IMG/VR virus record: IMGVR_UViG_3300003323_000328
Coordinates: 1 to 64,000 of that record
Length of the DNA: 64,000 nt
Source: a virus
Strand: one strand, 5' to 3'
The translations under genes were made by a program, and so were the position numbers. Position 1 is the stretch's first letter; every line of letters starts with the position of its first letter. Below, in pieces: positions 1-64,000 of the stretch. The notes under the pieces were generated by a model, which worked only from the letters and a program-made list of their open reading frames with translations, did no database searches and was not told where the DNA came from.

Positions 1-183
1 TTCTTCTTCACCACTACACCAAAGTGGTATCTCCTTAAATTGTATTACAACAGTAATAGTATCATAAACTAATTCAAAAGGATTACCCATTTCTTCTACA
101 AAGTTTGGATTTTTATCATAACATAAATCATTTAAAGAATCCACTGCTATACGTGCTTCTTCAAGTTGTTCTAACAATTTCAT
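1..183 (-). CDS. hypothetical protein, truncated at window edge (MKLLEQLEEARIAVDS...)
   Basis: ATG at 183 overlaps the stop of the upstream gene (ATGA); frame open to position 1; not in the ORF track. Confidence 0.75.
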   Translation of the reverse strand, partial: MKLLEQLEEARIAVDSLNDLCYDKNPNFVEEMGNPFELVYDTITVVIQFKEIPLWCSGEEE

Positions 184-902
184 AAATTAAATGTTTGTTT
201 ATAAAAAGAGTTGTTAACTATAACATCTCTTCTATCAGAATAAATTTTAAAGATCAGCTTTCGTTCTTCTTTAGTTTTTACAGGACAAAATAAAGCAGAT
301 GGTGGACCAGTAATATAACTTATAGCATCATCTGGAATAATTTTTAACTCAGTAAGGATATCACAGAAAGCTTTATTATAAGGAAATATCCTGTTATCTA
401 AATCCCATTTTTGTCCTTTACTATATTCTAAATCTTCAATAGTATCCCAAAGTTCTACTTCAAATCTGATAGGAAACTGATTAATAGCTATTTTAGGTAT
501 AGTCATTATAAAGTGTCTATATTGATCCTTTATAGCATTCATCAAGTTATTTTTACTAAATCTACCTTTTACACCACTATAGATATCCTGACCATTTATA
601 ATTTCAATTCTAGGCTTACCAGCTTTTTTAGTATTAGCTATTACCCTTTCATCAGTTTTAACATCTATAAGAAAATCAATCATTCTTTTAACTTTTCTTC
701 TGATAACAGGAAATGACCTCCAAGCATAGTTTATCCCATCAGGTTCTCTAATACCTTGTAATTTAAAAAGACTTTTATCACACAAAGCATAAGGAAGTTT
801 TTTTCTTCCTTTTTCATAATATTTAACTTGTTGTGCTTTAGAAGCTTCATAAGTCCTAATATAATTAGGAATAGTTATTTCAGCTATTAATAAGTTGTTC
901 AT
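180..902 (-). CDS. RusA-like Holliday junction resolvase
   Basis: C-terminal WDLDN...K...DIL...IIPDD matches the RusA catalytic Asp pattern; lies in the replication module. Confidence 0.65.
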   Translation of the reverse strand: MNNLLIAEITIPNYIRTYEASKAQQVKYYEKGRKKLPYALCDKSLFKLQGIREPDGINYAWRSFPVIRRKVKRMIDFLIDVKTDERVIANTKKAGKPRIEIINGQDIYSGVKGRFSKNNLMNAIKDQYRHFIMTIPKIAINQFPIRFEVELWDTIEDLEYSKGQKWDLDNRIFPYNKAFCDILTELKIIPDDAISYITGPPSALFCPVKTKEERKLIFKIYSDRRDVIVNNSFYKQTFNL

Positions 903-1908
903 AAGTATTATTAATTAAATTAATAGTAGAATCTATTCCTTTATATTTTATATGATCAGAAAAATCTTTAATAGAATTATTGGATTTAATAAATTTACCT
1001 CCTTTAAAGTCTAAGCCAAAAAAGAGTGTTTTTAAACCAAATTTAGTTCTATATTCTTGAGCTACTCTAATACCAGTTCTATCAAAATCCATTAAAACAA
1101 AAATATAATCATACTTTAATGCTAATGTATGATATAATGAAAATGGTATTAATTTATTTTCACTCATAGGAGCTATACCATAACAACCAAGATGTTTACA
1201 ATACTTATTAATACATACTACATCTTTATATGATTTAGTAATAATAAGTATATGTCCACCTGTACTAGGTAATTTATCTAAACCTTGGATTATGTCACCT
1301 CTATTTTGAATAAAACGCCCTGGTTTTTGCTTATAGGGAAAGTACAATTTGTAGTCATATCCTCCAAAATGATACCCATATCCGGGATCGCCCGGCTTAT
1401 AGGCATAGATCAATTCCAGTTGACCATTTCGAACAAACCAAGCATACTCGATAGGATAAATAGAAGCCTCTCTTAAATCTGATTCTGTGAAGCCATACTG
1501 TCGGGTCCAAAAATTATAATCGTCTAAGTTAAAATCACGTCTTTTAATACGAAGTTCAAGCTTATCTTTTTTAGCTTCACGTCTATTAAGAGAAGGATCA
1601 CTTATATGACCATCAGTAAGTCCAAAATCAATAGCTACTCGCTTTAGAGCTTCACTAAAATTTATCTTATACAAATATTCAACTACATTAAAGCAATCCC
1701 AATTAAATCCCCAACTATAGTCTTTAAACTTGATTCGTCCATACTGGTTAATATAAAATACACAACCAGGACTTTTATCTTCTCTAAGTGGATTAGTAAA
1801 TTCAGTATTAAATTGAGGTCTTATACCCAAATACCTTTCAAATATATCTTCTTCAGTAATTCTTTTAAGAATGTATTCACGATTAACTGGTATTTTAAAT
1901 TTGAACAT
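880..1908 (-). CDS. DNA primase (crAss-type, TOPRIM)
   Basis: N-terminal NPLREDKSPGC...FKD region; TOPRIM-like IITKSYKD and DFDRTG; C-terminal KDFSD. Confidence 0.85.
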   Translation of the reverse strand: MFKFKIPVNREYILKRITEEDIFERYLGIRPQFNTEFTNPLREDKSPGCVFYINQYGRIKFKDYSWGFNWDCFNVVEYLYKINFSEALKRVAIDFGLTDGHISDPSLNRREAKKDKLELRIKRRDFNLDDYNFWTRQYGFTESDLREASIYPIEYAWFVRNGQLELIYAYKPGDPGYGYHFGGYDYKLYFPYKQKPGRFIQNRGDIIQGLDKLPSTGGHILIITKSYKDVVCINKYCKHLGCYGIAPMSENKLIPFSLYHTLALKYDYIFVLMDFDRTGIRVAQEYRTKFGLKTLFFGLDFKGGKFIKSNNSIKDFSDHIKYKGIDSTINLINNTYEQLINS

Positions 1909-2229
1909 TTATTTACTAGTATTAGAAAATCTCTTTTTCATTAACTCTCTTCTAGTTTTAGAGTAATTTAAATCAGCAGGAACTTTCTTTAAAATTTTAT
2001 AAACTGTTATAGTTTCACCTGAAGGTAGTCTAACAGGAACTCCATGTTCAAGGTATTCTGTATCAGTCAATAATTGTCTATAGGCATCCACACTAGTAGC
2101 TTTATTAGTTACTCCTCCTACAAACCATATTAAAGCTGTTCTATTTACTGCTAGTCCAACAGAAAACTGACTAAGATATTTAGTTAATTTTCTCCATTGA
2201 TTAGATTCTTCTGTTTCTAAGGTAGACAT
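1909..2229 (-). CDS. hypothetical protein (start reassigned to MSTLETEE)
   Basis: The listed start at 2319 overlaps the upstream gene and a terminator; ATG at 2229 lies just downstream of the terminator. Confidence 0.6.
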   Translation of the reverse strand: MSTLETEESNQWRKLTKYLSQFSVGLAVNRTALIWFVGGVTNKATSVDAYRQLLTDTEYLEHGVPVRLPSGETITVYKILKKVPADLNYSKTRRELMKKRFSNTSK

Positions 2230-2232
2230 AGT

Positions 2233-2256
2233 AAAAGAGGGAGTTTCCTCCCTCTT
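2233..2256 (-). terminator. intrinsic terminator
   Basis: Minus strand AAGAGGGAG-GAAA-CTCCCTCTT followed by TT, just after the stop of 2264..2890. Confidence 0.75.
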
Positions 2257-2263
2257 GGTTAAG

Positions 2264-2890
2264 TTAAAATTCCATATCTGAACTTTCAGTAGCAGCACCA
2301 GTAGTGTTAGTAGTAACACCTTGAGTAGGAGCTGATTCTATATCAGGAGCTATCTTAGGGATTTCAAATACATCATATTGAGGGTTAATAGTAAATTGCT
2401 TAGGATGATTTGCAGTACTAATAAATGGAGCTACTTGTGGAAGAGCACTATAATATTTCTTATCTTTCTTATTAAGTTTATAAATAACTTTAAGAGCACA
2501 AGTCATATCTGCACCAGCTTTAATCTTTGTAGCTAAAAGTTTACCTACTTGATCAGTTATTTTAATCCAGTTATCAGCAACTTTACTAAGATTATTTGGT
2601 TCTTCAACTTTCACTGAAAGAAATTCTTGTTCAGAAACAAAAGCTCTACAAATATGAGCAATACGATTAACATTAAGAGCAACACTCTTTTTAAAGTCTT
2701 CGTCTGTCATCTGTGACAGTTTATTGGGAACAAAAGATCTATCAGTTAAAGTAGCTCCAGTACCATCTACAAAAATAAAAGAAAAAGATTTATCATCTTT
2801 ATTTCTCTCTATCTTTGTAAGTTTACAATTTTCTTTACGAAGCTCAGGAGCCATTACATTGATTTCACGAATATCTTCAAAATTAAACAT
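2264..2890 (-). CDS. putative single-stranded DNA-binding protein
   Basis: Acidic C-terminal tail ending SSDMEF; position between AAA ATPase and primase. Confidence 0.5.
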   Translation of the reverse strand: MFNFEDIREINVMAPELRKENCKLTKIERNKDDKSFSFIFVDGTGATLTDRSFVPNKLSQMTDEDFKKSVALNVNRIAHICRAFVSEQEFLSVKVEEPNNLSKVADNWIKITDQVGKLLATKIKAGADMTCALKVIYKLNKKDKKYYSALPQVAPFISTANHPKQFTINPQYDVFEIPKIAPDIESAPTQGVTTNTTGAATESSDMEF

Positions 2891-2923
2891 AGTTATATTA
2901 TTGTTTTTAGTTAAAATAAAATG

Positions 2924-2946
2924 AAAAAGAGGGATTGCTCCCTCTT
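2924..2946 (-). terminator. intrinsic terminator
   Basis: Minus strand AAGAGGGA-GCAA-TCCCTCTT followed by TTT. Confidence 0.75.
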
Positions 2947-2971
2947 AGTTTGGTTCAAAATAATTGGAAAA

Positions 2972-3559
2972 TTACCAAGATTCTTCAGAAGCAGGTTGTG
3001 CTGGAACTTCAGCTTGTGATGTAGGAGCTGTTGCAGTAGCAGGTACTTCACCTTCAGCTTTAATCTCAGCCTTAGCGTCTGGTGCTTCTTTCTTTTTACC
3101 TACAACAAGTTGAAAAGCCACTTTTACTGCAATACCATCAAGAGTTACATTTTCACCTACTTTAGTAAGATCAATAAATTGATTTTTCTTAAGAGCACTA
3201 GAATCAATAATACCAGCAGCATTAAGAGCAGCTTCTAGAGCTTCACTTTTAAAGGTTTTACCTTTATCACGATCTTTTCTTTTCTTCAGATATTTAGCAT
3301 CTTTTTCATCAACTAAACCAAGAAGAATAACTTTGTTATTAGTAGGATGAACAAAGTGAGTAAGACCGTTAGTTTCAAGATTAAGTGATTCAAAAAGTTT
3401 AGTAGCTACATAGAAAAGTCCTTTGATTTCACCTTTCTTGTTTTGCATCTTGCGATACTTCAAGTTATCATACTCTTGAAACTTGGTTGGAAGAGATGAT
3501 TCTTTTCTTTTGTTTACTGTTACAGGAGCCTTAAACTCTTCAAAATTAAAAGTGTTCAT
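2972..3559 (-). CDS. hypothetical basic protein with Ala/Pro/Glu tail, possibly nucleic-acid binding
   Basis: 195 aa ORF, low-complexity acidic tail ending ASEESW, followed by a terminator. Confidence 0.6.
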   Translation of the reverse strand: MNTFNFEEFKAPVTVNKRKESSLPTKFQEYDNLKYRKMQNKKGEIKGLFYVATKLFESLNLETNGLTHFVHPTNNKVILLGLVDEKDAKYLKKRKDRDKGKTFKSEALEAALNAAGIIDSSALKKNQFIDLTKVGENVTLDGIAVKVAFQLVVGKKKEAPDAKAEIKAEGEVPATATAPTSQAEVPAQPASEESW

Positions 3560-3612
3560 AATAATTAATTGTTTTGTTTAAAATTTGAATGATTAAAATT
3601 AGTATTATTTTT

Positions 3613-4485
3613 CTACTTAGGCAAATTTTTATAAACATTTTGCCAATATGTTTTAATTGTTCCGTCCTCTTGCTTCTCGGACAAAAGGATATCTTTCCCC
3701 TCAAGATGGGAAATACGAGTGCCACAAAGTATCTCGTCAGAAGGTACAAAAGATAAGAAAGTTTTGTTTCCTTCTCTATGTAAAAATCCAATTGCATCTG
3801 CAACCAAAGCTGTGGCTATAACTTTGTTCTTTCCTATTAAATCTACATCATTTACTTCTACTTCAGTACCGGCTTTATCTTTTTTGCCAGCCATATAAGT
3901 AACTTTCAAATGACCAGAAAGAATAGTATAAGGAAACAAAGAAGTTATATAACCTAACCATTTTTCAAATGTATCTCTAACCCACATATAACCAGCACCA
4001 TTAGGTAAAGATAATATGGAATCCCATAAATTTTTAGGTTTAAGTTGTCCTTCTTTATTAACTCCACCACTTATTTCCTCATCTTTCTTCGACCATCTAT
4101 TAAAACCTTTCCCTACAACACTTTTCATATACACATCTCTAGCTTCTTCTACAATCCAACCTTCAAAAGTTGTAAGAGTATCAGCTATACCATAAGTATA
4201 CGGATTGTATTCTCGTAAAGCTTTAATAACTTCTGTCAGATAATAAATTTCTTTATCATGTCTAGTATTAAGTTCTTCATGAGTTTCACTAGCTGGAGGA
4301 CGTAAACCTATAATTTTAAGTCGTCTTGCAGCTACGTAACTTCCACCACTTTCGAAATCTAATATAATACTATGATCGAGATGGGAAAAAACAGTAGTTT
4401 TACCTGTCTTTGGTCTAGAATATATAAGAAGAACCTTTGGGTCTTCATATTCAGGTGGTTTTTTCTCTAAAGGTAATTTAACCAT
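3613..4485 (-). CDS. AAA-type ATPase (AAA_24/Sak4-like)
   Basis: Walker A variant YSRPKTGKTT, LDFESG, Walker B GIADT, LPNGAGY motif. Confidence 0.8.
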   Translation of the reverse strand: MVKLPLEKKPPEYEDPKVLLIYSRPKTGKTTVFSHLDHSIILDFESGGSYVAARRLKIIGLRPPASETHEELNTRHDKEIYYLTEVIKALREYNPYTYGIADTLTTFEGWIVEEARDVYMKSVVGKGFNRWSKKDEEISGGVNKEGQLKPKNLWDSILSLPNGAGYMWVRDTFEKWLGYITSLFPYTILSGHLKVTYMAGKKDKAGTEVEVNDVDLIGKNKVIATALVADAIGFLHREGNKTFLSFVPSDEILCGTRISHLEGKDILLSEKQEDGTIKTYWQNVYKNLPK

Positions 4486-4494
4486 ATTTAATTA

Positions 4495-5520
4495 TTATAA
4501 TCCAAAATTAAAATCCTCACTAGGTAAGAGAAGAGAAGATTGATTAGCTTCAGGATAGTCCCATATTTTATTAAGTGCAAGATTATGTTTAAGTTTAATT
4601 ACACCAGTCCAACCTTCTCTTTGTTTTAGAACTACTTCTAAAAGAAGATCATCTGATTTATTAGGATCATTATAATCTACACCAGTAGGAATGCCTTCCC
4701 ACTCTTCAAGACCATACATTCCTGGACGATGTAATGCATAAACAATATCAGCACATTGAAAAACGCTATCTGAACCAAATATATCACTAGAAACTGGCAA
4801 GTATTGACCTAATTTATCTCTACCAGCATTAGTTTCTATATTTCTATTCATTTGTGATAGCCAAAACATCCACATATCAAAATTATTTTTTAAATGGATG
4901 CCTTTAAACATATAGCTACTTATTAATTCTTCTTCTTTTTTCTCATCATCTTTAAGTCCAAGACGAGTATGATCAAAAAGATTAACTATACGTTTTTTAG
5001 GAAACTTACCTTGAATTTGCTTCTTATTTTCTTCCCATTGTTTAGGAGTAAGAGGTTTATTAGTTATATAAATAGGAAGATGACTGAATTTGGTAGCTAC
5101 AAGTTTAAGATTATTAAATCTTTCTTCTTGGAGTCTTTTATGATAATCAAGAAGAGCTTTAGCCTCAATTTCTCCTTCTCTACTTATAAGACGAAGAACA
5201 TTTCTCCATCCTGTCATTTCATAACTATCATAAAGAATCATTAAGTCATCTGCATAACCTGGATTTAACTCCTTATCACAAAAATCTAATATATCTATTA
5301 AAGCTTTTGCTGATTTACCAGTTCCAGTTCTACCAGCTATAACTACTTGATCTCCAGGATAATAACCTCCTATCATATCCTGTTCTTTTTTAAGTTTAGT
5401 GAGAAGTGGTTTTAAATCACCGTTTCTAACTTTATCCATCATTCCGATGGCTTTATTAACTTCTACAGAGATATGTTTATATCCAAATTGATCAATGGAT
5501 TCGTATTTTTGGTTTTGCAT
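4495..5520 (-). CDS. DnaB-like replicative helicase
   Basis: AGRTGTGKS, LSQMNR, SDIFGSDSVFQCAD, KQREG arginine-finger motif. Confidence 0.85.
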   Translation of the reverse strand: MQNQKYESIDQFGYKHISVEVNKAIGMMDKVRNGDLKPLLTKLKKEQDMIGGYYPGDQVVIAGRTGTGKSAKALIDILDFCDKELNPGYADDLMILYDSYEMTGWRNVLRLISREGEIEAKALLDYHKRLQEERFNNLKLVATKFSHLPIYITNKPLTPKQWEENKKQIQGKFPKKRIVNLFDHTRLGLKDDEKKEEELISSYMFKGIHLKNNFDMWMFWLSQMNRNIETNAGRDKLGQYLPVSSDIFGSDSVFQCADIVYALHRPGMYGLEEWEGIPTGVDYNDPNKSDDLLLEVVLKQREGWTGVIKLKHNLALNKIWDYPEANQSSLLLPSEDFNFGL

Positions 5521-6070
5521 TAGATTTACCTTCCCAAAGTCTACTACTTAAATAATTGGATAATTTAACAGGGGCATATTTACTATACTTTTTATTATCT
5601 AATACATCTTGCATAATTGTAGTATGAAGACTAATATCTACTTTCAACATTTTAGTATATTGTTCTTCAAAAGCTTCATAATCACTTTTACCATAAGGCA
5701 TTTCCTGACCATTTATAAGCATATAAGTAGGATAAGTATCCCACAACTCTTTAACTGCTTCTTTAAATTTATCCAAAAATCCTTTAGTAAACTTCTCTGT
5801 TACAGAGTAATTATCAAGATGATGTTTATCATGCTTAACTTTCCAAGTATACTTAATATAACCCCTTTCTACTAAATCATTTAACTCATTTACTTCTCTA
5901 TTATTTGTTTTAACTATTGTACCTCCTGTTAAAAATCCTACTTCACTTATATATTTAATTATTTTAGCACCATTTCTTTCATGTATGAGTAGGCACATAC
6001 AGAATTGGTTAAAAGTAAGTTCATGCTTACACAAAAAATTAAGTGTTTCATTATCAATACTAGTTATCAT
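5492..6070 (-). CDS. putative replication initiator / replisome organiser
   Basis: Immediately upstream of the helicase; wHTH-like ELNDLVERGYI and LWDTYP motif. Confidence 0.45.
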   Translation of the reverse strand: MITSIDNETLNFLCKHELTFNQFCMCLLIHERNGAKIIKYISEVGFLTGGTIVKTNNREVNELNDLVERGYIKYTWKVKHDKHHLDNYSVTEKFTKGFLDKFKEAVKELWDTYPTYMLINGQEMPYGKSDYEAFEEQYTKMLKVDISLHTTIMQDVLDNKKYSKYAPVKLSNYLSSRLWEGKSNAKPKIRIH

Positions 6071-6306
6071 ATTCCTTCTACAAATTGATCTGGATAAATT
6101 AATAATTCTTCATCTTCTTTTATTTTATTAGTGAGTTTATTAAAATCTTCAAGTCCTTGTTCTATTTCATCTAAACTGTATTCTTTATTAAATACAGAAC
6201 TAAGTTTAGTTTGTATCTGAAGAACAGTCCAATCTTTATCCTCACTCGCTAGAATCGCTGACAGCTCCAACTGTAGTTGGAGGAAGTTGAGTTTTTGGAG
6301 GTGCAT
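6067..6306 (-). CDS. hypothetical protein
   Basis: 79 aa ORF fitting the operon packing. Confidence 0.6.
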   Translation of the reverse strand: MHLQKLNFLQLQLELSAILASEDKDWTVLQIQTKLSSVFNKEYSLDEIEQGLEDFNKLTNKIKEDEELLIYPDQFVEGI

Positions 6307-7765
6307 ATAAACTAATTGATTGATTTAAAACTATTTCTTCTACGGAGTTCACCCAATAAATAGTACTTGTTAATTCACTTTGCTTAGAACGTAACCATCT
6401 TTCTTCTTGACTTTCTGCAACATAAAGATTAACTATTAATGTGACTTTATCTGGATTTAAAGAATCAATACGTTTGCCACGTCCGCCTCTTTGAGTATCT
6501 TGTCTAATAGTAGAACTGTAAGCTGTTTGAAGAATAAATTGAGTTGCTATAATATCAACACCTTCATCAATAGCTCTTACAGTAGATAGTTGTTTAATAT
6601 GGCTAGTACGGTCTTCAAATAAAGCTATAGCATCCCTTTTCCTAGAAGCAAGTCCTAAGATTTTATAGCCGTTTTTACGTAGTTCTTTAAGTTGCTCTTT
6701 TGGAGGTTTTTCAATGACAGATGATCCTTTGATTGCTAAAGTTACTAATTTTGTATGATAAGCTAAACAAGTTTTTGGAAATAAAGCTGCTATTTTATCT
6801 GCAAAGTCACTACTTTCTGAAAATATAATAGTCTTTAAGTTACTAAATTTTTTCACAAGTTGTTCTACATAATAAAGTTTAGAAGGTGTATTATATAAGA
6901 GAGTTTTTCTTTTTCTCATATAGTTCATACACATTGCAGCATTCTTAGCAATATTACTAGGTGAATAAGGATGTTCTTTTTTACCATCCCAATTCATTTT
7001 TTTAGCATACCATTCTCTCCATTCTTTTCCTGATTTAGTTCCTAAAGCAGTACCAGATTTAAGACGTACAAAAACTTTAACAGTATCTCCTACATTACAA
7101 GCTTTAACAAGATCAAATTCATGACCAAACTTGGCAAAGTAAAATTTAAATGTATCACTAATTTCATTCATATACTCTCTATCTGTATCCGCAATAGGTA
7201 CAGCTAAATTATATATAATAGAATTAGTAATATATCCATCTTGTTCAGCCTCATCAACAGATACTGTATCTACAACTTTCCATCCTAATTCCAGTAAATA
7301 TGATTTTTGTTCAGTACTAAGTGAACCAGATAATCCAATACCCCACTTATATTTAGTAATATTAATAGTAGTAGAGAAGAATTGAGAATCTCTATTGGCA
7401 ATTCTATGAATTTCATCAATAACTAATAGATCACAAACCCAATTTTCATATCTTGTATAAGTATTTACTATAAATACTTTTACATTTAAAAGATTATGAA
7501 TAGCTATATGACCTGTTTTAGGATCTATCCAATCATCATAGAGTTTACTGTTTGGTACAACTACTATAGTGTCTCTATCAGGATGTCTAGTATTCATATC
7601 TTTAATAATAAGAATACTAACATAAGTTTTACCAAAACCAGTAGCAGCTTCTAATATACTTCCTCTTACTTCTTTGCCATTAACTATAATTGGAGTTTTA
7701 AAACCAGAAAGTATGTGATTAACACATACTTTCTGTCTTGCTAATTTTTGTTCATTAATTTTCAA
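6242..7765 (-). CDS. superfamily 2 helicase
   Basis: AATGFGKT (motif I), DEIH (motif II), DEGVDI, QRGGRG (motif VI). Confidence 0.9.
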   Translation of the reverse strand: MKINEQKLARQKVCVNHILSGFKTPIIVNGKEVRGSILEAATGFGKTYVSILIIKDMNTRHPDRDTIVVVPNSKLYDDWIDPKTGHIAIHNLLNVKVFIVNTYTRYENWVCDLLVIDEIHRIANRDSQFFSTTINITKYKWGIGLSGSLSTEQKSYLLELGWKVVDTVSVDEAEQDGYITNSIIYNLAVPIADTDREYMNEISDTFKFYFAKFGHEFDLVKACNVGDTVKVFVRLKSGTALGTKSGKEWREWYAKKMNWDGKKEHPYSPSNIAKNAAMCMNYMRKRKTLLYNTPSKLYYVEQLVKKFSNLKTIIFSESSDFADKIAALFPKTCLAYHTKLVTLAIKGSSVIEKPPKEQLKELRKNGYKILGLASRKRDAIALFEDRTSHIKQLSTVRAIDEGVDIIATQFILQTAYSSTIRQDTQRGGRGKRIDSLNPDKVTLIVNLYVAESQEERWLRSKQSELTSTIYWVNSVEEIVLNQSISLYAPPKTQLPPTTVGAVSDSSE

Positions 7766-8226
7766 GGAAATTCTACAACTGTTAAACTAACATTACTTTG
7801 TGTTTCCCAATGCTTAAGAATAGTCTCTACTACTTGTCTATCACCTCCTCCTATACCACAACCAATCCACGGAACTCCAATACTTTTTTTATCTAAAATA
7901 TAGGCATTTTTAAGAGCATCTAAGCCTTTTATTAATGCACTATATTCAAAATTTCGTCCAGGAAGAAATTGTGTATAAAGATTAATAATCTGGAAATAAA
8001 CAGGAGTTGAAGCAATATTAGCTGCATGAGCAAAAGAAAAAGTTCCTAACTTAAAAGGTGATCCATAAAGAGTGCAATTATCAGAAACTACTGCTTGGGG
8101 AAACTCTTTAGCTATTTGAGCAGCTATTCCAGAACCCATTTTGTGAAAACAATTAGCTCCATGAATAATAAGATCAAAATTTCCTTCTTTAGCAAGAGTT
8201 AATAAATTACCTTTTACTACCTTCAT
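7762..8226 (-). CDS. macro domain protein (ADP-ribose binding/processing)
   Basis: KGNLL...IIHGANCFHKMGSGIA and PWIGCGIGGG macro-domain motifs. Confidence 0.9.
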   Translation of the reverse strand: MKVVKGNLLTLAKEGNFDLIIHGANCFHKMGSGIAAQIAKEFPQAVVSDNCTLYGSPFKLGTFSFAHAANIASTPVYFQIINLYTQFLPGRNFEYSALIKGLDALKNAYILDKKSIGVPWIGCGIGGGDRQVVETILKHWETQSNVSLTVVEFP

Positions 8227-9485
8227 TTTAATCTGGATTGAATGATTTTATTTATGTCTTCAAGAGATAAATCTTGAGCTATATTATCACCATTATATTG
8301 AAGCTTAGATTTAAGTTTATTTAGTGTTTCTTTAAGTTCCACTTTTTTCTTAGTACTTTTAGCTAATTTTTGCAAATCAATAGCTTTCTTAACACCATTT
8401 TGTTTAAGCATTGCATCTAATTCCGAAGCTTCAAATTCATGATATAAATCATCAAAACTAGTATAATCATTCAGTTGATGATTCATAACTTCTTCTGCGG
8501 TAGTTAAACTACAGAAGTAAAATTCGCAACTTCTCATTTTTCTAGTATCTGAATTAGGAACAGATACCACGTGCATTGGATTAATTAAACAAATAATAGC
8601 TTGATTACCAAAAGTTTGATCAAAGTTCTTAGTTGGTCTATCATATCCAGTTCCATAACTATCAGGAGTTTCCTCTTTGGTAGTAACTTTTCTGTAACCA
8701 TCGCCTAGTTCTATACCGATAAATCTAGGAGTGCCAGTATGAAGACCTCTACTACAATCACGTGCTCCATCCTCATCACATTCACTGCGAGGTATTCTAC
8801 AAACACTTCCAGGAATATATTTCATTGTTTTAGTATGAGCATCTGTAAATACATTAGGAGTATTTGTAGTTTTAACCATTCGATAAGTTACAAAATAACC
8901 ACTTTTTGTTATTAGTAGTTTTTGTTTACTTAAATAATCAAATAGTTTAGTTCTAGCTATTGGATTAGGATTTAAAAGAGCTAGTTTCCAGAAATTAACT
9001 AAAGGAGTTATATCAATATTATTTACTTTATAATAAGCTATTTCATTAACTAATAGTTTAGGAATAGATACAGAAGTAAAAGGATCTAAAAATAAATTAC
9101 CATCAATAACTTTAAACTTGCTGTCTTTTTTAATAATATTAAGAAGTTCTGGATCAGGTTTATCAGTTTCAAGACCTTTAGCAGTTTCAGTTATTTCTTT
9201 AGTTTTTTCCTTAAGCTCCCTTTTAACTTTCTTTACATCATGTCTACTTTTTGTTTTTTCTGCTGCAACTTTAGCTAATTTAGCTTCTACTTTAGGAGTA
9301 ACTAGTTTAATAACTTTATCTAGTCTTTGCTGATTAGGAGCTTTATTATAAACTTCTACAGCTTTTTTAACATTTTCTCTTACTTCTTTATCAGCCGAAG
9401 TAAAATTATACTTTGTTCCTTCAACATTTAATACTAAACTTCTACCTACTTGAAGAAGTTTAATTGGTGATAGCTTTTTTGTCAT
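8223..9485 (-). CDS. rIIB: rIIB-like protein
   Basis: PLVNFW, CDEDGARDCSRGLH, INPMHVVSVP, KMRSCEF; directly downstream of rIIA. Confidence 0.85.
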   Translation of the reverse strand: MTKKLSPIKLLQVGRSLVLNVEGTKYNFTSADKEVRENVKKAVEVYNKAPNQQRLDKVIKLVTPKVEAKLAKVAAEKTKSRHDVKKVKRELKEKTKEITETAKGLETDKPDPELLNIIKKDSKFKVIDGNLFLDPFTSVSIPKLLVNEIAYYKVNNIDITPLVNFWKLALLNPNPIARTKLFDYLSKQKLLITKSGYFVTYRMVKTTNTPNVFTDAHTKTMKYIPGSVCRIPRSECDEDGARDCSRGLHTGTPRFIGIELGDGYRKVTTKEETPDSYGTGYDRPTKNFDQTFGNQAIICLINPMHVVSVPNSDTRKMRSCEFYFCSLTTAEEVMNHQLNDYTSFDDLYHEFEASELDAMLKQNGVKKAIDLQKLAKSTKKKVELKETLNKLKSKLQYNGDNIAQDLSLEDINKIIQSRLK

Positions 9486-11895
9486 GATAAGTGTTAATAT
9501 AATTAAATTCTTTAATAATTGGAGTATAGGATGTAACTAAATCTTTATACCATATAGTAGCATAGCGTATACGCGCTAAACTATTATTATTAGTGTCAGT
9601 TAAAGTTTCATAATAATTAAACTTTTCTTGGCACTCTTTCATTAAACTTTTTTGCCAATCTTCTAGTTTCAGCCATTCAGGATTAACTTTCTTACCACTA
9701 ATATGAAAGAAATGTGCAATGTGTGGAATAGCTTCTTTTACTGGAACAATATAATTTATTAAATCTAATCCTTTAAGATAGTTTTCTACTTTTTTAAGAT
9801 CCGTTTTAATATTATTATCTATCCAATCATTTTCTTCAGCAATAGTAATTATTTCATTCACTAAACCATCTGTTTCATCTTCTTTAGTAGTAAAATTAAT
9901 TTTATTAACTTTTAAATCAATTAATTTTTCTACTGTTTCTCCTAATGGTTGAAATATAAGTTTTAATTCTTCCACACTTTGTTCTAAACGCATCCTGGAA
10001 GAAGGTTTTCTTATATCTCCTCCAACAGTAAAAGAATAGTTATCCCAAATAGGAGATTTTTTAACAATAGCTGAATTAGCTATTTTTCTGAAAATAGGAT
10101 TATTACTCATAAGTGATCTGACATTTATTGAGTTTGGTAATGTAATAAAGTGTTTTTCATCTCGTATGTTTATTCTGTAAATAAAGATTTCTTTAAAAGG
10201 TATAGATAATAATATACTATACTTTTCCAATAAATCTTCATCTTTAGAAAAACCGTAAATAATAGCAGGTTTTTGTTGAAATTCACTTATTTTAATTGCT
10301 CTCTTTCTATTTACTTTAGCAATTTCATAAGCTACATAATCTACTATAATTTCTTCATCTTTAGCTGTTACTTTTCTTTTATGAATCTTAGTATGTTCTT
10401 CCCACCAGTTTATATAGTCTTGAGGAACTTCTATAGATTCATATTCATAACTATTAAGTATAACTTCTCTTTTAATTGCTTCAGAATATCTTTGTGCTAT
10501 CTTTAGCTTATTAGGCATAGTAGCATAATCTATTTTCTTAACTTTTGGAAAAGTTAAATACTTACGAAGACAAGCAGGCTCTTCTTTTTTAGTTACAAAT
10601 ACAACAGCTTCTTTTCCTAAATCTTCTCTCAGTTTATTTAAATAAGCAAGTTTAACAGACTTATATCTTCCACTAGGAGTAGTTTCTCTTACAACCAGAT
10701 TATTAGTTAATATTCTATGAGTTAATCTTTTTCTATTGTATGGTTCTATATTAACTATTTTTCTATCTCTGGTTAGCGTTTTATGTATTTCATACTCAAA
10801 ATAAGGATTTTCGGGAAGTTTAATACCTAAAGAAGCTACAGGAGTATAACTATGTTCTTTTCTTTCTACAATTTGATCTACATTAATTACTCTATCCAGT
10901 AATCCAATATAAGAGACACTTTCTTTATTGTCATAGTAATCTACAAGATTATTATGCTCTGTTTCTACTGAAGAAGCTAACTCTTTTATCTCTTGTTTAA
11001 AAGCTTCTATTTTTTCTAAAATAATTTGTGAAGTTTCTACAAAAGTACCATCTTCTTTTTCGATAGCTACATATCTAATAGATTCTCTTTCAGGAGTTAT
11101 AGGAAGTTCACCAATATTAAATTTCAATCCTGCCGGAAAGTTAATTGGAGGAATACCAAGTTTATTCCAATCAATAGGATAACACACTTTACCTATACAA
11201 ATATGAAGAAATTCATTTGTATCGATATCATTTCTAAACTTAAAAGTATCTCCTATGTGAATCCTGTAGTCATTTTTAACTAAAGATGTTCCTTTAACAT
11301 AAACATTATCAAAATATCTTAATTGTTGTGGTATCTTATCTATAAATTTATACCTATCACTTTCTTTAATATAAATTTTAATTTGAGTACCATTTCGTTC
11401 ATCAGTAGTAGACTCATCAAACTTTTCTATTCTAGGGACTCTTTCACCTTTATGAACAATATAATGATATTTAATTTGATTATGATTAGTAATAACTTCA
11501 AAACTATCAGTATAAGCTAAAGGACTCTTACTTCCAAGACCCCAATAACCTATTTGATCATTACTATTACGTTTAGTACTACTAGCAGGTTTAGAATATA
11601 TATTTTTCATTCTATCTGGAGATATACCTACTCCAAAATCTTGAAAAATTATATAATTTCCTCCATCATCATCACCAAATTCTATAATAACAGGTTCATT
11701 TACTCCTGCTTCTTGATGACTATCAAAACAATTACTAGTTATTTCTCTTATAACAGAACCTATGGGATCTCTGTACATTTGATTGAACATTATATCAAAT
11801 ATAAAACCCATATCTTTTTGATCTATAGAAAGATCAATTCCTTCTAAATTACTATTAGAAGAAATCTCTACATTTTTAGATTCAAAACCTTTCAT
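9460..11895 (-). CDS. rIIA: rIIA-like protein (GHKL ATPase)
   Basis: MYRDPIGSVIREITSNCFDSH, DFGVGIS, STKRNSNDQIGYWGLGSKSPLAY. Confidence 0.9.
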   Translation of the reverse strand: MKGFESKNVEISSNSNLEGIDLSIDQKDMGFIFDIMFNQMYRDPIGSVIREITSNCFDSHQEAGVNEPVIIEFGDDDGGNYIIFQDFGVGISPDRMKNIYSKPASSTKRNSNDQIGYWGLGSKSPLAYTDSFEVITNHNQIKYHYIVHKGERVPRIEKFDESTTDERNGTQIKIYIKESDRYKFIDKIPQQLRYFDNVYVKGTSLVKNDYRIHIGDTFKFRNDIDTNEFLHICIGKVCYPIDWNKLGIPPINFPAGLKFNIGELPITPERESIRYVAIEKEDGTFVETSQIILEKIEAFKQEIKELASSVETEHNNLVDYYDNKESVSYIGLLDRVINVDQIVERKEHSYTPVASLGIKLPENPYFEYEIHKTLTRDRKIVNIEPYNRKRLTHRILTNNLVVRETTPSGRYKSVKLAYLNKLREDLGKEAVVFVTKKEEPACLRKYLTFPKVKKIDYATMPNKLKIAQRYSEAIKREVILNSYEYESIEVPQDYINWWEEHTKIHKRKVTAKDEEIIVDYVAYEIAKVNRKRAIKISEFQQKPAIIYGFSKDEDLLEKYSILLSIPFKEIFIYRINIRDEKHFITLPNSINVRSLMSNNPIFRKIANSAIVKKSPIWDNYSFTVGGDIRKPSSRMRLEQSVEELKLIFQPLGETVEKLIDLKVNKINFTTKEDETDGLVNEIITIAEENDWIDNNIKTDLKKVENYLKGLDLINYIVPVKEAIPHIAHFFHISGKKVNPEWLKLEDWQKSLMKECQEKFNYYETLTDTNNNSLARIRYATIWYKDLVTSYTPIIKEFNYINTYHDKKAITN

Positions 11896-12266
11896 GTGTT
11901 ATTTATTTCACCATACTTAACTTTAAGCATGGTAATTTCCTCGACTAATTTTTTAACTTCTTTATGGAGTTTTTTATTTTCAGATTCTAACTTTTTAATA
12001 TTAGCATTCTTTCTAATTTTTATATCTTCCATAAATTCTATATACTCTTCTTTTGGAAGAATACTTATACGTTTAGCTTCAGCTAATCTTTCTTTTAAAT
12101 TATCTATTTCAAGTTCAAAAACATTTAATTGTTTCAATAATCTTCTTATTATAAAGTGCTTTTTTAACTCTCTAGATAATTCTTGTTTAAAAGATTCATA
12201 CTGAGAACGACTAGGTTCTTTAATGGTCATATCTATATAACCATTTTCATTAACGTTTATACTCAT
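11892..12266 (-). CDS. hypothetical coiled-coil protein
   Basis: 124 aa, heptad-like Leu/Glu/Lys pattern. Confidence 0.65.
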   Translation of the reverse strand: MSINVNENGYIDMTIKEPSRSQYESFKQELSRELKKHFIIRRLLKQLNVFELEIDNLKERLAEAKRISILPKEEYIEFMEDIKIRKNANIKKLESENKKLHKEVKKLVEEITMLKVKYGEINNT

Positions 12267-13515
12267 AATCTCTAATAATTAAACAATCTGAATCAGTATC
12301 TCTAACATGTCCTTGTATAGGTAAACCACCTGTACTTCTTTCTTGAAATCGTACAGTAGCTTTTTTACCTATCCAATCTCTGTTTTGATACCAAGTTTCT
12401 TTTTGTTTAGCTGTTCCACTAGGTCTAGCACTAAAAATCTGATCATCTATATTATTTTTTAATATAAACACAAAAGAATTTGCTACAGTCTTATTAGGAT
12501 CAATGGTACAACCAATTAATTCAAATTCTTCATCTTCAAACTCTTTTACTTTAATTAAGTTATTAGATCTAAAAGATACTTCATACTTACCTTCTAATTG
12601 TCTAATTATAGCTCCTTCATAACCCTGAGAAACATAGTCATCATGATAAAGTTTGACTTCAGACTCATCATCAGCCATATAATGACCAACAGGTTTTATG
12701 TGAGTAGCTTTAAATTGAGTTTTAAGAACTAAAGTATGAATACGTAAATCATTTAATCGTTGTCCTTGAGATGCCTTAGTATCTAAAACATCATAAACAT
12801 GAAATTCTATATCAGGTGAACAATCTTTTTCTTTTCGTACTTCACCACTAATAACTTGAAGAGGTTTTCCATGAATATAAAGCTCACCATCAAGAATTAA
12901 ATTTTGATTAATAGCAAAATAGTCTTCTAGTTGTTTCTTAATATGAAATATATTATAAGTAATTCCTCCTCTACTACTTAATATAACTTCGCTAGTTTCA
13001 GTATTATATTGAGCCAAACATCTTACTCCATTTAATTTAGGTTGAACAGCAACAGGATATACTACTTTCTTCTTTATATCCTTCCACTTAGAAGCTAACA
13101 TAGGTAATGGAAGCCAAGAAGGAGTAGTATTATAAGTAATTCCTAAAGTTTTAAAATAAGACTTAAGAAGTAACTTAAAATCATTTGAATTTTCCTCTAA
13201 ATCTATGCCAAGTGCTATCGCTCTTTCTTTTAAAGTGTTAACACTTTTATAGCCTTCTAGTTTTTTATCATTATAGATACTATCAGCTACCAATTTAGTT
13301 TGTTCTTCAATATTTCTTCCAGCTTTTCCTTGAGTTATTCTTGTAGTTGTTGTAGTAGTTTTACCTTCCAGTAATCCAGAAGCAGATATTATTACATATT
13401 CTCCTATATCATTAGGAGTTACATGAAGCGAGAATACTCTTATTTTACCTTTTTTATCTAAAGAATATAAAGAGTCATACTCAATTTTAAGATTAGTTAA
13501 AGTCATAGCTTCCAA
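12250..13515 (-). CDS. ATP-dependent DNA ligase
   Basis: QPKLNGVRC (motif I), LDGELY, GYEGAIIR, RSNNLIKVK, C-terminal OB-fold motifs. Confidence 0.92.
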   Translation of the reverse strand: MEAMTLTNLKIEYDSLYSLDKKGKIRVFSLHVTPNDIGEYVIISASGLLEGKTTTTTTRITQGKAGRNIEEQTKLVADSIYNDKKLEGYKSVNTLKERAIALGIDLEENSNDFKLLLKSYFKTLGITYNTTPSWLPLPMLASKWKDIKKKVVYPVAVQPKLNGVRCLAQYNTETSEVILSSRGGITYNIFHIKKQLEDYFAINQNLILDGELYIHGKPLQVISGEVRKEKDCSPDIEFHVYDVLDTKASQGQRLNDLRIHTLVLKTQFKATHIKPVGHYMADDESEVKLYHDDYVSQGYEGAIIRQLEGKYEVSFRSNNLIKVKEFEDEEFELIGCTIDPNKTVANSFVFILKNNIDDQIFSARPSGTAKQKETWYQNRDWIGKKATVRFQERSTGGLPIQGHVRDTDSDCLIIRDYEYKR

Positions 13516-13772
13516 AATTGTTTAACTTCATTTGCTGCACTTGTTTTAAGTAAACTATTTACTTCAGCAGCTACAGATTTCCATGAAGATAAAGTAGTTT
13601 GATTTAAACTGTTTTCACATCTACAACCTAAATTAAACCAAACTTTATCTCCATCAAAAATATAACCTAATTTAGCTTCACATTCACTACATTCTTGTGT
13701 TACCCATTTCGAATGTCTTAAAAGAGCAGCTTTTTTATGTAGTTCTTCGGGGGTTACGAGTAGATCTTCCAT
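13503..13772 (-). CDS. hypothetical protein, putative Zn-binding
   Basis: CSEC...CRC. Confidence 0.6.
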   Translation of the reverse strand: MEDLLVTPEELHKKAALLRHSKWVTQECSECEAKLGYIFDGDKVWFNLGCRCENSLNQTTLSSWKSVAAEVNSLLKTSAANEVKQFWKL

Positions 13773-13774
13773 AC

Positions 13775-14056
13775 TTAATTTGAAAAAATATAAGACATAA
13801 TTACAATAGGAACAGGACTATCACAGTTTTCAAATAATAAACAATCTGTATAATAATCTCCTACTTCCATAATACTAACATCTTGAGTTAAAAGACGTAA
13901 ACCAGTATCTAAGTTATTTTTAGTTACATTTTCTAAAATTTCAGCAGGAATATAATATGTACCTCCAGAACACTGGAAAGATACAGGAGTTAAAGAATTT
14001 TTAAAATGATTTTCAATATGTAACAAATACTTTAGATATTGATCTGGTTCTCTCAT
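13775..14056 (-). CDS. hypothetical protein
   Basis: 93 aa ORF, tight operon packing. Confidence 0.65.
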   Translation of the reverse strand: MREPDQYLKYLLHIENHFKNSLTPVSFQCSGGTYYIPAEILENVTKNNLDTGLRLLTQDVSIMEVGDYYTDCLLFENCDSPVPIVIMSYIFSN

Positions 14057-14060
14057 ATAT

Positions 14061-14333
14061 TCATCCTTTAAATCTAGGTCTTTTAGGAGTATCAGGTACT
14101 CTATGCACTCTTAATTCTCCTTCTTGTATTTGTGTCTCAGAAAAAATGTAAGCTTTATCTTCTTTTTTTCTAATAGAGTTAATAGCAGCTTCTACTTTTT
14201 TCTTATCTGAAAATGGAATAGTAAAACTATCACCAACTTCAATGGTTTTAAGAGCTTTAGTAATTTCAGAAGCTTCTTTCATTACTCTCCGTTTTTCAGG
14301 AATCGGAATACCTTTTTGAATTTCAATTGCCAT
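14061..14333 (-). CDS. small phage DNA-binding-like protein
   Basis: IEIQKGIPIP...EVGDSF...LRVHRV pattern of a recurrent small phage protein family. Confidence 0.55.
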   Translation of the reverse strand: MAIEIQKGIPIPEKRRVMKEASEITKALKTIEVGDSFTIPFSDKKKVEAAINSIRKKEDKAYIFSETQIQEGELRVHRVPDTPKRPRFKG

Positions 14334-14336
14334 ATC

Positions 14337-14813
14337 TTATAGTTTAATTTTAGACAAAAATAAGTTATTTTCCAGATATTTAATATAAAGTTCTTTATTA
14401 TCTATTGTAGCAACTATAGAACCAATTTCATCTGAGGAAGCAACTATTCCTAAGTCATATTTTTGTACTAATTTATTGTACTCCTCTACAAACTGTTTTA
14501 CTTTTTCTTTCTTTCTATCTGGTTCTAATAAAGTATCTATATCAGATTGTAAATCTGGCTTTGCTACAATGTTATTATTTAGTTGTTCTTCTTTAACTAG
14601 TATTCCAAAAGTATCTATGATATTATTAACTTCTTTAGAAGAACTACTTCCCTCTAGAAGTAAACAATTTCTTATAGTATCTTTAAGACTATCTTTAGCA
14701 ATACTAATTGCATTAGCTTTTGTAAATTCAACTATAGAATAACTATGTTGTAAAATAACTTTAAATCTTTTCTTTTCCATTTTAATGTATCCAAAAGGTT
14801 CCACATTGTGCAT
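14337..14813 (-). CDS. hypothetical protein (true start possibly 14780, MEKKRF)
   Basis: ORF between polA and the small DNA-binding-like gene. Confidence 0.65.
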   Translation of the reverse strand: MHNVEPFGYIKMEKKRFKVILQHSYSIVEFTKANAISIAKDSLKDTIRNCLLLEGSSSSKEVNNIIDTFGILVKEEQLNNNIVAKPDLQSDIDTLLEPDRKKEKVKQFVEEYNKLVQKYDLGIVASSDEIGSIVATIDNKELYIKYLENNLFLSKIKL

Positions 14814-16950
14814 CAGCTTTCATCTTAATAGAAGATGAATAAGGTAAAAGATACCTATTAGCTGTATTTGTCATAATTTCTCCAACATCAGAAGAAAATT
14901 CTTTTCCTTTATGTTTAACCACAAGTTCATCATGAACAGTTAAAAGTATCTTACCTGAAACATTCTTTTTAACAAATGCTTTATTAATTTGTACCATAGA
15001 TTCTTTTATCATATCTGCTTGAGTACCTTGAATACGACAATTTCTAGCAGCACCTTCAATATCAGATATTTCACTAAATTTTAGTTCACTTTGAACTTTA
15101 TTATAAATTTTATAACGTTCTTCATTATATAAATTAAAAGCATCTTTAATAGCTAATACAGGTCTAAACCAACGTCTATTATTAGAAACTGAATTAAAAA
15201 TAACATATCCATCTATAAACGCAAGTTTTGCAGCTTCTTCTACCATAGCAAATACTTTAGGAAACTTACGTCTAATAGTATCAATCATAACTTGTGCTTC
15301 ATCTTTAGGTATATTTAAAGTTTGAGCACCTTTATTATTCTTCATTCCATAAACAGTACCAAAAGTAAACGACTTAAAGTCAGTTCTTAATAACTTGTTT
15401 ACCTTTTTATTTACAAGAAAATCAGCAGTTAATGTATAAGAATTTCTTAAAGAATCTTTAATAGTTAGATCTCTATTTCTTTGAACTCTATAATTATAAA
15501 CAGCTTGCCAACATTCAGTTGCTACAGGAGAATGTATATCATCCTTAACAATAGCTAAATCATACATTACTTCATCATTAGCTAATGCTGCCATAATAAC
15601 AGCTTCAGCTCCTGTAAGATCACATGAAGTTAAATAATATCCTTGAGCTATTTCTTCTTTAGTTAATCCAAAACATGATCTAACTTCTTGCTCTCTGGGT
15701 AATTGTTGACTATTAAATAATCCAGATTTTACATCACCAGAAGCTAATCTACCAGTATCAGTACTACAAGGTTTATAATAAGTATGAACTTTACCAGTTA
15801 TAGGATTTTTATATCCTCTTTCTAGTTTTTTAGTTTTAACAAACTCAGAATGAAGAAACTTTTTACCATAACTATTAAGAAACTTATCATGTTCTTTAAA
15901 AATAATATAATTTTGAAGAAAATCTTTAGCTATAGTTTCAGGATTATCTATTATATATTGTTGAATAGCAGCTTCTCTAAGTGAATCTTTCAACTCTTTT
16001 CCTTTCTCTTTAAGCTGGGGAACTTTCGGTAAAACTTGTCTAAGTTTATCAAGTACAGCAGGAGAAGAATTATAGTTAAGATGCTTAGTATTTTTGTTTT
16101 CTATTTCAGTAGGTTCTGCTCCAAATAAATCTAAAGCATACACAGTAACTTTTTTACGTTCTTTTATGGGTTTCTTTAAAAGATTACCCATCTCTTTATC
16201 TAAAAAAAGTTCAGTTTTAAATTTTTCTTCTTTCCTTTTTGCTATAATAACATTCCACTGATCTTCATAAAGTTGTATTCCTTCAAGTTCTGCATCACCT
16301 AATACTGGAATAAGACCAAACTCATTTTCTTTAATCCATTCATATTGACCAGTTTGTTTAAGTAATTCTCTTTGAACTCTAGCTATATCTACAATACCAC
16401 TAATATCAGTAGCTGAATATGCAATATGCTTATATTCAAATCTAGAACGTTTGGTCATACCAACAAATTCATTTCGAATATCTTTATCAGTAGCCATTCT
16501 TCTTTTTAATCTTCTTTGATAAACATCAAAAAGATTGGCTGTTTCTCCTAGTCCTAAACATATCCTCTGTTCAGCAACCATTGTGTCAAAAACAGGACCT
16601 AAGAAAATTCCGTTAGTTTTAGAATGCACATAATCAAATTTTATATTATGACCAATTGCCATAAGTTTATTATGATCATTCAGTACTTGTTTGACCAGCG
16701 GAAACAATTGGGAAGTTCCATCTACAACAAATTGATTATCGGCATCCCCAATACTGACCAACACTATGTCAGTAGTATAAAAACGGTTGTCATTTGTCTC
16801 AATATCATATCCGTAGAATCCGGCACACTTTTTTAGATAAGTGTTTAGCAATTCTACGTCTTTAGTTACAGAGATTTTAGGAGTTCTATAGATTAGCTCG
16901 CCATGATCTTCCCGATCAGTAAGAAAAATTATAGGTTTAGTTTGATCCAT
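14782..16950 (-). CDS. polA: family A DNA polymerase with 3'-5' exonuclease
   Basis: Exo I YDIET, Exo II HNIKFD, Exo III YSATD; TGRLAS; motif A CDLTGAE; motif B RTDFKSFTFGTVYG; motif C VHDE. Confidence 0.95.
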   Translation of the reverse strand: MDQTKPIIFLTDREDHGELIYRTPKISVTKDVELLNTYLKKCAGFYGYDIETNDNRFYTTDIVLVSIGDADNQFVVDGTSQLFPLVKQVLNDHNKLMAIGHNIKFDYVHSKTNGIFLGPVFDTMVAEQRICLGLGETANLFDVYQRRLKRRMATDKDIRNEFVGMTKRSRFEYKHIAYSATDISGIVDIARVQRELLKQTGQYEWIKENEFGLIPVLGDAELEGIQLYEDQWNVIIAKRKEEKFKTELFLDKEMGNLLKKPIKERKKVTVYALDLFGAEPTEIENKNTKHLNYNSSPAVLDKLRQVLPKVPQLKEKGKELKDSLREAAIQQYIIDNPETIAKDFLQNYIIFKEHDKFLNSYGKKFLHSEFVKTKKLERGYKNPITGKVHTYYKPCSTDTGRLASGDVKSGLFNSQQLPREQEVRSCFGLTKEEIAQGYYLTSCDLTGAEAVIMAALANDEVMYDLAIVKDDIHSPVATECWQAVYNYRVQRNRDLTIKDSLRNSYTLTADFLVNKKVNKLLRTDFKSFTFGTVYGMKNNKGAQTLNIPKDEAQVMIDTIRRKFPKVFAMVEEAAKLAFIDGYVIFNSVSNNRRWFRPVLAIKDAFNLYNEERYKIYNKVQSELKFSEISDIEGAARNCRIQGTQADMIKESMVQINKAFVKKNVSGKILLTVHDELVVKHKGKEFSSDVGEIMTNTANRYLLPYSSSIKMKADAQCGTFWIH

Positions 16951-16972
16951 ATTATCAATTTAATTACCTTTA
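16941..16972 (+). promoter_or_regulatory. Bacteroidota-type sigma promoter (variant -7 element)
   Basis: TTTG (16941-16944), 20 nt spacer, TACCTTTA (16965-16972); ATG follows after 4 nt. Confidence 0.55.
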
Positions 16973-16976
16973 CACC

Positions 16977-17108
16977 ATGTTAAAGAAAGAACAAATATTG
17001 AAACAAAAACAATTAGAAGCCATGAAAGCACAATCTTGGAAAGAGAAAGCTATTGCCGAAATCAAGCAAGCAGTGAGAGATTCTAAGAAAGGTATATTCT
17101 TATTCTAA
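16977..17108 (+). CDS. 43 aa counter-oriented microprotein MLKKEQILKQKQLEAMKAQSWKEKAIAEIKQAVRDSKKGIFLF
   Basis: Fills the polA upstream gap, has its own promoter and a 15 bp hairpin at its end; not in the ORF track. Confidence 0.6.
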   Translation: MLKKEQILKQKQLEAMKAQSWKEKAIAEIKQAVRDSKKGIFLF

Positions 17109-17121
17109 TATACCTTTCTTA
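17084..17121. terminator. 15 bp perfect hairpin between convergent genes
   Basis: TAAGAAAGGTATATT-CTTATTCT-AATATACCTTTCTTA. Confidence 0.65.
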
Positions 17122-17125
17122 TACT

Positions 17126-17506
17126 TTAAACATGACTATTTATTAATTGAGTTAAACCATCTATCGCTTTTTCAGTAGCGTTATTTATATCATCTATTGT
17201 TCGTCCGCAAATAACCTCAAAAGAATTAATCCAAGACCTAGTCGGTTGTAAATCTTTGCTTTCTTTAAAGACTTTTACTATCCATTGCCGTTCATCATAA
17301 GGTCTAATGGTCAAACTATAGTTTCTGGCAATCAATTCACTAATATTAATTCCATGAAAACTTATCATTTTATGAATTAACTCACCTTCTCTTTTAACTA
17401 GTTCTTTAACACAATCTTCTGCCCCTTTTATACCACCATCATTAATAGTACCATTTTCATAAGCTGATCGTAGTGTTGTAAGTAATATATCTTCTATACC
17501 TTTCAT
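17126..17506 (-). CDS. hypothetical protein
   Basis: 126 aa ORF. Confidence 0.65.
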   Translation of the reverse strand: MKGIEDILLTTLRSAYENGTINDGGIKGAEDCVKELVKREGELIHKMISFHGINISELIARNYSLTIRPYDERQWIVKVFKESKDLQPTRSWINSFEVICGRTIDDINNATEKAIDGLTQLINSHV

Positions 17507-17889
17507 AAGTACTCAAGTTTTAATACATCTACTATAAACTTAGGAATATCAACTTGTATCATATTATTATAGTACAAACATTTTCCTTTTAATATTCCAA
17601 TAGTTCCTTTTTGAACAAGAAATTCTCTGTTTTGTATCTTTACTTTAACATGGAATTTATGAACTTGAATTATTTTGCATTCAAATCTAATACATCCTTT
17701 AGGAACTTCTTTACTGCTGTCTGGAAACAGTGTAATACAATCATCATGATAATATTCTCTATAAGTAGTATCATCTCCTATATACATTTTTAAAAGACTA
17801 CTAGTATTGTGTCTACTTAAAATACGTTGACCACAATATCTACAATAAGGTATATTAAGAGAATCTACTACTGGTATAGGAATTTTCAT
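17503..17889 (-). CDS. hypothetical protein with putative Zn-binding N-terminus (start reassigned to MKIPIP)
   Basis: CRYC...HDDC; ATG at 17889 follows the stop of the microgene at 17892. Confidence 0.6.
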   Translation of the reverse strand: MKIPIPVVDSLNIPYCRYCGQRILSRHNTSSLLKMYIGDDTTYREYYHDDCITLFPDSSKEVPKGCIRFECKIIQVHKFHVKVKIQNREFLVQKGTIGILKGKCLYYNNMIQVDIPKFIVDVLKLEYL

Positions 17890-17891
17890 AA

Positions 17892-18014
17892 TTATTTTTT
17901 GAACAGTCTGTCTATTACTACCCACCATAATCTGGCTACACAAATAGCAACAACTATTTGAAATAAATATGAAGACAATATAGCAGGTGTAAATTGAATT
18001 ACTTGGTTTTCCAT
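17892..18014 (-). CDS. 40 aa single-pass membrane microprotein MENQVIQFTPAILSSYLFQIVVAICVARLWWVVIDRLFKK
   Basis: Manual translation; hydrophobic core and basic C-terminus; fills the gap. Confidence 0.55.
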   Translation of the reverse strand: MENQVIQFTPAILSSYLFQIVVAICVARLWWVVIDRLFKK

Positions 18015-18283
18015 CTTGGTATTTTTGTTAGTGTTCTATATTTTTCCCAAATAGCAGCTCTAAATTGATAATGATTTTCACCAGGAAAAACTTTCAACAA
18101 TAGCTTTTTAAGGGATTTTCTTCTACCAGTTTCTTTATTATATTTATCTTTATGACTAGCAGTAACATCTGCTCTTGCTATAATTGCACCATCATAAGAT
18201 TCTAAAACACAAACTGTAGTTCTTTTAAAATCTTCTGGATAAACCCAAGAGATTTTAGCTTGAATAATATCAATTTTTATCAT
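17999..18283 (-). CDS. hypothetical phage protein
   Basis: TTVC...DKYNKETGRRKSL pattern recurrent in phage proteins. Confidence 0.65.
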   Translation of the reverse strand: MIKIDIIQAKISWVYPEDFKRTTVCVLESYDGAIIARADVTASHKDKYNKETGRRKSLKKLLLKVFPGENHYQFRAAIWEKYRTLTKIPRWKTK

Positions 18284-18848
18284 TATTAAATAAATTTAAG
18301 TATTCTTTAATACTAGTTTTATTACCATCATACTTACGAATAAATATTTTACGTCCATGTTTATTAGTAAAATAATATTCTTTCATACTACCATTAGATC
18401 TTAAATAATCTTTAACAGAAGCTCCACCTAGAAGATGTATTGCTGCAAGTAGTCCAGCTTCTGTTATATAAATACCTTCTATCTCTTTTCCTACATACTT
18501 AAGTAAGTCTTTCTTTCTTAAATATTCATAGTTATGATCTAGGAGTTTATCCATTGCTTCCTCTTGTAGAGTCTGCTTATAGAGAAAGTAGTCAGGGTTA
18601 ATATTTAAAGTTTTGAGGGTTTGTTTAGTAAACTGGTATTTACCTAAGCAACCAAATTGGTTAACAGCAAGATAATTATTATTACTTTCTCTCTTACCAA
18701 TAACTTGTTTAATATCTTTAAGAGGTATACCTCCATAACCAAAATATATTTCTACAGGTTTTAAAACTGTAAGAAACTCAACTTTCTTTCTATTAGAATT
18801 AGCAGAAAGAAATAACGAAGAACAAAACATTAATAATAAAAGTTTCAT
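18270..18848 (-). CDS. lysozyme-fold muramidase / lytic transglycosylase with N-terminal signal sequence
   Basis: RESNNNY...GCLGKYQF...QEEAM...GLLAAIHLLG; hydrophobic MKLLLLMFCSSLFLSA. Confidence 0.75.
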   Translation of the reverse strand: MKLLLLMFCSSLFLSANSNRKKVEFLTVLKPVEIYFGYGGIPLKDIKQVIGKRESNNNYLAVNQFGCLGKYQFTKQTLKTLNINPDYFLYKQTLQEEAMDKLLDHNYEYLRKKDLLKYVGKEIEGIYITEAGLLAAIHLLGGASVKDYLRSNGSMKEYYFTNKHGRKIFIRKYDGNKTSIKEYLNLFNNDKN

Positions 18849-18872
18849 AATAAATTGGGTTAGTGAAACATC

Positions 18873-19034
18873 TTAAAATAAATAACTAATGATAAAACAG
18901 AGACTAGTAAAAGTCACTATCATAGTTACTATCATTAAAAGCAAACCAAAAACATTAGGATAATTAATAGAAAAATTTCCAAGTTTATTTCTAAAATTAT
19001 CTATGTTAGTTTCAATATTTCTTATGATATTCAT
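18873..19034 (-). CDS. 53 aa membrane microprotein (MNIIRNIETN...FGLLLMIVTMIVTFTSLCFIISYLF)
   Basis: Manual translation; C-terminal hydrophobic helix. Confidence 0.55.
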   Translation of the reverse strand: MNIIRNIETNIDNFRNKLGNFSINYPNVFGLLLMIVTMIVTFTSLCFIISYLF

Positions 19035-19046
19035 GGTAGAAGTATT

Positions 19047-19073
19047 AAAATAGGAGAGGTTGTAACCTCTCCT
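19047..19073 (-). terminator. intrinsic terminator
   Basis: AGGAGAGGTT/AACCTCTCCT stem followed by ATTTT on the minus strand. Confidence 0.7.
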
Positions 19074-19095
19074 TAACCTAACTTATTCCCCTCAC

Positions 19096-19458
19096 CTATA
19101 CACTAGCTACAACTAATGCTTTTGTCTTTCTTTCAGCCTCAAAATACGGTCCATACTGAGAACTACTGGTAACTTGATCAGGATATACAACACTTTCTCC
19201 CCTACGTTCTGCTTCTTCTTGTAAATCCTTTTTAAGTTTCTGAAAAGTATTTAGTTCTTTATATAGTTTGTTAAGTTCTGTTTGTTTTCTATCAAGAGCC
19301 TCTCTTTCAGCATCTAAGATAGCTTGTTCTCTATTAACTCTAATAAAAGTAGCATATTCTCTATTACAGATAGATAAAAATGCTGTAATAATATGCTTAG
19401 TTGTCATTTGGCACAATCTTATTGCACCACGATTTTTAGTTATCCATACAGGTATCAT
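19096..19458 (-). CDS. hypothetical phage protein
   Basis: N-terminal WITKN...MTTKHI motif followed by a coiled coil. Confidence 0.65.
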   Translation of the reverse strand: MIPVWITKNRGAIRLCQMTTKHIITAFLSICNREYATFIRVNREQAILDAEREALDRKQTELNKLYKELNTFQKLKKDLQEEAERRGESVVYPDQVTSSSQYGPYFEAERKTKALVVASV

Positions 19459-19494
19459 AGGAGAAAGTTTTAAAGGTAGTTAATAATTAAGAAT

Positions 19495-19526
19495 AAAAGA
19501 AGTAGAGAATTAAACATTCTCTACTT
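19495..19526 (-). terminator. intrinsic terminator
   Basis: AAGTAGAGAAT/ATTCTCTACTT stem followed by CTTTT on the minus strand. Confidence 0.7.
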
Positions 19527-19534
19527 TAAATCAA

Positions 19535-19978
19535 TTAAGCAGTAACTTCAACTGAAGAAACTGCTTGAGTATTAGGGGCAATACTTATAGAAGGACGTTT
19601 ACCAAGAATTTCTCCTGTAACTTCATCTACAATGGGATGATTCTGATTAGCAAATACTGTTACTTCGTTTTCATCTGGAAAAACGACAGTAGAATAAGTA
19701 TTTACAGCACGATCATTAAGATAATAAGATTCTACTTTTTTAGTTACACAAGAACCTTCAATAGATTCTTTAGTTTTAAGAAGTTCAAGAGCTTCTTGAT
19801 AGCTAGCACGTTCCCAATACTTTTTACCTGTAGGTTTACCATCAGCATCTCGCTGAAATTGTTCCCAAAAGGTACGTTTAACAGCTCTTTGTCCGAAACC
19901 GGCACGAAAAGAAGCTACAAAGAAATTACGACCATCTTTAGCGGTACGTACATCAGATAATTCAACTAGTTTTACCAT
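19535..19978 (-). CDS. hypothetical protein, possible OB-fold nucleic-acid-binding protein
   Basis: 147 aa, TAKDGRNFF beta-hairpin-like motif, own terminator. Confidence 0.55.
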   Translation of the reverse strand: MVKLVELSDVRTAKDGRNFFVASFRAGFGQRAVKRTFWEQFQRDADGKPTGKKYWERASYQEALELLKTKESIEGSCVTKKVESYYLNDRAVNTYSTVVFPDENEVTVFANQNHPIVDEVTGEILGKRPSISIAPNTQAVSSVEVTA

Positions 19979-20019
19979 AATAATTGGATGTTTAATTTAT
20001 TAATTTGTTTTAGATGTTA

Positions 20020-20277
20020 TTATTTTTTCTTAGGAGGAAGAGGAAGTTTATCTTCTATATCTACTACTTCTGTATGACTATATTCAAGAACAGTAAGAGT
20101 AGGAAAAGGAATTGATTTAGTATCTGGCTCTTTTGGAGTATTATAAAGAGCTATTTGTATATCACCACGATTTAGAATAAGTCCAGGAGCTTTCTTTTCA
20201 AAATAATCTTTTAGTATATTCACCAAATCTATTCCAGAGAGTTCTTCTATGATGACTGTTGTTTTACTTACTTTCAC
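20020..20277 (-). CDS. hypothetical protein
   Basis: 85 aa ORF. Confidence 0.6.
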   Translation of the reverse strand: MKVSKTTVIIEELSGIDLVNILKDYFEKKAPGLILNRGDIQIALYNTPKEPDTKSIPFPTLTVLEYSHTEVVDIEDKLPLPPKKK

Positions 20278-20551
20278 GGTTATAGAGTTTATGAGTGATA
20301 ATTACACGACGTTTTTTCTTTTTATCATAAATAACTTGAGTAGTTTTTCTTTTTACTCTCCCATTACTATATGGAGTATTTTTATCTCCCACTACAACAC
20401 CGCCTCCGTATAGTTTAGGAGACATAGCAGTGATATGTTGTTGCATCTTAGGATGTATTTTAGTAGGAGCAGAAATACCAGCTTTCTTAGCATCTTTCCT
20501 GTTAATATGTTTTACATACCTAGGATCTTTTTGTTCAATTCTGTCTTTCAT
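20264..20551 (-). CDS. hypothetical basic protein
   Basis: 95 aa Lys/Arg-rich ORF. Confidence 0.6.
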   Translation of the reverse strand: MKDRIEQKDPRYVKHINRKDAKKAGISAPTKIHPKMQQHITAMSPKLYGGGVVVGDKNTPYSNGRVKRKTTQVIYDKKKKRRVIITHKLYNRESK

Positions 20552-20617
20552 TAAATTTTAAGTTTAAGATTTACAATAATATTAAGGATACTTTCTCTAG
20601 AAGCAGGATATAAGTCA

Positions 20618-20845
20618 TTATATTACCATTCTACCAGAAGAAGGACTATTATAATGAGTAATTTTCTGAGTTTTAAGAATAGGAGTTACATATCCTAGTT
20701 CTTGGTTTTCTACTCCTTCTTCAAATTTAGTTATTGAATGGGGAAGATCATCTTTTCCTTGAAAGTAAGCATTAACACTTTCAATACTATTAGCTGATAC
20801 TATTCCTATAATAGTACCAGTATGGTCTTTAGCAATAAAAATCAT
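20618..20845 (-). CDS. hypothetical protein
   Basis: 75 aa ORF. Confidence 0.6.
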   Translation of the reverse strand: MIFIAKDHTGTIIGIVSANSIESVNAYFQGKDDLPHSITKFEEGVENQELGYVTPILKTQKITHYNSPSSGRMVI

Positions 20846-20850
20846 ATTTT

Positions 20851-21114
20851 CTATTCTTTTGAATATTCATTAATTCTTTCATATCGTATAGTTTCATACC
20901 ATTCGTCAAACTTATTCTCAAATAATACAAGCATTATATCTGAATCAACCATTCTTAATTGTGCTTCTTCTTTATATAATTGTCTAAACCATACAATGAA
21001 ATTAAGTTCATCAAGATCAGTAAATATACTAGTAGATTGTTTGAAAAAAGAGCCAGCTATGACACCATGACTAGATTCTATCCAGTTCTTAAAGGCTTCT
21101 TTAAATTCTTCCAT
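20851..21114 (-). CDS. hypothetical acidic protein
   Basis: 87 aa ORF. Confidence 0.6.
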   Translation of the reverse strand: MEEFKEAFKNWIESSHGVIAGSFFKQSTSIFTDLDELNFIVWFRQLYKEEAQLRMVDSDIMLVLFENKFDEWYETIRYERINEYSKE

Positions 21115-21127
21115 AAAGTTTTAGGGT

Positions 21128-21161
21128 AAAAAGAAAAGGCAGTATGTGAGGACTGCCTTTT
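21128..21161 (-). terminator. intrinsic terminator
   Basis: AAAAGGCAGT/ACTGCCTTTT stem followed by CTTTTT on the minus strand. Confidence 0.75.
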
Positions 21162-21239
21162 GCAAAAAGATAAATCAGGATTTCCACATCAAAGAACGTC
21201 TTTAAAGAATATGTGGACTATCTTTAATATTTTAAATAA

Positions 21240-21512
21240 CTATTTAGGTTGATTTTCTTTATAGAAATCTTCCAAAGCTTTAGATTGAGCTAAAGAAGCA
21301 CCACCTTTAAGATAAAGTCTTTCGAGATACTCGGATACATTATTAGTAATAAATTGATAAGGTGTAATAGGATTATCAATAAGTTCTCTTTTTGCATCTT
21401 TTACATAAGGAACTTTTTCCTGATAGCCAAGACCAACACAAATATTTTTAATAATTTCTTCTTGTGTTTCACCTTCTTTAGTTCGATTGTAGACGATTGT
21501 GATTGCTGCCAT
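21240..21512 (-). CDS. hypothetical protein with its own promoter and terminator
   Basis: 90 aa ORF between the promoter at 21538-21568 and the terminator at 21128-21161. Confidence 0.7.
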   Translation of the reverse strand: MAAITIVYNRTKEGETQEEIIKNICVGLGYQEKVPYVKDAKRELIDNPITPYQFITNNVSEYLERLYLKGGASLAQSKALEDFYKENQPK

Positions 21513-21537
21513 AATTTTGTTATAAATTTTTACTCAG

Positions 21538-21568
21538 CAAATTTACAAAAACTAAAGTAACTTCCAAA
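21538..21568 (-). promoter_or_regulatory. Bacteroidota consensus promoter
   Basis: Minus strand TTTG-N19-TAAATTTG, an exact match to TTTG-N19-21-TAnnTTTG. Confidence 0.7.
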
Positions 21569-21716
21569 GATTAAAATCAGGGACCATATCAGAAAGTTCT
21601 TCAAAAGCTACTTCAATATTAGGAGCAAAAATTATTTTTATACTTCCAGTATTTATATGTTTAAATCTAAACATATAAATTCTAAGAGTACGAGTTGTAG
21701 GATATTTAGTACTCAT
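21552..21716 (-). CDS. 54 aa hypothetical protein (MSTKYPTTRTLRIYMF...)
   Basis: Manual translation; fills the gap and overlaps the upstream stop. Confidence 0.55.
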   Translation of the reverse strand: MSTKYPTTRTLRIYMFRFKHINTGSIKIIFAPNIEVAFEELSDMVPDFNLWKLL

Positions 21717-21915
21717 GACGCTCTAATATATAAAACTTTTTTCCACTAGGTATCATAATAACTGTATCTCCAACCTCATAAGGTATTCTACTCCAATTAG
21801 TGTGTATCTCCTTTGTATCTACATTTGTAAAAGTATAGGTATAAATAGGAGCACAACTAATAGTTAAAATTAATAAGAATAGAAATACTATTCTTTTAGA
21901 TATATAGCTAACCAT
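21706..21915 (-). CDS. small putative lipoprotein
   Basis: KR + hydrophobic stretch + LTIS-C lipobox. Confidence 0.6.
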   Translation of the reverse strand: MVSYISKRIVFLFLLILTISCAPIYTYTFTNVDTKEIHTNWSRIPYEVGDTVIMIPSGKKFYILERHEY

Positions 21916-22181
21916 ACTATAAAGATTAATAATATGAGAAAAGCGTTAAATACATTTTGAAATATTATCCTGTAGTTAGTTCGATACAAGTTAACTGGTA
22001 GTTCTATCTCTAAATGAATAAAGAAAAAATCAAAAGCTACAAGAGGATAACCATTAATATCAAGAGTAATACCAAAAGTCCATCTACCATCCTGAAACAA
22101 ATAGAATGAAAACCAACCTAAGTGTCCATTAAAGTATTTAAAAATACGTTTAGTTCTGAGATAATTTACAAGTTTATTCAT
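21888..22181 (-). CDS. hypothetical membrane protein (probable start MNKLVNY)
   Basis: C-terminal hydrophobic helix; listed start overlaps the upstream gene. Confidence 0.55.
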   Translation of the reverse strand: MNKLVNYLRTKRIFKYFNGHLGWFSFYLFQDGRWTFGITLDINGYPLVAFDFFFIHLEIELPVNLYRTNYRIIFQNVFNAFLILLIFIVWLAIYLKE

Positions 22182-22449
22182 AAAAATTAGGATTATGTGA
22201 TTCAATAAAAGGTGTACCACATTTACTACAAGCAACAGAACCTCCAGTTATTCTCATTCTACGATGAATAGGTTTAGGAAAATAAGTATTATCTAAATAA
22301 TATTTAGATTCACTAATATATCTTATTTCTCCTCTACGAGTACGATACATTAGTACACTTCCTAATTCATCATGTTCACCACCTTGAGGACATGCATTAG
22401 AATTAAAATTATCTATAAATGCAATACCCATATTAATGTAATGAGCCAT
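22174..22449 (-). CDS. hypothetical protein, putative Zn-binding
   Basis: CPQGGEH...CSKCG. Confidence 0.6.
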   Translation of the reverse strand: MAHYINMGIAFIDNFNSNACPQGGEHDELGSVLMYRTRRGEIRYISESKYYLDNTYFPKPIHRRMRITGGSVACSKCGTPFIESHNPNFYE

Positions 22450-22451
22450 AA

Positions 22452-22676
22452 TTAAAAATAAGATTCATTTGTAAAATGAGTATCAAATCCATCTTTTGCA
22501 GCACAAATAAGTGCTTCTATTTTATTACCTGCTTTAAGTTTATTAACTGTATGTCTAGGAGAATGAAATATTTCTTCTTCTAATTCTCTTAGTCTATCAA
22601 CATACCTATTAGTTGTATTTCTTATATCAGCAATAATTTCTCTATCATTACGATAGTCTTTATCAGTTGTTATCAT
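22452..22676 (-). CDS. hypothetical protein
   Basis: 74 aa ORF, tight packing. Confidence 0.6.
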   Translation of the reverse strand: MITTDKDYRNDREIIADIRNTTNRYVDRLRELEEEIFHSPRHTVNKLKAGNKIEALICAAKDGFDTHFTNESYF

Positions 22677-22677
22677 A

Positions 22678-22947
22678 TTAATATAATGTTAGTTGAGTGG
22701 ATTTATTCTCTATAGTTTTCTTAATCTCATCCTTAAACTGATTAGAATATTGTTTAGCACCATTAAGTACTATTTTAAATCTAGTACTTTTAGGAGGAGG
22801 TGTGTGAAAAAGAATTTTATTCTTTTCACCAACGCAAAGAGAATACGGTTTATTATATAAATGAGTTTTTACTTTAAAGAACTTCTTTAAATAGTAGTCC
22901 CATCTATATTCTATTAAATCATATAACTTTGTTTCTATCTGCTGCAT
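22678..22947 (-). CDS. hypothetical protein
   Basis: 89 aa ORF. Confidence 0.6.
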   Translation of the reverse strand: MQQIETKLYDLIEYRWDYYLKKFFKVKTHLYNKPYSLCVGEKNKILFHTPPPKSTRFKIVLNGAKQYSNQFKDEIKKTIENKSTQLTLY

Positions 22948-23129
22948 AAAATCAATAATAAAATTGTAGTTCCTACAGCAATTAAAGCACTACTCATAAA
23001 ATGAAAAAATCTATAAGTAGGATATTGAATGTAATAGTCATAACTGCTATTAACTTCAGTAGCTAGTAAGAGTAGTTTTATAACTACTCCTATAGCCACC
23101 ACTATAATATACCCTAGTAATGTACCCAT
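22935..23129 (-). CDS. small two-helix membrane protein
   Basis: Two hydrophobic segments. Confidence 0.6.
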   Translation of the reverse strand: MGTLLGYIIVVAIGVVIKLLLLATEVNSSYDYYIQYPTYRFFHFMSSALIAVGTTILLLILCSR

Positions 23130-23130
23130 A

Positions 23131-23232
23131 TTATTGATAAGTTGGACAAATATGTTGTGTACTTGTACAAGATGTTAGTAATAATAAGCCTAGCATTATC
23201 ATTACTATAATTACGTGTGTTAAGTTTTTCAT
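23131..23232 (-). CDS. 33 aa micro-lipoprotein MKNLTHVIIVMIMLGLLLLTSCTSTQHICPTYQ
   Basis: Manual translation; signal peptide with LLTS-C lipobox; fills the gap between neighbouring genes. Confidence 0.65.
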   Translation of the reverse strand: MKNLTHVIIVMIMLGLLLLTSCTSTQHICPTYQ

Positions 23233-23237
23233 AAGTT

Positions 23238-23489
23238 TTATAATAATTCGTAAATTTTAGCCCAAAAATGATAACCATTTTTTGTAATTGTCCAGACAAA
23301 ACCATGACTACAAATAAATTTAATACTTAATTGTGATTGCTCATAAAGTATATCATCATTACTTACACTTCTCTCTACCACATCTTTAAGATCATCTAAT
23401 GCAGCAATTATTACAGATTCTGGTATTGGTAATACCTTAATAGCATCTACCAATCTCATTATATTTAGTTTAGAAACATCAGGTTTCAT
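23238..23489 (-). CDS. hypothetical protein
   Basis: 83 aa; FVW..T..GYHFW motif. Confidence 0.6.
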   Translation of the reverse strand: MKPDVSKLNIMRLVDAIKVLPIPESVIIAALDDLKDVVERSVSNDDILYEQSQLSIKFICSHGFVWTITKNGYHFWAKIYELL

Positions 23490-23501
23490 AAATTTTTTTT
23501 A

Positions 23502-24233
23502 TTAAGAATCAAATCCCATAACAATTCTTACATCTTCATAATCTTTAGCAAGTTGTTTAAGTGGTTCAACCCAATTTTCTAGTTTATGTTTAAACCATTC
23601 TCTATAAATTACTGTCCAGTTATATTGAACCATATACCTAATATCTGCATTAGAAACAACTTTACCATCAAGAATAGCATCAGCTTCAGATTCATATAAT
23701 GTAACAATATCTGAACTATTTATAATACCAGACCACATTTCAGGGGTTTCCCTTGATACTCTTAGTTTTTCATACTTTTCTAAAGGAATAACACCTGTTT
23801 TAAGCACAACTTGATTCCAATCAAATTTTTCAAAATCTTCTAAAGAAATCCAAGTTCTACTATGGTCTCCAAGGCAATAGTCATCCAATTCTTCACTAGT
23901 AATAGTACTATCTTTTGGTATGCCTCTACAATCAGTCATATAAGAAAAACCATCAGATGTTTTTACTCCTGCAAAACCAAATCCATTTCTAACATTGGCT
24001 ATAACAGCAAACCAATCATAATTTCTACCATCATCTGGATAAGTATTAAATTCAGTTTCCTTATTTAATCCTTTAGTATATCTGTCTATATCTTCTTGAT
24101 CATTTTCAAGAATAGCTTCTTTAAGAAGCTCTTTATATTGAGTATGAAAAGGATTAGGAAAAATAGATTTAGGATTTCTTATCCAATTACCATTTTCTTT
24201 TACTTCTACTATTAAATGTATATCAGTTCCCAT
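23502..24233 (-). CDS. conserved phage protein (MGxDIH type)
   Basis: MGTDIH...RNYDWFAVIANVRN...RGIPKD...GDHSRTW...VRIVMGFDS. Confidence 0.75.
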   Translation of the reverse strand: MGTDIHLIVEVKENGNWIRNPKSIFPNPFHTQYKELLKEAILENDQEDIDRYTKGLNKETEFNTYPDDGRNYDWFAVIANVRNGFGFAGVKTSDGFSYMTDCRGIPKDSTITSEELDDYCLGDHSRTWISLEDFEKFDWNQVVLKTGVIPLEKYEKLRVSRETPEMWSGIINSSDIVTLYESEADAILDGKVVSNADIRYMVQYNWTVIYREWFKHKLENWVEPLKQLAKDYEDVRIVMGFDS

Positions 24234-24240
24234 AATATTT

Positions 24241-24444
24241 TTATTGATTAATAGCTGTAATTGTTTTATCAGTTCTTATAAAAATGAATTTACCAACTTG
24301 TTTAAAATAACCTAAACTTTATAAATAATTAAGTCTAGGACGTTTTCTATCTTCTCTGTAGGCTAAAGATGTATATATAATTGTACCAACAGAAATCTTT
24401 AATAGTTGTCTACATATTCTATCTTTAATATCATATTTAGACAT
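24241..24444 (-). pseudogene. 67-codon ORF interrupted by one in-frame TAA at 24319-24321
   Basis: MSKYDIKDR...RPRLNYL*SLGYFKQVGKFIFIRTDKTITAINQ*; read-through form fills the gap. Confidence 0.45.
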
Positions 24445-24456
24445 AATGTTAGCTAA

Positions 24457-24813
24457 TTAAAGATTTTCATTTACCCAGGTATCAGCTAAGTCTATTATTT
24501 GATACATAGTTTTATCTGTTTGTACAATTTGTTCAAAACTAAGATCAAATAAAAACTGTCTAAGAAACTTAGAAACTTCTTCTTTTGTATATCCTTGTTT
24601 TACTTCTGAAGAAATAAATTCTTTGGTCATATCTACTATCTCTTCTTCTATATAAACATTATATTTTTGATCATATTTATAAACAATATTATTTATTTTA
24701 ATAGTATTATGTACATCTACAAAACTTAAATCATTTTTATCAATACCTGTAGGTATGGGTATAACACCTATTTCTTTGTCTTCTTTATTCCAAACTTTAA
24801 TAGTTGTTTTCAT
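24457..24813 (-). CDS. hypothetical protein
   Basis: 118 aa ORF. Confidence 0.65.
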   Translation of the reverse strand: MKTTIKVWNKEDKEIGVIPIPTGIDKNDLSFVDVHNTIKINNIVYKYDQKYNVYIEEEIVDMTKEFISSEVKQGYTKEEVSKFLRQFLFDLSFEQIVQTDKTMYQIIDLADTWVNENL

Positions 24814-24838
24814 AATGTTAAATAGCTAGGGGTTTGTT

Positions 24839-25030
24839 TTCATCTCTATGGTTTTTACACAGTAGAAACTGGACTTTTATTTATACATGATATAAATACA
24901 TTACCAGTTTACTACTACTGTGTCATCAAATCTACTTTATTTACTTTATAGTATAAATCCACCTAATGATGGTACTGTGTTTCTTAAACACCTAAATAAA
25001 GTTGCCATCTTTGAAATGGCTAGAGATGAA
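24839..25030 (-). ncRNA. candidate structured ncRNA A (192 nt)
   Basis: 10 bp closing stem TTCATCTCTA/TAGAGATGAA plus several internal helices; most G-U pairs favour the minus strand. Confidence 0.65.
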
Positions 25031-25035
25031 GGTTT

Positions 25036-25260
25036 TTATTTAGTCCAGTCTAATTCAAACAGTGCAGTATAAATTGCTTTAGCTATTATACCAAATGTAA
25101 CAGGTAGCCAAAATGTAAATAGCACTATTAATAAGACTATTTTTATCCAAAATGGTGTATCATAATCTTTCATATCTTTTGCCATATTAAACTTATAGTA
25201 GCAAAAAGAAAATCCCACAAAATATAGGATTGTTAATAAGTTAAGTTCAAGTAAAGTCAT
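25036..25260 (-). CDS. small two-helix membrane protein
   Basis: Two hydrophobic segments, FWLP motif. Confidence 0.6.
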   Translation of the reverse strand: MTLLELNLLTILYFVGFSFCYYKFNMAKDMKDYDTPFWIKIVLLIVLFTFWLPVTFGIIAKAIYTALFELDWTK

Positions 25261-25272
25261 AAGTTTATTTAA

Positions 25273-25461
25273 TTACATATCTTGTTTATTTAGCCATTGA
25301 CAATACTTTATAAAAGTATTATAAGGATCATAATCAGTATCATGCTCACAGTTGTATTCTTCAACTGCATCTTCAAGTTGAGCTTGCCATGCACCATCAG
25401 GTAAATCAGCATTATCATAATCTTGCATGTATAAAAATACTCCTTCCATATCTATACTCAT
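25273..25461 (-). CDS. small highly acidic protein
   Basis: 62 aa, Asp/Glu/Tyr-rich, DLPDGAW. Confidence 0.65.
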   Translation of the reverse strand: MSIDMEGVFLYMQDYDNADLPDGAWQAQLEDAVEEYNCEHDTDYDPYNTFIKYCQWLNKQDM

Positions 25462-25467
25462 AATTTT

Positions 25468-25680
25468 TTAATTTATTATACTATAATTACCTGAATGTCT
25501 ATTAGGAAAAGCATCTTCATCACGTTCACCTTCTAAAATCTCTCTTCTAAGAACTTTATAAATATTAGGAAAAACTTGACTAAGTTCAACCATATCTACA
25601 ATAGTTTTAGAAACCATAGTTCTTAACTCTTTAGTAGGAGCAGAAGGTTTAGATTTACATACCCATAAAAACATTTTCAT
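25468..25680 (-). CDS. hypothetical protein
   Basis: 70 aa ORF. Confidence 0.6.
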   Translation of the reverse strand: MKMFLWVCKSKPSAPTKELRTMVSKTIVDMVELSQVFPNIYKVLRREILEGERDEDAFPNRHSGNYSIIN

Positions 25681-25684
25681 AGGG

Positions 25685-25864
25685 TTAATATTTATAATGT
25701 TTTATCCACTGATGAAGAATTTTACCTGTTTTATACTGATGAGTAGTTGTAGTATACTCAATTTTAAGAACAGTAATAAGATAAGGATTTATAAAGAGTC
25801 TAGTATTATATCCTAATTCTATTACATACTTAGTACTATGTCTAAATTGGATAATGATCCTCAT
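25685..25864 (-). CDS. 59 aa hypothetical protein (MRIIIQFRHSTKY...)
   Basis: Manual translation; fills the gap. Confidence 0.55.
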   Translation of the reverse strand: MRIIIQFRHSTKYVIELGYNTRLFINPYLITVLKIEYTTTTHQYKTGKILHQWIKHYKY

Positions 25865-25867
25865 AAA

Positions 25868-26512
25868 TTATATATTAAGTTCTTTAATCATATTCATGGT
25901 TTCAGGAAGAAGACTATTTAGTAATTCAATAGTTCTTTCCAATTTTTCAAGTTTAAGTAATTTTTCTTGAACTGCCTTAATAGCTTCATAAGAACCATGA
26001 ACAAATAAATTAGTGTCACCAGTTCCTACACCAAGAGTTGCTTCAACTCCAGTTTTTGATATAGGATGAATAAAAGCAAAATTAAAAGAATTAGTTTTTA
26101 TCACAAAATAAACATCATATCCTTGACATTCTTGTTCACATTGTATAAAAACTTCATCTCCTTCTTTAATTTTTTCATCTACTATTTCTCTAACAGTAGT
26201 AGGAGAAAGTTGATCATGAAAAACTAATATTTTCTTACAACTATTTATTTGTTCAGTTGTATAGCATGCTCTATAATCCATTCCAAAAGTATCAGGATGT
26301 CCTTCAGGAGTAATACATCTTTCTCCTTCTAATGGAGCTTCTATTTCAGAAATTATTATAGGAAATTTTCCATAAAACCTTGTAAAGATAGTCATTTCAA
26401 ATAAATGATTATTAGCTGAAGGTATACCTAAAAATACTAATTTACCTCTCACCACTGGAACTACAGTATCATTTATATAATGATGTTCTATGTTTTTAAC
26501 TTTTACACTCAT
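25868..26512 (-). CDS. hypothetical protein
   Basis: 214 aa; C-terminal GVGTGDTNLFVHGSYEAIKAVQ module. Confidence 0.7.
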   Translation of the reverse strand: MSVKVKNIEHHYINDTVVPVVRGKLVFLGIPSANNHLFEMTIFTRFYGKFPIIISEIEAPLEGERCITPEGHPDTFGMDYRACYTTEQINSCKKILVFHDQLSPTTVREIVDEKIKEGDEVFIQCEQECQGYDVYFVIKTNSFNFAFIHPISKTGVEATLGVGTGDTNLFVHGSYEAIKAVQEKLLKLEKLERTIELLNSLLPETMNMIKELNI

Positions 26513-26539
26513 AAATTTTATGATTAATAGTTAAAAAAA

Positions 26540-26645
26540 AATAACTCTCTCAAGGTTGCACCTTGAAGTCGTGACTATAAACCTTTAATATGTCGAATAC
26601 ATGGTTTATAAAATATCATCGCCTGCAAATTGGAAGAGAGTTATT
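26540..26645 (-). ncRNA. candidate tRNA-shaped ncRNA C (106 nt)
   Basis: 11 bp closing stem AATAACTCTCT/AGAGAGTTATT, long central arm, T-arm-like CAAGG-TGCAA-CCTTG, followed by a U-tract. Confidence 0.6.
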
Positions 26646-26653
26646 AGTTTTTA

Positions 26654-27178
26654 TTATTTAGTAACAGACTTTAGTTTGTAATAGAAATCTCCATACTGTC
26701 CAAGTTTATCATATACTGCTTTATCTTCACAATATTTGATAATATTATCAATAATAGATTTATCTATTACGACCTTAGATTTAGATGGAATAATTCTAGC
26801 ATACCATTCCCACGGCTTAGTGCTTCTAGTAGCACTAATCTGAAATATAACTTCTTTATTAGTATCAACTTCATCGTTATCAATGGCAGCTTGCCACTGT
26901 GAAAATTTAAGGGGAATTTGATCTGTTAAACGTTTAGTACTTCCACTCAGTGTATTTACTACTTCTGTTTTAAACTCAACGACAAGTGTTTGAATTGAGG
27001 CTTTATGTAGTTTACTTAATCGGAATGATTGTGTGTTTTTTGATTTAAGTACAAAATGGTCTTCATCTACATCTATTATAGTGTAGATATAACCCTTCAT
27101 ACAATTTTCCCATAAGACTTGTATTCCTTTAGTTATTTCTTTAACTGGAATTGCTTTAATTTTGCCTTGCTTTTTCAT
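26654..27178 (-). CDS. hypothetical protein
   Basis: 174 aa ORF. Confidence 0.7.
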   Translation of the reverse strand: MKKQGKIKAIPVKEITKGIQVLWENCMKGYIYTIIDVDEDHFVLKSKNTQSFRLSKLHKASIQTLVVEFKTEVVNTLSGSTKRLTDQIPLKFSQWQAAIDNDEVDTNKEVIFQISATRSTKPWEWYARIIPSKSKVVIDKSIIDNIIKYCEDKAVYDKLGQYGDFYYKLKSVTK

Positions 27179-27218
27179 ATTTGCTTTGCTTTATAGTGTT
27201 AAAAGTTTAGAATTAAAA

Positions 27219-27403
27219 AACTCCTCTGTCCAATTTTCCAGTGGAATAATAGGTAACCCATTTAAGAGTTTAACAAATTACCTCTACAACAAACATTAAC
27301 TGCTGGAACAGCCATATATTTAGATGTACCAAAAGAAGTTCTTGAGTTCCAATCTGTGTCATTTCACAGCCTAATATACTGTTTGTCTTCAAGCAGAAGA
27401 GTT
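27219..27403 (-). ncRNA. candidate structured ncRNA B (185 nt)
   Basis: Closing stem AACUCUUCUG/CAGAGGAGUU plus U-tract; internal helices containing G-U pairs that form only on the minus strand. Confidence 0.6.
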
Positions 27404-27408
27404 ATATT

Positions 27409-27633
27409 TTATATATCATTTATACGACTTGTATCTTCTCTAATACTAGCTAATATAAATCCAACACAAAGCCATGATAATGAAGTCATAGCTAAAGCTG
27501 TTAGTATACCAAGCACGATTGAGGTAAAAGTAAGTTCTTTTAATTTACTTTTTCTTCTCATTATATTTATTATTATAACTATGCTAAATCCAAGCATAAT
27601 TACACAACCAGTTATATAAAGTTCTAAGAACAT
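27409..27633 (-). CDS. small two-helix membrane protein
   Basis: Two hydrophobic segments. Confidence 0.6.
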   Translation of the reverse strand: MFLELYITGCVIMLGFSIVIIINIMRRKSKLKELTFTSIVLGILTALAMTSLSWLCVGFILASIREDTSRINDI

Positions 27634-27671
27634 AATGTTTAGTTTAAGATTAAAAAGAAAAGAGGAATAAT

Positions 27672-27866
27672 TTATTCCCCTTTGAACATAAAAGCAGGTT
27701 TACCATTAATACTTGATGGTACTACTATACCATCAAAAGTAAGAGTGGTACTAATATAAGAAGCACTTATTCTTAGTGCAACCTGAGTCTGTTTGTTTAA
27801 AACAAATACTTCATCAGAAGTATTCATATAAACTTTTATAATACTGTCTTCAAAGAGTGTTTTCAT
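27672..27866 (-). CDS. hypothetical protein (start reassigned to MKTLFEDS)
   Basis: The listed start at 27920 lies inside a 13 bp hairpin. Confidence 0.6.
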   Translation of the reverse strand: MKTLFEDSIIKVYMNTSDEVFVLNKQTQVALRISASYISTTLTFDGIVVPSSINGKPAFMFKGE

Positions 27867-27891
27867 GTGGTTTAGTTTAAGGTTAAGAAAT

Positions 27892-27933
27892 AAAAAGTTT
27901 TGTACGTTTTTAAATACCATAAAACGTACAAAA
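27892..27933 (-). terminator. 13 bp hairpin, probable terminator
   Basis: TTTTGTACGTTTT/AAAACGTACAAAA followed by CTTTTT on the minus strand. Confidence 0.6.
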
Positions 27934-27971
27934 AAGGCTGGCTATACCAGAGCTATTGGATGGGCAATATC

Positions 27972-28076
27972 TTATGCTATTCCTAACACTGAATAAAAAG
28001 AGTGAATAGTAACAGCGAGTATAACAAAAGCACCTAATGCTGTAATGTTATAATAGAAGTTTGTAGAATATTTCAT
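27972..28076 (-). CDS. 34 aa membrane microprotein MKYSTNFYYNITALGAFVILAVTIHSFYSVLGIA
   Basis: Manual translation; hydrophobic helix. Confidence 0.55.
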   Translation of the reverse strand: MKYSTNFYYNITALGAFVILAVTIHSFYSVLGIA

Positions 28077-28081
28077 GATGT

Positions 28082-28327
28082 TTAGTTGTTTATGTTTTTG
28101 TTAAGAGAATCGAGTTTAGTAAGTATATCCCATTCAAATCTTTCATGGGATTTAATAGTAAGACTATCATTGATATGTCTAGTCTGTAGAGCTTTAATTC
28201 CTTCTTTTAGGATAGTTATTTCTTCTTTTTGTGTTTTTGTTTTATAAAGAAGATGTATCTCAGTGATAACTGCTAGTAATAAGCAAGCACAAAGAAATAC
28301 TGACAGTGCAAACCAAGTGTTTTTCAT
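28082..28327 (-). CDS. membrane-anchored coiled-coil protein
   Basis: N-terminal hydrophobic helix then coiled coil. Confidence 0.6.
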   Translation of the reverse strand: MKNTWFALSVFLCACLLLAVITEIHLLYKTKTQKEEITILKEGIKALQTRHINDSLTIKSHERFEWDILTKLDSLNKNINN

Positions 28328-28332
28328 AGGTA

Positions 28333-28782
28333 TTAAATATTAGGTATCATGTTTGTTACTTCAGTTGTAATCTCAGGATCAATATATCTACTATAATAAG
28401 GATGTCTTTTAATGAGTTTATTATACTCATCAGCAGCACGTATTAAAGATGGTCCTGAATAAAAAGTCCACATTTCTTGTTCTTTAGTAGTAAACTCATG
28501 CTTACTGATTGTCTGAAGAACTATCATTGGCATTAAATGATCAACGTAAACTTCATAGTATTTAGTTGTATCAGGATTGTATTTCCAGTTGTTATAATCG
28601 ATTTCTTCTGGTTTGTTTCTTTCTGTTTTAGTGGACAGAATAAAGACGCATAAGGGACCTAGAAGTAAGTAGTACAGAACTTTGAAGTTTATTACTTTGA
28701 TGTATTTGAGCTGTATTGCTATATCATAGGAGATGAGTCCTGAGATCAGCCAGTACAGTATGGAGTTTATGAGGATATTCAT
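28333..28782 (-). CDS. hypothetical membrane protein
   Basis: Two N-terminal hydrophobic segments, LLGP motif. Confidence 0.65.
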   Translation of the reverse strand: MNILINSILYWLISGLISYDIAIQLKYIKVINFKVLYYLLLGPLCVFILSTKTERNKPEEIDYNNWKYNPDTTKYYEVYVDHLMPMIVLQTISKHEFTTKEQEMWTFYSGPSLIRAADEYNKLIKRHPYYSRYIDPEITTEVTNMIPNI

Positions 28783-28996
28783 GGTAGTTTTGGTTAAGTA
28801 GAATAATATATATTAGGAAAAGGAAGAGTTTTATGAAGGTTTTAATAGTGTAAGTGAGTGAGATAGAGGAACTGTTCTTTCTACTTCTAGTAATAAACGA
28901 AAAGTTCTTTCTACCTATCACCAAACAACTACAGTTTTATACCAAAAGCTCAATAATACTTATTATTATGAACGAAAATAGTAAAAGAAAAGGAGA

Positions 28997-29275
28997 CTAT
29001 ACAGTCTCCAATTCATATACATTTGTAAGTTCAGTACCGTTTTTATCTGCAGGTATTTGTTTACCCCATTTAAAACCATCAACTGTTTTACCTAATGGTA
29101 ATTCAGCTTTAGCTTCTTCAAGAGTAATTCCTTTAACCAAGTAAAGAGAACCATTTTTGGTTGCACGTACTTGAAAAAGAGGATTTTTACTTACAGCGTT
29201 TTTTACAATAACACAAACTTGACCTGTGCTTACAACTCTGTGTCCTGCTACTAAGATTTTTTCAGAAGTTTCCAT
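28997..29275 (-). CDS. hypothetical protein, first gene of the leftward arm
   Basis: 92 aa ORF with A-rich leader. Confidence 0.7.
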   Translation of the reverse strand: METSEKILVAGHRVVSTGQVCVIVKNAVSKNPLFQVRATKNGSLYLVKGITLEEAKAELPLGKTVDGFKWGKQIPADKNGTELTNVYELETV

Positions 29276-29327
29276 AATAATAGATGTTTAATTGTTAATG
29301 TTCTTTTGTCATGACGGGTATGTTCCG

Positions 29328-29394
29328 TCCAAAATTTAGGAGGGGTTGTAGGTAGTAGGACCTCCATACCGATAACCACACCCAAATTTTTGGA
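29328..29394. repeat. 67 nt imperfect inverted repeat at the strand switch
   Basis: TCCAAAATTT..GGTTGT.GGTA pairs with TACC.ATAACC..AAATTTTTGGA. Confidence 0.6.
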
Positions 29395-29419
29395 TATTTA
29401 AGTTTAATTTGTATATTTA
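29389..29419 (+). promoter_or_regulatory. Bacteroidota-type promoter for the GIY-YIG gene
   Basis: TTTG-N19-TATATTTA. Confidence 0.5.
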
Positions 29420-29436
29420 TAAAAATTTTTAAATTT

Positions 29437-30081
29437 ATGATTTTATCTGGTGTATACTGTATTGAATGTATTGAAACTACTAAACGTTATATTGGAAGCA
29501 CTAAAAACTTTTATGAAAGATGGCGTGATCATAAAAGAAGACTTAGAAAAGGAATCCATCATTGTACTGAACTTCAGCAAGACTTTATAAAATATGGCGA
29601 AATTAAATTTACATTTATTGTTTTGCATAGAGAAGAAAATGATTTAAACTATAGAGAATTAGAACAAAAAGAAATTGATAAAACTATTAATAAGTATAAT
29701 AAGAAGGATATAGAAAATAAATATATTAAAACTCATACTGCAGAAACAAAACAACTTTTATCAGAAATTGCTAAAAGCTATATAGAAGAAAATGGAAGTT
29801 TTAAACATACTGAACAAAGTAAAAGTAGATTGTCTAAAACGCTTAAACAAAGGTATTCTGAAGGACTTCACGATGTTCCATTTAAACTTGCTCCTATAGT
29901 TGCAGTTACTAGAACTTTTTGTACTAAATATTCTTCTATTAAAGAAGCTGCTGAAGATCTTAAAATCTCTAGATCTAAAATAACTGATGTTCTTAGATAC
30001 CATAAAGCTATTAAAGATGGAACTACTATTACTAATGGACGTAGAAGTTATAGGGGGTATCAGTTTTATTACTTTGAGTAG
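29437..30081 (+). CDS. free-standing GIY-YIG homing endonuclease
   Basis: GVYCI...YIGST...ERWRDH; NUMOD3-like HTAETKQLLS and HTEQSKSRLS; NUMOD1-like YSSIKEAA. Confidence 0.92.
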   Translation: MILSGVYCIECIETTKRYIGSTKNFYERWRDHKRRLRKGIHHCTELQQDFIKYGEIKFTFIVLHREENDLNYRELEQKEIDKTINKYNKKDIENKYIKTHTAETKQLLSEIAKSYIEENGSFKHTEQSKSRLSKTLKQRYSEGLHDVPFKLAPIVAVTRTFCTKYSSIKEAAEDLKISRSKITDVLRYHKAIKDGTTITNGRRSYRGYQFYYFE

Positions 30082-30161
30082 GGGTGCAAAGTTACAATAT
30101 TTTACTTCCCTAGAAGCCTTTTCCAAACCTCAAAAATATTTTTAACTTTCTGCTTGACAAA

Positions 30162-30193
30162 TTTGGAAATGTCATTTTTTTCATATATATTTG
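30162..30193 (+). promoter_or_regulatory. Bacteroidota consensus promoter
   Basis: TTTG (30162-30165)-N20-TATATTTG (30186-30193). Confidence 0.75.
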
Positions 30194-30196
30194 TGA

Positions 30197-30360
30197 AGGT
30201 CTCCGGAACAAATATATCCATCCAGCGGCTGTTAGCTGTCCGCAGGACGATAAGGCAAAAGGGGCTTCACATCGGGGTCCAAACCCGGCAAACGCTCCTC
30301 ACGCCTCAACATCTCCCTCATCCGTACCGCCCTTTACTACTGAGTTCACCCTGAAGGTCT
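30197..30360 (+). ncRNA. candidate GC-rich structured transcript
   Basis: Downstream of the consensus promoter; hairpins at 30221-30248 and 30253-30306, then a C-rich tail. Confidence 0.45.
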
Positions 30361-30398
30361 ATCTAATCAAATCTACAACGTTTGCATAAAACTATCCA

Positions 30399-30424
30399 TT
30401 TACTCTATATTAATATGGAGTAAA
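30399..30424. promoter_or_regulatory. 26 bp near-perfect palindrome (operator candidate)
   Basis: TTTACTCTATATTAATATGGAGTAAA, 5 nt upstream of the -7 element TATCTTTG (30430-30437). Confidence 0.55.
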
Positions 30425-30481
30425 AATCGTATCTTTGAATAACGCTAATTACAAGAAGCGTTGCTCCTTTTGTGAATAATT

Positions 30482-30508
30482 GAGACTCTCTGGCAGGAGT
30501 CTCTTTTT
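30482..30508 (+). terminator. intrinsic terminator
   Basis: GAGACTCT-CTGGCA-GGAGTCTC followed by TTTTT. Confidence 0.8.
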
Positions 30509-30584
30509 ATTTTGTGTAAATTTATTCTCATAAATTATTGCTAATAAGAATCTGGTCTATTATTTTTACATAAAAATAAAGATC

Positions 30585-31019
30585 ATGATTAAGGTATTTC
30601 AAACTTCATTCCATGATGAAACCTCTGGTACAAGAGGTGATTGTTTAAGAGCTAGTGTTGCTTCTATTCTTAATCTAGCAATAGAAGAAGTTCCTGAGTT
30701 TCATAAATACTTTGACACCACTGAATGGTTTCAATATGTGATAGACTTTATGCAAACTAAAGGATATGAATATGAAGGACTAGTAACTCCTATCAGTAGT
30801 CCTGAACCAAAAGAACAAGCTATTAGTAGGCTTATTCAAGCTTATTCTAAAGAAGGATATTCTATTGATGGTAATTTCCTAGTATTTGGTACTTCACCTA
30901 GAGGAATATATCATTGTGTTATATTTGATTCTAATGGTATGGTACATGATCCTCATCCTGATGGAACTGGTGTCACACCAGATAAGATACTTTTATTTTC
31001 TAAATTAAATCAAAACTAA
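30585..31019 (+). CDS. papain-like (C39-related) cysteine peptidase-like protein
   Basis: Q...GDCLRASVASIL, HCVI, HDPHP give a Cys-His-Asp arrangement. Confidence 0.6.
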   Translation: MIKVFQTSFHDETSGTRGDCLRASVASILNLAIEEVPEFHKYFDTTEWFQYVIDFMQTKGYEYEGLVTPISSPEPKEQAISRLIQAYSKEGYSIDGNFLVFGTSPRGIYHCVIFDSNGMVHDPHPDGTGVTPDKILLFSKLNQN

Positions 31020-31020
31020 A

Positions 31021-31431
31021 ATGAATAAAGATGAAATAAAGAAACAACTTTTAGATTCTGTACGCATTAAAGGATCTGTAGAACCAGAAGTTATAACAGG
31101 AGCTAGATCTAGTACTGCAGGGACTATTGTTTTTGGTAAACCACATAATAATGAACCTTCTGTTATTGGTTATACTTATGGAGGAGTTAAACGTTGTGAT
31201 CCTCTTTATCTTATTAATCTTTCTACACAGGAGAGATATGTAATGTATTATATACTAACGTCTACTGGATTAGATAATCCTTTTAAACTTGATGAAATAA
31301 CCATAGCTCTTTCTCTACAAGCAGTGGGAATATCCGTTTCTACGTATACGATTAGAAAAGGTATCACTGAACTTATTAAAAAAGGTATTATTACTAAAGA
31401 GAAAGGAATGTACTTATGGATAAAAGAGTAG
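31021..31431 (+). CDS. winged-helix DNA-binding protein
   Basis: STYTIRKGITELIKKGIITK...GMYLWI. Confidence 0.6.
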   Translation: MNKDEIKKQLLDSVRIKGSVEPEVITGARSSTAGTIVFGKPHNNEPSVIGYTYGGVKRCDPLYLINLSTQERYVMYYILTSTGLDNPFKLDEITIALSLQAVGISVSTYTIRKGITELIKKGIITKEKGMYLWIKE

Positions 31432-31721
31432 ATTTTGATCTTCCTTTTGAAATTCAGGCAGTGTATACTGATGGAGATGGAAGAGAACATGTATATAGAC
31501 TTAATTTTCTTTGGGAAGATGTAAATACTGTAGAAGAATTTGGGATACCAAATAAATATACACAGTATCTTCCTGAAAGTAAAACTGTATTGGTCCTTAA
31601 ACCAATATATAGACAAGTTGTAGCTCTTCTACCGTATGAATTTAGTAGAGAAGTATGGTGGGAATATAAGTCATGGCAGAAAACACAAAGAGTTAAAGTA
31701 AATCCTCTTTCAGCACAATGA
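31416..31721 (+). CDS. hypothetical protein
   Basis: 101 aa, translationally coupled. Confidence 0.65.
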   Translation: MDKRVDFDLPFEIQAVYTDGDGREHVYRLNFLWEDVNTVEEFGIPNKYTQYLPESKTVLVLKPIYRQVVALLPYEFSREVWWEYKSWQKTQRVKVNPLSAQ

Positions 31722-32275
31722 GAACTAAAACAGTACCAATAAAACACTTCAGGGGAGAGGTCTCTTTTGAAGCAGTTAAAGTTAAATATAGACAGTTAGC
31801 TAAACAACATCATCCTGATGCTGGTGGTAGTACACAATTATTTCAAGAAATATTAGAAGAGTTTACTTATATAAAAGAAACTAGTCCTAGTTATCCTCTC
31901 GGACTTACTAATACTACTAGTTGGGAAGATCTACTAAATCAAGCTACTGATTTAGCTGCTAGACAAAGAAGACATGCTAACCAAAGACCACTAACTGAGG
32001 AAGAAAAATGGAATAACCTTAAAAGAGGTGATAGTAAATATGTTATTATAGATGATACTTTAGAAATTGCTTTAAGAGGTACTAAAACAGCTAACTGGCT
32101 TTTAATGGAAGTATATAAGTTAGAAGAGCTTTCATTAATGCACTTTAAGTATATAAAGTTTATGCTTGTAAGAGAGGCTAAAATAAAAGGTAATCCGGAA
32201 TTTAATCTCTCTGATGCTTGGCTGCATAAAGTTTATAGTGATTATTGTAGTATTTGGAGAACTAAATGGACATAA
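31718..32275 (+). CDS. J-domain (DnaJ-like) protein
   Basis: KYRQLAKQHHPDAGGS..FQEI with the HPD motif. Confidence 0.85.
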   Translation: MRTKTVPIKHFRGEVSFEAVKVKYRQLAKQHHPDAGGSTQLFQEILEEFTYIKETSPSYPLGLTNTTSWEDLLNQATDLAARQRRHANQRPLTEEEKWNNLKRGDSKYVIIDDTLEIALRGTKTANWLLMEVYKLEELSLMHFKYIKFMLVREAKIKGNPEFNLSDAWLHKVYSDYCSIWRTKWT

Positions 32276-32278
32276 AAT

Positions 32279-32419
32279 ATGATATATTTGTTTAGAAATG
32301 GTAGCAGATACAGTTTAAGTATTCTTAACTTTATAGATACTACAGGAGACTGGCAATACAGTCAACCTATTATAGGAGAAGAAGGTAAATTTTATTATGA
32401 TTTATGGCAAACATATTAA
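32279..32419 (+). CDS. 46 aa hypothetical protein (MIYLFRNGSRYS...)
   Basis: Manual translation; fills the gap. Confidence 0.45.
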   Translation: MIYLFRNGSRYSLSILNFIDTTGDWQYSQPIIGEEGKFYYDLWQTY

Positions 32420-32745
32420 CTAAAGGAAAAGGGATTAGAGCACAAATAGATAAACACATGGAAAAATCTGTTGAGTATTCTAATCCTAACTTAAAAACTG
32501 GTAAGAAAGTTAAATTTAAAAACCCTACTATTGAAGATGAAAGAAGAGTAAATAATTATAAGATAGTAGAAGCTAATATAGGTTCTATTAAAGAAAAAGT
32601 ATCTATTACTGCTATTAAAATCGATCATAATTTTAAAGGTTTTATTACTTATAGAAGCAAACCATTTAGTTGGAATAACCCTGAAATTACTATTGAATTT
32701 AATGGTCAACAAGAATTTATGGATAAGATTATAACTAAATTATGA
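32404..32745 (+). CDS. hypothetical protein
   Basis: 113 aa ORF. Confidence 0.65.
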   Translation: MANILTKGKGIRAQIDKHMEKSVEYSNPNLKTGKKVKFKNPTIEDERRVNNYKIVEANIGSIKEKVSITAIKIDHNFKGFITYRSKPFSWNNPEITIEFNGQQEFMDKIITKL

Positions 32746-32972
32746 CCATAGAAGAAATAAAATCTAACTACACCCCTAAACCAGGTTTTACAGTTTATGC
32801 TTATCAATCTACTCATACTGGAAACTATATAGCTGCTATTTATGAAAAAGTAGAAGTTAATAGATTTAGAAAAGAGTCTATGGAGGCATATAAGAAAATT
32901 ATATCTGTAAAAAATATTGATGATTATTTTGAACAAGTTAAACCTTACTTAGATGAACGAACCCTTAATTAA
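32742..32972 (+). CDS. hypothetical protein
   Basis: 76 aa, ATGA coupling. Confidence 0.65.
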   Translation: MTIEEIKSNYTPKPGFTVYAYQSTHTGNYIAAIYEKVEVNRFRKESMEAYKKIISVKNIDDYFEQVKPYLDERTLN

Positions 32973-33516
32973 AGAAGTAGGCGAGGAGGAACTGAAGTTT
33001 CTTGCTGAGAAAAAATCTGAATACACTAGACAAGGTATGTCAGATAAAGATGCACATGAACTTGCTATGGAAGATTGGAAGAAACTAGAAGCAAATAAGA
33101 ATCCTGAAATAGATGAAGCAGCTTGGGATCAAATTACTAAGAATATTGGACTATTTGATTTTCTAGATGATCAAATCAGACGTGCTCTTGGTAAATATAA
33201 ATCTGCTTGGGAAAAAGCTAATCCTGAACAAACCATGGATTTTAAACTTCATCTTAAAACACATGGTGGAGTAGGTACTGCTGGAAATAAACGTCTTATT
33301 TCTGGTGTTTCTCTAATACTGGAAAAAGCACAAAATGGTTCTTGGACTGTATGGAGAGAAAAGAAAATTGAGTTTACTCATATAAGAGAAATGAGAGAAG
33401 GGCATAAATGGAAACTGGCTTTGTATGAAGCTATGTTACATGATCTTATTGCATTTGGTATTAGTTATCTTGTTGAACTTGATAATATAAAAAATAATGC
33501 TAATACTTCCAGATGA
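32953..33516 (+). CDS. hypothetical protein
   Basis: 187 aa ORF. Confidence 0.7.
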   Translation: MNEPLIKEVGEEELKFLAEKKSEYTRQGMSDKDAHELAMEDWKKLEANKNPEIDEAAWDQITKNIGLFDFLDDQIRRALGKYKSAWEKANPEQTMDFKLHLKTHGGVGTAGNKRLISGVSLILEKAQNGSWTVWREKKIEFTHIREMREGHKWKLALYEAMLHDLIAFGISYLVELDNIKNNANTSR

Positions 33517-33712
33517 AAAGCGCTATGTAGTAGCTTGGAATAAGGGAGAAAATAATAGAGAAATTGTTATAGTTTTTGATAAATATAGTCGTTCTGTTGT
33601 ATATAAAGTTAATACTTCAAATCACTCTAATGCCTACCCTTATATTAAAGAGTACTATGGAAAAGAAAACTGTGTACCGCCCCGGCAGGTAGATTTAAGA
33701 ATCTATGAATAA
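33497..33712 (+). CDS. hypothetical protein
   Basis: 71 aa ORF. Confidence 0.6.
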   Translation: MLILPDEKRYVVAWNKGENNREIVIVFDKYSRSVVYKVNTSNHSNAYPYIKEYYGKENCVPPRQVDLRIYE

Positions 33713-33721
33713 TTATCCAGT

Positions 33722-33755
33722 AAAAAAGGAAAGATTAAAAAGTCTTTCCTTTTTT
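33722..33755. terminator. bidirectional-type terminator
   Basis: AAAAAAGGAAAGA/TCTTTCCTTTTTT; a -7-like TATATTTG follows at 33759-33766. Confidence 0.7.
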
Positions 33756-33772
33756 ATTTATATTTGATCTTT

Positions 33773-33982
33773 ATGTTTAGAATAGTACATCTTCATGATA
33801 CATATTATGATCTAATAGCATATAAGGAGATGGCTACTAGAACATACATTATTTCTAAAATACTTTTTTCATTTGATTATGGATTAGTATTTACAGATGA
33901 TGGAATTGAAGCTGAAGATAGAATTAAATATAGGTCTGTTTTAGAAGTATATGGCACAAAACAACAAAAAAACATTAGTTGA
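33773..33982 (+). CDS. hypothetical protein
   Basis: ATG at 33773 directly after TATATTTG. Confidence 0.55.
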   Translation: MFRIVHLHDTYYDLIAYKEMATRTYIISKILFSFDYGLVFTDDGIEAEDRIKYRSVLEVYGTKQQKNIS

Positions 33983-34220
33983 TTATGAAGCTCTTAATAA
34001 AGGAAAGAAGTTTTGTAATGAAGATGTAATTAGAGAAGTAGCAGAAGAATTTAATGTTCATGAATCTATTGTTAGAGGAATAGCTAATGTTCAATCTGAA
34101 CATACTCTTAGAGTAATGAAATCAGGAACTATGAAATCTATTATCTATGTTTATTTAGGTAAGTTTAAAGTAAATGCCAGAAGAGTACAAAAGATGATGG
34201 CTAATCAGATGAAGATATGA
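33951..34220 (+). CDS. HU/IHF-like DNA-binding protein
   Basis: VIREVAEE...YLGKFKV; IHF-like genes near terL are typical of crAss-like phages. Confidence 0.6.
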   Translation: MAQNNKKTLVDYEALNKGKKFCNEDVIREVAEEFNVHESIVRGIANVQSEHTLRVMKSGTMKSIIYVYLGKFKVNARRVQKMMANQMKI

Positions 34221-34909
34221 GTATAACAGATATATTTGAATTAAATCAAGATACATTTTTAGTAGAACTTCGAAAAGAAAATCTATCTACTATTAAAGAG
34301 TTTGCTACTCTTATTAAAAGAGATAAAGGTGGACCTGGAGATACACAAGCCAGAAAAAAGATGAAAGCCACTAAAGAATTTACTTTTATTTATCATTATT
34401 GTAGTTATAAAAGTGAATTTATTAATTATTCTGAAAGAGATAGACGTAAAAAAGCTCTTATTAATGCTGAACTTGATCCTAATCTAAAGATTGAAGAGGA
34501 TAATGATCTAATGGCTGCTATTGAAGTATTTAAAGTACTTCAAGAAACTGCTTCTCTTAAAATGCTTAATGAGATTAGAGAAGGACTTCATGTATCTTAT
34601 AAAGTTGTAAAGAAAATAAGACAGGATTTGGAGAAACAATTAGATGTATTAGATATAGATGAATTACAGGAAGTACAAGAAGGTGGTAAAATTAAATTAG
34701 TTGATCCTATTGCTAGGATTAAAGATAGATTAGATATGATTATATCCACTGCTAAAGAACTTCCTAAAACACTTAAAAGTATTGATGAATTAGAAGAAAC
34801 AGTTAAGAAAGAATTATCAAATGCTCCTAACCTACGTGGAGGATCAACTAAAGGAACTATGGAAGATCCTAAACCACTTCAAGTATCTAACCCACTGGAT
34901 AATCTATAA
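34217..34909 (+). CDS. putative terminase small subunit
   Basis: Helical 230 aa protein coupled to terL, C-terminal LRGG. Confidence 0.5.
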   Translation: MSITDIFELNQDTFLVELRKENLSTIKEFATLIKRDKGGPGDTQARKKMKATKEFTFIYHYCSYKSEFINYSERDRRKKALINAELDPNLKIEEDNDLMAAIEVFKVLQETASLKMLNEIREGLHVSYKVVKKIRQDLEKQLDVLDIDELQEVQEGGKIKLVDPIARIKDRLDMIISTAKELPKTLKSIDELEETVKKELSNAPNLRGGSTKGTMEDPKPLQVSNPLDNL

Positions 34910-36981
34910 TGTTAGTTAACTCAACTTATTTTAGAGAAGCAGCTATTCATTTTACTAAATACGGGTGTTATACTAAAGCACCTAAAGGTAGTAAGGATTG
35001 GTATGAGTATTGGAGAGAAGAAGAGAAAAGATGTTTACAGGGTTATAAAGTAGGTGATACTAAAATAACTGGTAAACATTATTTTTATCTTAACTATACT
35101 CCTATTAAAAGAGTAGTAGGAAAAGGTAAGACACAACGTAAAGTTGTTTCTTTTCCTGCTTTCTGGGAAATAGATTATAATTGGTGGTGGTATAAAGAAA
35201 TAGCTTGGTATGGTTGTACTCCTGAACAATTATCCTCTTTAAAGTTATGGAAAGAACCTACATACTTAGGTGGTGCTCGTCATCTTAGCTGTCTTAAAAC
35301 AAGACGTGCTGGTTTCTCTTATAAAGAAGCTGCTGATGGCACTTATAATTATAATTTTATTCCTGGTTCTATTAGTTACTTTCTTGCTGATAAAGAAGAT
35401 TACTTAATTAAAGATGGTATTCTTAATAAAGTTGGGGATAATTTAGATTGGTTAAATAAATATACAGATGGATACTGGCTTAAAAATAGGCATAAGCATA
35501 ATACCTTAATGCACCAAGAAGCCAGTTATATAGATAATAAAGATAAGCAAGTTAAAGGTTTTAAATCGTCTATAATAGGGGTAACAGTTGCTGGTGATCC
35601 TGATAAAGCTCGTGGTAAAGATGGTCTAAAAATTACGTTTGAAGAAGCGGGTTCTTTTAATAATCTTAAAGCTGCTCTTGATATAGTTGTTCCCTCTGTT
35701 AGATCAGGCAGTACTCTTACTGGTCAAATTTCTGTATTTGGTACTGGTGGTGAAGAAGGTGCAGACATTGAAGGTTTAGATGAAATCTTTAATGATCCTG
35801 AAACTTATGATATGCTTCCATTTAAAAATGCTTGGGAAGATTATGAAGCTACAGAATGTGGTGTGTTTATACCATGTTATATGGCTAATACTACATTTAT
35901 AGATGAGGAAACAGGTAAAGTAGATATTCAAGCAGCTATAGAAGCTGATGATGTGGAGAGAGAGAAGAAAAGAAAGGCTACTGATCCTAAAGCTTTAGAT
36001 AGAAGAATGGCAGAGTTTCCCAGAACTCCTACTGAAGCTCTCATTCGTGTTTCTGTTAATAACTTTCCTGCTGCTGAAGCTAAATATCAAAAAGCTAGAA
36101 TTAAAAATTCACTAGAATTTCAAGGTTTACTTAAACATGGTGAACTAGTTAGAGAACTTGAAGGACTTAGATTTTATGTTAAATCTAGAGTAGATGCTTG
36201 TCCAGTTGATTACTATCCACATAAGAAAGATCATAATATACAAGGTTGTATTACTATAGTACAAGAACCTCAAAGAGATAGTAATGGTAAGATATCTGAA
36301 AATCTTTATATAGTTAATGTCGATCCTTACTATGATGATGAAGCAGAAGATACAACATCTTTAGGTTCTGTGTATGTGACTAAACGTTTTAATAATTTTA
36401 CTCCTACTCATAGTATGGATGTAGCTTGGTTTAATGGTAGACCAAGATCTCTTACAACTTTTCATGAAAATGTAGTTAAACTAGCTGAATATTATAATGC
36501 AAAGATACAATCAGAAGTCGGTGGTGGTGGTAAAGGACTTTACGACTACTGTTATAAACATAAGAAGTTACATCTATTGGAATTTACTCCTATTAATATT
36601 AATAATCAAGAAATTAAGAAAGAAAAAGGAAATAGAACATACTTGATGACAATGAGTACTGATGATAAAAGACAGGGTATTACTTATTATCAGGATTATT
36701 TAAAAGAGATAGTTGGTATTGATGAGAATGGAAATCAACTATTGAATATTCATTTTGTATATGACTTGGGACTTCTGGATGAAATTATTAAATTCAATCC
36801 GAAAAAGAATGCTGATAGAATTTCCGCTCAAATAGTGAAGCAATTTATGCTTAGGGAAAAATATCAAGTGGCTCTAAAAGATAGTAGTAAAAAGAACACT
36901 AGTCTTGCAGACAGAGGACTCTTTGGAAAAACAACTGGACAACCATTATTACGATTAAAAGGAGATGACGTATTTATATGA
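34909..36981 (+). CDS. terL: terminase large subunit
   Basis: ITGKHYFYLNY, KTRRAGFSY (Walker A), FEEAG (Walker B), FGTGG, nuclease VDPY, NADRISA. Confidence 0.95.
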   Translation: MLVNSTYFREAAIHFTKYGCYTKAPKGSKDWYEYWREEEKRCLQGYKVGDTKITGKHYFYLNYTPIKRVVGKGKTQRKVVSFPAFWEIDYNWWWYKEIAWYGCTPEQLSSLKLWKEPTYLGGARHLSCLKTRRAGFSYKEAADGTYNYNFIPGSISYFLADKEDYLIKDGILNKVGDNLDWLNKYTDGYWLKNRHKHNTLMHQEASYIDNKDKQVKGFKSSIIGVTVAGDPDKARGKDGLKITFEEAGSFNNLKAALDIVVPSVRSGSTLTGQISVFGTGGEEGADIEGLDEIFNDPETYDMLPFKNAWEDYEATECGVFIPCYMANTTFIDEETGKVDIQAAIEADDVEREKKRKATDPKALDRRMAEFPRTPTEALIRVSVNNFPAAEAKYQKARIKNSLEFQGLLKHGELVRELEGLRFYVKSRVDACPVDYYPHKKDHNIQGCITIVQEPQRDSNGKISENLYIVNVDPYYDDEAEDTTSLGSVYVTKRFNNFTPTHSMDVAWFNGRPRSLTTFHENVVKLAEYYNAKIQSEVGGGGKGLYDYCYKHKKLHLLEFTPININNQEIKKEKGNRTYLMTMSTDDKRQGITYYQDYLKEIVGIDENGNQLLNIHFVYDLGLLDEIIKFNPKKNADRISAQIVKQFMLREKYQVALKDSSKKNTSLADRGLFGKTTGQPLLRLKGDDVFI

Positions 36982-39347
36982 TAGAATCTAAAGATGTACA
37001 AAAAAGCTCTGTAGGTAGACCTCTTCAACTTCTTTCCTATAATGAAAAAGTTAAGAATGAAAATGCCTGGGGTAAAGAAGTAATAGATTATTATATTAGA
37101 ACTGCTAGTTTTGGATCAATTGCTACAATAAGTGATAGATTAGCTATATCTAATATTAATCAATTATATGCTGCATATAACGGGGAATTACCTGCTAATA
37201 TTTTTGATTCTGTTACTGATCCTCTAAAAGCTTCACAAGAAAAATATAAAGGATTTCCTGCTGAAATTCGTCCTTATAATATAATAAGACCTAGTATTGA
37301 TCTTTTAATTGGAGAGTGGAATAAACGTCCATTTCAATATGATGTAGTTAATGCTGATGGAGAAGACGCTTTTAATAGTTTTGAATATTATAAAAGTGAA
37401 ACTTATAGAAATAATGTTATTCAAAGAGTTGTTAATACTATAAGTCAACAAAGAGGAGATAGCGAAGACACACAACTTCCTGTTTCCAATCCACAGACTA
37501 TAATGTCTGAGTTAAATCTTAATTATAAAGATGTAAAAGCTCTTAAAGGTTATAGAGCCTTAAAAGTTTTAGATTTAGAATTAAAACTAAGAGAGGTTTG
37601 GAGACAGTTATTTAAAGATTGGTGTATAGGTGGAGAAGTTAATACTATTAAAATTCCTCTTCATGGAACTATTAAATATCTTAGACTCCCTGCTGGTTCT
37701 GTGTTTACAGAACAAAGTAATCTTAGTAAAGATATAGAAGATAATGAATCTGCTGTAGTTAAATTTGTTGTTAGTACTTCTGAAATAGTAGATTTATTTT
37801 ATGATAAAATAAAAGAAGAGGACTTAAAAGATCTTGATAGTAGTAATACAACTAGTATTTCTACTAGACTATTTACTACTTTTACTCTTGATACTGAAGG
37901 ACAGTATATGGGTAAAGATAAACATGATCTCTTTTATATTACATGGAAAAGTAAAAAACTTATTGGATTTCTTACATATCCTGATCCTTTCAGTGGGATT
38001 GAACAATATGATATTGTTGATGAATCTTATAAAGTAGATAAAGAAGCTGGAGAATCTGTAGAATGGATGTGGGTAAATGAAGTATGGGAAGGATGGAGAA
38101 TCGGAGATGATAAGTATATAGGAATACAACCTATTACTTGTCAAAGAAATGAAATGAATAATTTTTCTGCCTGTAAACTTCCTATTAATGGTAGAAAATT
38201 CTCAGATACTCAAACAAGTAATATTTCTATTGCTCTTCTGGGTATGCCTTATCAAATATTGTATATTATTTTAATGTATAGATTGGAACTTACTATTGCT
38301 AAATCAAAAGGTAAAATAGTTCTTTTAGATAAGAATGTTCTTCCAGATGCTGAAGATGGTGGTGAAGAACACTTCTTTTATTATGCGGAGGCTTTAGGAT
38401 ATGCACTAGTTGATCCTAAAAAAGGAGCTGCCGGATTTAATCAATACACTGTATTAGATTTATCTCTATTTCAACATATACAAGAACTTATACGTATTAT
38501 AGAATATGTAAAAGCTCAGTGGGATGAATTACTTGGTATCACAAGACAACGTAAAGGAGATATTACAGCTTCTGATGGTCTTGGTAACTCTGAACAAGCT
38601 ATCTTTAGATCATCTGTTATATCTGATCTTATATTTACTGGTTTTGAAGAGTTTCTTGAAAAAGAATTATCAGGTTTACTTGATTGTAGTAAATATGCTT
38701 GGGCTGATGGTAAAAAAGGAAGTTGGAGAAATGATGATGGTACTTTAGAAATGCTTTCTATTGAACCTGATGAATATTCTAATAGTAGTTTTGGAGTATA
38801 TGTTAAAAATATAAGTAAGTATTTAGATCAATTTAATGCACTTAAATCTAATATTAATGCTATTGCGCAACGTAAGGATGTTAAAACTTCTACTATAGTT
38901 GAGTTAATAACTACTGAAAGTTTTACTGAACTCAAAGCACTAGTTAAAAAAGCTGAAGCTGCTGAACAAGAAATTATTAAGGCTACTGCTGAAAACGAAC
39001 AAAAAGCCAAAGCACAACAAGAAGAAAGTCAAAAACAATGGGAGTACTTCTTGAAGAGTCTTGATATTGATTTCATGGAAAGAGAGTGGGATAGAAGAGA
39101 TAATAATGAATATATTAAAGCTGATGCTACTCCTAAAACTGATGGTACTACTGTAGATTTAGTAACACTACAGAAAAATTCTAATGATCGATTAGCTCAA
39201 ATGGAAAAGAATCGGCAAGAAGAGCAAAAGAATAGAACAGAAAAAGATTGGCAACAAATAGAAAGGGAAAAGATAGCTAGTCAAGAAAGAATTGCAAAGG
39301 ATAAGAATAAAGTTGCATTGAAAAATAAAGTCGTGGGAGAGAAGTAA
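36978..39347 (+). CDS. portal protein
   Basis: YNIIRPSIDLLIGE, WVNEVWEGWRIG, LLGITRQRKG; position after terL. Confidence 0.9.
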   Translation: MIESKDVQKSSVGRPLQLLSYNEKVKNENAWGKEVIDYYIRTASFGSIATISDRLAISNINQLYAAYNGELPANIFDSVTDPLKASQEKYKGFPAEIRPYNIIRPSIDLLIGEWNKRPFQYDVVNADGEDAFNSFEYYKSETYRNNVIQRVVNTISQQRGDSEDTQLPVSNPQTIMSELNLNYKDVKALKGYRALKVLDLELKLREVWRQLFKDWCIGGEVNTIKIPLHGTIKYLRLPAGSVFTEQSNLSKDIEDNESAVVKFVVSTSEIVDLFYDKIKEEDLKDLDSSNTTSISTRLFTTFTLDTEGQYMGKDKHDLFYITWKSKKLIGFLTYPDPFSGIEQYDIVDESYKVDKEAGESVEWMWVNEVWEGWRIGDDKYIGIQPITCQRNEMNNFSACKLPINGRKFSDTQTSNISIALLGMPYQILYIILMYRLELTIAKSKGKIVLLDKNVLPDAEDGGEEHFFYYAEALGYALVDPKKGAAGFNQYTVLDLSLFQHIQELIRIIEYVKAQWDELLGITRQRKGDITASDGLGNSEQAIFRSSVISDLIFTGFEEFLEKELSGLLDCSKYAWADGKKGSWRNDDGTLEMLSIEPDEYSNSSFGVYVKNISKYLDQFNALKSNINAIAQRKDVKTSTIVELITTESFTELKALVKKAEAAEQEIIKATAENEQKAKAQQEESQKQWEYFLKSLDIDFMEREWDRRDNNEYIKADATPKTDGTTVDLVTLQKNSNDRLAQMEKNRQEEQKNRTEKDWQQIEREKIASQERIAKDKNKVALKNKVVGEK

Positions 39348-39375
39348 AATTTAATAAAATAAACTATTTTTGAGT

Positions 39376-40548
39376 ATGCTAATTAAACATCCACATTTCG
39401 AACAGGGTAGCCCAAATGAACCAGCAGGAGGACAACAAGCTCCTGAAAAAGAAGTTGAAACTAAAGAGCTTGAAACTCTTAATAGTAAGGATCAAACTGC
39501 TCTTACAGAACAGGAAAAAGCAAGATTAACTGAGTTACAAGGTAAGTACGAACAAGTTTATAAAGATGCTAAAGGTAATGTTTTAACTAAAGAACAAGTT
39601 GCTGCTGCTAAAGAACTTGAAACTAAGGTTAATACTATTCTTAATAAACCTGAAGATCAGTGGACTCCTGAAGAAAAGAAGTTTATAGAAGAAAATACTG
39701 AACCAACTGAAGAAAATAAAAAATCTGTTTATCAACAAATAGATGAACAAAGAGGTTTAGATCTTGGAATTGATTATGGAGATGTTGATCCATTATCAGT
39801 TGAAGGTGTAGCTCTACGTGAAGAAGTATTAGAGAAAAGAGCTGTTAAAGAATATGATAACACTCTAAAGGCTAAGTATCCTAGAGCTTATCAGTTTATG
39901 GTACACGTTGCTCAAGGTGGTAAAGAAGAGGATTTCTTTAAACCTGAGAATGCAGATTTTAAATCATTGACTATTAATAAAGAAGATAAAGCTGGACAAG
40001 AAAAAATTCTTCGTATGGCTTTGGCTGCTAAAGGTAATTCTTCTGCAATTATTGAGGCTGTAATTACTAGTGTAAAAGATAAAGTTGCACTATATGAAAC
40101 AGCGAAAGAGGAACTAGAGAAGTTACAAGCAGAACAAAACCAGAAAGAACAAGCTAATCTTGCTAGAGCTAATGCTATGAAGCAAAAAGAAGAGCAAGAC
40201 TATGCCAATCTAGCTGATTCTATCGAAACTGCTGTTTCTAAAGGATTTGAAGGAATTGTTGTTCCTGAAAAGGATAGACGTTCTTTCTTGGATTTCTTGG
40301 GTAGTAGATTAGACTATAACAATGGTAGATTCTATGTTGCTAAAGAACTTAATCCTAAAGAAATAACAAAGGAACTTAAGTATCAATACTTTGAATTTAA
40401 AGGTGGGGATTTAAAAGGTCTTGTTGAAAGAGAAGCAAAAGCTCAAGTAGCAAGAAAGATTAAATCTGCTATTAAAGCAGAGATTGTACCTAAGAACGGT
40501 GGAACTGGTGGCTCTAGTAATTACAAACCACTTAAAGAAATCTTTTAA
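39376..40548 (+). CDS. putative capsid scaffolding/assembly protein
   Basis: Glu/Lys-rich helical protein between portal and major capsid genes. Confidence 0.6.
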   Translation: MLIKHPHFEQGSPNEPAGGQQAPEKEVETKELETLNSKDQTALTEQEKARLTELQGKYEQVYKDAKGNVLTKEQVAAAKELETKVNTILNKPEDQWTPEEKKFIEENTEPTEENKKSVYQQIDEQRGLDLGIDYGDVDPLSVEGVALREEVLEKRAVKEYDNTLKAKYPRAYQFMVHVAQGGKEEDFFKPENADFKSLTINKEDKAGQEKILRMALAAKGNSSAIIEAVITSVKDKVALYETAKEELEKLQAEQNQKEQANLARANAMKQKEEQDYANLADSIETAVSKGFEGIVVPEKDRRSFLDFLGSRLDYNNGRFYVAKELNPKEITKELKYQYFEFKGGDLKGLVEREAKAQVARKIKSAIKAEIVPKNGGTGGSSNYKPLKEIF

Positions 40549-40565
40549 ATTAATAGAATAAAACA

Positions 40566-42059
40566 ATGAGAAACTTTCAGTACCAAGTAAAAGAGATGGT
40601 GTTTGACGGTAAGAGTCTCTTGGATGAGCAGAATTTTTATAACCAGAATCAAGGGCAACCTTCTGAGTTAACAAAAAAGCTGACTTATATCATGGGCGAT
40701 TACAATAGAAATTATCCTATATCAATGATGACTATGGGTAATATTGCATCACCATCTGCAACTGTTGAACTCGATGATGTACAATTCACTTACCCCGTAA
40801 TGGGTAGAGATGATAAAGCTACCGGCTGTACATCTACCCCGTATACTTCCACTGATAAACCTGGAATTGGTCATAGCCAATTTTATATTTACTTTGGAGA
40901 TAATTGGATTAAACGTTTTTACACTATTGAATCTCCTAGAGGTGTTCAAGCTTATGTACTTGAAGATCCTCAACCTGAAGGAGATCAGTGGCGTTATACT
41001 GTACAACTTGACCCTGCTGATGAAGATGACTACTGTCCAGTAACTGAACTTCAATATGGCTGTCAATGGGTTGAAGTTAATACACACGTTGCTGAATCTG
41101 AATCAAGAGGTAGCCGTTCTAAAATGGCGATGCCCGGTAAATGGAAAAACCAAATGGGTTTTATTCGTGCATCTATGGAATGGGCTGGTTCTGCTCCTAA
41201 CAAGTTTATGAATGTTAGTATTAAAACTGACAAAGGAGAAACCACTTCTTGGATGGACTTCTTTATGTGGCAGTTTGAAAAAAGATGGCTGAATGAATGT
41301 GAACATGCTTATTGGTATTCACGTTATAACCGTCTTGCTGATGGCAGTATACCTCTTAAAGACTTGCTTACAGGAAAAGTGATTCCTCGTGGTTCTGGTC
41401 TTTTGGAACAAATTCAAAATAAATCTACACACTCTAAACTGACTTACAATTCACTTGTTAATAAAATAGGTGATGCACTTTTTGGTCAGTCTGATTCAGG
41501 TGGAATGAGTATTACTCTTCATACTGGTCTTGGAGGTATTAGAGATTTTGATAAAGCTATGAAAGAAGAAGGAGTTAAACTTCTTACTGATTTCACTGGT
41601 GTAGCTGATAAGTTTGTAACTGGTAGTGGTCGTGAGCTTATGTTAGGTGGTTTCTTTAATGGTTTCTATCATATTGATGGATACGTTATTAAAGTAAAAC
41701 ATAATCCTATCTTCGATCATGGACGTATTGCTCTTAAATCTCCTAAACATCCTGAAACTGGATTCCCTCTTGAATCTCACAGGTTGGTGTTTATAGATGA
41801 TAATGACTATGATGGACAACCTAATATTCAACACGTAGCACAAAAAGATCGTTCTTTCTTGCATGGTGTTGTAGCTGGTTTGGTTCAAATGCCTAGATCA
41901 CTTGCTATTATGGGTGGATTTAATCTTAACAAAGAATCTATCCAACTGATTTCAGATGAGCAAGATAAAGGTAGCTATCATAGATTTAAATCTGCTGGTA
42001 TTCAACAACTTCGCAGTACTAAGTCTTTCGATATGCAATGTGTAGCAGGAATTGTTTGA
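40566..42059 (+). CDS. major capsid protein
   Basis: 497 aa, GSGLLEQI, HTGLGG, crAss-type synteny, strong terminator downstream. Confidence 0.9.
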   Translation: MRNFQYQVKEMVFDGKSLLDEQNFYNQNQGQPSELTKKLTYIMGDYNRNYPISMMTMGNIASPSATVELDDVQFTYPVMGRDDKATGCTSTPYTSTDKPGIGHSQFYIYFGDNWIKRFYTIESPRGVQAYVLEDPQPEGDQWRYTVQLDPADEDDYCPVTELQYGCQWVEVNTHVAESESRGSRSKMAMPGKWKNQMGFIRASMEWAGSAPNKFMNVSIKTDKGETTSWMDFFMWQFEKRWLNECEHAYWYSRYNRLADGSIPLKDLLTGKVIPRGSGLLEQIQNKSTHSKLTYNSLVNKIGDALFGQSDSGGMSITLHTGLGGIRDFDKAMKEEGVKLLTDFTGVADKFVTGSGRELMLGGFFNGFYHIDGYVIKVKHNPIFDHGRIALKSPKHPETGFPLESHRLVFIDDNDYDGQPNIQHVAQKDRSFLHGVVAGLVQMPRSLAIMGGFNLNKESIQLISDEQDKGSYHRFKSAGIQQLRSTKSFDMQCVAGIV

Positions 42060-42085
42060 TCAACATAGGTTAGGTTTGGGTTTTC

Positions 42086-42114
42086 GAGGGAGGGAGTTTC
42101 TCCTTCCCTCTTTT
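42086..42114 (+). terminator. intrinsic terminator after the major capsid gene
   Basis: GAGGGAGGGA-GTTTC-TCCTTCCCTC followed by TTTT. Confidence 0.8.
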
Positions 42115-42138
42115 ATTGTAACCAATTTTATTAATTAT

Positions 42139-43107
42139 ATGCCAACAAAAAAGAAGTTTATTAAACGTAATCGTCCATTTGTACATGAACAACTAAAATC
42201 TGTCGAAGCTCAAGAACAATTAGGATTATCAAGACAAGGAATAGGTTCTTATTTTGTAAGTTCTGTTTCTGCTAGAAAAGGCACTGGATTAAGTGAGGAA
42301 GAAATAATATTACTCTTACCTCAAATTTTAAGTCTCCAACCTACTGATCCTGATTTTAGAAAAGAAGTTGATAGGTTTTATACAGAAATAAATACATTTA
42401 TTTCTTATGATCGTGGAAGAGAATTTGAAGTAGGTCTTAGTATTGATAATGATCTTCCTGTTACTCACTTTATTGAAGTTACACAAGGAGATAAGGCTGT
42501 AAAAGTATATAATATGCCAATAGAATTGGAAGATTATGTACGTTTTAGACATGCACAATCACATCCTTGGACTGCTGGTAGTCCTGAGGATGCAAAAGGT
42601 AATACTACTATACATTTTTATGTAGAAGATCCTGAATTAGTAGTTAAAAATAAACTTAGTAGTTCTGATCTCGCAGATAAAGCTATTACTGTTTATCAAC
42701 AAGTTAAAGACGATGAATTAAAAGTAAAAGCTATTCTTACTGTTCTTAGTCCTTTTATTAAAAAGAAAAGACCTGGAGAAGTGTTTGTAGCTGATAATCT
42801 TCCATTTGGAGAACAAATTATTCATCTCAGAGAACTTGCTATTAGTAAACCTAAAAGTTTTTATGATGCAGCAACTGATGAAAGTTTAGCTGAAAAATAT
42901 AGAATAATTGAACTTATTCGTACAGGACTTTTAATGCGGGCTGGTACTAGTATTCTTGTTACAGAAAGTAAGGAATTACTTGGTGTAGGAGAAGAAGCTG
43001 CTGCTACTGCTTTATTTAAAAATCCTGCAAATGCTCAAACTCTTCAAATGCTTAAGCATCAATATGATTCTAGACGTAGAGAAGAAAAAGCATTAACACT
43101 TAAATGA
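42139..43107 (+). CDS. conserved post-capsid protein (start reassigned to MPTKKK)
   Basis: The listed start spans the terminator; synteny with crAss-like structural block. Confidence 0.65.
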   Translation: MPTKKKFIKRNRPFVHEQLKSVEAQEQLGLSRQGIGSYFVSSVSARKGTGLSEEEIILLLPQILSLQPTDPDFRKEVDRFYTEINTFISYDRGREFEVGLSIDNDLPVTHFIEVTQGDKAVKVYNMPIELEDYVRFRHAQSHPWTAGSPEDAKGNTTIHFYVEDPELVVKNKLSSSDLADKAITVYQQVKDDELKVKAILTVLSPFIKKKRPGEVFVADNLPFGEQIIHLRELAISKPKSFYDAATDESLAEKYRIIELIRTGLLMRAGTSILVTESKELLGVGEEAAATALFKNPANAQTLQMLKHQYDSRRREEKALTLK

Positions 43108-44150
43108 GAGCACTTACAGTACGTGAATTAATTATTGAAGTACAACAACAGGTACAGAGACTCGGATCTTATAAAAGAGATAAGACTTCCGAGCCTCTTA
43201 TCATTTGGAGACTTAATACTGCACAGGATAGGTTTATACGCGATTGTATAAAACCTGACCCTAACCAGAATGACAAGTTTTCAATTAATGAAGAAAGTAG
43301 AACTAGTATTCAAGCTCTTATTGAAACAAATAAGAGCTTGTTAGTTTATAATGATATCAGTGGTACTTATTCTATACTTCCTTCTAATTTAGCTTATTTA
43401 GTTAATGACAGAAGTATAATTCTTCCTGATTGTAATGCACAATTTAGTTCTCCTTCTAGTAGTTATATAATTACGGCTACAGCTATTCCTTTTAACGAAA
43501 GTACTAAAGCAAATGCTCCTTACTATTCCATCACAGCCACTGGTTCTTCTAGTAATAGTATTAGCTATAATCTTGCTAATAAAAAAGAAAGCTTTGAAAT
43601 AATTGAAGTTGTTGCAAATCAATTAATTCAAGCAGGTGCATTAGATGTTTATTGGGAGAGTTTTAATGGTTGGTATGTGCCTAATAGTTTTATTGCAGTA
43701 CATAGGATAGAAACTGGACAATCTCCTCCACCTACTTTTGGTTTAACAATAGATGGAGTAGTTTCACAAACTTCTGTTAAAAACTTTACTGTTAATAAGT
43801 TTAAATCTTTTAGTGGCAATCAAGTACCTAATAGGAGTTATAAAAATGATTATGTACATGATGCAGTTAATTATAATTACTATGATCAACCTATTCCTGA
43901 AAGTCCTGTTACTTATTTAGGAGGAAATAAGTTAAATATTCTTACTAGTAAAAGATTCCTAGTTTCCGAGATTATTTTAGACTACATTAGAAAGCCCCGA
44001 AGAATCAGTTTATATTTGAATCAATCTTGTGAGTTAGATGGTTCTGTACATGAAAAGATTTGTAGTATTGCTACTGAGATGATTTTATCTAATATAGAAG
44101 CAGAAAACTACGCTATTAAAGTACAGGAAAATATAAATAGATTAGACTAA
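43104..44150 (+). CDS. putative tail ring/adaptor protein
   Basis: LNTAQDRFI...LDYIRKP...CELDGSVHEKI. Confidence 0.6.
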   Translation: MRALTVRELIIEVQQQVQRLGSYKRDKTSEPLIIWRLNTAQDRFIRDCIKPDPNQNDKFSINEESRTSIQALIETNKSLLVYNDISGTYSILPSNLAYLVNDRSIILPDCNAQFSSPSSSYIITATAIPFNESTKANAPYYSITATGSSSNSISYNLANKKESFEIIEVVANQLIQAGALDVYWESFNGWYVPNSFIAVHRIETGQSPPPTFGLTIDGVVSQTSVKNFTVNKFKSFSGNQVPNRSYKNDYVHDAVNYNYYDQPIPESPVTYLGGNKLNILTSKRFLVSEIILDYIRKPRRISLYLNQSCELDGSVHEKICSIATEMILSNIEAENYAIKVQENINRLD

Positions 44151-44164
44151 AATATAAAAATAAA

Positions 44165-45403
44165 ATGGCTATTAAACGATTTACACGAAAAACAAAAGGT
44201 TTTAATGCTCAAGTATTTGTAGCAAAAGCAATAGATTATACTACCGATGCTACATACGCTCTGTTTATACAGAATGCTCCTGTTGGAGAATTGGGAATTT
44301 TTGATGCTAATAATGCTCTTCATACAGATGCTATTACTTCAACTGAGTCTCTTTTCTTTGCAATGAGAACTACTGAAGGTGTTAAAAAATCACCTCTTTA
44401 CAAACTCACTGATCTTACTTCACGTAAAAAACTTTATGTAGCTCCTGTAAAACAGGTAGCTTATGTAGGTTGGAACAGAACAGGTGGAGCTATCAATAAT
44501 CCTACTATTGCTGCTGGTCAGACTTTTTTAGTAAGAGTTATTGAAACTACAGAAGGATATGCTCCATTTCCTACCTGGAGTTATGAATATACTACTAAAC
44601 CTACTGATGCTATTATTGATGTAATGAGAGCACTTGCTAAGAAGATTAATGATCCTAATGCTCCTGAGCATTCTCAAAATCTTCAGCTTGTTACAGCTAA
44701 AGTAACAGCAGATGCTACTTATAGTAACTACTCTCTTACTGGAACTACTCCTACTCTTACTGTAACTAATGGTAGTACAGATGTAGTACTGGGTGGCACA
44801 ACTCCTGCATCTGATATAGCTGTAAATGATTATATTTCATTTGCACCTAGTTCAACTCCTTCTGATTCTGTAGGTGATATTTATAAAGTAATATCTATTA
44901 TAGGTACTGGTGATGGTCAAATTTACCGTTTAGACCGTCCTTTTACTGGTGCCACTCAAACTTATTCTGAAGCAGAATCTGAAGGTACAAGAGTTAAGAA
45001 AGCAGCTACTTTTGTAAATGTAGGTCTTGAATTTACTACTATTGATAATGATGTAACTTTTAGACTTGCAGTAGATGAAAATATGGTAGATGCAGACATT
45101 ACTTACAGTACTACTTATACTAAAAGCAATGGTACTTATGAACAAGTACTTGCTATGGAAAAAGAAGGTCAGGTATTTAATGGTGATACTGCACAGAATG
45201 CTCAATTTGCAGCAGACTTTGGACAACAAGATACATTTGCTGTTTCTGGTGAAACTTATGATTTTTATCATTTTGATTTCCTTAAAGCAGAAAATGGTAT
45301 AGCTCCTAAAGCTACTACTTCTCATAGAGGATATGTAGTAGTTCCTGTAGCTAAATCAGCAGGTAATGTTGATACTACATTGAATACTCTTTTCGGTTTA
45401 TAA
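44165..45403 (+). CDS. virion structural protein, probable auxiliary capsid protein
   Basis: Thr/Ala-rich 412 aa protein with its own terminator; structural block synteny. Confidence 0.55.
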   Translation: MAIKRFTRKTKGFNAQVFVAKAIDYTTDATYALFIQNAPVGELGIFDANNALHTDAITSTESLFFAMRTTEGVKKSPLYKLTDLTSRKKLYVAPVKQVAYVGWNRTGGAINNPTIAAGQTFLVRVIETTEGYAPFPTWSYEYTTKPTDAIIDVMRALAKKINDPNAPEHSQNLQLVTAKVTADATYSNYSLTGTTPTLTVTNGSTDVVLGGTTPASDIAVNDYISFAPSSTPSDSVGDIYKVISIIGTGDGQIYRLDRPFTGATQTYSEAESEGTRVKKAATFVNVGLEFTTIDNDVTFRLAVDENMVDADITYSTTYTKSNGTYEQVLAMEKEGQVFNGDTAQNAQFAADFGQQDTFAVSGETYDFYHFDFLKAENGIAPKATTSHRGYVVVPVAKSAGNVDTTLNTLFGL

Positions 45404-45422
45404 TAATTAATTGGATGTTTGC

Positions 45423-45456
45423 GGGGAAGGCTTTTGTGCCTTCCCTTAATTTTTTT
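45423..45456 (+). terminator. intrinsic terminator
   Basis: GGGAAGGC-TTTTGT-GCCTTCCC followed by TTAATTTTTTT. Confidence 0.75.
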
Positions 45457-45462
45457 ATTACT

Positions 45463-46116
45463 ATGGCAAGTTTATGGCAGGCTGCTTCTATCTTAGCTGA
45501 TAGAGCTGGTAAGAGAACAGATATAACCTTCATTCAGCAAATGAAGGATTTAGTTGTTATTAAACGTGCTAGAATAATTGCTAATAGTCTTTCTAAGTCT
45601 AGTAATGCAGATAGATTTTATCTACAATCTTTTGATATAGATTTAAAATTAATTGATAAAACTGATGAATGTAGTCAGGAGGTCCCTGAATGTTGTGATA
45701 AAGCTTGGAAAACAATAGATAAAATACCACAACCAATTAGATATGGAGTGCATCCATTTAATTATGTAGGAGGACCAGGAGGAAACATGCCTTTTGGTTA
45801 TACTACTTTTGGAACTGAATATTTTATGCAAAAACGACCTATTGCTGGAAAGAGAGGTCGTTATACATATTCTAATGATTATATTTATACCTTTAATAAA
45901 GAAGTTCCATTTATTAGAATAGAAGGTGTTTTCTCTGATCCTAGAAAAGTTGCTAAGTTTAGAGCATGTGGAACTACCACACCTTGTTATTCTGATGAAC
46001 AAGAATTTCCTATTGATGAACAAAACCTAGAAATTATAATTAAAGATATAACTAACGAACTTCGCTTTAATCTTCCTGATCAACCTACCCAAGTTAAAAT
46101 AGACCATGATCAATAA
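45463..46116 (+). CDS. putative tail ring protein (start reassigned to MASLWQ)
   Basis: IEGVFSDP...C....C...EFPI pattern; synteny. Confidence 0.6.
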   Translation: MASLWQAASILADRAGKRTDITFIQQMKDLVVIKRARIIANSLSKSSNADRFYLQSFDIDLKLIDKTDECSQEVPECCDKAWKTIDKIPQPIRYGVHPFNYVGGPGGNMPFGYTTFGTEYFMQKRPIAGKRGRYTYSNDYIYTFNKEVPFIRIEGVFSDPRKVAKFRACGTTTPCYSDEQEFPIDEQNLEIIIKDITNELRFNLPDQPTQVKIDHDQ

Positions 46117-46690
46117 AATATCTACCGATCCTACCCGTGTTACAACTTCAGCATTAGATATGTACTATATGTATGCTAACCGGCTTATAGAGAAAGACCC
46201 AACTCTATCTCTAAGAGCTTGGAAATATATTACTGATGGCGAAATTATTAATAAAGAAGGAAAAGTAGTTATTAACTATAGACAGTTTAAAGAAATACTT
46301 TCTGCTTATAATAGGAAAGCAGGAGATAGAGTTATTAAAGGATATACTCTAGATCTTCTTAATGGTTTAGGTAATTTATTCATGGCTAGAATACAAAGAC
46401 CTACCAATTCTAATAGAATAGACTATGGTACTAGCAAAAAACTACGAGCTAAGTTAGAAGCCGAAGGTAAACTTACTGATACTAATTGGCTTGTTCCTTA
46501 TACTGATGATGATTTTATCATGCTTCTTTGGCATAAAAGTAATAAAAAACAGCCGGGAGCACATATATATAAATTTAAAGTAGCAGGAGGTAAACCTGGG
46601 ACTAGTTTTAAGTCTTCTATTAGTATGGCTAATAAACTTAACCCACATTTAAAAGCATTTTATCCATTCTTACCTACTAAAAGTATATGA
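46106..46690 (+). CDS. IHF-like protein of the tail block
   Basis: GYTLDLLNGLGNL..RI..IDYG; synteny with crAss-like tail module. Confidence 0.55.
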   Translation: MINKISTDPTRVTTSALDMYYMYANRLIEKDPTLSLRAWKYITDGEIINKEGKVVINYRQFKEILSAYNRKAGDRVIKGYTLDLLNGLGNLFMARIQRPTNSNRIDYGTSKKLRAKLEAEGKLTDTNWLVPYTDDDFIMLLWHKSNKKQPGAHIYKFKVAGGKPGTSFKSSISMANKLNPHLKAFYPFLPTKSI

Positions 46691-47481
46691 TCTATTCTTA
46701 TATATCTTCTGAAATTATTATAGCAGATTTTTTAAGTAAGACTAAACTGACTGATAGTACTTATGCAGATGATCTATTAGAATGGTTAAAAGAAGGTATA
46801 AATTTATTGAGATTACGTCACATGACTACTCCATCTCATTGTTATATACCTATTAGTTCTAATATAGGTAAACTTCCTTGTGGACTTATATATTTAGATG
46901 GAATTGTATATAATGGTAAAAGACTTAGAAAAGGTACAAGTGGTATAGATACAAGAGTAACTGATCTTCTTATAAAAGAACCTACTAAGGTCCAAACTTA
47001 TTTTGCTACTGATACTACTGATCCGGCTTATCAAAATATTCAGGATTATAAATTAGTTAGAGGAGATGATCTTAAACCTGTTACTGAAATTAATCAAACA
47101 GAATATTACATTACATTTCCTAATCATATTCAAACATCTTTTAAAGAAGGATGTGTTTTAGTTCTTTATAGAAGTTTGCCAGTAGATAAAGAAGGTTATC
47201 CTTTAATACCTGATGAAGGTAATATAAAACAAGCTCTTTTTTGGTGGTTAATGGCTCAAATAACTTTATCTGGTTATAGACATGCTGATCCTAAAATGGA
47301 TTATGATTATTGTGAAGCTAAATTCACTCATTATAGTATAGAGGGTAAAGGTAATATGAAGTATCTTTCTGTTGATCAAAGAGAGTCACTTCTTAGACTC
47401 ACTACTAATCTTATACCTCCTAGAGGTTACTATGAAAAATTCTTTATTAATGGAGAAGAACCAAAATATGTTAAATCATGA
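46687..47481 (+). CDS. tail tubular/ring protein (P22 gp4-like)
   Basis: LPCGL, IQTSFKEG, PVDKEGYPLIPD. Confidence 0.7.
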   Translation: MIYSYISSEIIIADFLSKTKLTDSTYADDLLEWLKEGINLLRLRHMTTPSHCYIPISSNIGKLPCGLIYLDGIVYNGKRLRKGTSGIDTRVTDLLIKEPTKVQTYFATDTTDPAYQNIQDYKLVRGDDLKPVTEINQTEYYITFPNHIQTSFKEGCVLVLYRSLPVDKEGYPLIPDEGNIKQALFWWLMAQITLSGYRHADPKMDYDYCEAKFTHYSIEGKGNMKYLSVDQRESLLRLTTNLIPPRGYYEKFFINGEEPKYVKS

Positions 47482-50400
47482 TAAAGGGACTTACTCAACA
47501 ATTTAGTGGAGAAGGTACACCTAAAGGATATGCTTTCTATGGTAAAAATATTATTATCAATAGTAAACTTGATGAAATTGTAAATGAAAAGGGTTTTAAA
47601 TTAGTTCAAGCATTAGAAAATAATGCTATTACTAACATAGTTGGAATAATTTCATTTGGTTCTAAAATTATATTCTTTTATAAAGCTATTGTAAGTAGTG
47701 CTGAAACTTCTTGTATTGGAGTTTATGATGAAAATACTGATACATTTTCAGTTAAATTAGTAAGAACTGATCTAAATTTTAATATAGACTATCCTGTCAT
47801 TGGTAAGGCAAAGCTAAATTTAGCTGGTAATCTTATTGTAGCTTTTACAGATAATTTTAACCCTCCTAGATATATTAATTTAGATACAGCAAGCCCATCA
47901 GATTCTCTTAGTTTGTATGGTCTTTTTCCATTTTCTACTAACCCTGATATAAATCTAAGTCCAGTAGAAGGTAGTGGAGGTTTTCAAAGTGGTGCTTATT
48001 TAGTAGCTATTCAGTACATAGATCAAAATAAATCTGGTACTAGTTGGAGTCAATTAAGTAATCCTCTATATATAGTTCCTAATAATTTTGGTGATAGTTA
48101 TTTAATTGTACAAGGAGATGGAGGTGGTATCAATACCTCTAAAGGTATTAGAATTGATCTAACTAATTTAGACACTTCTTATAAGAAACTTAAAATAGGA
48201 CTTATATCTAAAATAAAAGATGTAGTTTCTTTTAGAGTTTTTAAAGAAATTAGCTATGCTAGTAGTACATTTAGTACTGTAATTACTGGAGGTGAATTAA
48301 CTACTACCCTTGATATAAGTGAGGTCCTAACAAAAAATCCTGTATTTGATCGAGTGTCTGAAATAGAGTCACTTAATGATCAATTATTTTTAGCGGATTT
48401 TAGGACCACTCCTATCACTGATCTTCAAAAAGTAGCTAATAGAATCAGTATTAAATGGAGAAGTGATAAAACTATTAGTGGAGCTTTTGGAGCAGATGAG
48501 GCTAAAGATGGTAATATAAAAACATATCTCCATGATGAAGTATATGCTTTTTATGTTCAATTCGAATTACCTAATGGAAGTTGGTCTAACTGGTTTCATG
48601 TTCCAGGTAGGGAAATGGAAATTCCTAAATTAGCTGAATCTGATATAGCTAATAGTATTAACCTTAATGGTGTTACTCCTAAAAAGTTTCAATTAGAAGA
48701 TACTGGGACAGTTATTTCTACAGATTCTATTTCTTATGGAGAGGGTTTAATGGGACTTTGGCAAAATGAAGACGAAGTTTATCCTGATAACTTTCCTGAT
48801 TTTGCTGGACAAAAAGTTAGACATCATAGATTTCCTAGCTTAGGATTTATGAAAAGTCTAGTTTATACTAATAATGATATTAATACACAATATATATCAA
48901 GTACTTGGGATATACTGACTGTTAAAACTCAATTAAGTTCGATACCTTCTGAACTTGTAGGAAGATTTACTGGATATAGACTTGGATATGCAAAAAGAGA
49001 TGAAAGTAATATTACTGTTTTAGGTTATGATGTTATACAAAATGCGGGCAATATTGCTCCAGTAGGTGGAGATTCTATTTCAGATACTTTTTTTGCTGGA
49101 CTTGGTGGTAATTGGAAATCAAGATTAAAAACTGGTCCTATAGATATGGTTGTTGGTAATCCTAGTAAAAGTATGCTTAGATTACATTCACCTGATCTTC
49201 TTTATTATAAATTTACTTTACAGAATTTATATCTTAATAATATTAAAAGATTTAAAACTGATACAGTTAATGATACAGTAACTAGCGGAGACATAGAATT
49301 TGGTGAACTTATATATACAAATGTAGATGATTTTGGTAATACTGCAGATAGTATACCAAAAACTAAATCTAGTCATATTACAAATTTCAGATTAAATGTT
49401 CTTAATATGACTATGCCAAGTAATCAGAAATACTTGGCATTAAGTAATGCTAAATATGTTCCACATGGAGTAGAAATATCCGACCCTAATGGTACTATAT
49501 TTAATGTATATTCTGAAGAAATTATTTCTGCTAAAGTAGAAGCTGATCTTCAATTTGATAATTCAGGAGTAGAGAGTGGTGATCCTTATTATTTTGTTAA
49601 TAAAGAAGATCATTTAGATGACAGTTCTCCTAATATATTTGAAGAAACTTATTTTTCTGCAATAAAAACTCTTAGAACTAATTTATTTGTGTCTTATACA
49701 GATCAAACTGTAGTGGGTATAAATAACATAGTAAGAAATTTTACTACTGAAACTCAACATAAAGGAGGAGACGGTTTTGTATGTCTTTACTCTTTTGTCA
49801 CTACTGGTTTTCCACATAAAACCATGTCTGATACTTCTTTTAATGCTGGTATACCACAATCAGGATGGAGAAATCTAAAAGTGTTTATGTGTGAAAGTCG
49901 TATTAATCTTAATCAACGTTATATACAACAAGATTCTGTTAATACCTATTTTTATCCATTTTTAGGTAGTAAGTACTTAAGTAATCAGGAAGATTATTGG
50001 TTATGGAAGATAGACATATTTAATAACGATTTAAATAAATGGCTTTATAATAAAGATAATAATACTATTAATGATTTTGAACAATTTGGCATTTTTGATG
50101 CCTCTGTTCAGGAAATTAATGATTTACCATTCGCAATAGCTAGATCACAGAAAGCTAGTAGAGATTCTGACATTGATGATGGATGGAGGATATTTAAATC
50201 TAATGATATTTTTTATACAGTTAGAGATAGAGGTTATATTATTAATCTAGTAGCATTTGGTACTGATTCTCTTTTAATACATCATGAGAGAGGTTTATTT
50301 AAAACTCGTGATAAAGCTGTACTTCAAACTGACATTACTTTAATATCATTAGGTAGTGGAGATTTATTTGAACTAGAACCACAAGAAGCTACCCCCACTG

Positions 50401-51290
50401 AATATGGTCATGGTGGAACACAGCATAGGTTTTCCTGTATGCTTACTGAAGCTGGTTACTTTTTTGTTGATGCTGAAACAGGAGAAATATTTTTATATAA
50501 AGGGGGAGAAAATTTTACATCTGTTTCTAAAGGTTTTAGAAATTTCTTTTATGAAGCACTTAAAAGAAAAATATACGCTGATAATCCTATAAATGGAGAA
50601 GGACTTACTGTAGGTTTTGATAAACAAAATCTTCGCATAGTGCTTTCTCTAAAAGCAGATGTGTCATTTACCATGTCGTTTGATCTCTTAAAAGAAGAAT
50701 GGGCGTCTTTCCATGATTATATTCCTGACCTATATGTAACTACTAGAAAAAATCTCTATTCTATAAAAAATAATAGTTTTTATACTCACAATAAAGGAGT
50801 AACTGGTAATTTTTATGGTACTATTTATCCTTCATTTGTTGATATAATATTTAATGATGAGCCTCTTCAAGAAAAGATCTTATCTTCTATAGAGTGGGTT
50901 ACTAAAGTGTTTAAAAACAATGTTAATGTTCCTGATGAGACTTTAACACATATAACTATCTGGAATGATTATTTTTGTACAGGTAAAATAGCAATTAATC
51001 CACTTACTAATATATCAGAATATGAAGCTAAAAATGCAAGACAATCAGACAGATCATGGAGATATGATGATATTAAAGGAGCCGTTATTGATCCTACCTT
51101 ACCTTTCATTGATGGGATTTTTAATGATTACCGTCCGATCCCTTCTAATATTGATGTAAACCTGCCCTGGTTCGAACAAGAAGAAATAAGAGGTAAATAC
51201 TTCATTATCCGGTTAGAGTATTCAAATTTCGAAGATAAATCGGTATCTTTAAGAGGATTCATAGCCAACTCAAAAAGGTCAGCACGATGA
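47478..51290 (+). CDS. tail stabilisation / muzzle protein (P22 gp10-like)
   Basis: 1270 aa beta-rich protein; FTDNFNPPRYIN, HDEVYAF, VRHHRFP, WASFHDYIP, IRGKYFIIRL. Confidence 0.8.
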   Translation: MIKGLTQQFSGEGTPKGYAFYGKNIIINSKLDEIVNEKGFKLVQALENNAITNIVGIISFGSKIIFFYKAIVSSAETSCIGVYDENTDTFSVKLVRTDLNFNIDYPVIGKAKLNLAGNLIVAFTDNFNPPRYINLDTASPSDSLSLYGLFPFSTNPDINLSPVEGSGGFQSGAYLVAIQYIDQNKSGTSWSQLSNPLYIVPNNFGDSYLIVQGDGGGINTSKGIRIDLTNLDTSYKKLKIGLISKIKDVVSFRVFKEISYASSTFSTVITGGELTTTLDISEVLTKNPVFDRVSEIESLNDQLFLADFRTTPITDLQKVANRISIKWRSDKTISGAFGADEAKDGNIKTYLHDEVYAFYVQFELPNGSWSNWFHVPGREMEIPKLAESDIANSINLNGVTPKKFQLEDTGTVISTDSISYGEGLMGLWQNEDEVYPDNFPDFAGQKVRHHRFPSLGFMKSLVYTNNDINTQYISSTWDILTVKTQLSSIPSELVGRFTGYRLGYAKRDESNITVLGYDVIQNAGNIAPVGGDSISDTFFAGLGGNWKSRLKTGPIDMVVGNPSKSMLRLHSPDLLYYKFTLQNLYLNNIKRFKTDTVNDTVTSGDIEFGELIYTNVDDFGNTADSIPKTKSSHITNFRLNVLNMTMPSNQKYLALSNAKYVPHGVEISDPNGTIFNVYSEEIISAKVEADLQFDNSGVESGDPYYFVNKEDHLDDSSPNIFEETYFSAIKTLRTNLFVSYTDQTVVGINNIVRNFTTETQHKGGDGFVCLYSFVTTGFPHKTMSDTSFNAGIPQSGWRNLKVFMCESRINLNQRYIQQDSVNTYFYPFLGSKYLSNQEDYWLWKIDIFNNDLNKWLYNKDNNTINDFEQFGIFDASVQEINDLPFAIARSQKASRDSDIDDGWRIFKSNDIFYTVRDRGYIINLVAFGTDSLLIHHERGLFKTRDKAVLQTDITLISLGSGDLFELEPQEATPTEYGHGGTQHRFSCMLTEAGYFFVDAETGEIFLYKGGENFTSVSKGFRNFFYEALKRKIYADNPINGEGLTVGFDKQNLRIVLSLKADVSFTMSFDLLKEEWASFHDYIPDLYVTTRKNLYSIKNNSFYTHNKGVTGNFYGTIYPSFVDIIFNDEPLQEKILSSIEWVTKVFKNNVNVPDETLTHITIWNDYFCTGKIAINPLTNISEYEAKNARQSDRSWRYDDIKGAVIDPTLPFIDGIFNDYRPIPSNIDVNLPWFEQEEIRGKYFIIRLEYSNFEDKSVSLRGFIANSKRSAR

Positions 51291-52438
51291 AAAAATATAA
51301 GTTAAAAAGGAATTATCAAATGGGAGGATATGTAGCTGATCCTATGGGAGTTGGTAATAGTACTGATGAACGTAAGGCAGATCAAGCTACTAAAGCTGGT
51401 ATAGGAATAGTTACTGCTATTAATCCAATAGTTGGAGGTGGATTAGCTTTAGGATCAGCTATAGGCAGCACTACTATGGATGATAACGGTATTTATAAAA
51501 GTAAATCAGGAGAAATAATAGATAATAATATAAATCCTGTTACTGGAGTAAGAAATGTTTTGGATCTTGCTAAACATCCAGATGGAAGTTCTTTATTAAA
51601 TTTGGCTTCCGGTGGTATGTTTGGAAGTAATAGAAGACAAAGAGAAAAAGAAGCTGCTCTAGAAAAACAAAGACAAGATAATTTAAATAAGTTTAATTCT
51701 TTTATTACTGACAGAAGTAATTCTATTCTAGCTGATTATGATGTTTATGGTAATAAAGAAGAAGCTAGTTTATATCAAATGGGTGGTAAATTAAAACCAC
51801 TTAACTCAGATACAGTAGAAGTAAAAGGTCCTAGTCATGCAGAAGGAGGAGTTAAGATAGGAGGAGGAACTGAGTTAGAAGGAAATGAAACTGTAGCTGA
51901 TGATTTTGTTTTCTCTGATTATTTAGGTTTTGCAGATAAACATAAAAAATTAGCAAAACAGATAGGAGTAGTAGAGAAAAAACCGCTTAACAATGAAAGA
52001 AGAGTTACATTAGAAATTCTTCGCAAAAAAGAACAAGCTCTAAAAGAACAGCAGGAACAAACAAAACAGTCTTTAGGTATACCTTCTTCAGATACATATC
52101 AAATGGGCGGTAGATTAATGGATCTTACTACTGGAGAAGCTTATACTGAACCAGAAGGAACACCTCCTTATACTGTAGCAGGTGGATTTACGAAAGTTGA
52201 AAGAGACTTTAGTAAAGAACCTTTTACTTTAGATGAATGGAGGTATAAAAGTGATGCTATAGATAGAGATTATAATAAATATCCTATAACAGCAGACGAA
52301 ATAAAAGGGTGGACACAATCTCTTAAAGATAGAGATTTAGCTTATCAAAGAGAAGCTGTTAGACAATACGGCACTAAATTAGATTTGAGTAAACATTGGG
52401 CTAATTTTAAAAGTAATGGCAGCAGGAAAACTAAATAA
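51287..52438 (+). CDS. virion cargo/ejection protein
   Basis: Gly/Ala-rich hydrophobic helix, GPSHAEGGV..ELEGNE, three YQMGG motifs. Confidence 0.6.
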   Translation: MKKYKLKRNYQMGGYVADPMGVGNSTDERKADQATKAGIGIVTAINPIVGGGLALGSAIGSTTMDDNGIYKSKSGEIIDNNINPVTGVRNVLDLAKHPDGSSLLNLASGGMFGSNRRQREKEAALEKQRQDNLNKFNSFITDRSNSILADYDVYGNKEEASLYQMGGKLKPLNSDTVEVKGPSHAEGGVKIGGGTELEGNETVADDFVFSDYLGFADKHKKLAKQIGVVEKKPLNNERRVTLEILRKKEQALKEQQEQTKQSLGIPSSDTYQMGGRLMDLTTGEAYTEPEGTPPYTVAGGFTKVERDFSKEPFTLDEWRYKSDAIDRDYNKYPITADEIKGWTQSLKDRDLAYQREAVRQYGTKLDLSKHWANFKSNGSRKTK

Positions 52439-53300
52439 ATACTACAAAAAATATCAATTTGGTGGTATTAATCAGAATATTGCTAATATAGATTGGCAAT
52501 CAGTAATGGATGATCAAAATCAGCCTAAAACTAATGGAGTTAATTGGAGTAATCTTGCTGGAACTGGTGTATCTCTACTTAGTAATTTAAGTAACATCAA
52601 TAGAACTTTACCTACTCCTCAAGCACCAACTTTAGAAGACACTATTAATCCATCTTTAGTTAATTTTAATGCTGATAAACTTGGATTAGAGAAAGCATTA
52701 AGAGGAGTTAATTCTGGTATAGATAGAGTATCTTCTAATTCTGGTAGAGCTAATGCACAAAAGGTAGCTAATTTTTCTAACTATCTGGAGGAACGTGGTA
52801 AATTAGCTCAGGCTGAAAATAATCTTAATGCTAGTATTATTAATAATACTAATCAATTTAATACTGGTGTTAAAGCAAGAAATGTTGAAAGACAAAATTC
52901 TTTTAAAGATGCTTTACTAGCTAGAAGTTTAAGACAAAATCAACTTGCGGCTGAGAATGTTTCTGATATAGGTAATAAAATACAAGCAAGTAGAAGAGAT
53001 AATGCTTTAATGAATTTAGAAGAACAAAAACTTAGTATACTTCCCAGAGTTTATAAGGATAGTGGAGTTCTTAATAGAAATCTATCTGATTTATATGACC
53101 AACAATTAAATAATTACGAAATGGGGGGTAAGATATATATAAAACCCGAAAATAGAGGAACATTTACAGAAGCTGCTACTGAACATGGTATGGGAGTACA
53201 AGGATTTGCTTCTAAAGTTTTAGCAAATAAAGGAAAGTATTCTCCTTCTATGGTTAAAAAAGCAGTATTTGCTAAAAATGCGTCTAAATGGAATCGTTAA
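52416..53300 (+). CDS. virion cargo/ejection protein
   Basis: Asn/Gln-rich coiled coil; C-terminal IKPENRGTFT...FAKNASKW module. Confidence 0.6.
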   Translation: MAAGKLNKYYKKYQFGGINQNIANIDWQSVMDDQNQPKTNGVNWSNLAGTGVSLLSNLSNINRTLPTPQAPTLEDTINPSLVNFNADKLGLEKALRGVNSGIDRVSSNSGRANAQKVANFSNYLEERGKLAQAENNLNASIINNTNQFNTGVKARNVERQNSFKDALLARSLRQNQLAAENVSDIGNKIQASRRDNALMNLEEQKLSILPRVYKDSGVLNRNLSDLYDQQLNNYEMGGKIYIKPENRGTFTEAATEHGMGVQGFASKVLANKGKYSPSMVKKAVFAKNASKWNR

Positions 53301-53303
53301 TTT

Positions 53304-55316
53304 ATGGCTACTAGTTCTTTATATGATTTAGTAAGTGGTTCTAATTCTGAATATGTTCCACAATTTATTGGTTCAAATTATAATGAACTTAATGATGCGG
53401 CAGCTAAATTAGATCAAAGGTATAGAGAAAATAAAGACTATACTGATAAAATAGCTATTATGCTTGCTCAAGAAAAATATCTTGATGGGGATAAAGCTAT
53501 TAAAGATAATCTGGCAAAATCTATTTACGGTTCTGTTAATAAGATAGCAGAATCTGATAAAAGTTTTGAAAATTCATCTGCTGCTGTTAGTCAATTAGCT
53601 AGAGACTTTTTTACTAATGAACATAGAATAGCTGCACTGGATAACTACAAGAAAGTACAAGAAGCTAAAGAACTTAGAAATAAATTAGGAGCTAATGCTC
53701 TTAATTTTGGTGATAACCCAGATACATTTTCTACTTTAGATCAACAAGGTAATATTCGTAATTTCAATAATGCTATAGAACAAAGGGGAGATTATTCTGG
53801 TAGAATGCAACAACTTTTAGGAAAGGTTGCAGATGATGGTTATACTACTAGTCCAACTGGACAAAAAATCGAATTTGATAACTATGAACGTTATTTAATT
53901 AAATCTGGACAAGTAAATAAAATTAGTAAAGATAAACTTAATGCTTTAGTAGAAGGTTTACTTCCTTCTTATAAAAGTTCTGCTGAAGGAACTCAAGATT
54001 TACGTAGACTTCAACAACTAGAAGGATTAAAGAATACTCCAGTTACTATACCCATTTATGATAATAAAGGTAAAGTAATAGGACAAAGACAAACTACTCC
54101 TATTGATGAAGATATAAGACAAAGATTTAGAGCTATTGCAGCTCCTCAACAATTTACAAATAGTAATACTCGTTGGGATGATTTTGGTCTTCCAGTAGGA
54201 ACAAAAGGTAAAAATCCTTTAGAAGATGGAGAAGGAGTATATACTCCCACAGCACCTAGTGCTGTAACTGATAATACAACTTTAAATGCTATTCCAGATG
54301 CTGAATCTTTGTATGATCCAGCTATAAGCACTAAGAATGAAGATGGAACTTATACACAATGGATAGATAAAACTACTGGACAACCAGTACAAAAAGCTTT
54401 ATTACCCAAACCTCAGGGACAAAAAGGAGAGCCAAATGTTTTCTACGAAAGTGAAATAAATCGTTATAAACCAGTTAAAATTTCTCCTGAACAAATAGAA
54501 ACTGAACTTCAAAGTCAGTATAATAAAACTAATAGTGCTATTCCAGGTCAATATAAAAACTTCCAAGATTTTAAAGATTCTTATAAAGCTGCTGTAACGA
54601 ATCAAAAGAAAATTACTCCTTCTGGAAATGTTATCGCACCTAATCAAGCAGATCAATATGACGATATGCTTAATAGATCAATAGGTAGTTCTCCTCTTTA
54701 CTTTAAGGAAGGTTCTGAGCCAGTACAAGGATTAGATGCGTTAGCTGCTAAAATAGGTACTAGTCCTAGTAATATTAAAGTAAAAGCTACTAAAGTTTTA
54801 TATGATAGTCCTAGAGCTGATCTTCCGGGAGGTTATGTAGAAGCCAAGATTGAAGTAAGTGATTCTAAAGTTAAAGAACATCCTACTACTGTATTTGTTC
54901 CACTTTCAGATCAATTTGTTGCTTTAGCTAAACCTATTGACGATCTATATAAAAATAGTTTTTATCAAGGCAAAGATACATTTACTCCTGATAACCCTTA
55001 TGTACCTGAAGTTAATGGTAGACCAATGAAGGATAGTAATGGTTCTATTCTCTCTTTTTATACTGTAACTTCTCCTATTCCTAAAAGCCAGCAAAAAGCT
55101 GGTCAACCGGGATTTAGAACTATAGTTTATACGAGTAAAATAGTTCCTAATGGTTCTGGAGGTTATGATGTAATTCCAGGTGAACAGCCACCTATGCCTA
55201 TAGGACAGTGGAAACAAGAAATGACTAAAATTTTAGAACCTAGCTTTAAAGCTGTACTTAATTCTGGTCAGACATTTAACAGTAAAGATTATAAAGAACA
55301 AGGACTTGAATACTAA
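53304..55316 (+). CDS. virion cargo protein
   Basis: 670 aa, N-terminal YVPQF; synteny. Confidence 0.55.
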   Translation: MATSSLYDLVSGSNSEYVPQFIGSNYNELNDAAAKLDQRYRENKDYTDKIAIMLAQEKYLDGDKAIKDNLAKSIYGSVNKIAESDKSFENSSAAVSQLARDFFTNEHRIAALDNYKKVQEAKELRNKLGANALNFGDNPDTFSTLDQQGNIRNFNNAIEQRGDYSGRMQQLLGKVADDGYTTSPTGQKIEFDNYERYLIKSGQVNKISKDKLNALVEGLLPSYKSSAEGTQDLRRLQQLEGLKNTPVTIPIYDNKGKVIGQRQTTPIDEDIRQRFRAIAAPQQFTNSNTRWDDFGLPVGTKGKNPLEDGEGVYTPTAPSAVTDNTTLNAIPDAESLYDPAISTKNEDGTYTQWIDKTTGQPVQKALLPKPQGQKGEPNVFYESEINRYKPVKISPEQIETELQSQYNKTNSAIPGQYKNFQDFKDSYKAAVTNQKKITPSGNVIAPNQADQYDDMLNRSIGSSPLYFKEGSEPVQGLDALAAKIGTSPSNIKVKATKVLYDSPRADLPGGYVEAKIEVSDSKVKEHPTTVFVPLSDQFVALAKPIDDLYKNSFYQGKDTFTPDNPYVPEVNGRPMKDSNGSILSFYTVTSPIPKSQQKAGQPGFRTIVYTSKIVPNGSGGYDVIPGEQPPMPIGQWKQEMTKILEPSFKAVLNSGQTFNSKDYKEQGLEY

Positions 55317-58300
55317 TGGGAAAACAAACTAAAAAAGATTCTTCACTGTTTTCTGATTATTCATTTGATGACCCTGTAGTAAAACCTACAGGGTTTTCTG
55401 ATTTTGTACAGGAACCATTAACTAAAGAAGAAGGTAGAAGTTTATTCAGACAAGCTGGATTTCAAGGAGATAGTCAATATGATAAAGGCTTAGTTTTTGG
55501 AAGTAATCAACAAAAACAAAGAGCACTTAATCAACCATGGTATGATCAATTAGGTAATCAAGCCACTAAAATTGTTCCCGGTATTGCTTTAGGATTAATA
55601 GAAAATGCTGGATATATAGGAGAATTATTTGATGATACGAATGATTATAGAAATGCTTTTACAGATTTTGCTACTAGAAATAGACAAAATATGGAAGAAG
55701 CACTTCCTACTTATAGAGAAAATCCAAATCAGGTTTTCGATTTAAAAGACCCTGCATGGTGGATGCAACATGGGGAAGGTTTAGTAGAATCCATAGGAGA
55801 ATTTTTTGTAACTGGTGCTGGAATTGGAGGAGCTTTAGGTAAATCTGCTAAAGGTCTTACTTCTGTACTTAAAGCTGGTAGATATGGAGAAGCTTTAGGT
55901 CAGGGTATTGCTCAGTTAGGTACAGCTTCTGCATTAGCATATACTGAAGGTGCCATGTCAGGTGCTCAAGTTTATCAAGATGTTTTAAGTCAAACAGGAG
56001 ATAAAAAGAAAGCTGCTGATGCAGCTAGTACAACTGTTCAACTTAATACTATTATCAATACTGGATTAAATTTAACATCTGTTGTACCATTTTTTAAAAC
56101 TGTTGATAATTTAGCTAGTACTAGTAAACTAGGTTTATCAAGAAAGGCTGGTGAAAAATTAGATGATTGGTTAGGAAGATTAAATGGTATAGAAGCTAAT
56201 GGTGTACCTGAAGCTTCTTTTAGAAAGTCTCTTATAGCAGAAGCTGGACAAGAAGCATTAGAGGAAGATGTAAACTTATTTGCAGAATCTGAAGGTAGGA
56301 TAAAAGGAGGTATTGAAAAAGCAACTTCAGTTGATCCTTTTACACGATTTTTAAATAAGTCCTTTACAGAAGAAGGTGCTTTAAATGCAATTTTAGGTGC
56401 AGTAGGTGGTGTTGGACAAACTTTAGGTTCAGAATTAATTCCATATAGAGATTATACAGACGCTAACGGAAAAGAAACAAAAGTAAATAATAAGACTCTT
56501 GCAACTCTTTTAGATAATAAACAAGCTAGAGATTATATAACTACTTTAAAAGAAGATATAGGTTATGTTACAACTAAACAAAAAGAACTTAATACAGCTC
56601 TAGAAGCTAATAATAAAGAAGGAGTAGAAAAGGCTAGAGAAGATCTTTTTAATATAGCTGCTTTAAAATCTATAAGAGAAGGTATAGGTGAAGAATTTGG
56701 AGAAGATTTAAAACAAATAGCTAATACTGATAATTCTCAAATTGGAGAAGATGGCAATACAGATGCCATGAGGAAAGGATATGCCGACTCGCCAACTGAC
56801 AATGCTTATAGGGAAAGAGCTGTTAAGAAAATAGCTGATTTACATACTCTTGGAAATGAGTATCAAAATATTAGACGTATTTTTCCTGATAAGTTTGTAG
56901 CTGATGAAGTTTTTAGACAAAGAATGAATGTTTATTCTAATCAGGAATTAGTTGATAATCTTGATAAACAAACGGCTATTCTTACCTCTGAAATACTTAA
57001 AACTGCACCTAATCCTGAAATTAGCACTGTAATAGAAAACTATGCTAATGTAAATGCTTTAAATCAAGTTATTAGTAGTCTAAAAGAAAATAATTCTAAT
57101 CCTACCATTATTAAAGGATTAGAAAATTCTTTGAGTATAGAACAAAAACTACTTGATGATTCTCTACAAGCCGATCCTAGTCTTAAAGAAACTCTTGATA
57201 AAAATAAAGGAATAGCTAATCAACTAGTGCTTTCAAGAGCACCTCTTGTTCTTTATAGAGAAGAACTTAATGCTTTAAAAGCAGATTATAGTAAACTTCT
57301 CAATAATACTAAAGAAACTAGTGATAGATTACTTAAGAAAAGAGATGAAATAGTAGATACTATTAAGGCTAATGAAGAACAGAAGACTATCAATCAAGAA
57401 AAACTTCAAGAAACTAAAGACCTTAATACAACTAAACAAGAAAAAGTAACTAAGTTTAGAGAGCCAGCAGGCGAAGGAGTATCTATTATATCCTCTCCTG
57501 AAGGAGGTTTTGATGTCGTAGATGATGAAGCTCAAGCAGCTTTATCTAATCATCCAACAGTTGAAGAAGCTAGAGTTGCTGCTAAACAGTTAAGTCAACC
57601 TAAAGTTAAAGAAACAATAACTCCAATCAAAGAAGTTCCTCCTGAACCTACTATAATACAAACTAAGCCAGAACCAGATTTCAGTAATCATGGAACAACT
57701 GGAAAAGAATATAAAGAATTAACTACGACTACAGAAGAAAGTATTGAGGTAATTCCAGATAATAATACTAATAGATCATTCAAAATAGCTTATAGAGCTA
57801 AAGAGAATGATAACTCTCCTATAAATCCTACTTATTTAGAGTTACATTCTCCTTCTATAAATACTGGTACACCTTTAGTGTTACAAGTGGCTAAAGAAAC
57901 TTCTTTTTACAAAGAAGATTTATCAAATGATAAACTTCCTATTGGTATTTATATTAAAGGAGAACTAAAAGGTTATGTATCTCTTCCTAAAGAAGGAGAT
58001 AAAAATCTTAAGTTAATTAGAGAATACATTATTAAAAATGGTCCAGTTAATACAACTATTTCTGATAAGGATATGGGGGTGTTAAATAAATCTCAAAATA
58101 AACTTACTACTACACAAGCTATGCCAGTAGTTAAAGATATTGTAGTGGGAAGAGATAATAAATTTCTTAAGGGTCCTGCTAATGAATATGCTAGTGATTT
58201 ATTAGTTAATAAAACCAATACTATACAAAATGGTATTACGTATGCTGTTGTAACTTCTCCTAATGGAAAAGATATGGCAATACCATTAGATACTAAGAAA

Positions 58301-59098
58301 CTTGATAAAGAAATTGTAGATTCTATTGTATTAGCTACTAGAATATTTATTAATCCTGATTCTATCTTAGACCAAGATCAAAAACTACTTGATGAATTAT
58401 TTGATAAATATGAAATTGATTTAAGAACTCCTGCTGGATATGAAAGGTATTTTAAATTTTTCTTATATAATTATAGTGGATTAAAGGACCCTATTAAAGT
58501 AGCTGAGTTTAACCAAGATAAAAAAGACAAATATTGGGTTAATTTTACTGGTAATGGTATTCAGTATATGAAATCTGGTGGAGCTGTTACTGTTAATAAT
58601 CTTCTTCAAGCTAAAGAAGTTGGAAGAAATACACCACCAGAAGTTGTAGATCATTACATAGATGAATTAGGTATTCATCTTAGTCACATGCACTATAATA
58701 TCGATTTAACTGATTTACAGAATAATCAAAAAGTTTCTTTACCTATTTTATCTTATAATGAAAAGGCAGATAAATTAGAATATACAGAATATAAACAAAG
58801 TGATTATAAAAATCATGTTAAAGCTAGTACTGAAACTAATATTATAGGTGCTGCTATTAAAGAAAATGAGTATACATATTTTATACAACCTAAGATATTT
58901 TTCAATACCGATTTTATGGGAACAGTTGCAGAACAAAATAATGGAAAACCTTTAGATAAAAGAGAAGAAAAACCTATATTGAGTACAAAAGAAACTGGAT
59001 TACCTTCTATAGCAAAAAGATTAGGAAAATCAAAAGTTGATCCAGATCAAGTAACTGATGAAGTTATAGAAGAACGTCAAAAATATTGTAATAAATGA
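55316..59098 (+). CDS. large virion cargo protein
   Basis: 1260 aa; RALNQPWYDQLGN, Gly/Ala hydrophobic helices, EAGQEALEE; adjacent to the RNA polymerase. Confidence 0.65.
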   Translation: MGKQTKKDSSLFSDYSFDDPVVKPTGFSDFVQEPLTKEEGRSLFRQAGFQGDSQYDKGLVFGSNQQKQRALNQPWYDQLGNQATKIVPGIALGLIENAGYIGELFDDTNDYRNAFTDFATRNRQNMEEALPTYRENPNQVFDLKDPAWWMQHGEGLVESIGEFFVTGAGIGGALGKSAKGLTSVLKAGRYGEALGQGIAQLGTASALAYTEGAMSGAQVYQDVLSQTGDKKKAADAASTTVQLNTIINTGLNLTSVVPFFKTVDNLASTSKLGLSRKAGEKLDDWLGRLNGIEANGVPEASFRKSLIAEAGQEALEEDVNLFAESEGRIKGGIEKATSVDPFTRFLNKSFTEEGALNAILGAVGGVGQTLGSELIPYRDYTDANGKETKVNNKTLATLLDNKQARDYITTLKEDIGYVTTKQKELNTALEANNKEGVEKAREDLFNIAALKSIREGIGEEFGEDLKQIANTDNSQIGEDGNTDAMRKGYADSPTDNAYRERAVKKIADLHTLGNEYQNIRRIFPDKFVADEVFRQRMNVYSNQELVDNLDKQTAILTSEILKTAPNPEISTVIENYANVNALNQVISSLKENNSNPTIIKGLENSLSIEQKLLDDSLQADPSLKETLDKNKGIANQLVLSRAPLVLYREELNALKADYSKLLNNTKETSDRLLKKRDEIVDTIKANEEQKTINQEKLQETKDLNTTKQEKVTKFREPAGEGVSIISSPEGGFDVVDDEAQAALSNHPTVEEARVAAKQLSQPKVKETITPIKEVPPEPTIIQTKPEPDFSNHGTTGKEYKELTTTTEESIEVIPDNNTNRSFKIAYRAKENDNSPINPTYLELHSPSINTGTPLVLQVAKETSFYKEDLSNDKLPIGIYIKGELKGYVSLPKEGDKNLKLIREYIIKNGPVNTTISDKDMGVLNKSQNKLTTTQAMPVVKDIVVGRDNKFLKGPANEYASDLLVNKTNTIQNGITYAVVTSPNGKDMAIPLDTKKLDKEIVDSIVLATRIFINPDSILDQDQKLLDELFDKYEIDLRTPAGYERYFKFFLYNYSGLKDPIKVAEFNQDKKDKYWVNFTGNGIQYMKSGGAVTVNNLLQAKEVGRNTPPEVVDHYIDELGIHLSHMHYNIDLTDLQNNQKVSLPILSYNEKADKLEYTEYKQSDYKNHVKASTETNIIGAAIKENEYTYFIQPKIFFNTDFMGTVAEQNNGKPLDKREEKPILSTKETGLPSIAKRLGKSKVDPDQVTDEVIEERQKYCNK

Positions 59099-62000
59099 AG
59101 TGTCCTGTTAAGAGTACTCCTGATTGGAAAGCATTAGTAGATTTAGTTGGAGAAGATACTGCTTATGCTATTTATGTAAAAAATAATGAAGAAATTCCTG
59201 ATCCTAAGGATTTTCAAAATTACATTAATTATAATCTTAGAGTAGTAACTGCTCTTAATTCTGATAAAGTTAGAGAACCTAAAAATAATAAAGAAGGTTT
59301 TCTTAACGATTTAATTAAACAAGGAGTACCTAAGGATCAACTTAATTTAGTTGAAAATTCTTTAGATAGTGTAGAAACTAAAGAGGATTTAAAGGAACAA
59401 CTTATATTATCAACAGTTTCTGGTATAGAGACAGCAGTTACTACTGATAAATCTGGTAATCCAACAAGTGTTTATAAAGATTTAAATGTTCCAGGAGGAA
59501 AAAATTATAAAGAAGTTGAGATAAGAACTCCTGATTTAATTTCTCCTATTAGAGGACATGCCGAATTTAGCACTAAAAAAGGTATTGGCTGGTTTAGAGC
59601 AGATGAAAAAGAAAATGATTCAAGTATTAGACGTGTACTAGAAGTACAATCTGATCTTTTTCAAAAAAGAAGAAAGAGTTTAAAGAACTCATTATTAAAC
59701 TTGTTGAATAATGATAATAATTGGGTAAGTTTTTTTGTTCGATCTATTATTCAAGACAGTTTTAAAAAAGGGTACAATAAAGTATTATTTCCTAGTGGTA
59801 ATACTGCTAATAAAGTAGAAGGACAAGAAACTGTAGATGGATTTGTTGAAACTACAACTAAAAGGCTTAATGATATAAAAGAACGTAAATCTGCTTTTGA
59901 ACAGACTTATAAAAAAGAAATAAAACAAAATGATGTTTCTACATTTACTCACAATAATGAGTATTATATGAGGAAACCGCGTAGTAAAACAAATAGTAAA
60001 ATTACTTACGAGAAAAACTCAAATAATAAAACTATTAGTATTACTGCAGATCAATTCGCAAATGCTTATAAAGAATTTGTAGTAAGTCAATTTGATACTG
60101 AAATAGAAGCTTTAGAAAAGGAATTAAAAGATGTACAAGAAGGTAGAGTACCTTTTGTAGCTATTAATAAATTTTATCAAGATACTATTAAAAACACTCT
60201 AAAGAAAAGAGGGTACAATCCTACAGAAATTACAGATGAACATGCTAACACATGGTTTGAAGTAAATACAAATAATACTCCTATAGCTTTCTCTCCAAGC
60301 GAACAAACTATTGAACAGATTTACAGTGATTTAGTTATTCCGGGATTTAGTGCATATACTCAGAATGAAGCTGTTAATCATATAGCTGAACAAGTTATTA
60401 TTTCTATAGATACAACTCCTGGTATTTCATTCAATCAGGCTATTAGTAAGTTTGTAAACTATGCTGAAGATCAAATATTAACAGGAAATGAAAAGTATGA
60501 ACCTATAGTAGAAAATATTGATAAATTTAGACAATTAGTTTTAGAAAGACTTAATAGAATAGGACTTTTACATAAAACTCCTATTGATGAAAATGATCAA
60601 CTTACTATAGAAGGGGATGATGTATCTGATAGTTTTTATTGGGAGGATGATTGGGTATTTAAGTATAATAGTAAAATGAATGCACAAGAAACTATTAAAA
60701 AGTTTCTTACTTTTATACCTAAAACTACTTATGAGGATGGGGAGTACTACGAAGTAGAAAACTATCTTGGTACTTTATCATTTATACCTTATGATGAAGT
60801 ATTTGAAGATCTTAAAGCTATTTTAGCTGATACTCCTAATAATTGGGAGGCAATGAGAACTAAGTTAGAGGATATCCAGACTACTAAACCTTGGATATTC
60901 AATCTACTCTTTCAAATGAATAACTATGAAGGAGATAGACAACAACTTATTAATCAATTTGTAACTTCCTTTTCTTCTACCTATAGTAATTTTAAAACTC
61001 TTCTTTGGGATGAAGATAATGGAACTTATGAATTTAAATTAATTGATACAGATCAAAACTCAGTTGTTAAAAATCTTTTATTTAAATGGCAAAACAATTT
61101 TTATACAGTAAATGTAGAAGTAGGAGAAGTTATATCTGAGTTAGAAAAACTTAAGGATAATAAAGATGTAAATAGAATAAGAAAGTTTTTTACATCAATA
61201 GGTATAGATATTACTACTCAAACTGTACAAGATTTAATTGACGGTAAAGTAGGAAATCTAACTTATGAACAACATTTTACGAGTACTGACAAAGGGCTTT
61301 TCAATCTTATCAAGAGTAGGTTGGCAGGACGAAATTCAAACGGGCTTGATCAAGAAGATGTTATTAATCCTGTTATTAACAATTCTGCCATTAGAAATCT
61401 TGCTAATACAGAGTACCTCTACAATAATACATTATACTCTAATAGTCTACGTAATGGTGAAGGTAATACTGTTTACAGTTATTCTTTTAATAAGTTTATA
61501 ACTAAGCAGTTTCAAAGGCTTCAAGATAATGATTATGTTACTAAATATAGTAATATAACTTTTAATAGTCCTATTATTAGAGATGGTCAACCATTATATA
61601 AAACATGGTTATATGAATTGAAACACAATCCTTCGTTCAAGGATACTTTCTCTATAAGCCCTTTCGACACCGTTAAGGAGTCTGGTCGAGAAGGGACCAA
61701 ACTAAGTAAAATGACTGATATAGACTTAGAACTAACTAAGTTACAATTATTTCAGAACAAAGGTAATACTAAAAAAGGTGTAGGAAGAATAGCTAATTAT
61801 TTATTTACTGTTCCTGGTAAAACTACTTCTTATATATTTACAGCTCCAGTACTAGATATTGTAGTATCTAATAAAAAATTAGGCAAAACAACTAAAGATG
61901 CTATTTATTCTATTGCTCTAACAGAACTAAGTAGAATTAATAATTCTTTTGGAAAAGATATTACAAATACTAGATATAAGAATGGTTCTAAGTTTTTTTA

Positions 62001-64000
62001 CTTCTTTCCAAGTTTAAATAAGAAAACTACTCCTGAAATATGGAATACTGATGGAACAGTTAAGCTACCTACTACAAATGTTAATGGTAAGACAGTAGAA
62101 AGTATTATTAGAGAAAAGATAGAAGCTGCTATAACCAATGATATTAATAATAAAATATCAGAATGGAATGATATAGGTTTTATAAAAGATGGTGAATTAA
62201 TTTATACAGATAAGTCTTATAAACAGGGAACTAAAACTGATCCCTTTTTAGCTGCTGCTGATTATATTGTTAATAACACTTTATTTGAATTTAATTTACA
62301 TCAAACTTTTATTGGTGATCCAGCTTTATATTATAAAAAGAGTCCTGAAGATACATGGGATGAAATAGGAAAAAGACTTGCGGCTCAAATAGCTCCTGGA
62401 AAGGATTTATCTTTATTTTCTCCTACTGAAGATTTTATATCTGTTAAAGTTAAAGATAGAGAAGGAGATATAGCTTTAAATATTGCTGAGTTAAAGAAAA
62501 TACTTAAAGATGAAGCTGCACCTTATGAATCTCTTAATGGTACAGATGCACAAGAATTTACTACTCTTCCAGAAGCTTTATTAGTTAAATATAGATTAGG
62601 TAATATTACTTCTGAAGTTTATAATAATATACTTAATAGAATCAAGAAAGATAAGGATAATTTAGTTCTTACAGAACAAGAATTAAATACTGTTTTACAA
62701 CCTGATAAACCAGTATATGTAAGTACAGATATACTTACTGATCAGGATGTTGTTTCTTTAGAATATGTAAAATCTTCTTCTATTCCTTTATTACCTCAAT
62801 TTACTAAAGGATTAGAGCTAGATAAATTACGTAAAGCTATGGAAAAACTGGAAACTGAAAAAGGTAAACCAGTTAGACTGGCTTTTGATTCTGCTACTAA
62901 AGTAGGTGGAGTTCCCTCTATATCTATTTTTAATGAAGATGGTACAATCAAATCTGATTTAGATCTAAGTAATAATTATAAAGTTCTTACTAGAGATGGA
63001 TTTAGAATACAACAGGATGTTCCTTATGACCCTAATTATGAAGAAGTAGTTAAATCTACTCAAGCCACTAAACTTCTTTTTGACTCTATATTAGAAACTT
63101 CTGGATTTAATTATAAAGGAAGCGATTATACAGGAAAACAATTAAAAGATGTCTGGAACAATCTTCATAAACAATTATTTGAAGGTAGTGCTGCTACATT
63201 ACAAAAAGATATTACACTTCCTGATGGTTCTTTAGATAGTCAAAAAATTCAACAAATTTTAGCAGAAGAAGCAGTTAAAAGAGAGTATACTCCTGCTGAA
63301 ATTGCTTCTTTATCTATACTTCCTGATGGCAGGTTTGAATTTCCTTTTTGGGCTTTAAATAGCAGTAAAAAATTTGAATCTATTATTACATCTCTTTATA
63401 CTAATAGAGTTGTAAAACAAAAGATGCATGGAAGCTCTTATGTTCTTGTATCAGAAGAAGGAACTCAGGGTAAGTCTAAAGGTATAGTTTATACTTCCAA
63501 TTATGAAGGTAAACTTAAACCAATGAGAGTTGAAAATGGAGTTGTAAAAGGAGCACAAGTTTTAATTCCATGGAAATTTAAGGCTGATATAAATAAATTT
63601 ATTACTGACGGTGTTATAGATAATACTAAAGTACCAGAAGAAGTATTAGAGCAATTTGGATTTCGTATTCCTAATCAAGGACATAATTCAATGTCTCTCA
63701 TAGAAGTGGTTGGTTTTTTACCACCAGTAATGGGAGATATAGTAGTAGCATCTCGGAATTTTATTACTCAGATGGGTTCTGACTTTGACGTTGATAAACT
63801 TTATGTATACGACTATTTTGTAAACATAGATGATAAAGTAAGTAAACAAGATAATATAAAGAATGATATTTTAGATATTCATAAAACTGTTCTTAAAAAT
63901 CCTAAAGTATTTAAAAGTGCAGTTACTCCTCTAGGTAATGTTAAAGATAGTGAGTCTGCTAAATATCTTAAAAGTATTTATAAACAATCTATAGAAAATA
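59095..64000 (+). CDS. giant virion RNA polymerase (crAss-type), 3' end truncated by the window
   Basis: ATG at 59095 (ATGA overlap); same frame carries TDAQ, DSATKVG, FRIQQDVP, FRIPNQG (63661) and catalytic GSDFDVDKL (63775-63801); absent from the ORF track, consistent with no stop inside the window. Confidence 0.92.
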   Translation, partial: MKCPVKSTPDWKALVDLVGEDTAYAIYVKNNEEIPDPKDFQNYINYNLRVVTALNSDKVREPKNNKEGFLNDLIKQGVPKDQLNLVENSLDSVETKEDLKEQLILSTVSGIETAVTTDKSGNPTSVYKDLNVPGGKNYKEVEIRTPDLISPIRGHAEFSTKKGIGWFRADEKENDSSIRRVLEVQSDLFQKRRKSLKNSLLNLLNNDNNWVSFFVRSIIQDSFKKGYNKVLFPSGNTANKVEGQETVDGFVETTTKRLNDIKERKSAFEQTYKKEIKQNDVSTFTHNNEYYMRKPRSKTNSKITYEKNSNNKTISITADQFANAYKEFVVSQFDTEIEALEKELKDVQEGRVPFVAINKFYQDTIKNTLKKRGYNPTEITDEHANTWFEVNTNNTPIAFSPSEQTIEQIYSDLVIPGFSAYTQNEAVNHIAEQVIISIDTTPGISFNQAISKFVNYAEDQILTGNEKYEPIVENIDKFRQLVLERLNRIGLLHKTPIDENDQLTIEGDDVSDSFYWEDDWVFKYNSKMNAQETIKKFLTFIPKTTYEDGEYYEVENYLGTLSFIPYDEVFEDLKAILADTPNNWEAMRTKLEDIQTTKPWIFNLLFQMNNYEGDRQQLINQFVTSFSSTYSNFKTLLWDEDNGTYEFKLIDTDQNSVVKNLLFKWQNNFYTVNVEVGEVISELEKLKDNKDVNRIRKFFTSIGIDITTQTVQDLIDGKVGNLTYEQHFTSTDKGLFNLIKSRLAGRNSNGLDQEDVINPVINNSAIRNLANTEYLYNNTLYSNSLRNGEGNTVYSYSFNKFITKQFQRLQDNDYVTKYSNITFNSPIIRDGQPLYKTWLYELKHNPSFKDTFSISPFDTVKESGREGTKLSKMTDIDLELTKLQLFQNKGNTKKGVGRIANYLFTVPGKTTSYIFTAPVLDIVVSNKKLGKTTKDAIYSIALTELSRINNSFGKDITNTRYKNGSKFFYFFPSLNKKTTPEIWNTDGTVKLPTTNVNGKTVESIIREKIEAAITNDINNKISEWNDIGFIKDGELIYTDKSYKQGTKTDPFLAAADYIVNNTLFEFNLHQTFIGDPALYYKKSPEDTWDEIGKRLAAQIAPGKDLSLFSPTEDFISVKVKDREGDIALNIAELKKILKDEAAPYESLNGTDAQEFTTLPEALLVKYRLGNITSEVYNNILNRIKKDKDNLVLTEQELNTVLQPDKPVYVSTDILTDQDVVSLEYVKSSSIPLLPQFTKGLELDKLRKAMEKLETEKGKPVRLAFDSATKVGGVPSISIFNEDGTIKSDLDLSNNYKVLTRDGFRIQQDVPYDPNYEEVVKSTQATKLLFDSILETSGFNYKGSDYTGKQLKDVWNNLHKQLFEGSAATLQKDITLPDGSLDSQKIQQILAEEAVKREYTPAEIASLSILPDGRFEFPFWALNSSKKFESIITSLYTNRVVKQKMHGSSYVLVSEEGTQGKSKGIVYTSNYEGKLKPMRVENGVVKGAQVLIPWKFKADINKFITDGVIDNTKVPEEVLEQFGFRIPNQGHNSMSLIEVVGFLPPVMGDIVVASRNFITQMGSDFDVDKLYVYDYFVNIDDKVSKQDNIKNDILDIHKTVLKNPKVFKSAVTPLGNVKDSESAKYLKSIYKQSIEN

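Follow-up and report, generated by a model that had tools for sequence, protein, structure and literature searches.

Phages of the crAss-like group are among the most abundant viruses, and their early regions are almost wholly unexplained. To our knowledge, the sole published hint of early non-coding RNAs in crAss-like phages comes from phage phi14:2 and is without a structure or a family. In phi14:2, a crAss-like phage of Cellulophaga, early intergenic RNAs exceed most mRNAs in abundance and are maintained throughout infection (bioRxiv 10.1101/2020.03.07.982082). These early "long non-coding RNAs" locate to the g004-g005 and g005-g006 junctions, and no function was assigned to them (bioRxiv 10.1101/2020.03.07.982082; Drobysheva et al.).

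The stretch of DNA analyzed here (the window; 64,000 nt of IMG/VR virus record IMGVR_UViG_3300003323_000328) derives from a crAss-like phage and has three ORF-free elements, E1 (24839-25030), E2 (26540-26645), and E3 (27219-27403), which a first-pass annotation had named A, C, and B, respectively. The elements occupy inter-ORF gaps (24814-25035, 26513-26653, and 27179-27408) between minus-strand ORFs. That these gaps lack a convincing ORF, as the annotation had claimed, is confirmed, and the other spacings among these ORFs are mostly 2-12 nt. Its description of the element boundaries also holds. The elements start 5, 8, and 5 nt (E1, E2, and E3) past the upstream minus-strand stops at 25036, 26654, and 27409, within the range of 5-8 nt first reported; each is bracketed by an inverted repeat that forms a closing stem of 10-11 bp; and two of the three, E2 and E3, terminate in U-runs, with E1 being the one that does not. 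A host-type promoter scan found no promoter between the upstream stop and E1, E2, or E3, which fits co-transcription with flanking genes and is in line with the earlier suggestion that the elements may be a co-transcribed set.

The window and phi14:2 are alike in that both phages are crAss-like, with phi14:2 having a host in Bacteroidota, and in that both have gene-free stretches among their first small genes. The RNAs of phi14:2 are read in the direction of neighboring genes and are already there at the earliest time point, and the position and strand of the elements in the window agree with this. Among listed sequencing runs, only a root metagenome, the probable source, contains the DNA of the window, and none of the runs containing it is recorded as RNA. 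Conversely, the RNAs of phi14:2 are much longer, with a gap of 1.7 kb, there is no sequence similarity, and the models of the E2 and E3 families (R1 and R2, respectively) find no match in the first 9 kb of phi14:2. One stretch of phi14:2 (4031-4502) scores 46 bits relative to the Rfam tmRNA model, one bit under the threshold, whereas E1-E3 score nothing; for comparison, positions 5115-5355 of L193 score 57 bits.

The small genes around the elements are of unrecognized type and adjoin a divergent promoter pair, a position that would make them putative early host-takeover genes. Of ten flanking proteins, nine have no match to a PHROG or Pfam family, and the tenth, a protein of 243 aa (23502-24233), matches only PHROGs of unknown function. 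A 214-aa protein has a weak, sub-threshold match to HSDR_N_2. Searches of IMG/VR and metagenomes with the proteins neighboring the elements yielded no loci, and relatives were instead reached via the capsid protein.

Folding energies were compared with those of dinucleotide shuffles, on the minus and plus strands and at the exact coordinates of each element, and set against a background of 60 windows of 192 nt from the same genome (mean z-score of -0.8, sd of 1.3, and minimum of -5.2). The z-scores are -7.1 (minus) and -6.7 (plus) for E1, -3.9 and -3.5 for E2 (-4.7 and -2.8 with flanks), and -2.3 and -0.6 for E3. By energy alone, only E1 is exceptional, with both of its scores below the background minimum; E2 ranks in the top tenth, and E3 does not stand out. 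The two strands of E1 fold equally well. The claim that G-U pairs favor the minus strand stands for E3 (13 in the minus-strand fold versus 4 in the plus-strand fold), is weakly supported for E2 (2 versus 0), and falls for E1 (3 versus 2). E2 and E3 were established by homologs and covariation instead of energy. A coding function of E2 and E3 was rejected: across members, the ORF beginning with ATG has a median of 6 aa in the E2 family and 16 aa in the E3 family, and the lengths of members are spread over every residue class modulo 3. Covariation and strand asymmetry show that E2 and E3 are structured, do not encode protein, and lie on the sense strand of the genes, and in this the first-pass annotation was correct.

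E2 (minus strand) is a 106-nt element, tRNA-shaped as modeled, that scores 77.9 bits (E of 3e-15) with R1. The 5' strand of its closing stem, P1, is AUAACUCUCU (26635-26644), of which the 7-nt core ACUCUCN is nearly invariant across the family, and the 3' strand is AGAGAGUUAU (26541-26550), followed by the U-run at 26532-26540. The innermost pair of P1 is U-A in the window copy versus A-U in the family, a two-sided change. J1/2, UCCAAUUUGCAGG (26622-26634), is a D-arm-like segment in which UUGCA (26624-26628) pairs with the loop of P3 to form a pseudoknot. P3 (26551-26565) is the hairpin CAAGG-UGCAA-CCUUG and abuts the 3' strand of P1 without a linker, in the position of a T-arm; in one subfamily, its loop is 7 nt long (RUUGCAA). 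P2 (26566-26621) is a variable arm that is predicted to fold in the window as one long irregular hairpin. Across the family, the variable segment, measured from UUGCA of J1/2 to P3, is 35-132 nt in length and has no common sequence.

The E2 family has 42 distinct members, found in crAss-like contigs and in the cultured Flavobacterium phage Fpv20, and all are built of a nearly invariant core around the variable arm. With R1, members score 70-92 bits in the sense orientation and ∼20 bits when the antisense strand is searched. The search pattern covered the 3' motif only, yet the 5' motif emerged as conserved and J1/2, which was outside the pattern, is nearly invariant; we count this as support for the family. 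Covariation in homologs, a check suggested in the first-pass annotation, was found in both families, with compensatory changes at 11 of 20 pairs of E2, located in the closing stem, 3' hairpin, and pseudoknot, and at 21 of 40 pairs of E3. By helix, two-sided changes in E2 are present at 7 of 10 pairs in P1, 2 of 5 in P3, and 2 of 5 in the pseudoknot, in alignments that were fitted to the models, which favors P1 and P3; the pseudoknot was not part of the model. The observed values were reached in 0 of 500 shuffles, and sliding the partner columns abolishes the pairing. In L202 and L181, J1/2 has UUGUA, with UACAG and UACAA as partners.

Among 185,579 species genomes, the E2 motif is in phage-sized contigs only, and on this basis the family is confined to phages. 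It also occurs in the cultured Flavobacterium psychrophilum phages Fpv20, FpV21, and the FPSV series, and is therefore directly testable beyond metagenomes. The member in Fpv20 is 5 nt past a stop codon and is missing one base pair from both P1 strands. Flavobacterium, for Fpv20, is the only named host of phages carrying E2, and a wider host range in Bacteroidota is inferred for carriers of E2 and E3.

E3 (minus strand) is a 185-nt element that scores 164.6 bits with R2, the model of a second phage family, which has 12 members. Its compensatory changes are two-sided and their number was matched in 0 of 500 shuffles; across the alignment, there are 53 G-U cells versus 6 A-C cells. The 5' strand of P1, AACUCUUCUG (27394-27403), pairs with CAGAGGAGUU (27219-27228), and in the family 9 of 11 pairs of this stem have two-sided changes. 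A central conserved block (27279-27315) combines the 3' strand of P2, UGUUUGUUGUAGAG, with a small hairpin, CUGU-UCCA-GCAG. The block is 92% identical over 37 nt to its counterpart in a phage with just 67% identity in the capsid protein, and an exact 23-mer of it is present in five IMG/VR contigs. P4 (27229-27245), the hairpin UCCA-CUGGAAAAU-UGGA, abuts the 3' strand of P1 without a linker and has two-sided changes at 3 of 5 pairs. The model depicts E3 as a four-way junction without linkers and with two conserved and two free-form arms.

E2 and E3 provide the best nucleotide matches to two related phages over an 8-kb stretch, with three weaker short matches outside the elements, one of which is in the gene encoding the 214-aa protein. 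In five other phages, an element of the E3 type is within 3 kb of one of the E2 type and on the same strand (71-470 nt apart in G035, G040, and G058; 0.8-2.7 kb apart in G047 and G038). The view that the elements form a set therefore holds for the E2 and E3 types in that they travel as neighbors, but not in the sense of variants of one design: E2 and E3 belong to separate families, and E1 is an orphan. Neither the window nor five related loci contain a match to an Rfam 15 family at the gathering score, and at E<=10 over 24700-27600 there are only chance-level matches to snoRNA and lncRNA families, all outside the elements. The families of E2 and E3 are thus uncatalogued, as the first-pass annotation had anticipated when it considered the elements undescribed. 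Both families are compact, have defined secondary structures and strong covariation, and come with models that can be used for searches.

Invariant nucleotides at junctions and loops could, in principle, be the catalytic core of a new class of self-cleaving ribozyme built around the pseudoknot, as in pistol and twister ribozymes, which are common in phage DNA. Consistent with this are invariant unpaired nucleotides beside freely varying peripheral arms, the pseudoknot, an intergenic location in phages, and tandem copies. But there is no match to any known ribozyme family in Rfam 15, the helices P1 and P3 are themselves conserved in sequence, which catalytic cores usually do not need, and the data do not point to a cleavage site. 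We consider a ribozyme, whether E2 or E3, very improbable.

The dimensions of E2 suggest a different comparison. A 7-bp acceptor-like stem and a 5-bp T-like stem stack directly on each other, with no linker between them, an arrangement found in the whole family that totals 12 bp as in tRNA. The T-like stem is closed by a G-C pair and has a loop of 5 or 7 nt, a single U follows the 5' strand, and a short CC/GG stem-loop resembling a D-arm has a loop that pairs with the T-like loop in the manner of an elbow. In four of nine members of one subfamily, the stem is followed by ACCA (UGAGAGU-ACCA), whereas the window copy has UUUU. E2 differs from tRNA in having the free-form arm in place of an anticodon arm, a T-like loop (UGCAA or RUUGCAA) that is not the tRNA consensus, and an elbow of five Watson-Crick pairs. 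A conserved anticodon-like loop was looked for in the variable arm and none was found. ARAGORN predicts no tRNA genes in the window, the Rfam tRNA model RF00005 has no match at E<=10 over 24700-27600, and single members of the E2 family searched alone in 181 and 211 nt were likewise unmatched by the tRNA model. On these grounds, together with its T-loop and missing anticodon arm, we rejected E2 as an ordinary tRNA; we also rejected it as a tmRNA, for which RF00023 and RF04321 have no match in the window. Domains that are tRNA-like without being tRNAs include that of tmRNA, the 3' structures of plant viruses, and RNase P substrates of the mascRNA type. As modeled, E2 would be a mimic of tRNA in shape.

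With moderate confidence, we interpret E2 and E3 as RNA genes of crAss-like phages that infect AT-rich hosts. Their products would be two distinct non-coding RNAs, each conserved and folded, co-transcribed, stable, and probably cut out by processing of the tRNA type. Both would be transcribed in the direction of the surrounding small genes, within a leftward multi-gene transcript. Host enzymes of tRNA maturation would excise the RNAs, with RNase P acting at the 5' side of the closing stem and a 3' trimming activity after it, and the same cuts would set the ends of flanking mRNAs. Cleavage by RNase P, 3' trimming, and use of CCA are suggested by the dimensions of E2 only. Once released, the RNAs are predicted to persist as stable small RNAs and to bind a conserved partner via their invariant cores; that the core of E2 is invariant across phages with proteins too diverged to be easily recognized as related points to such a partner. 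The early RNAs of phi14:2 offer an analogy, and the presence of tmRNA-like genes near members of the E2 family in L061, L086, and L193 fits an island of stable RNAs. Against this interpretation, E2 has no consistent protein gene beside it, nor does one co-occur with it (8 carrier versus 4 non-carrier genomes); models of tRNA do not recognize it (181-nt search), and its T-like loop departs from the tRNA consensus. P1 and P3 are also conserved in sequence far beyond the needs of a mere processing signal. In phage T4, the tRNA gene cluster also encodes the stable RNAs "species 1 and 2" (bands C and D), which are beside tRNA genes and are released by the tRNA-processing machinery. As small stable RNAs of a phage, these may be the nearest precedent for the course proposed for E2 and E3, although T4 and its host are unrelated and the window has no tRNA gene.

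Alternatively, the elements could act only in cis, as punctuation between early genes that yields no free RNA and that marks cleavage sites, protects the 3' end of the upstream message, or stops transcription. RNase III sites between the early genes of T7 are a model of such mRNA punctuation. Placement of all three elements directly past stop codons is consistent with this, as are the location of 14 of 36 E2 members within 20 nt of the end of an upstream ORF, the U-runs of the window copies of E2 and E3, flanking genes that are nearly always on the same strand, and the result of the promoter scan. Conversely, many E2 members are 60-270 nt from the nearest ORF, and only 16 of 41 have a run of at least four U after P1, with at least five in only 6 members. 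Approximately 40 nt of invariant sequence and a pseudoknot far exceed what a stabilizer or terminator needs. Moreover, the tandem copies (L202, L169, and L089) and the placement next to elements of the E3 type and tmRNA-like genes are more suggestive of RNA genes than of gene punctuation. A role exclusively in cis is possible but, in our view, doubtful. Two hairpins were listed as candidate intrinsic terminators, P3 of E2 (26567-26549) and the small hairpin of E1 (25020-25004), and were rejected as their tails are T-rich without a clean U-run; true terminator-like sites are located elsewhere, at 27683-27659 and 29009-28992.

If E2 and E3 are stable RNAs, as we favor, the shape of E2 raises the question of its origin and partner. 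Speculatively, E2 may have descended from a tRNA that crAss-like phages re-purposed, keeping only what proteins that handle tRNA read (the acceptor/T stack, the elbow, and sometimes the CCA end) while dropping decoding. Maturation would follow that of a tRNA, after which E2 would capture a conserved host factor that binds tRNA, such as a defense nuclease, a translation factor, or an enzyme that modifies tRNA or adds CCA, with E3 as a partner RNA from the same island. If so, E2 would be a new class of phage RNA for host takeover. The first-pass annotation had raised decoys, antitoxin mimics, and protein sponges as possible roles; no defense-related neighbor and no co-occurring protein were found to support them. 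Narrowing the first of these, E2, and perhaps E3, could be an anti-defense decoy, a tRNA-shaped RNA that soaks up or misleads a host factor reading the tRNA body, for example a defense nuclease that cleaves tRNA. The stem stack and elbow, ACCA in some members, restriction of the family to phages, invariance of the core, and location among small genes of unrecognized type beside the divergent promoter pair are all compatible with a decoy. However, a decoy of an anticodon nuclease is expected to keep the target loop, and E2 has a free-form arm without a conserved anticodon loop. In addition, neither a defense-related gene nor a known anti-defense gene was identified near the elements. A decoy role is unlikely.

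Genes near E2 bear on whether the elements function as DNA or are mobile. Clustering of ORFs around 27 E2 loci revealed no recurrent neighbor, and among 12 clustered whole genomes, no protein family was in all 8 carriers of E2 yet absent from the 4 non-carriers. The most skewed cluster contains the GIY-YIG endonuclease gene of the window, which is 2.8 kb from E2, in a comparison confounded by G+C content (25-31% in carriers and 39-54% in non-carriers). Genes of the same BLAST cluster are 145-290 nt from E2 in L075 and L086 and 153 nt downstream in G034. One possibility is a miniature inverted-repeat element; others are a target or companion of a homing endonuclease and a palindrome bound by proteins, e.g., at an origin. 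Conservation of the terminal inverted repeats of E2 around a variable interior is consistent with such roles. But E2 and E3 show covariation in three helices that are nested or cross, conservation of G-U pairs is limited to a single strand, and model scores differ widely between strands (70-90 bits versus ∼20 bits). Copies in the same genome (1-4 per genome, some in tandem, with most genomes having a single copy) lack common interiors, unlike a spreading repeat. Miniature inverted-repeat transposable elements were rejected on the basis of these copy numbers, unrelated interiors, and covarying helices with strand-biased G-U pairs, and function as DNA or mobility is improbable overall. The case is strongest for E1, which is built nearly wholly of Watson-Crick inverted repeats.

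E1 is 192 nt in length. Within its 10-bp closing stem are a hairpin of 7 bp, a branched domain, and one long arm with ∼25 pairs. BLAST against 590 kb of collected loci found no homolog, and against 29 whole phage records it found only weak AT-rich matches. Its hairpin pattern has one match in IMG/VR, which reads as coding sequence, and its closing-stem pattern has 35 matches in metagenomes, none resembling E1, relative to ∼50 expected by chance (a hand estimate). The common layout that the first-pass annotation had seen in A and B (E1 and E3) did not hold up: R2 does not match E1, and the small hairpin is adjacent to the closing stem on the side of its 5' strand in E1 but of its 3' strand in E3. 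The sequence said to be common to both, AUGACACAG, belongs to an arm of E3 that homologs do not conserve and is thus most likely shared by chance. Nor is the reading of E1 as a minus-strand RNA upheld. Both strands fold alike, and only 3 of 66 pairs in the minus-strand fold are G-U. We propose, based on folding energy, that E1 is a lineage-specific structured element on the same transcript as E2 and E3 that acts either as RNA or as a DNA palindrome.

The three intergenic gaps proposed by the first-pass annotation to hold stem-closed noncoding RNAs are real. They are 222, 141, and 230 nt long, compared to spacings of mostly 2–12 nt between other neighboring genes, and contain elements E1 (24839–25030), E2 (26540–26645), and E3 (27219–27403). 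The elements start 5, 8, and 5 nt past the upstream stop codon, respectively, each has a closing stem (P1) of 10–11 bp, and U-runs are present at the ends of two, E2 and E3, all as annotated. ARAGORN called no tRNA in the window, and the suggested Rfam search yielded nothing at gathering score across the window nor at E ≤ 10 across 24700–27600. The suggested folding test, with dinucleotide shuffles of exact element coordinates on both strands, gave z-scores of −7.1 (minus) and −6.7 (plus) for E1, −3.9 and −3.5 for E2, and −2.3 and −0.6 for E3. Across 60 windows of this genome, the mean was −0.8 (sd 1.3) and the minimum −5.2. Therefore, energy alone singles out only E1 as exceptional.

The window spans positions 1–64,000 of a single contig of 91,912 nt (30% G+C), and a root metagenome is the only sequencing run that carries its DNA. 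The capsid protein shares ∼30% identity with its counterparts in named crAss-like phages and 54–81% with those of 33 IMG/VR contigs, and clusters of terminase, portal, capsid, and giant virion proteins are common to this phage and 11 other complete or near-complete contigs. The phage is therefore crAss-like and divergent. Minus-strand genes run leftwards from ∼30.1 kb, where two motifs matching Bacteroidota-type promoters (TTTG, a 19–20 nt spacer, and TAnnTTTG) are located back-to-back at 30131–30161 (minus) and 30162–30193 (plus), at the switch between leftward and rightward gene blocks. The pair is likely the start of the transcript bearing E3, E2, and E1. Two clean terminator-like hairpins with U-tails are upstream of E3 (27659–27683 and 28992–29009, both minus); if they function, E3-E2-E1 will need read-through or an unrecognized promoter.

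E2 and E3 are conserved, noncoding, strand-specific structures. In a BLAST search of the 8-kb region, best matches to relatives' records sit in these two elements, with three weaker short matches outside of them, one within a 214-aa gene. In a relative's copy of E2, both ends are kept, the middle is unrelated, and the innermost closing pair is A-U versus U-A in the window. A 22-nt pattern from the E2 3′ end matched 35 IMG/VR loci, 28 of which have the motif AACUCUCAUCCAAUUGCAGG, absent from the pattern, 50–130 nt upstream; scanning with the 5′ motif brought in further members with differing 3′ parts. Aligned to our model R1, the family has 42 distinct sequences of 74–175 nt, with scores of 70–92 bits on the sense strand and ∼20 on the antisense. 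The consensus consists of P1 (core ACUCUCA/UGAGAGU with 1–3 outer pairs), a J1/2 segment (UCCAAUUGCAGG), a variable arm, and P3 (CAAGG-loop-CCUUG; loop UGCAA or RUUGCAA), which abuts the P1 3′ strand without a linker. The segment from UUGCA of J1/2 to P3 varies from 35 to 132 nt. In a subfamily with UACUCUCA...UGAGAGU and a 7-nt loop, four of nine members have ACCA after the stem and four have ACUA.

Most genomes have one E2 copy. Loci L079, L089, and L202 have two each (35 nt apart in L202), and L169 has four, of which R1 scores three and the last has the 5′ motif only. A search of 185,579 species genomes gave nine occurrences of the 3′ motif, six in phage-sized contigs (46–118 kb) and three in short ones (3.5–33 kb). 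Because of these sizes and the unrelated MAG bins, we take the nine for mis-binned phage contigs. E2 is also present in cultured Flavobacterium psychrophilum phages; the Fpv20 copy has a score of 60.6 bits, begins 5 nt past a stop codon, ends in seven U, and has lost one P1 base pair from both strands. ORF-free stretches of 370–510 nt that follow E2/E3 homologues in two records (L035:525–1036, minus, in G001; L034:1619–1992, plus, in G003) may hold more noncoding elements, absent from the window.

Pairing in E2 is supported by covariation. Two-sided changes are found at 7 of 10 P1 pairs, such that CUCUCA/UGAGAG becomes CUUUUA/UAAAAG in L169 and UUCUUG/CAAGAA in L089, and at 2 of 5 P3 pairs (e.g., CAAAG/CUUUG in L079). 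Two of five pairs also change on both sides in a pseudoknot between UUGCA of J1/2 and UGCAA of the P3 loop, whose counts are independent of fit because it is absent from R1. L202 pairs UUGUA with UACAG, L181, which is outside the alignment, pairs UUGUA with UACAA, and L066 and L086 have G-U at the pair that varies in these two loci. None of 500 shuffles reached the observed pair counts, and sliding partner columns destroyed the pairing.

The G003 relative of E3 keeps three blocks (5′ end, center, and 3′ end) separated by two unrelated inserts. Five sequences folded with RNAalifold yielded a four-way junction without linkers, composed of P1 (11 bp), P2 (CUU...GAG and GACAAACA/UGUUUGU(U) around two hairpins, one variable and the other small and conserved), P3 (itself a variable hairpin), and P4 (5-bp stem, 8–9 nt loop, abutting the P1 3′ strand). 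The P2 internal loop, GAA opposite UGUA, resembles in sequence a loop-E or sarcin-ricin-type motif. A second model, R2, identified seven further copies in six other records. In the 12-sequence alignment, 94.9% of cells are paired and 21 of 40 pairs show two-sided changes (9 of 11 in P1, 4 of 5 at the P3 base, and 3 of 5 in P4), values reached by 0 of 500 shuffles. Several G-U pairs are invariant, and the 53 G-U cells versus six A-C cells overall fix the strand as the gene-sense strand. That such elements function as DNA or are mobile is very unlikely.

E2 and E3 are phage-only and co-located. An E3-type element starts 71 nt past the end of an E2-type element in G035 and 82 nt after one in G040. 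The two types are 0.8 kb apart in G047 and 2.7 kb apart in G038, and in G058, an E3-type element and a weaker E3-like copy are 250 and 740 nt upstream of an E2-type element; all are on the same strand. Record G036 also has both. In the window, 574 nt separate E3 from the downstream E2, and a single gene, for a 174-aa protein, lies in this interval. Synteny thus supports E2 and E3 as members of the set that had been proposed for all three elements; E1, for which searches returned no homologue, stands alone. Candidate tmRNA-like genes follow E2 members at 1.3–3 kb downstream in L061 (2736–3128) and L086 (3156–3517), called by ARAGORN only, and in L193 (5115–5355), called by ARAGORN and scoring 57 bits against the Rfam permuted tmRNA model. 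Such a grouping resembles an early-region island of stable RNAs. In phage phi14:2 (NC_021806), the g005–g006 gap (L260:4031–4502), which is among its abundant but unexplained early intergenic stretches, reaches 46 bits (E = 3e-16) with the Rfam tmRNA model and so falls one bit short of threshold. Some crAss-like phages may encode tmRNA-like RNAs.

The design of E2 is similar to that of a tRNA. The invariant 7-bp P1 core and 5-bp P3, with no linker, make a 12-bp stack like that of a tRNA acceptor/T arm, P3 is closed by G-C as in tRNA T stems, one invariant U follows the 5′ strand, and the next segment can pair CC/GG while its loop pairs with the T-like loop. This loop pairing is the counterpart of the D-loop/T-loop elbow. 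In contrast to tRNAs, the arm at the anticodon position is freely variable with no common loop, and the T-like loop does not carry the T-loop consensus. Neither ARAGORN nor the Rfam models for tRNA and tmRNA gave a match, even when a single family member was searched alone. E2 is therefore filed as a tRNA-shaped mimic rather than a true tRNA. A decoy role for E2, and perhaps E3, as the first-pass annotation had entertained, is improbable. In one family member (L144:9031–9154, plus), the variable arm includes a canonical tRNA T-arm sequence (GUGGUUCAAAUCCAC); ARAGORN called no tRNA there.

E2 and E3 are embedded in same-strand gene arrays without a recognizable promoter of their own and would be transcribed along with neighboring genes. 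Because P1 and the abutting hairpin imitate the smallest fold that tRNA-maturation enzymes recognize, we suggest that cleavage at the P1 edges releases them and that they then persist. That either is a ribozyme is very unlikely. The early intergenic RNAs of phi14:2, whose levels are above those of most mRNAs and do not fall (bioRxiv 10.1101/2020.03.07.982082), are the published precedent. As helices of the invariant core are kept in sequence and not just in pairing, the core argues for a putative conserved partner. Clustering of ORFs at E2 loci and of proteins from whole carrier and noncarrier genomes found no phage-encoded partner. A role of the elements in cis only is unlikely. Neither family is in Rfam 15 and no paper describing either was found, within incomplete coverage of the literature; as far as checked, the two families are new, as is the tRNA-like design of E2.

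BLAST searches covering 590 kb of related loci and 29 whole records gave no homologue of E1, and two collection scans returned only a coding-like stretch and chance matches. Its minus-strand fold has 66 pairs, three of which are G-U, and folding is nearly as stable on the plus strand, at −52.3 kcal/mol, as on the minus, at −59.5. E1 may be a DNA-level palindrome, a live rival reading for this element, or a young RNA specific to its lineage. The layout said to be common to E1 and E3 is not borne out, as E1 lacks that of E3, and the 9-mer they have in common falls in a nonconserved arm of E3.

Small genes around the elements belong to no family found, except for one whose 243-aa product has matches among PHROGs of unknown function. 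The 174-aa protein encoded between E3 and E2 (26654–27178, minus) has only two good homologues; its N-terminal ∼40 residues (KKQGKIKAIPVKE...) are 60–78% identical to the starts of many otherwise unlike proteins, some bearing PF18143, a HAD domain present in "Swiss Army Knife" RNA-repair proteins. In the window, a GIY-YIG/NUMOD1 homing-endonuclease gene (29437–30081, plus; Pfam E = 7e-11) is free-standing and has a second member of its BLAST cluster at 85965–86693 (minus) of the genome. Relatives from this or a linked cluster lie near E2-type elements, at distances of 145–290 nt in L075 and L086 and, in G034, 153 nt downstream; these genes may home next to invariant RNA sequence. Last, an ORF-free gap at 33713–33950 (plus) folds well (−56 kcal/mol), with z-scores of −4.7 on the plus strand versus −2.8 on the minus.
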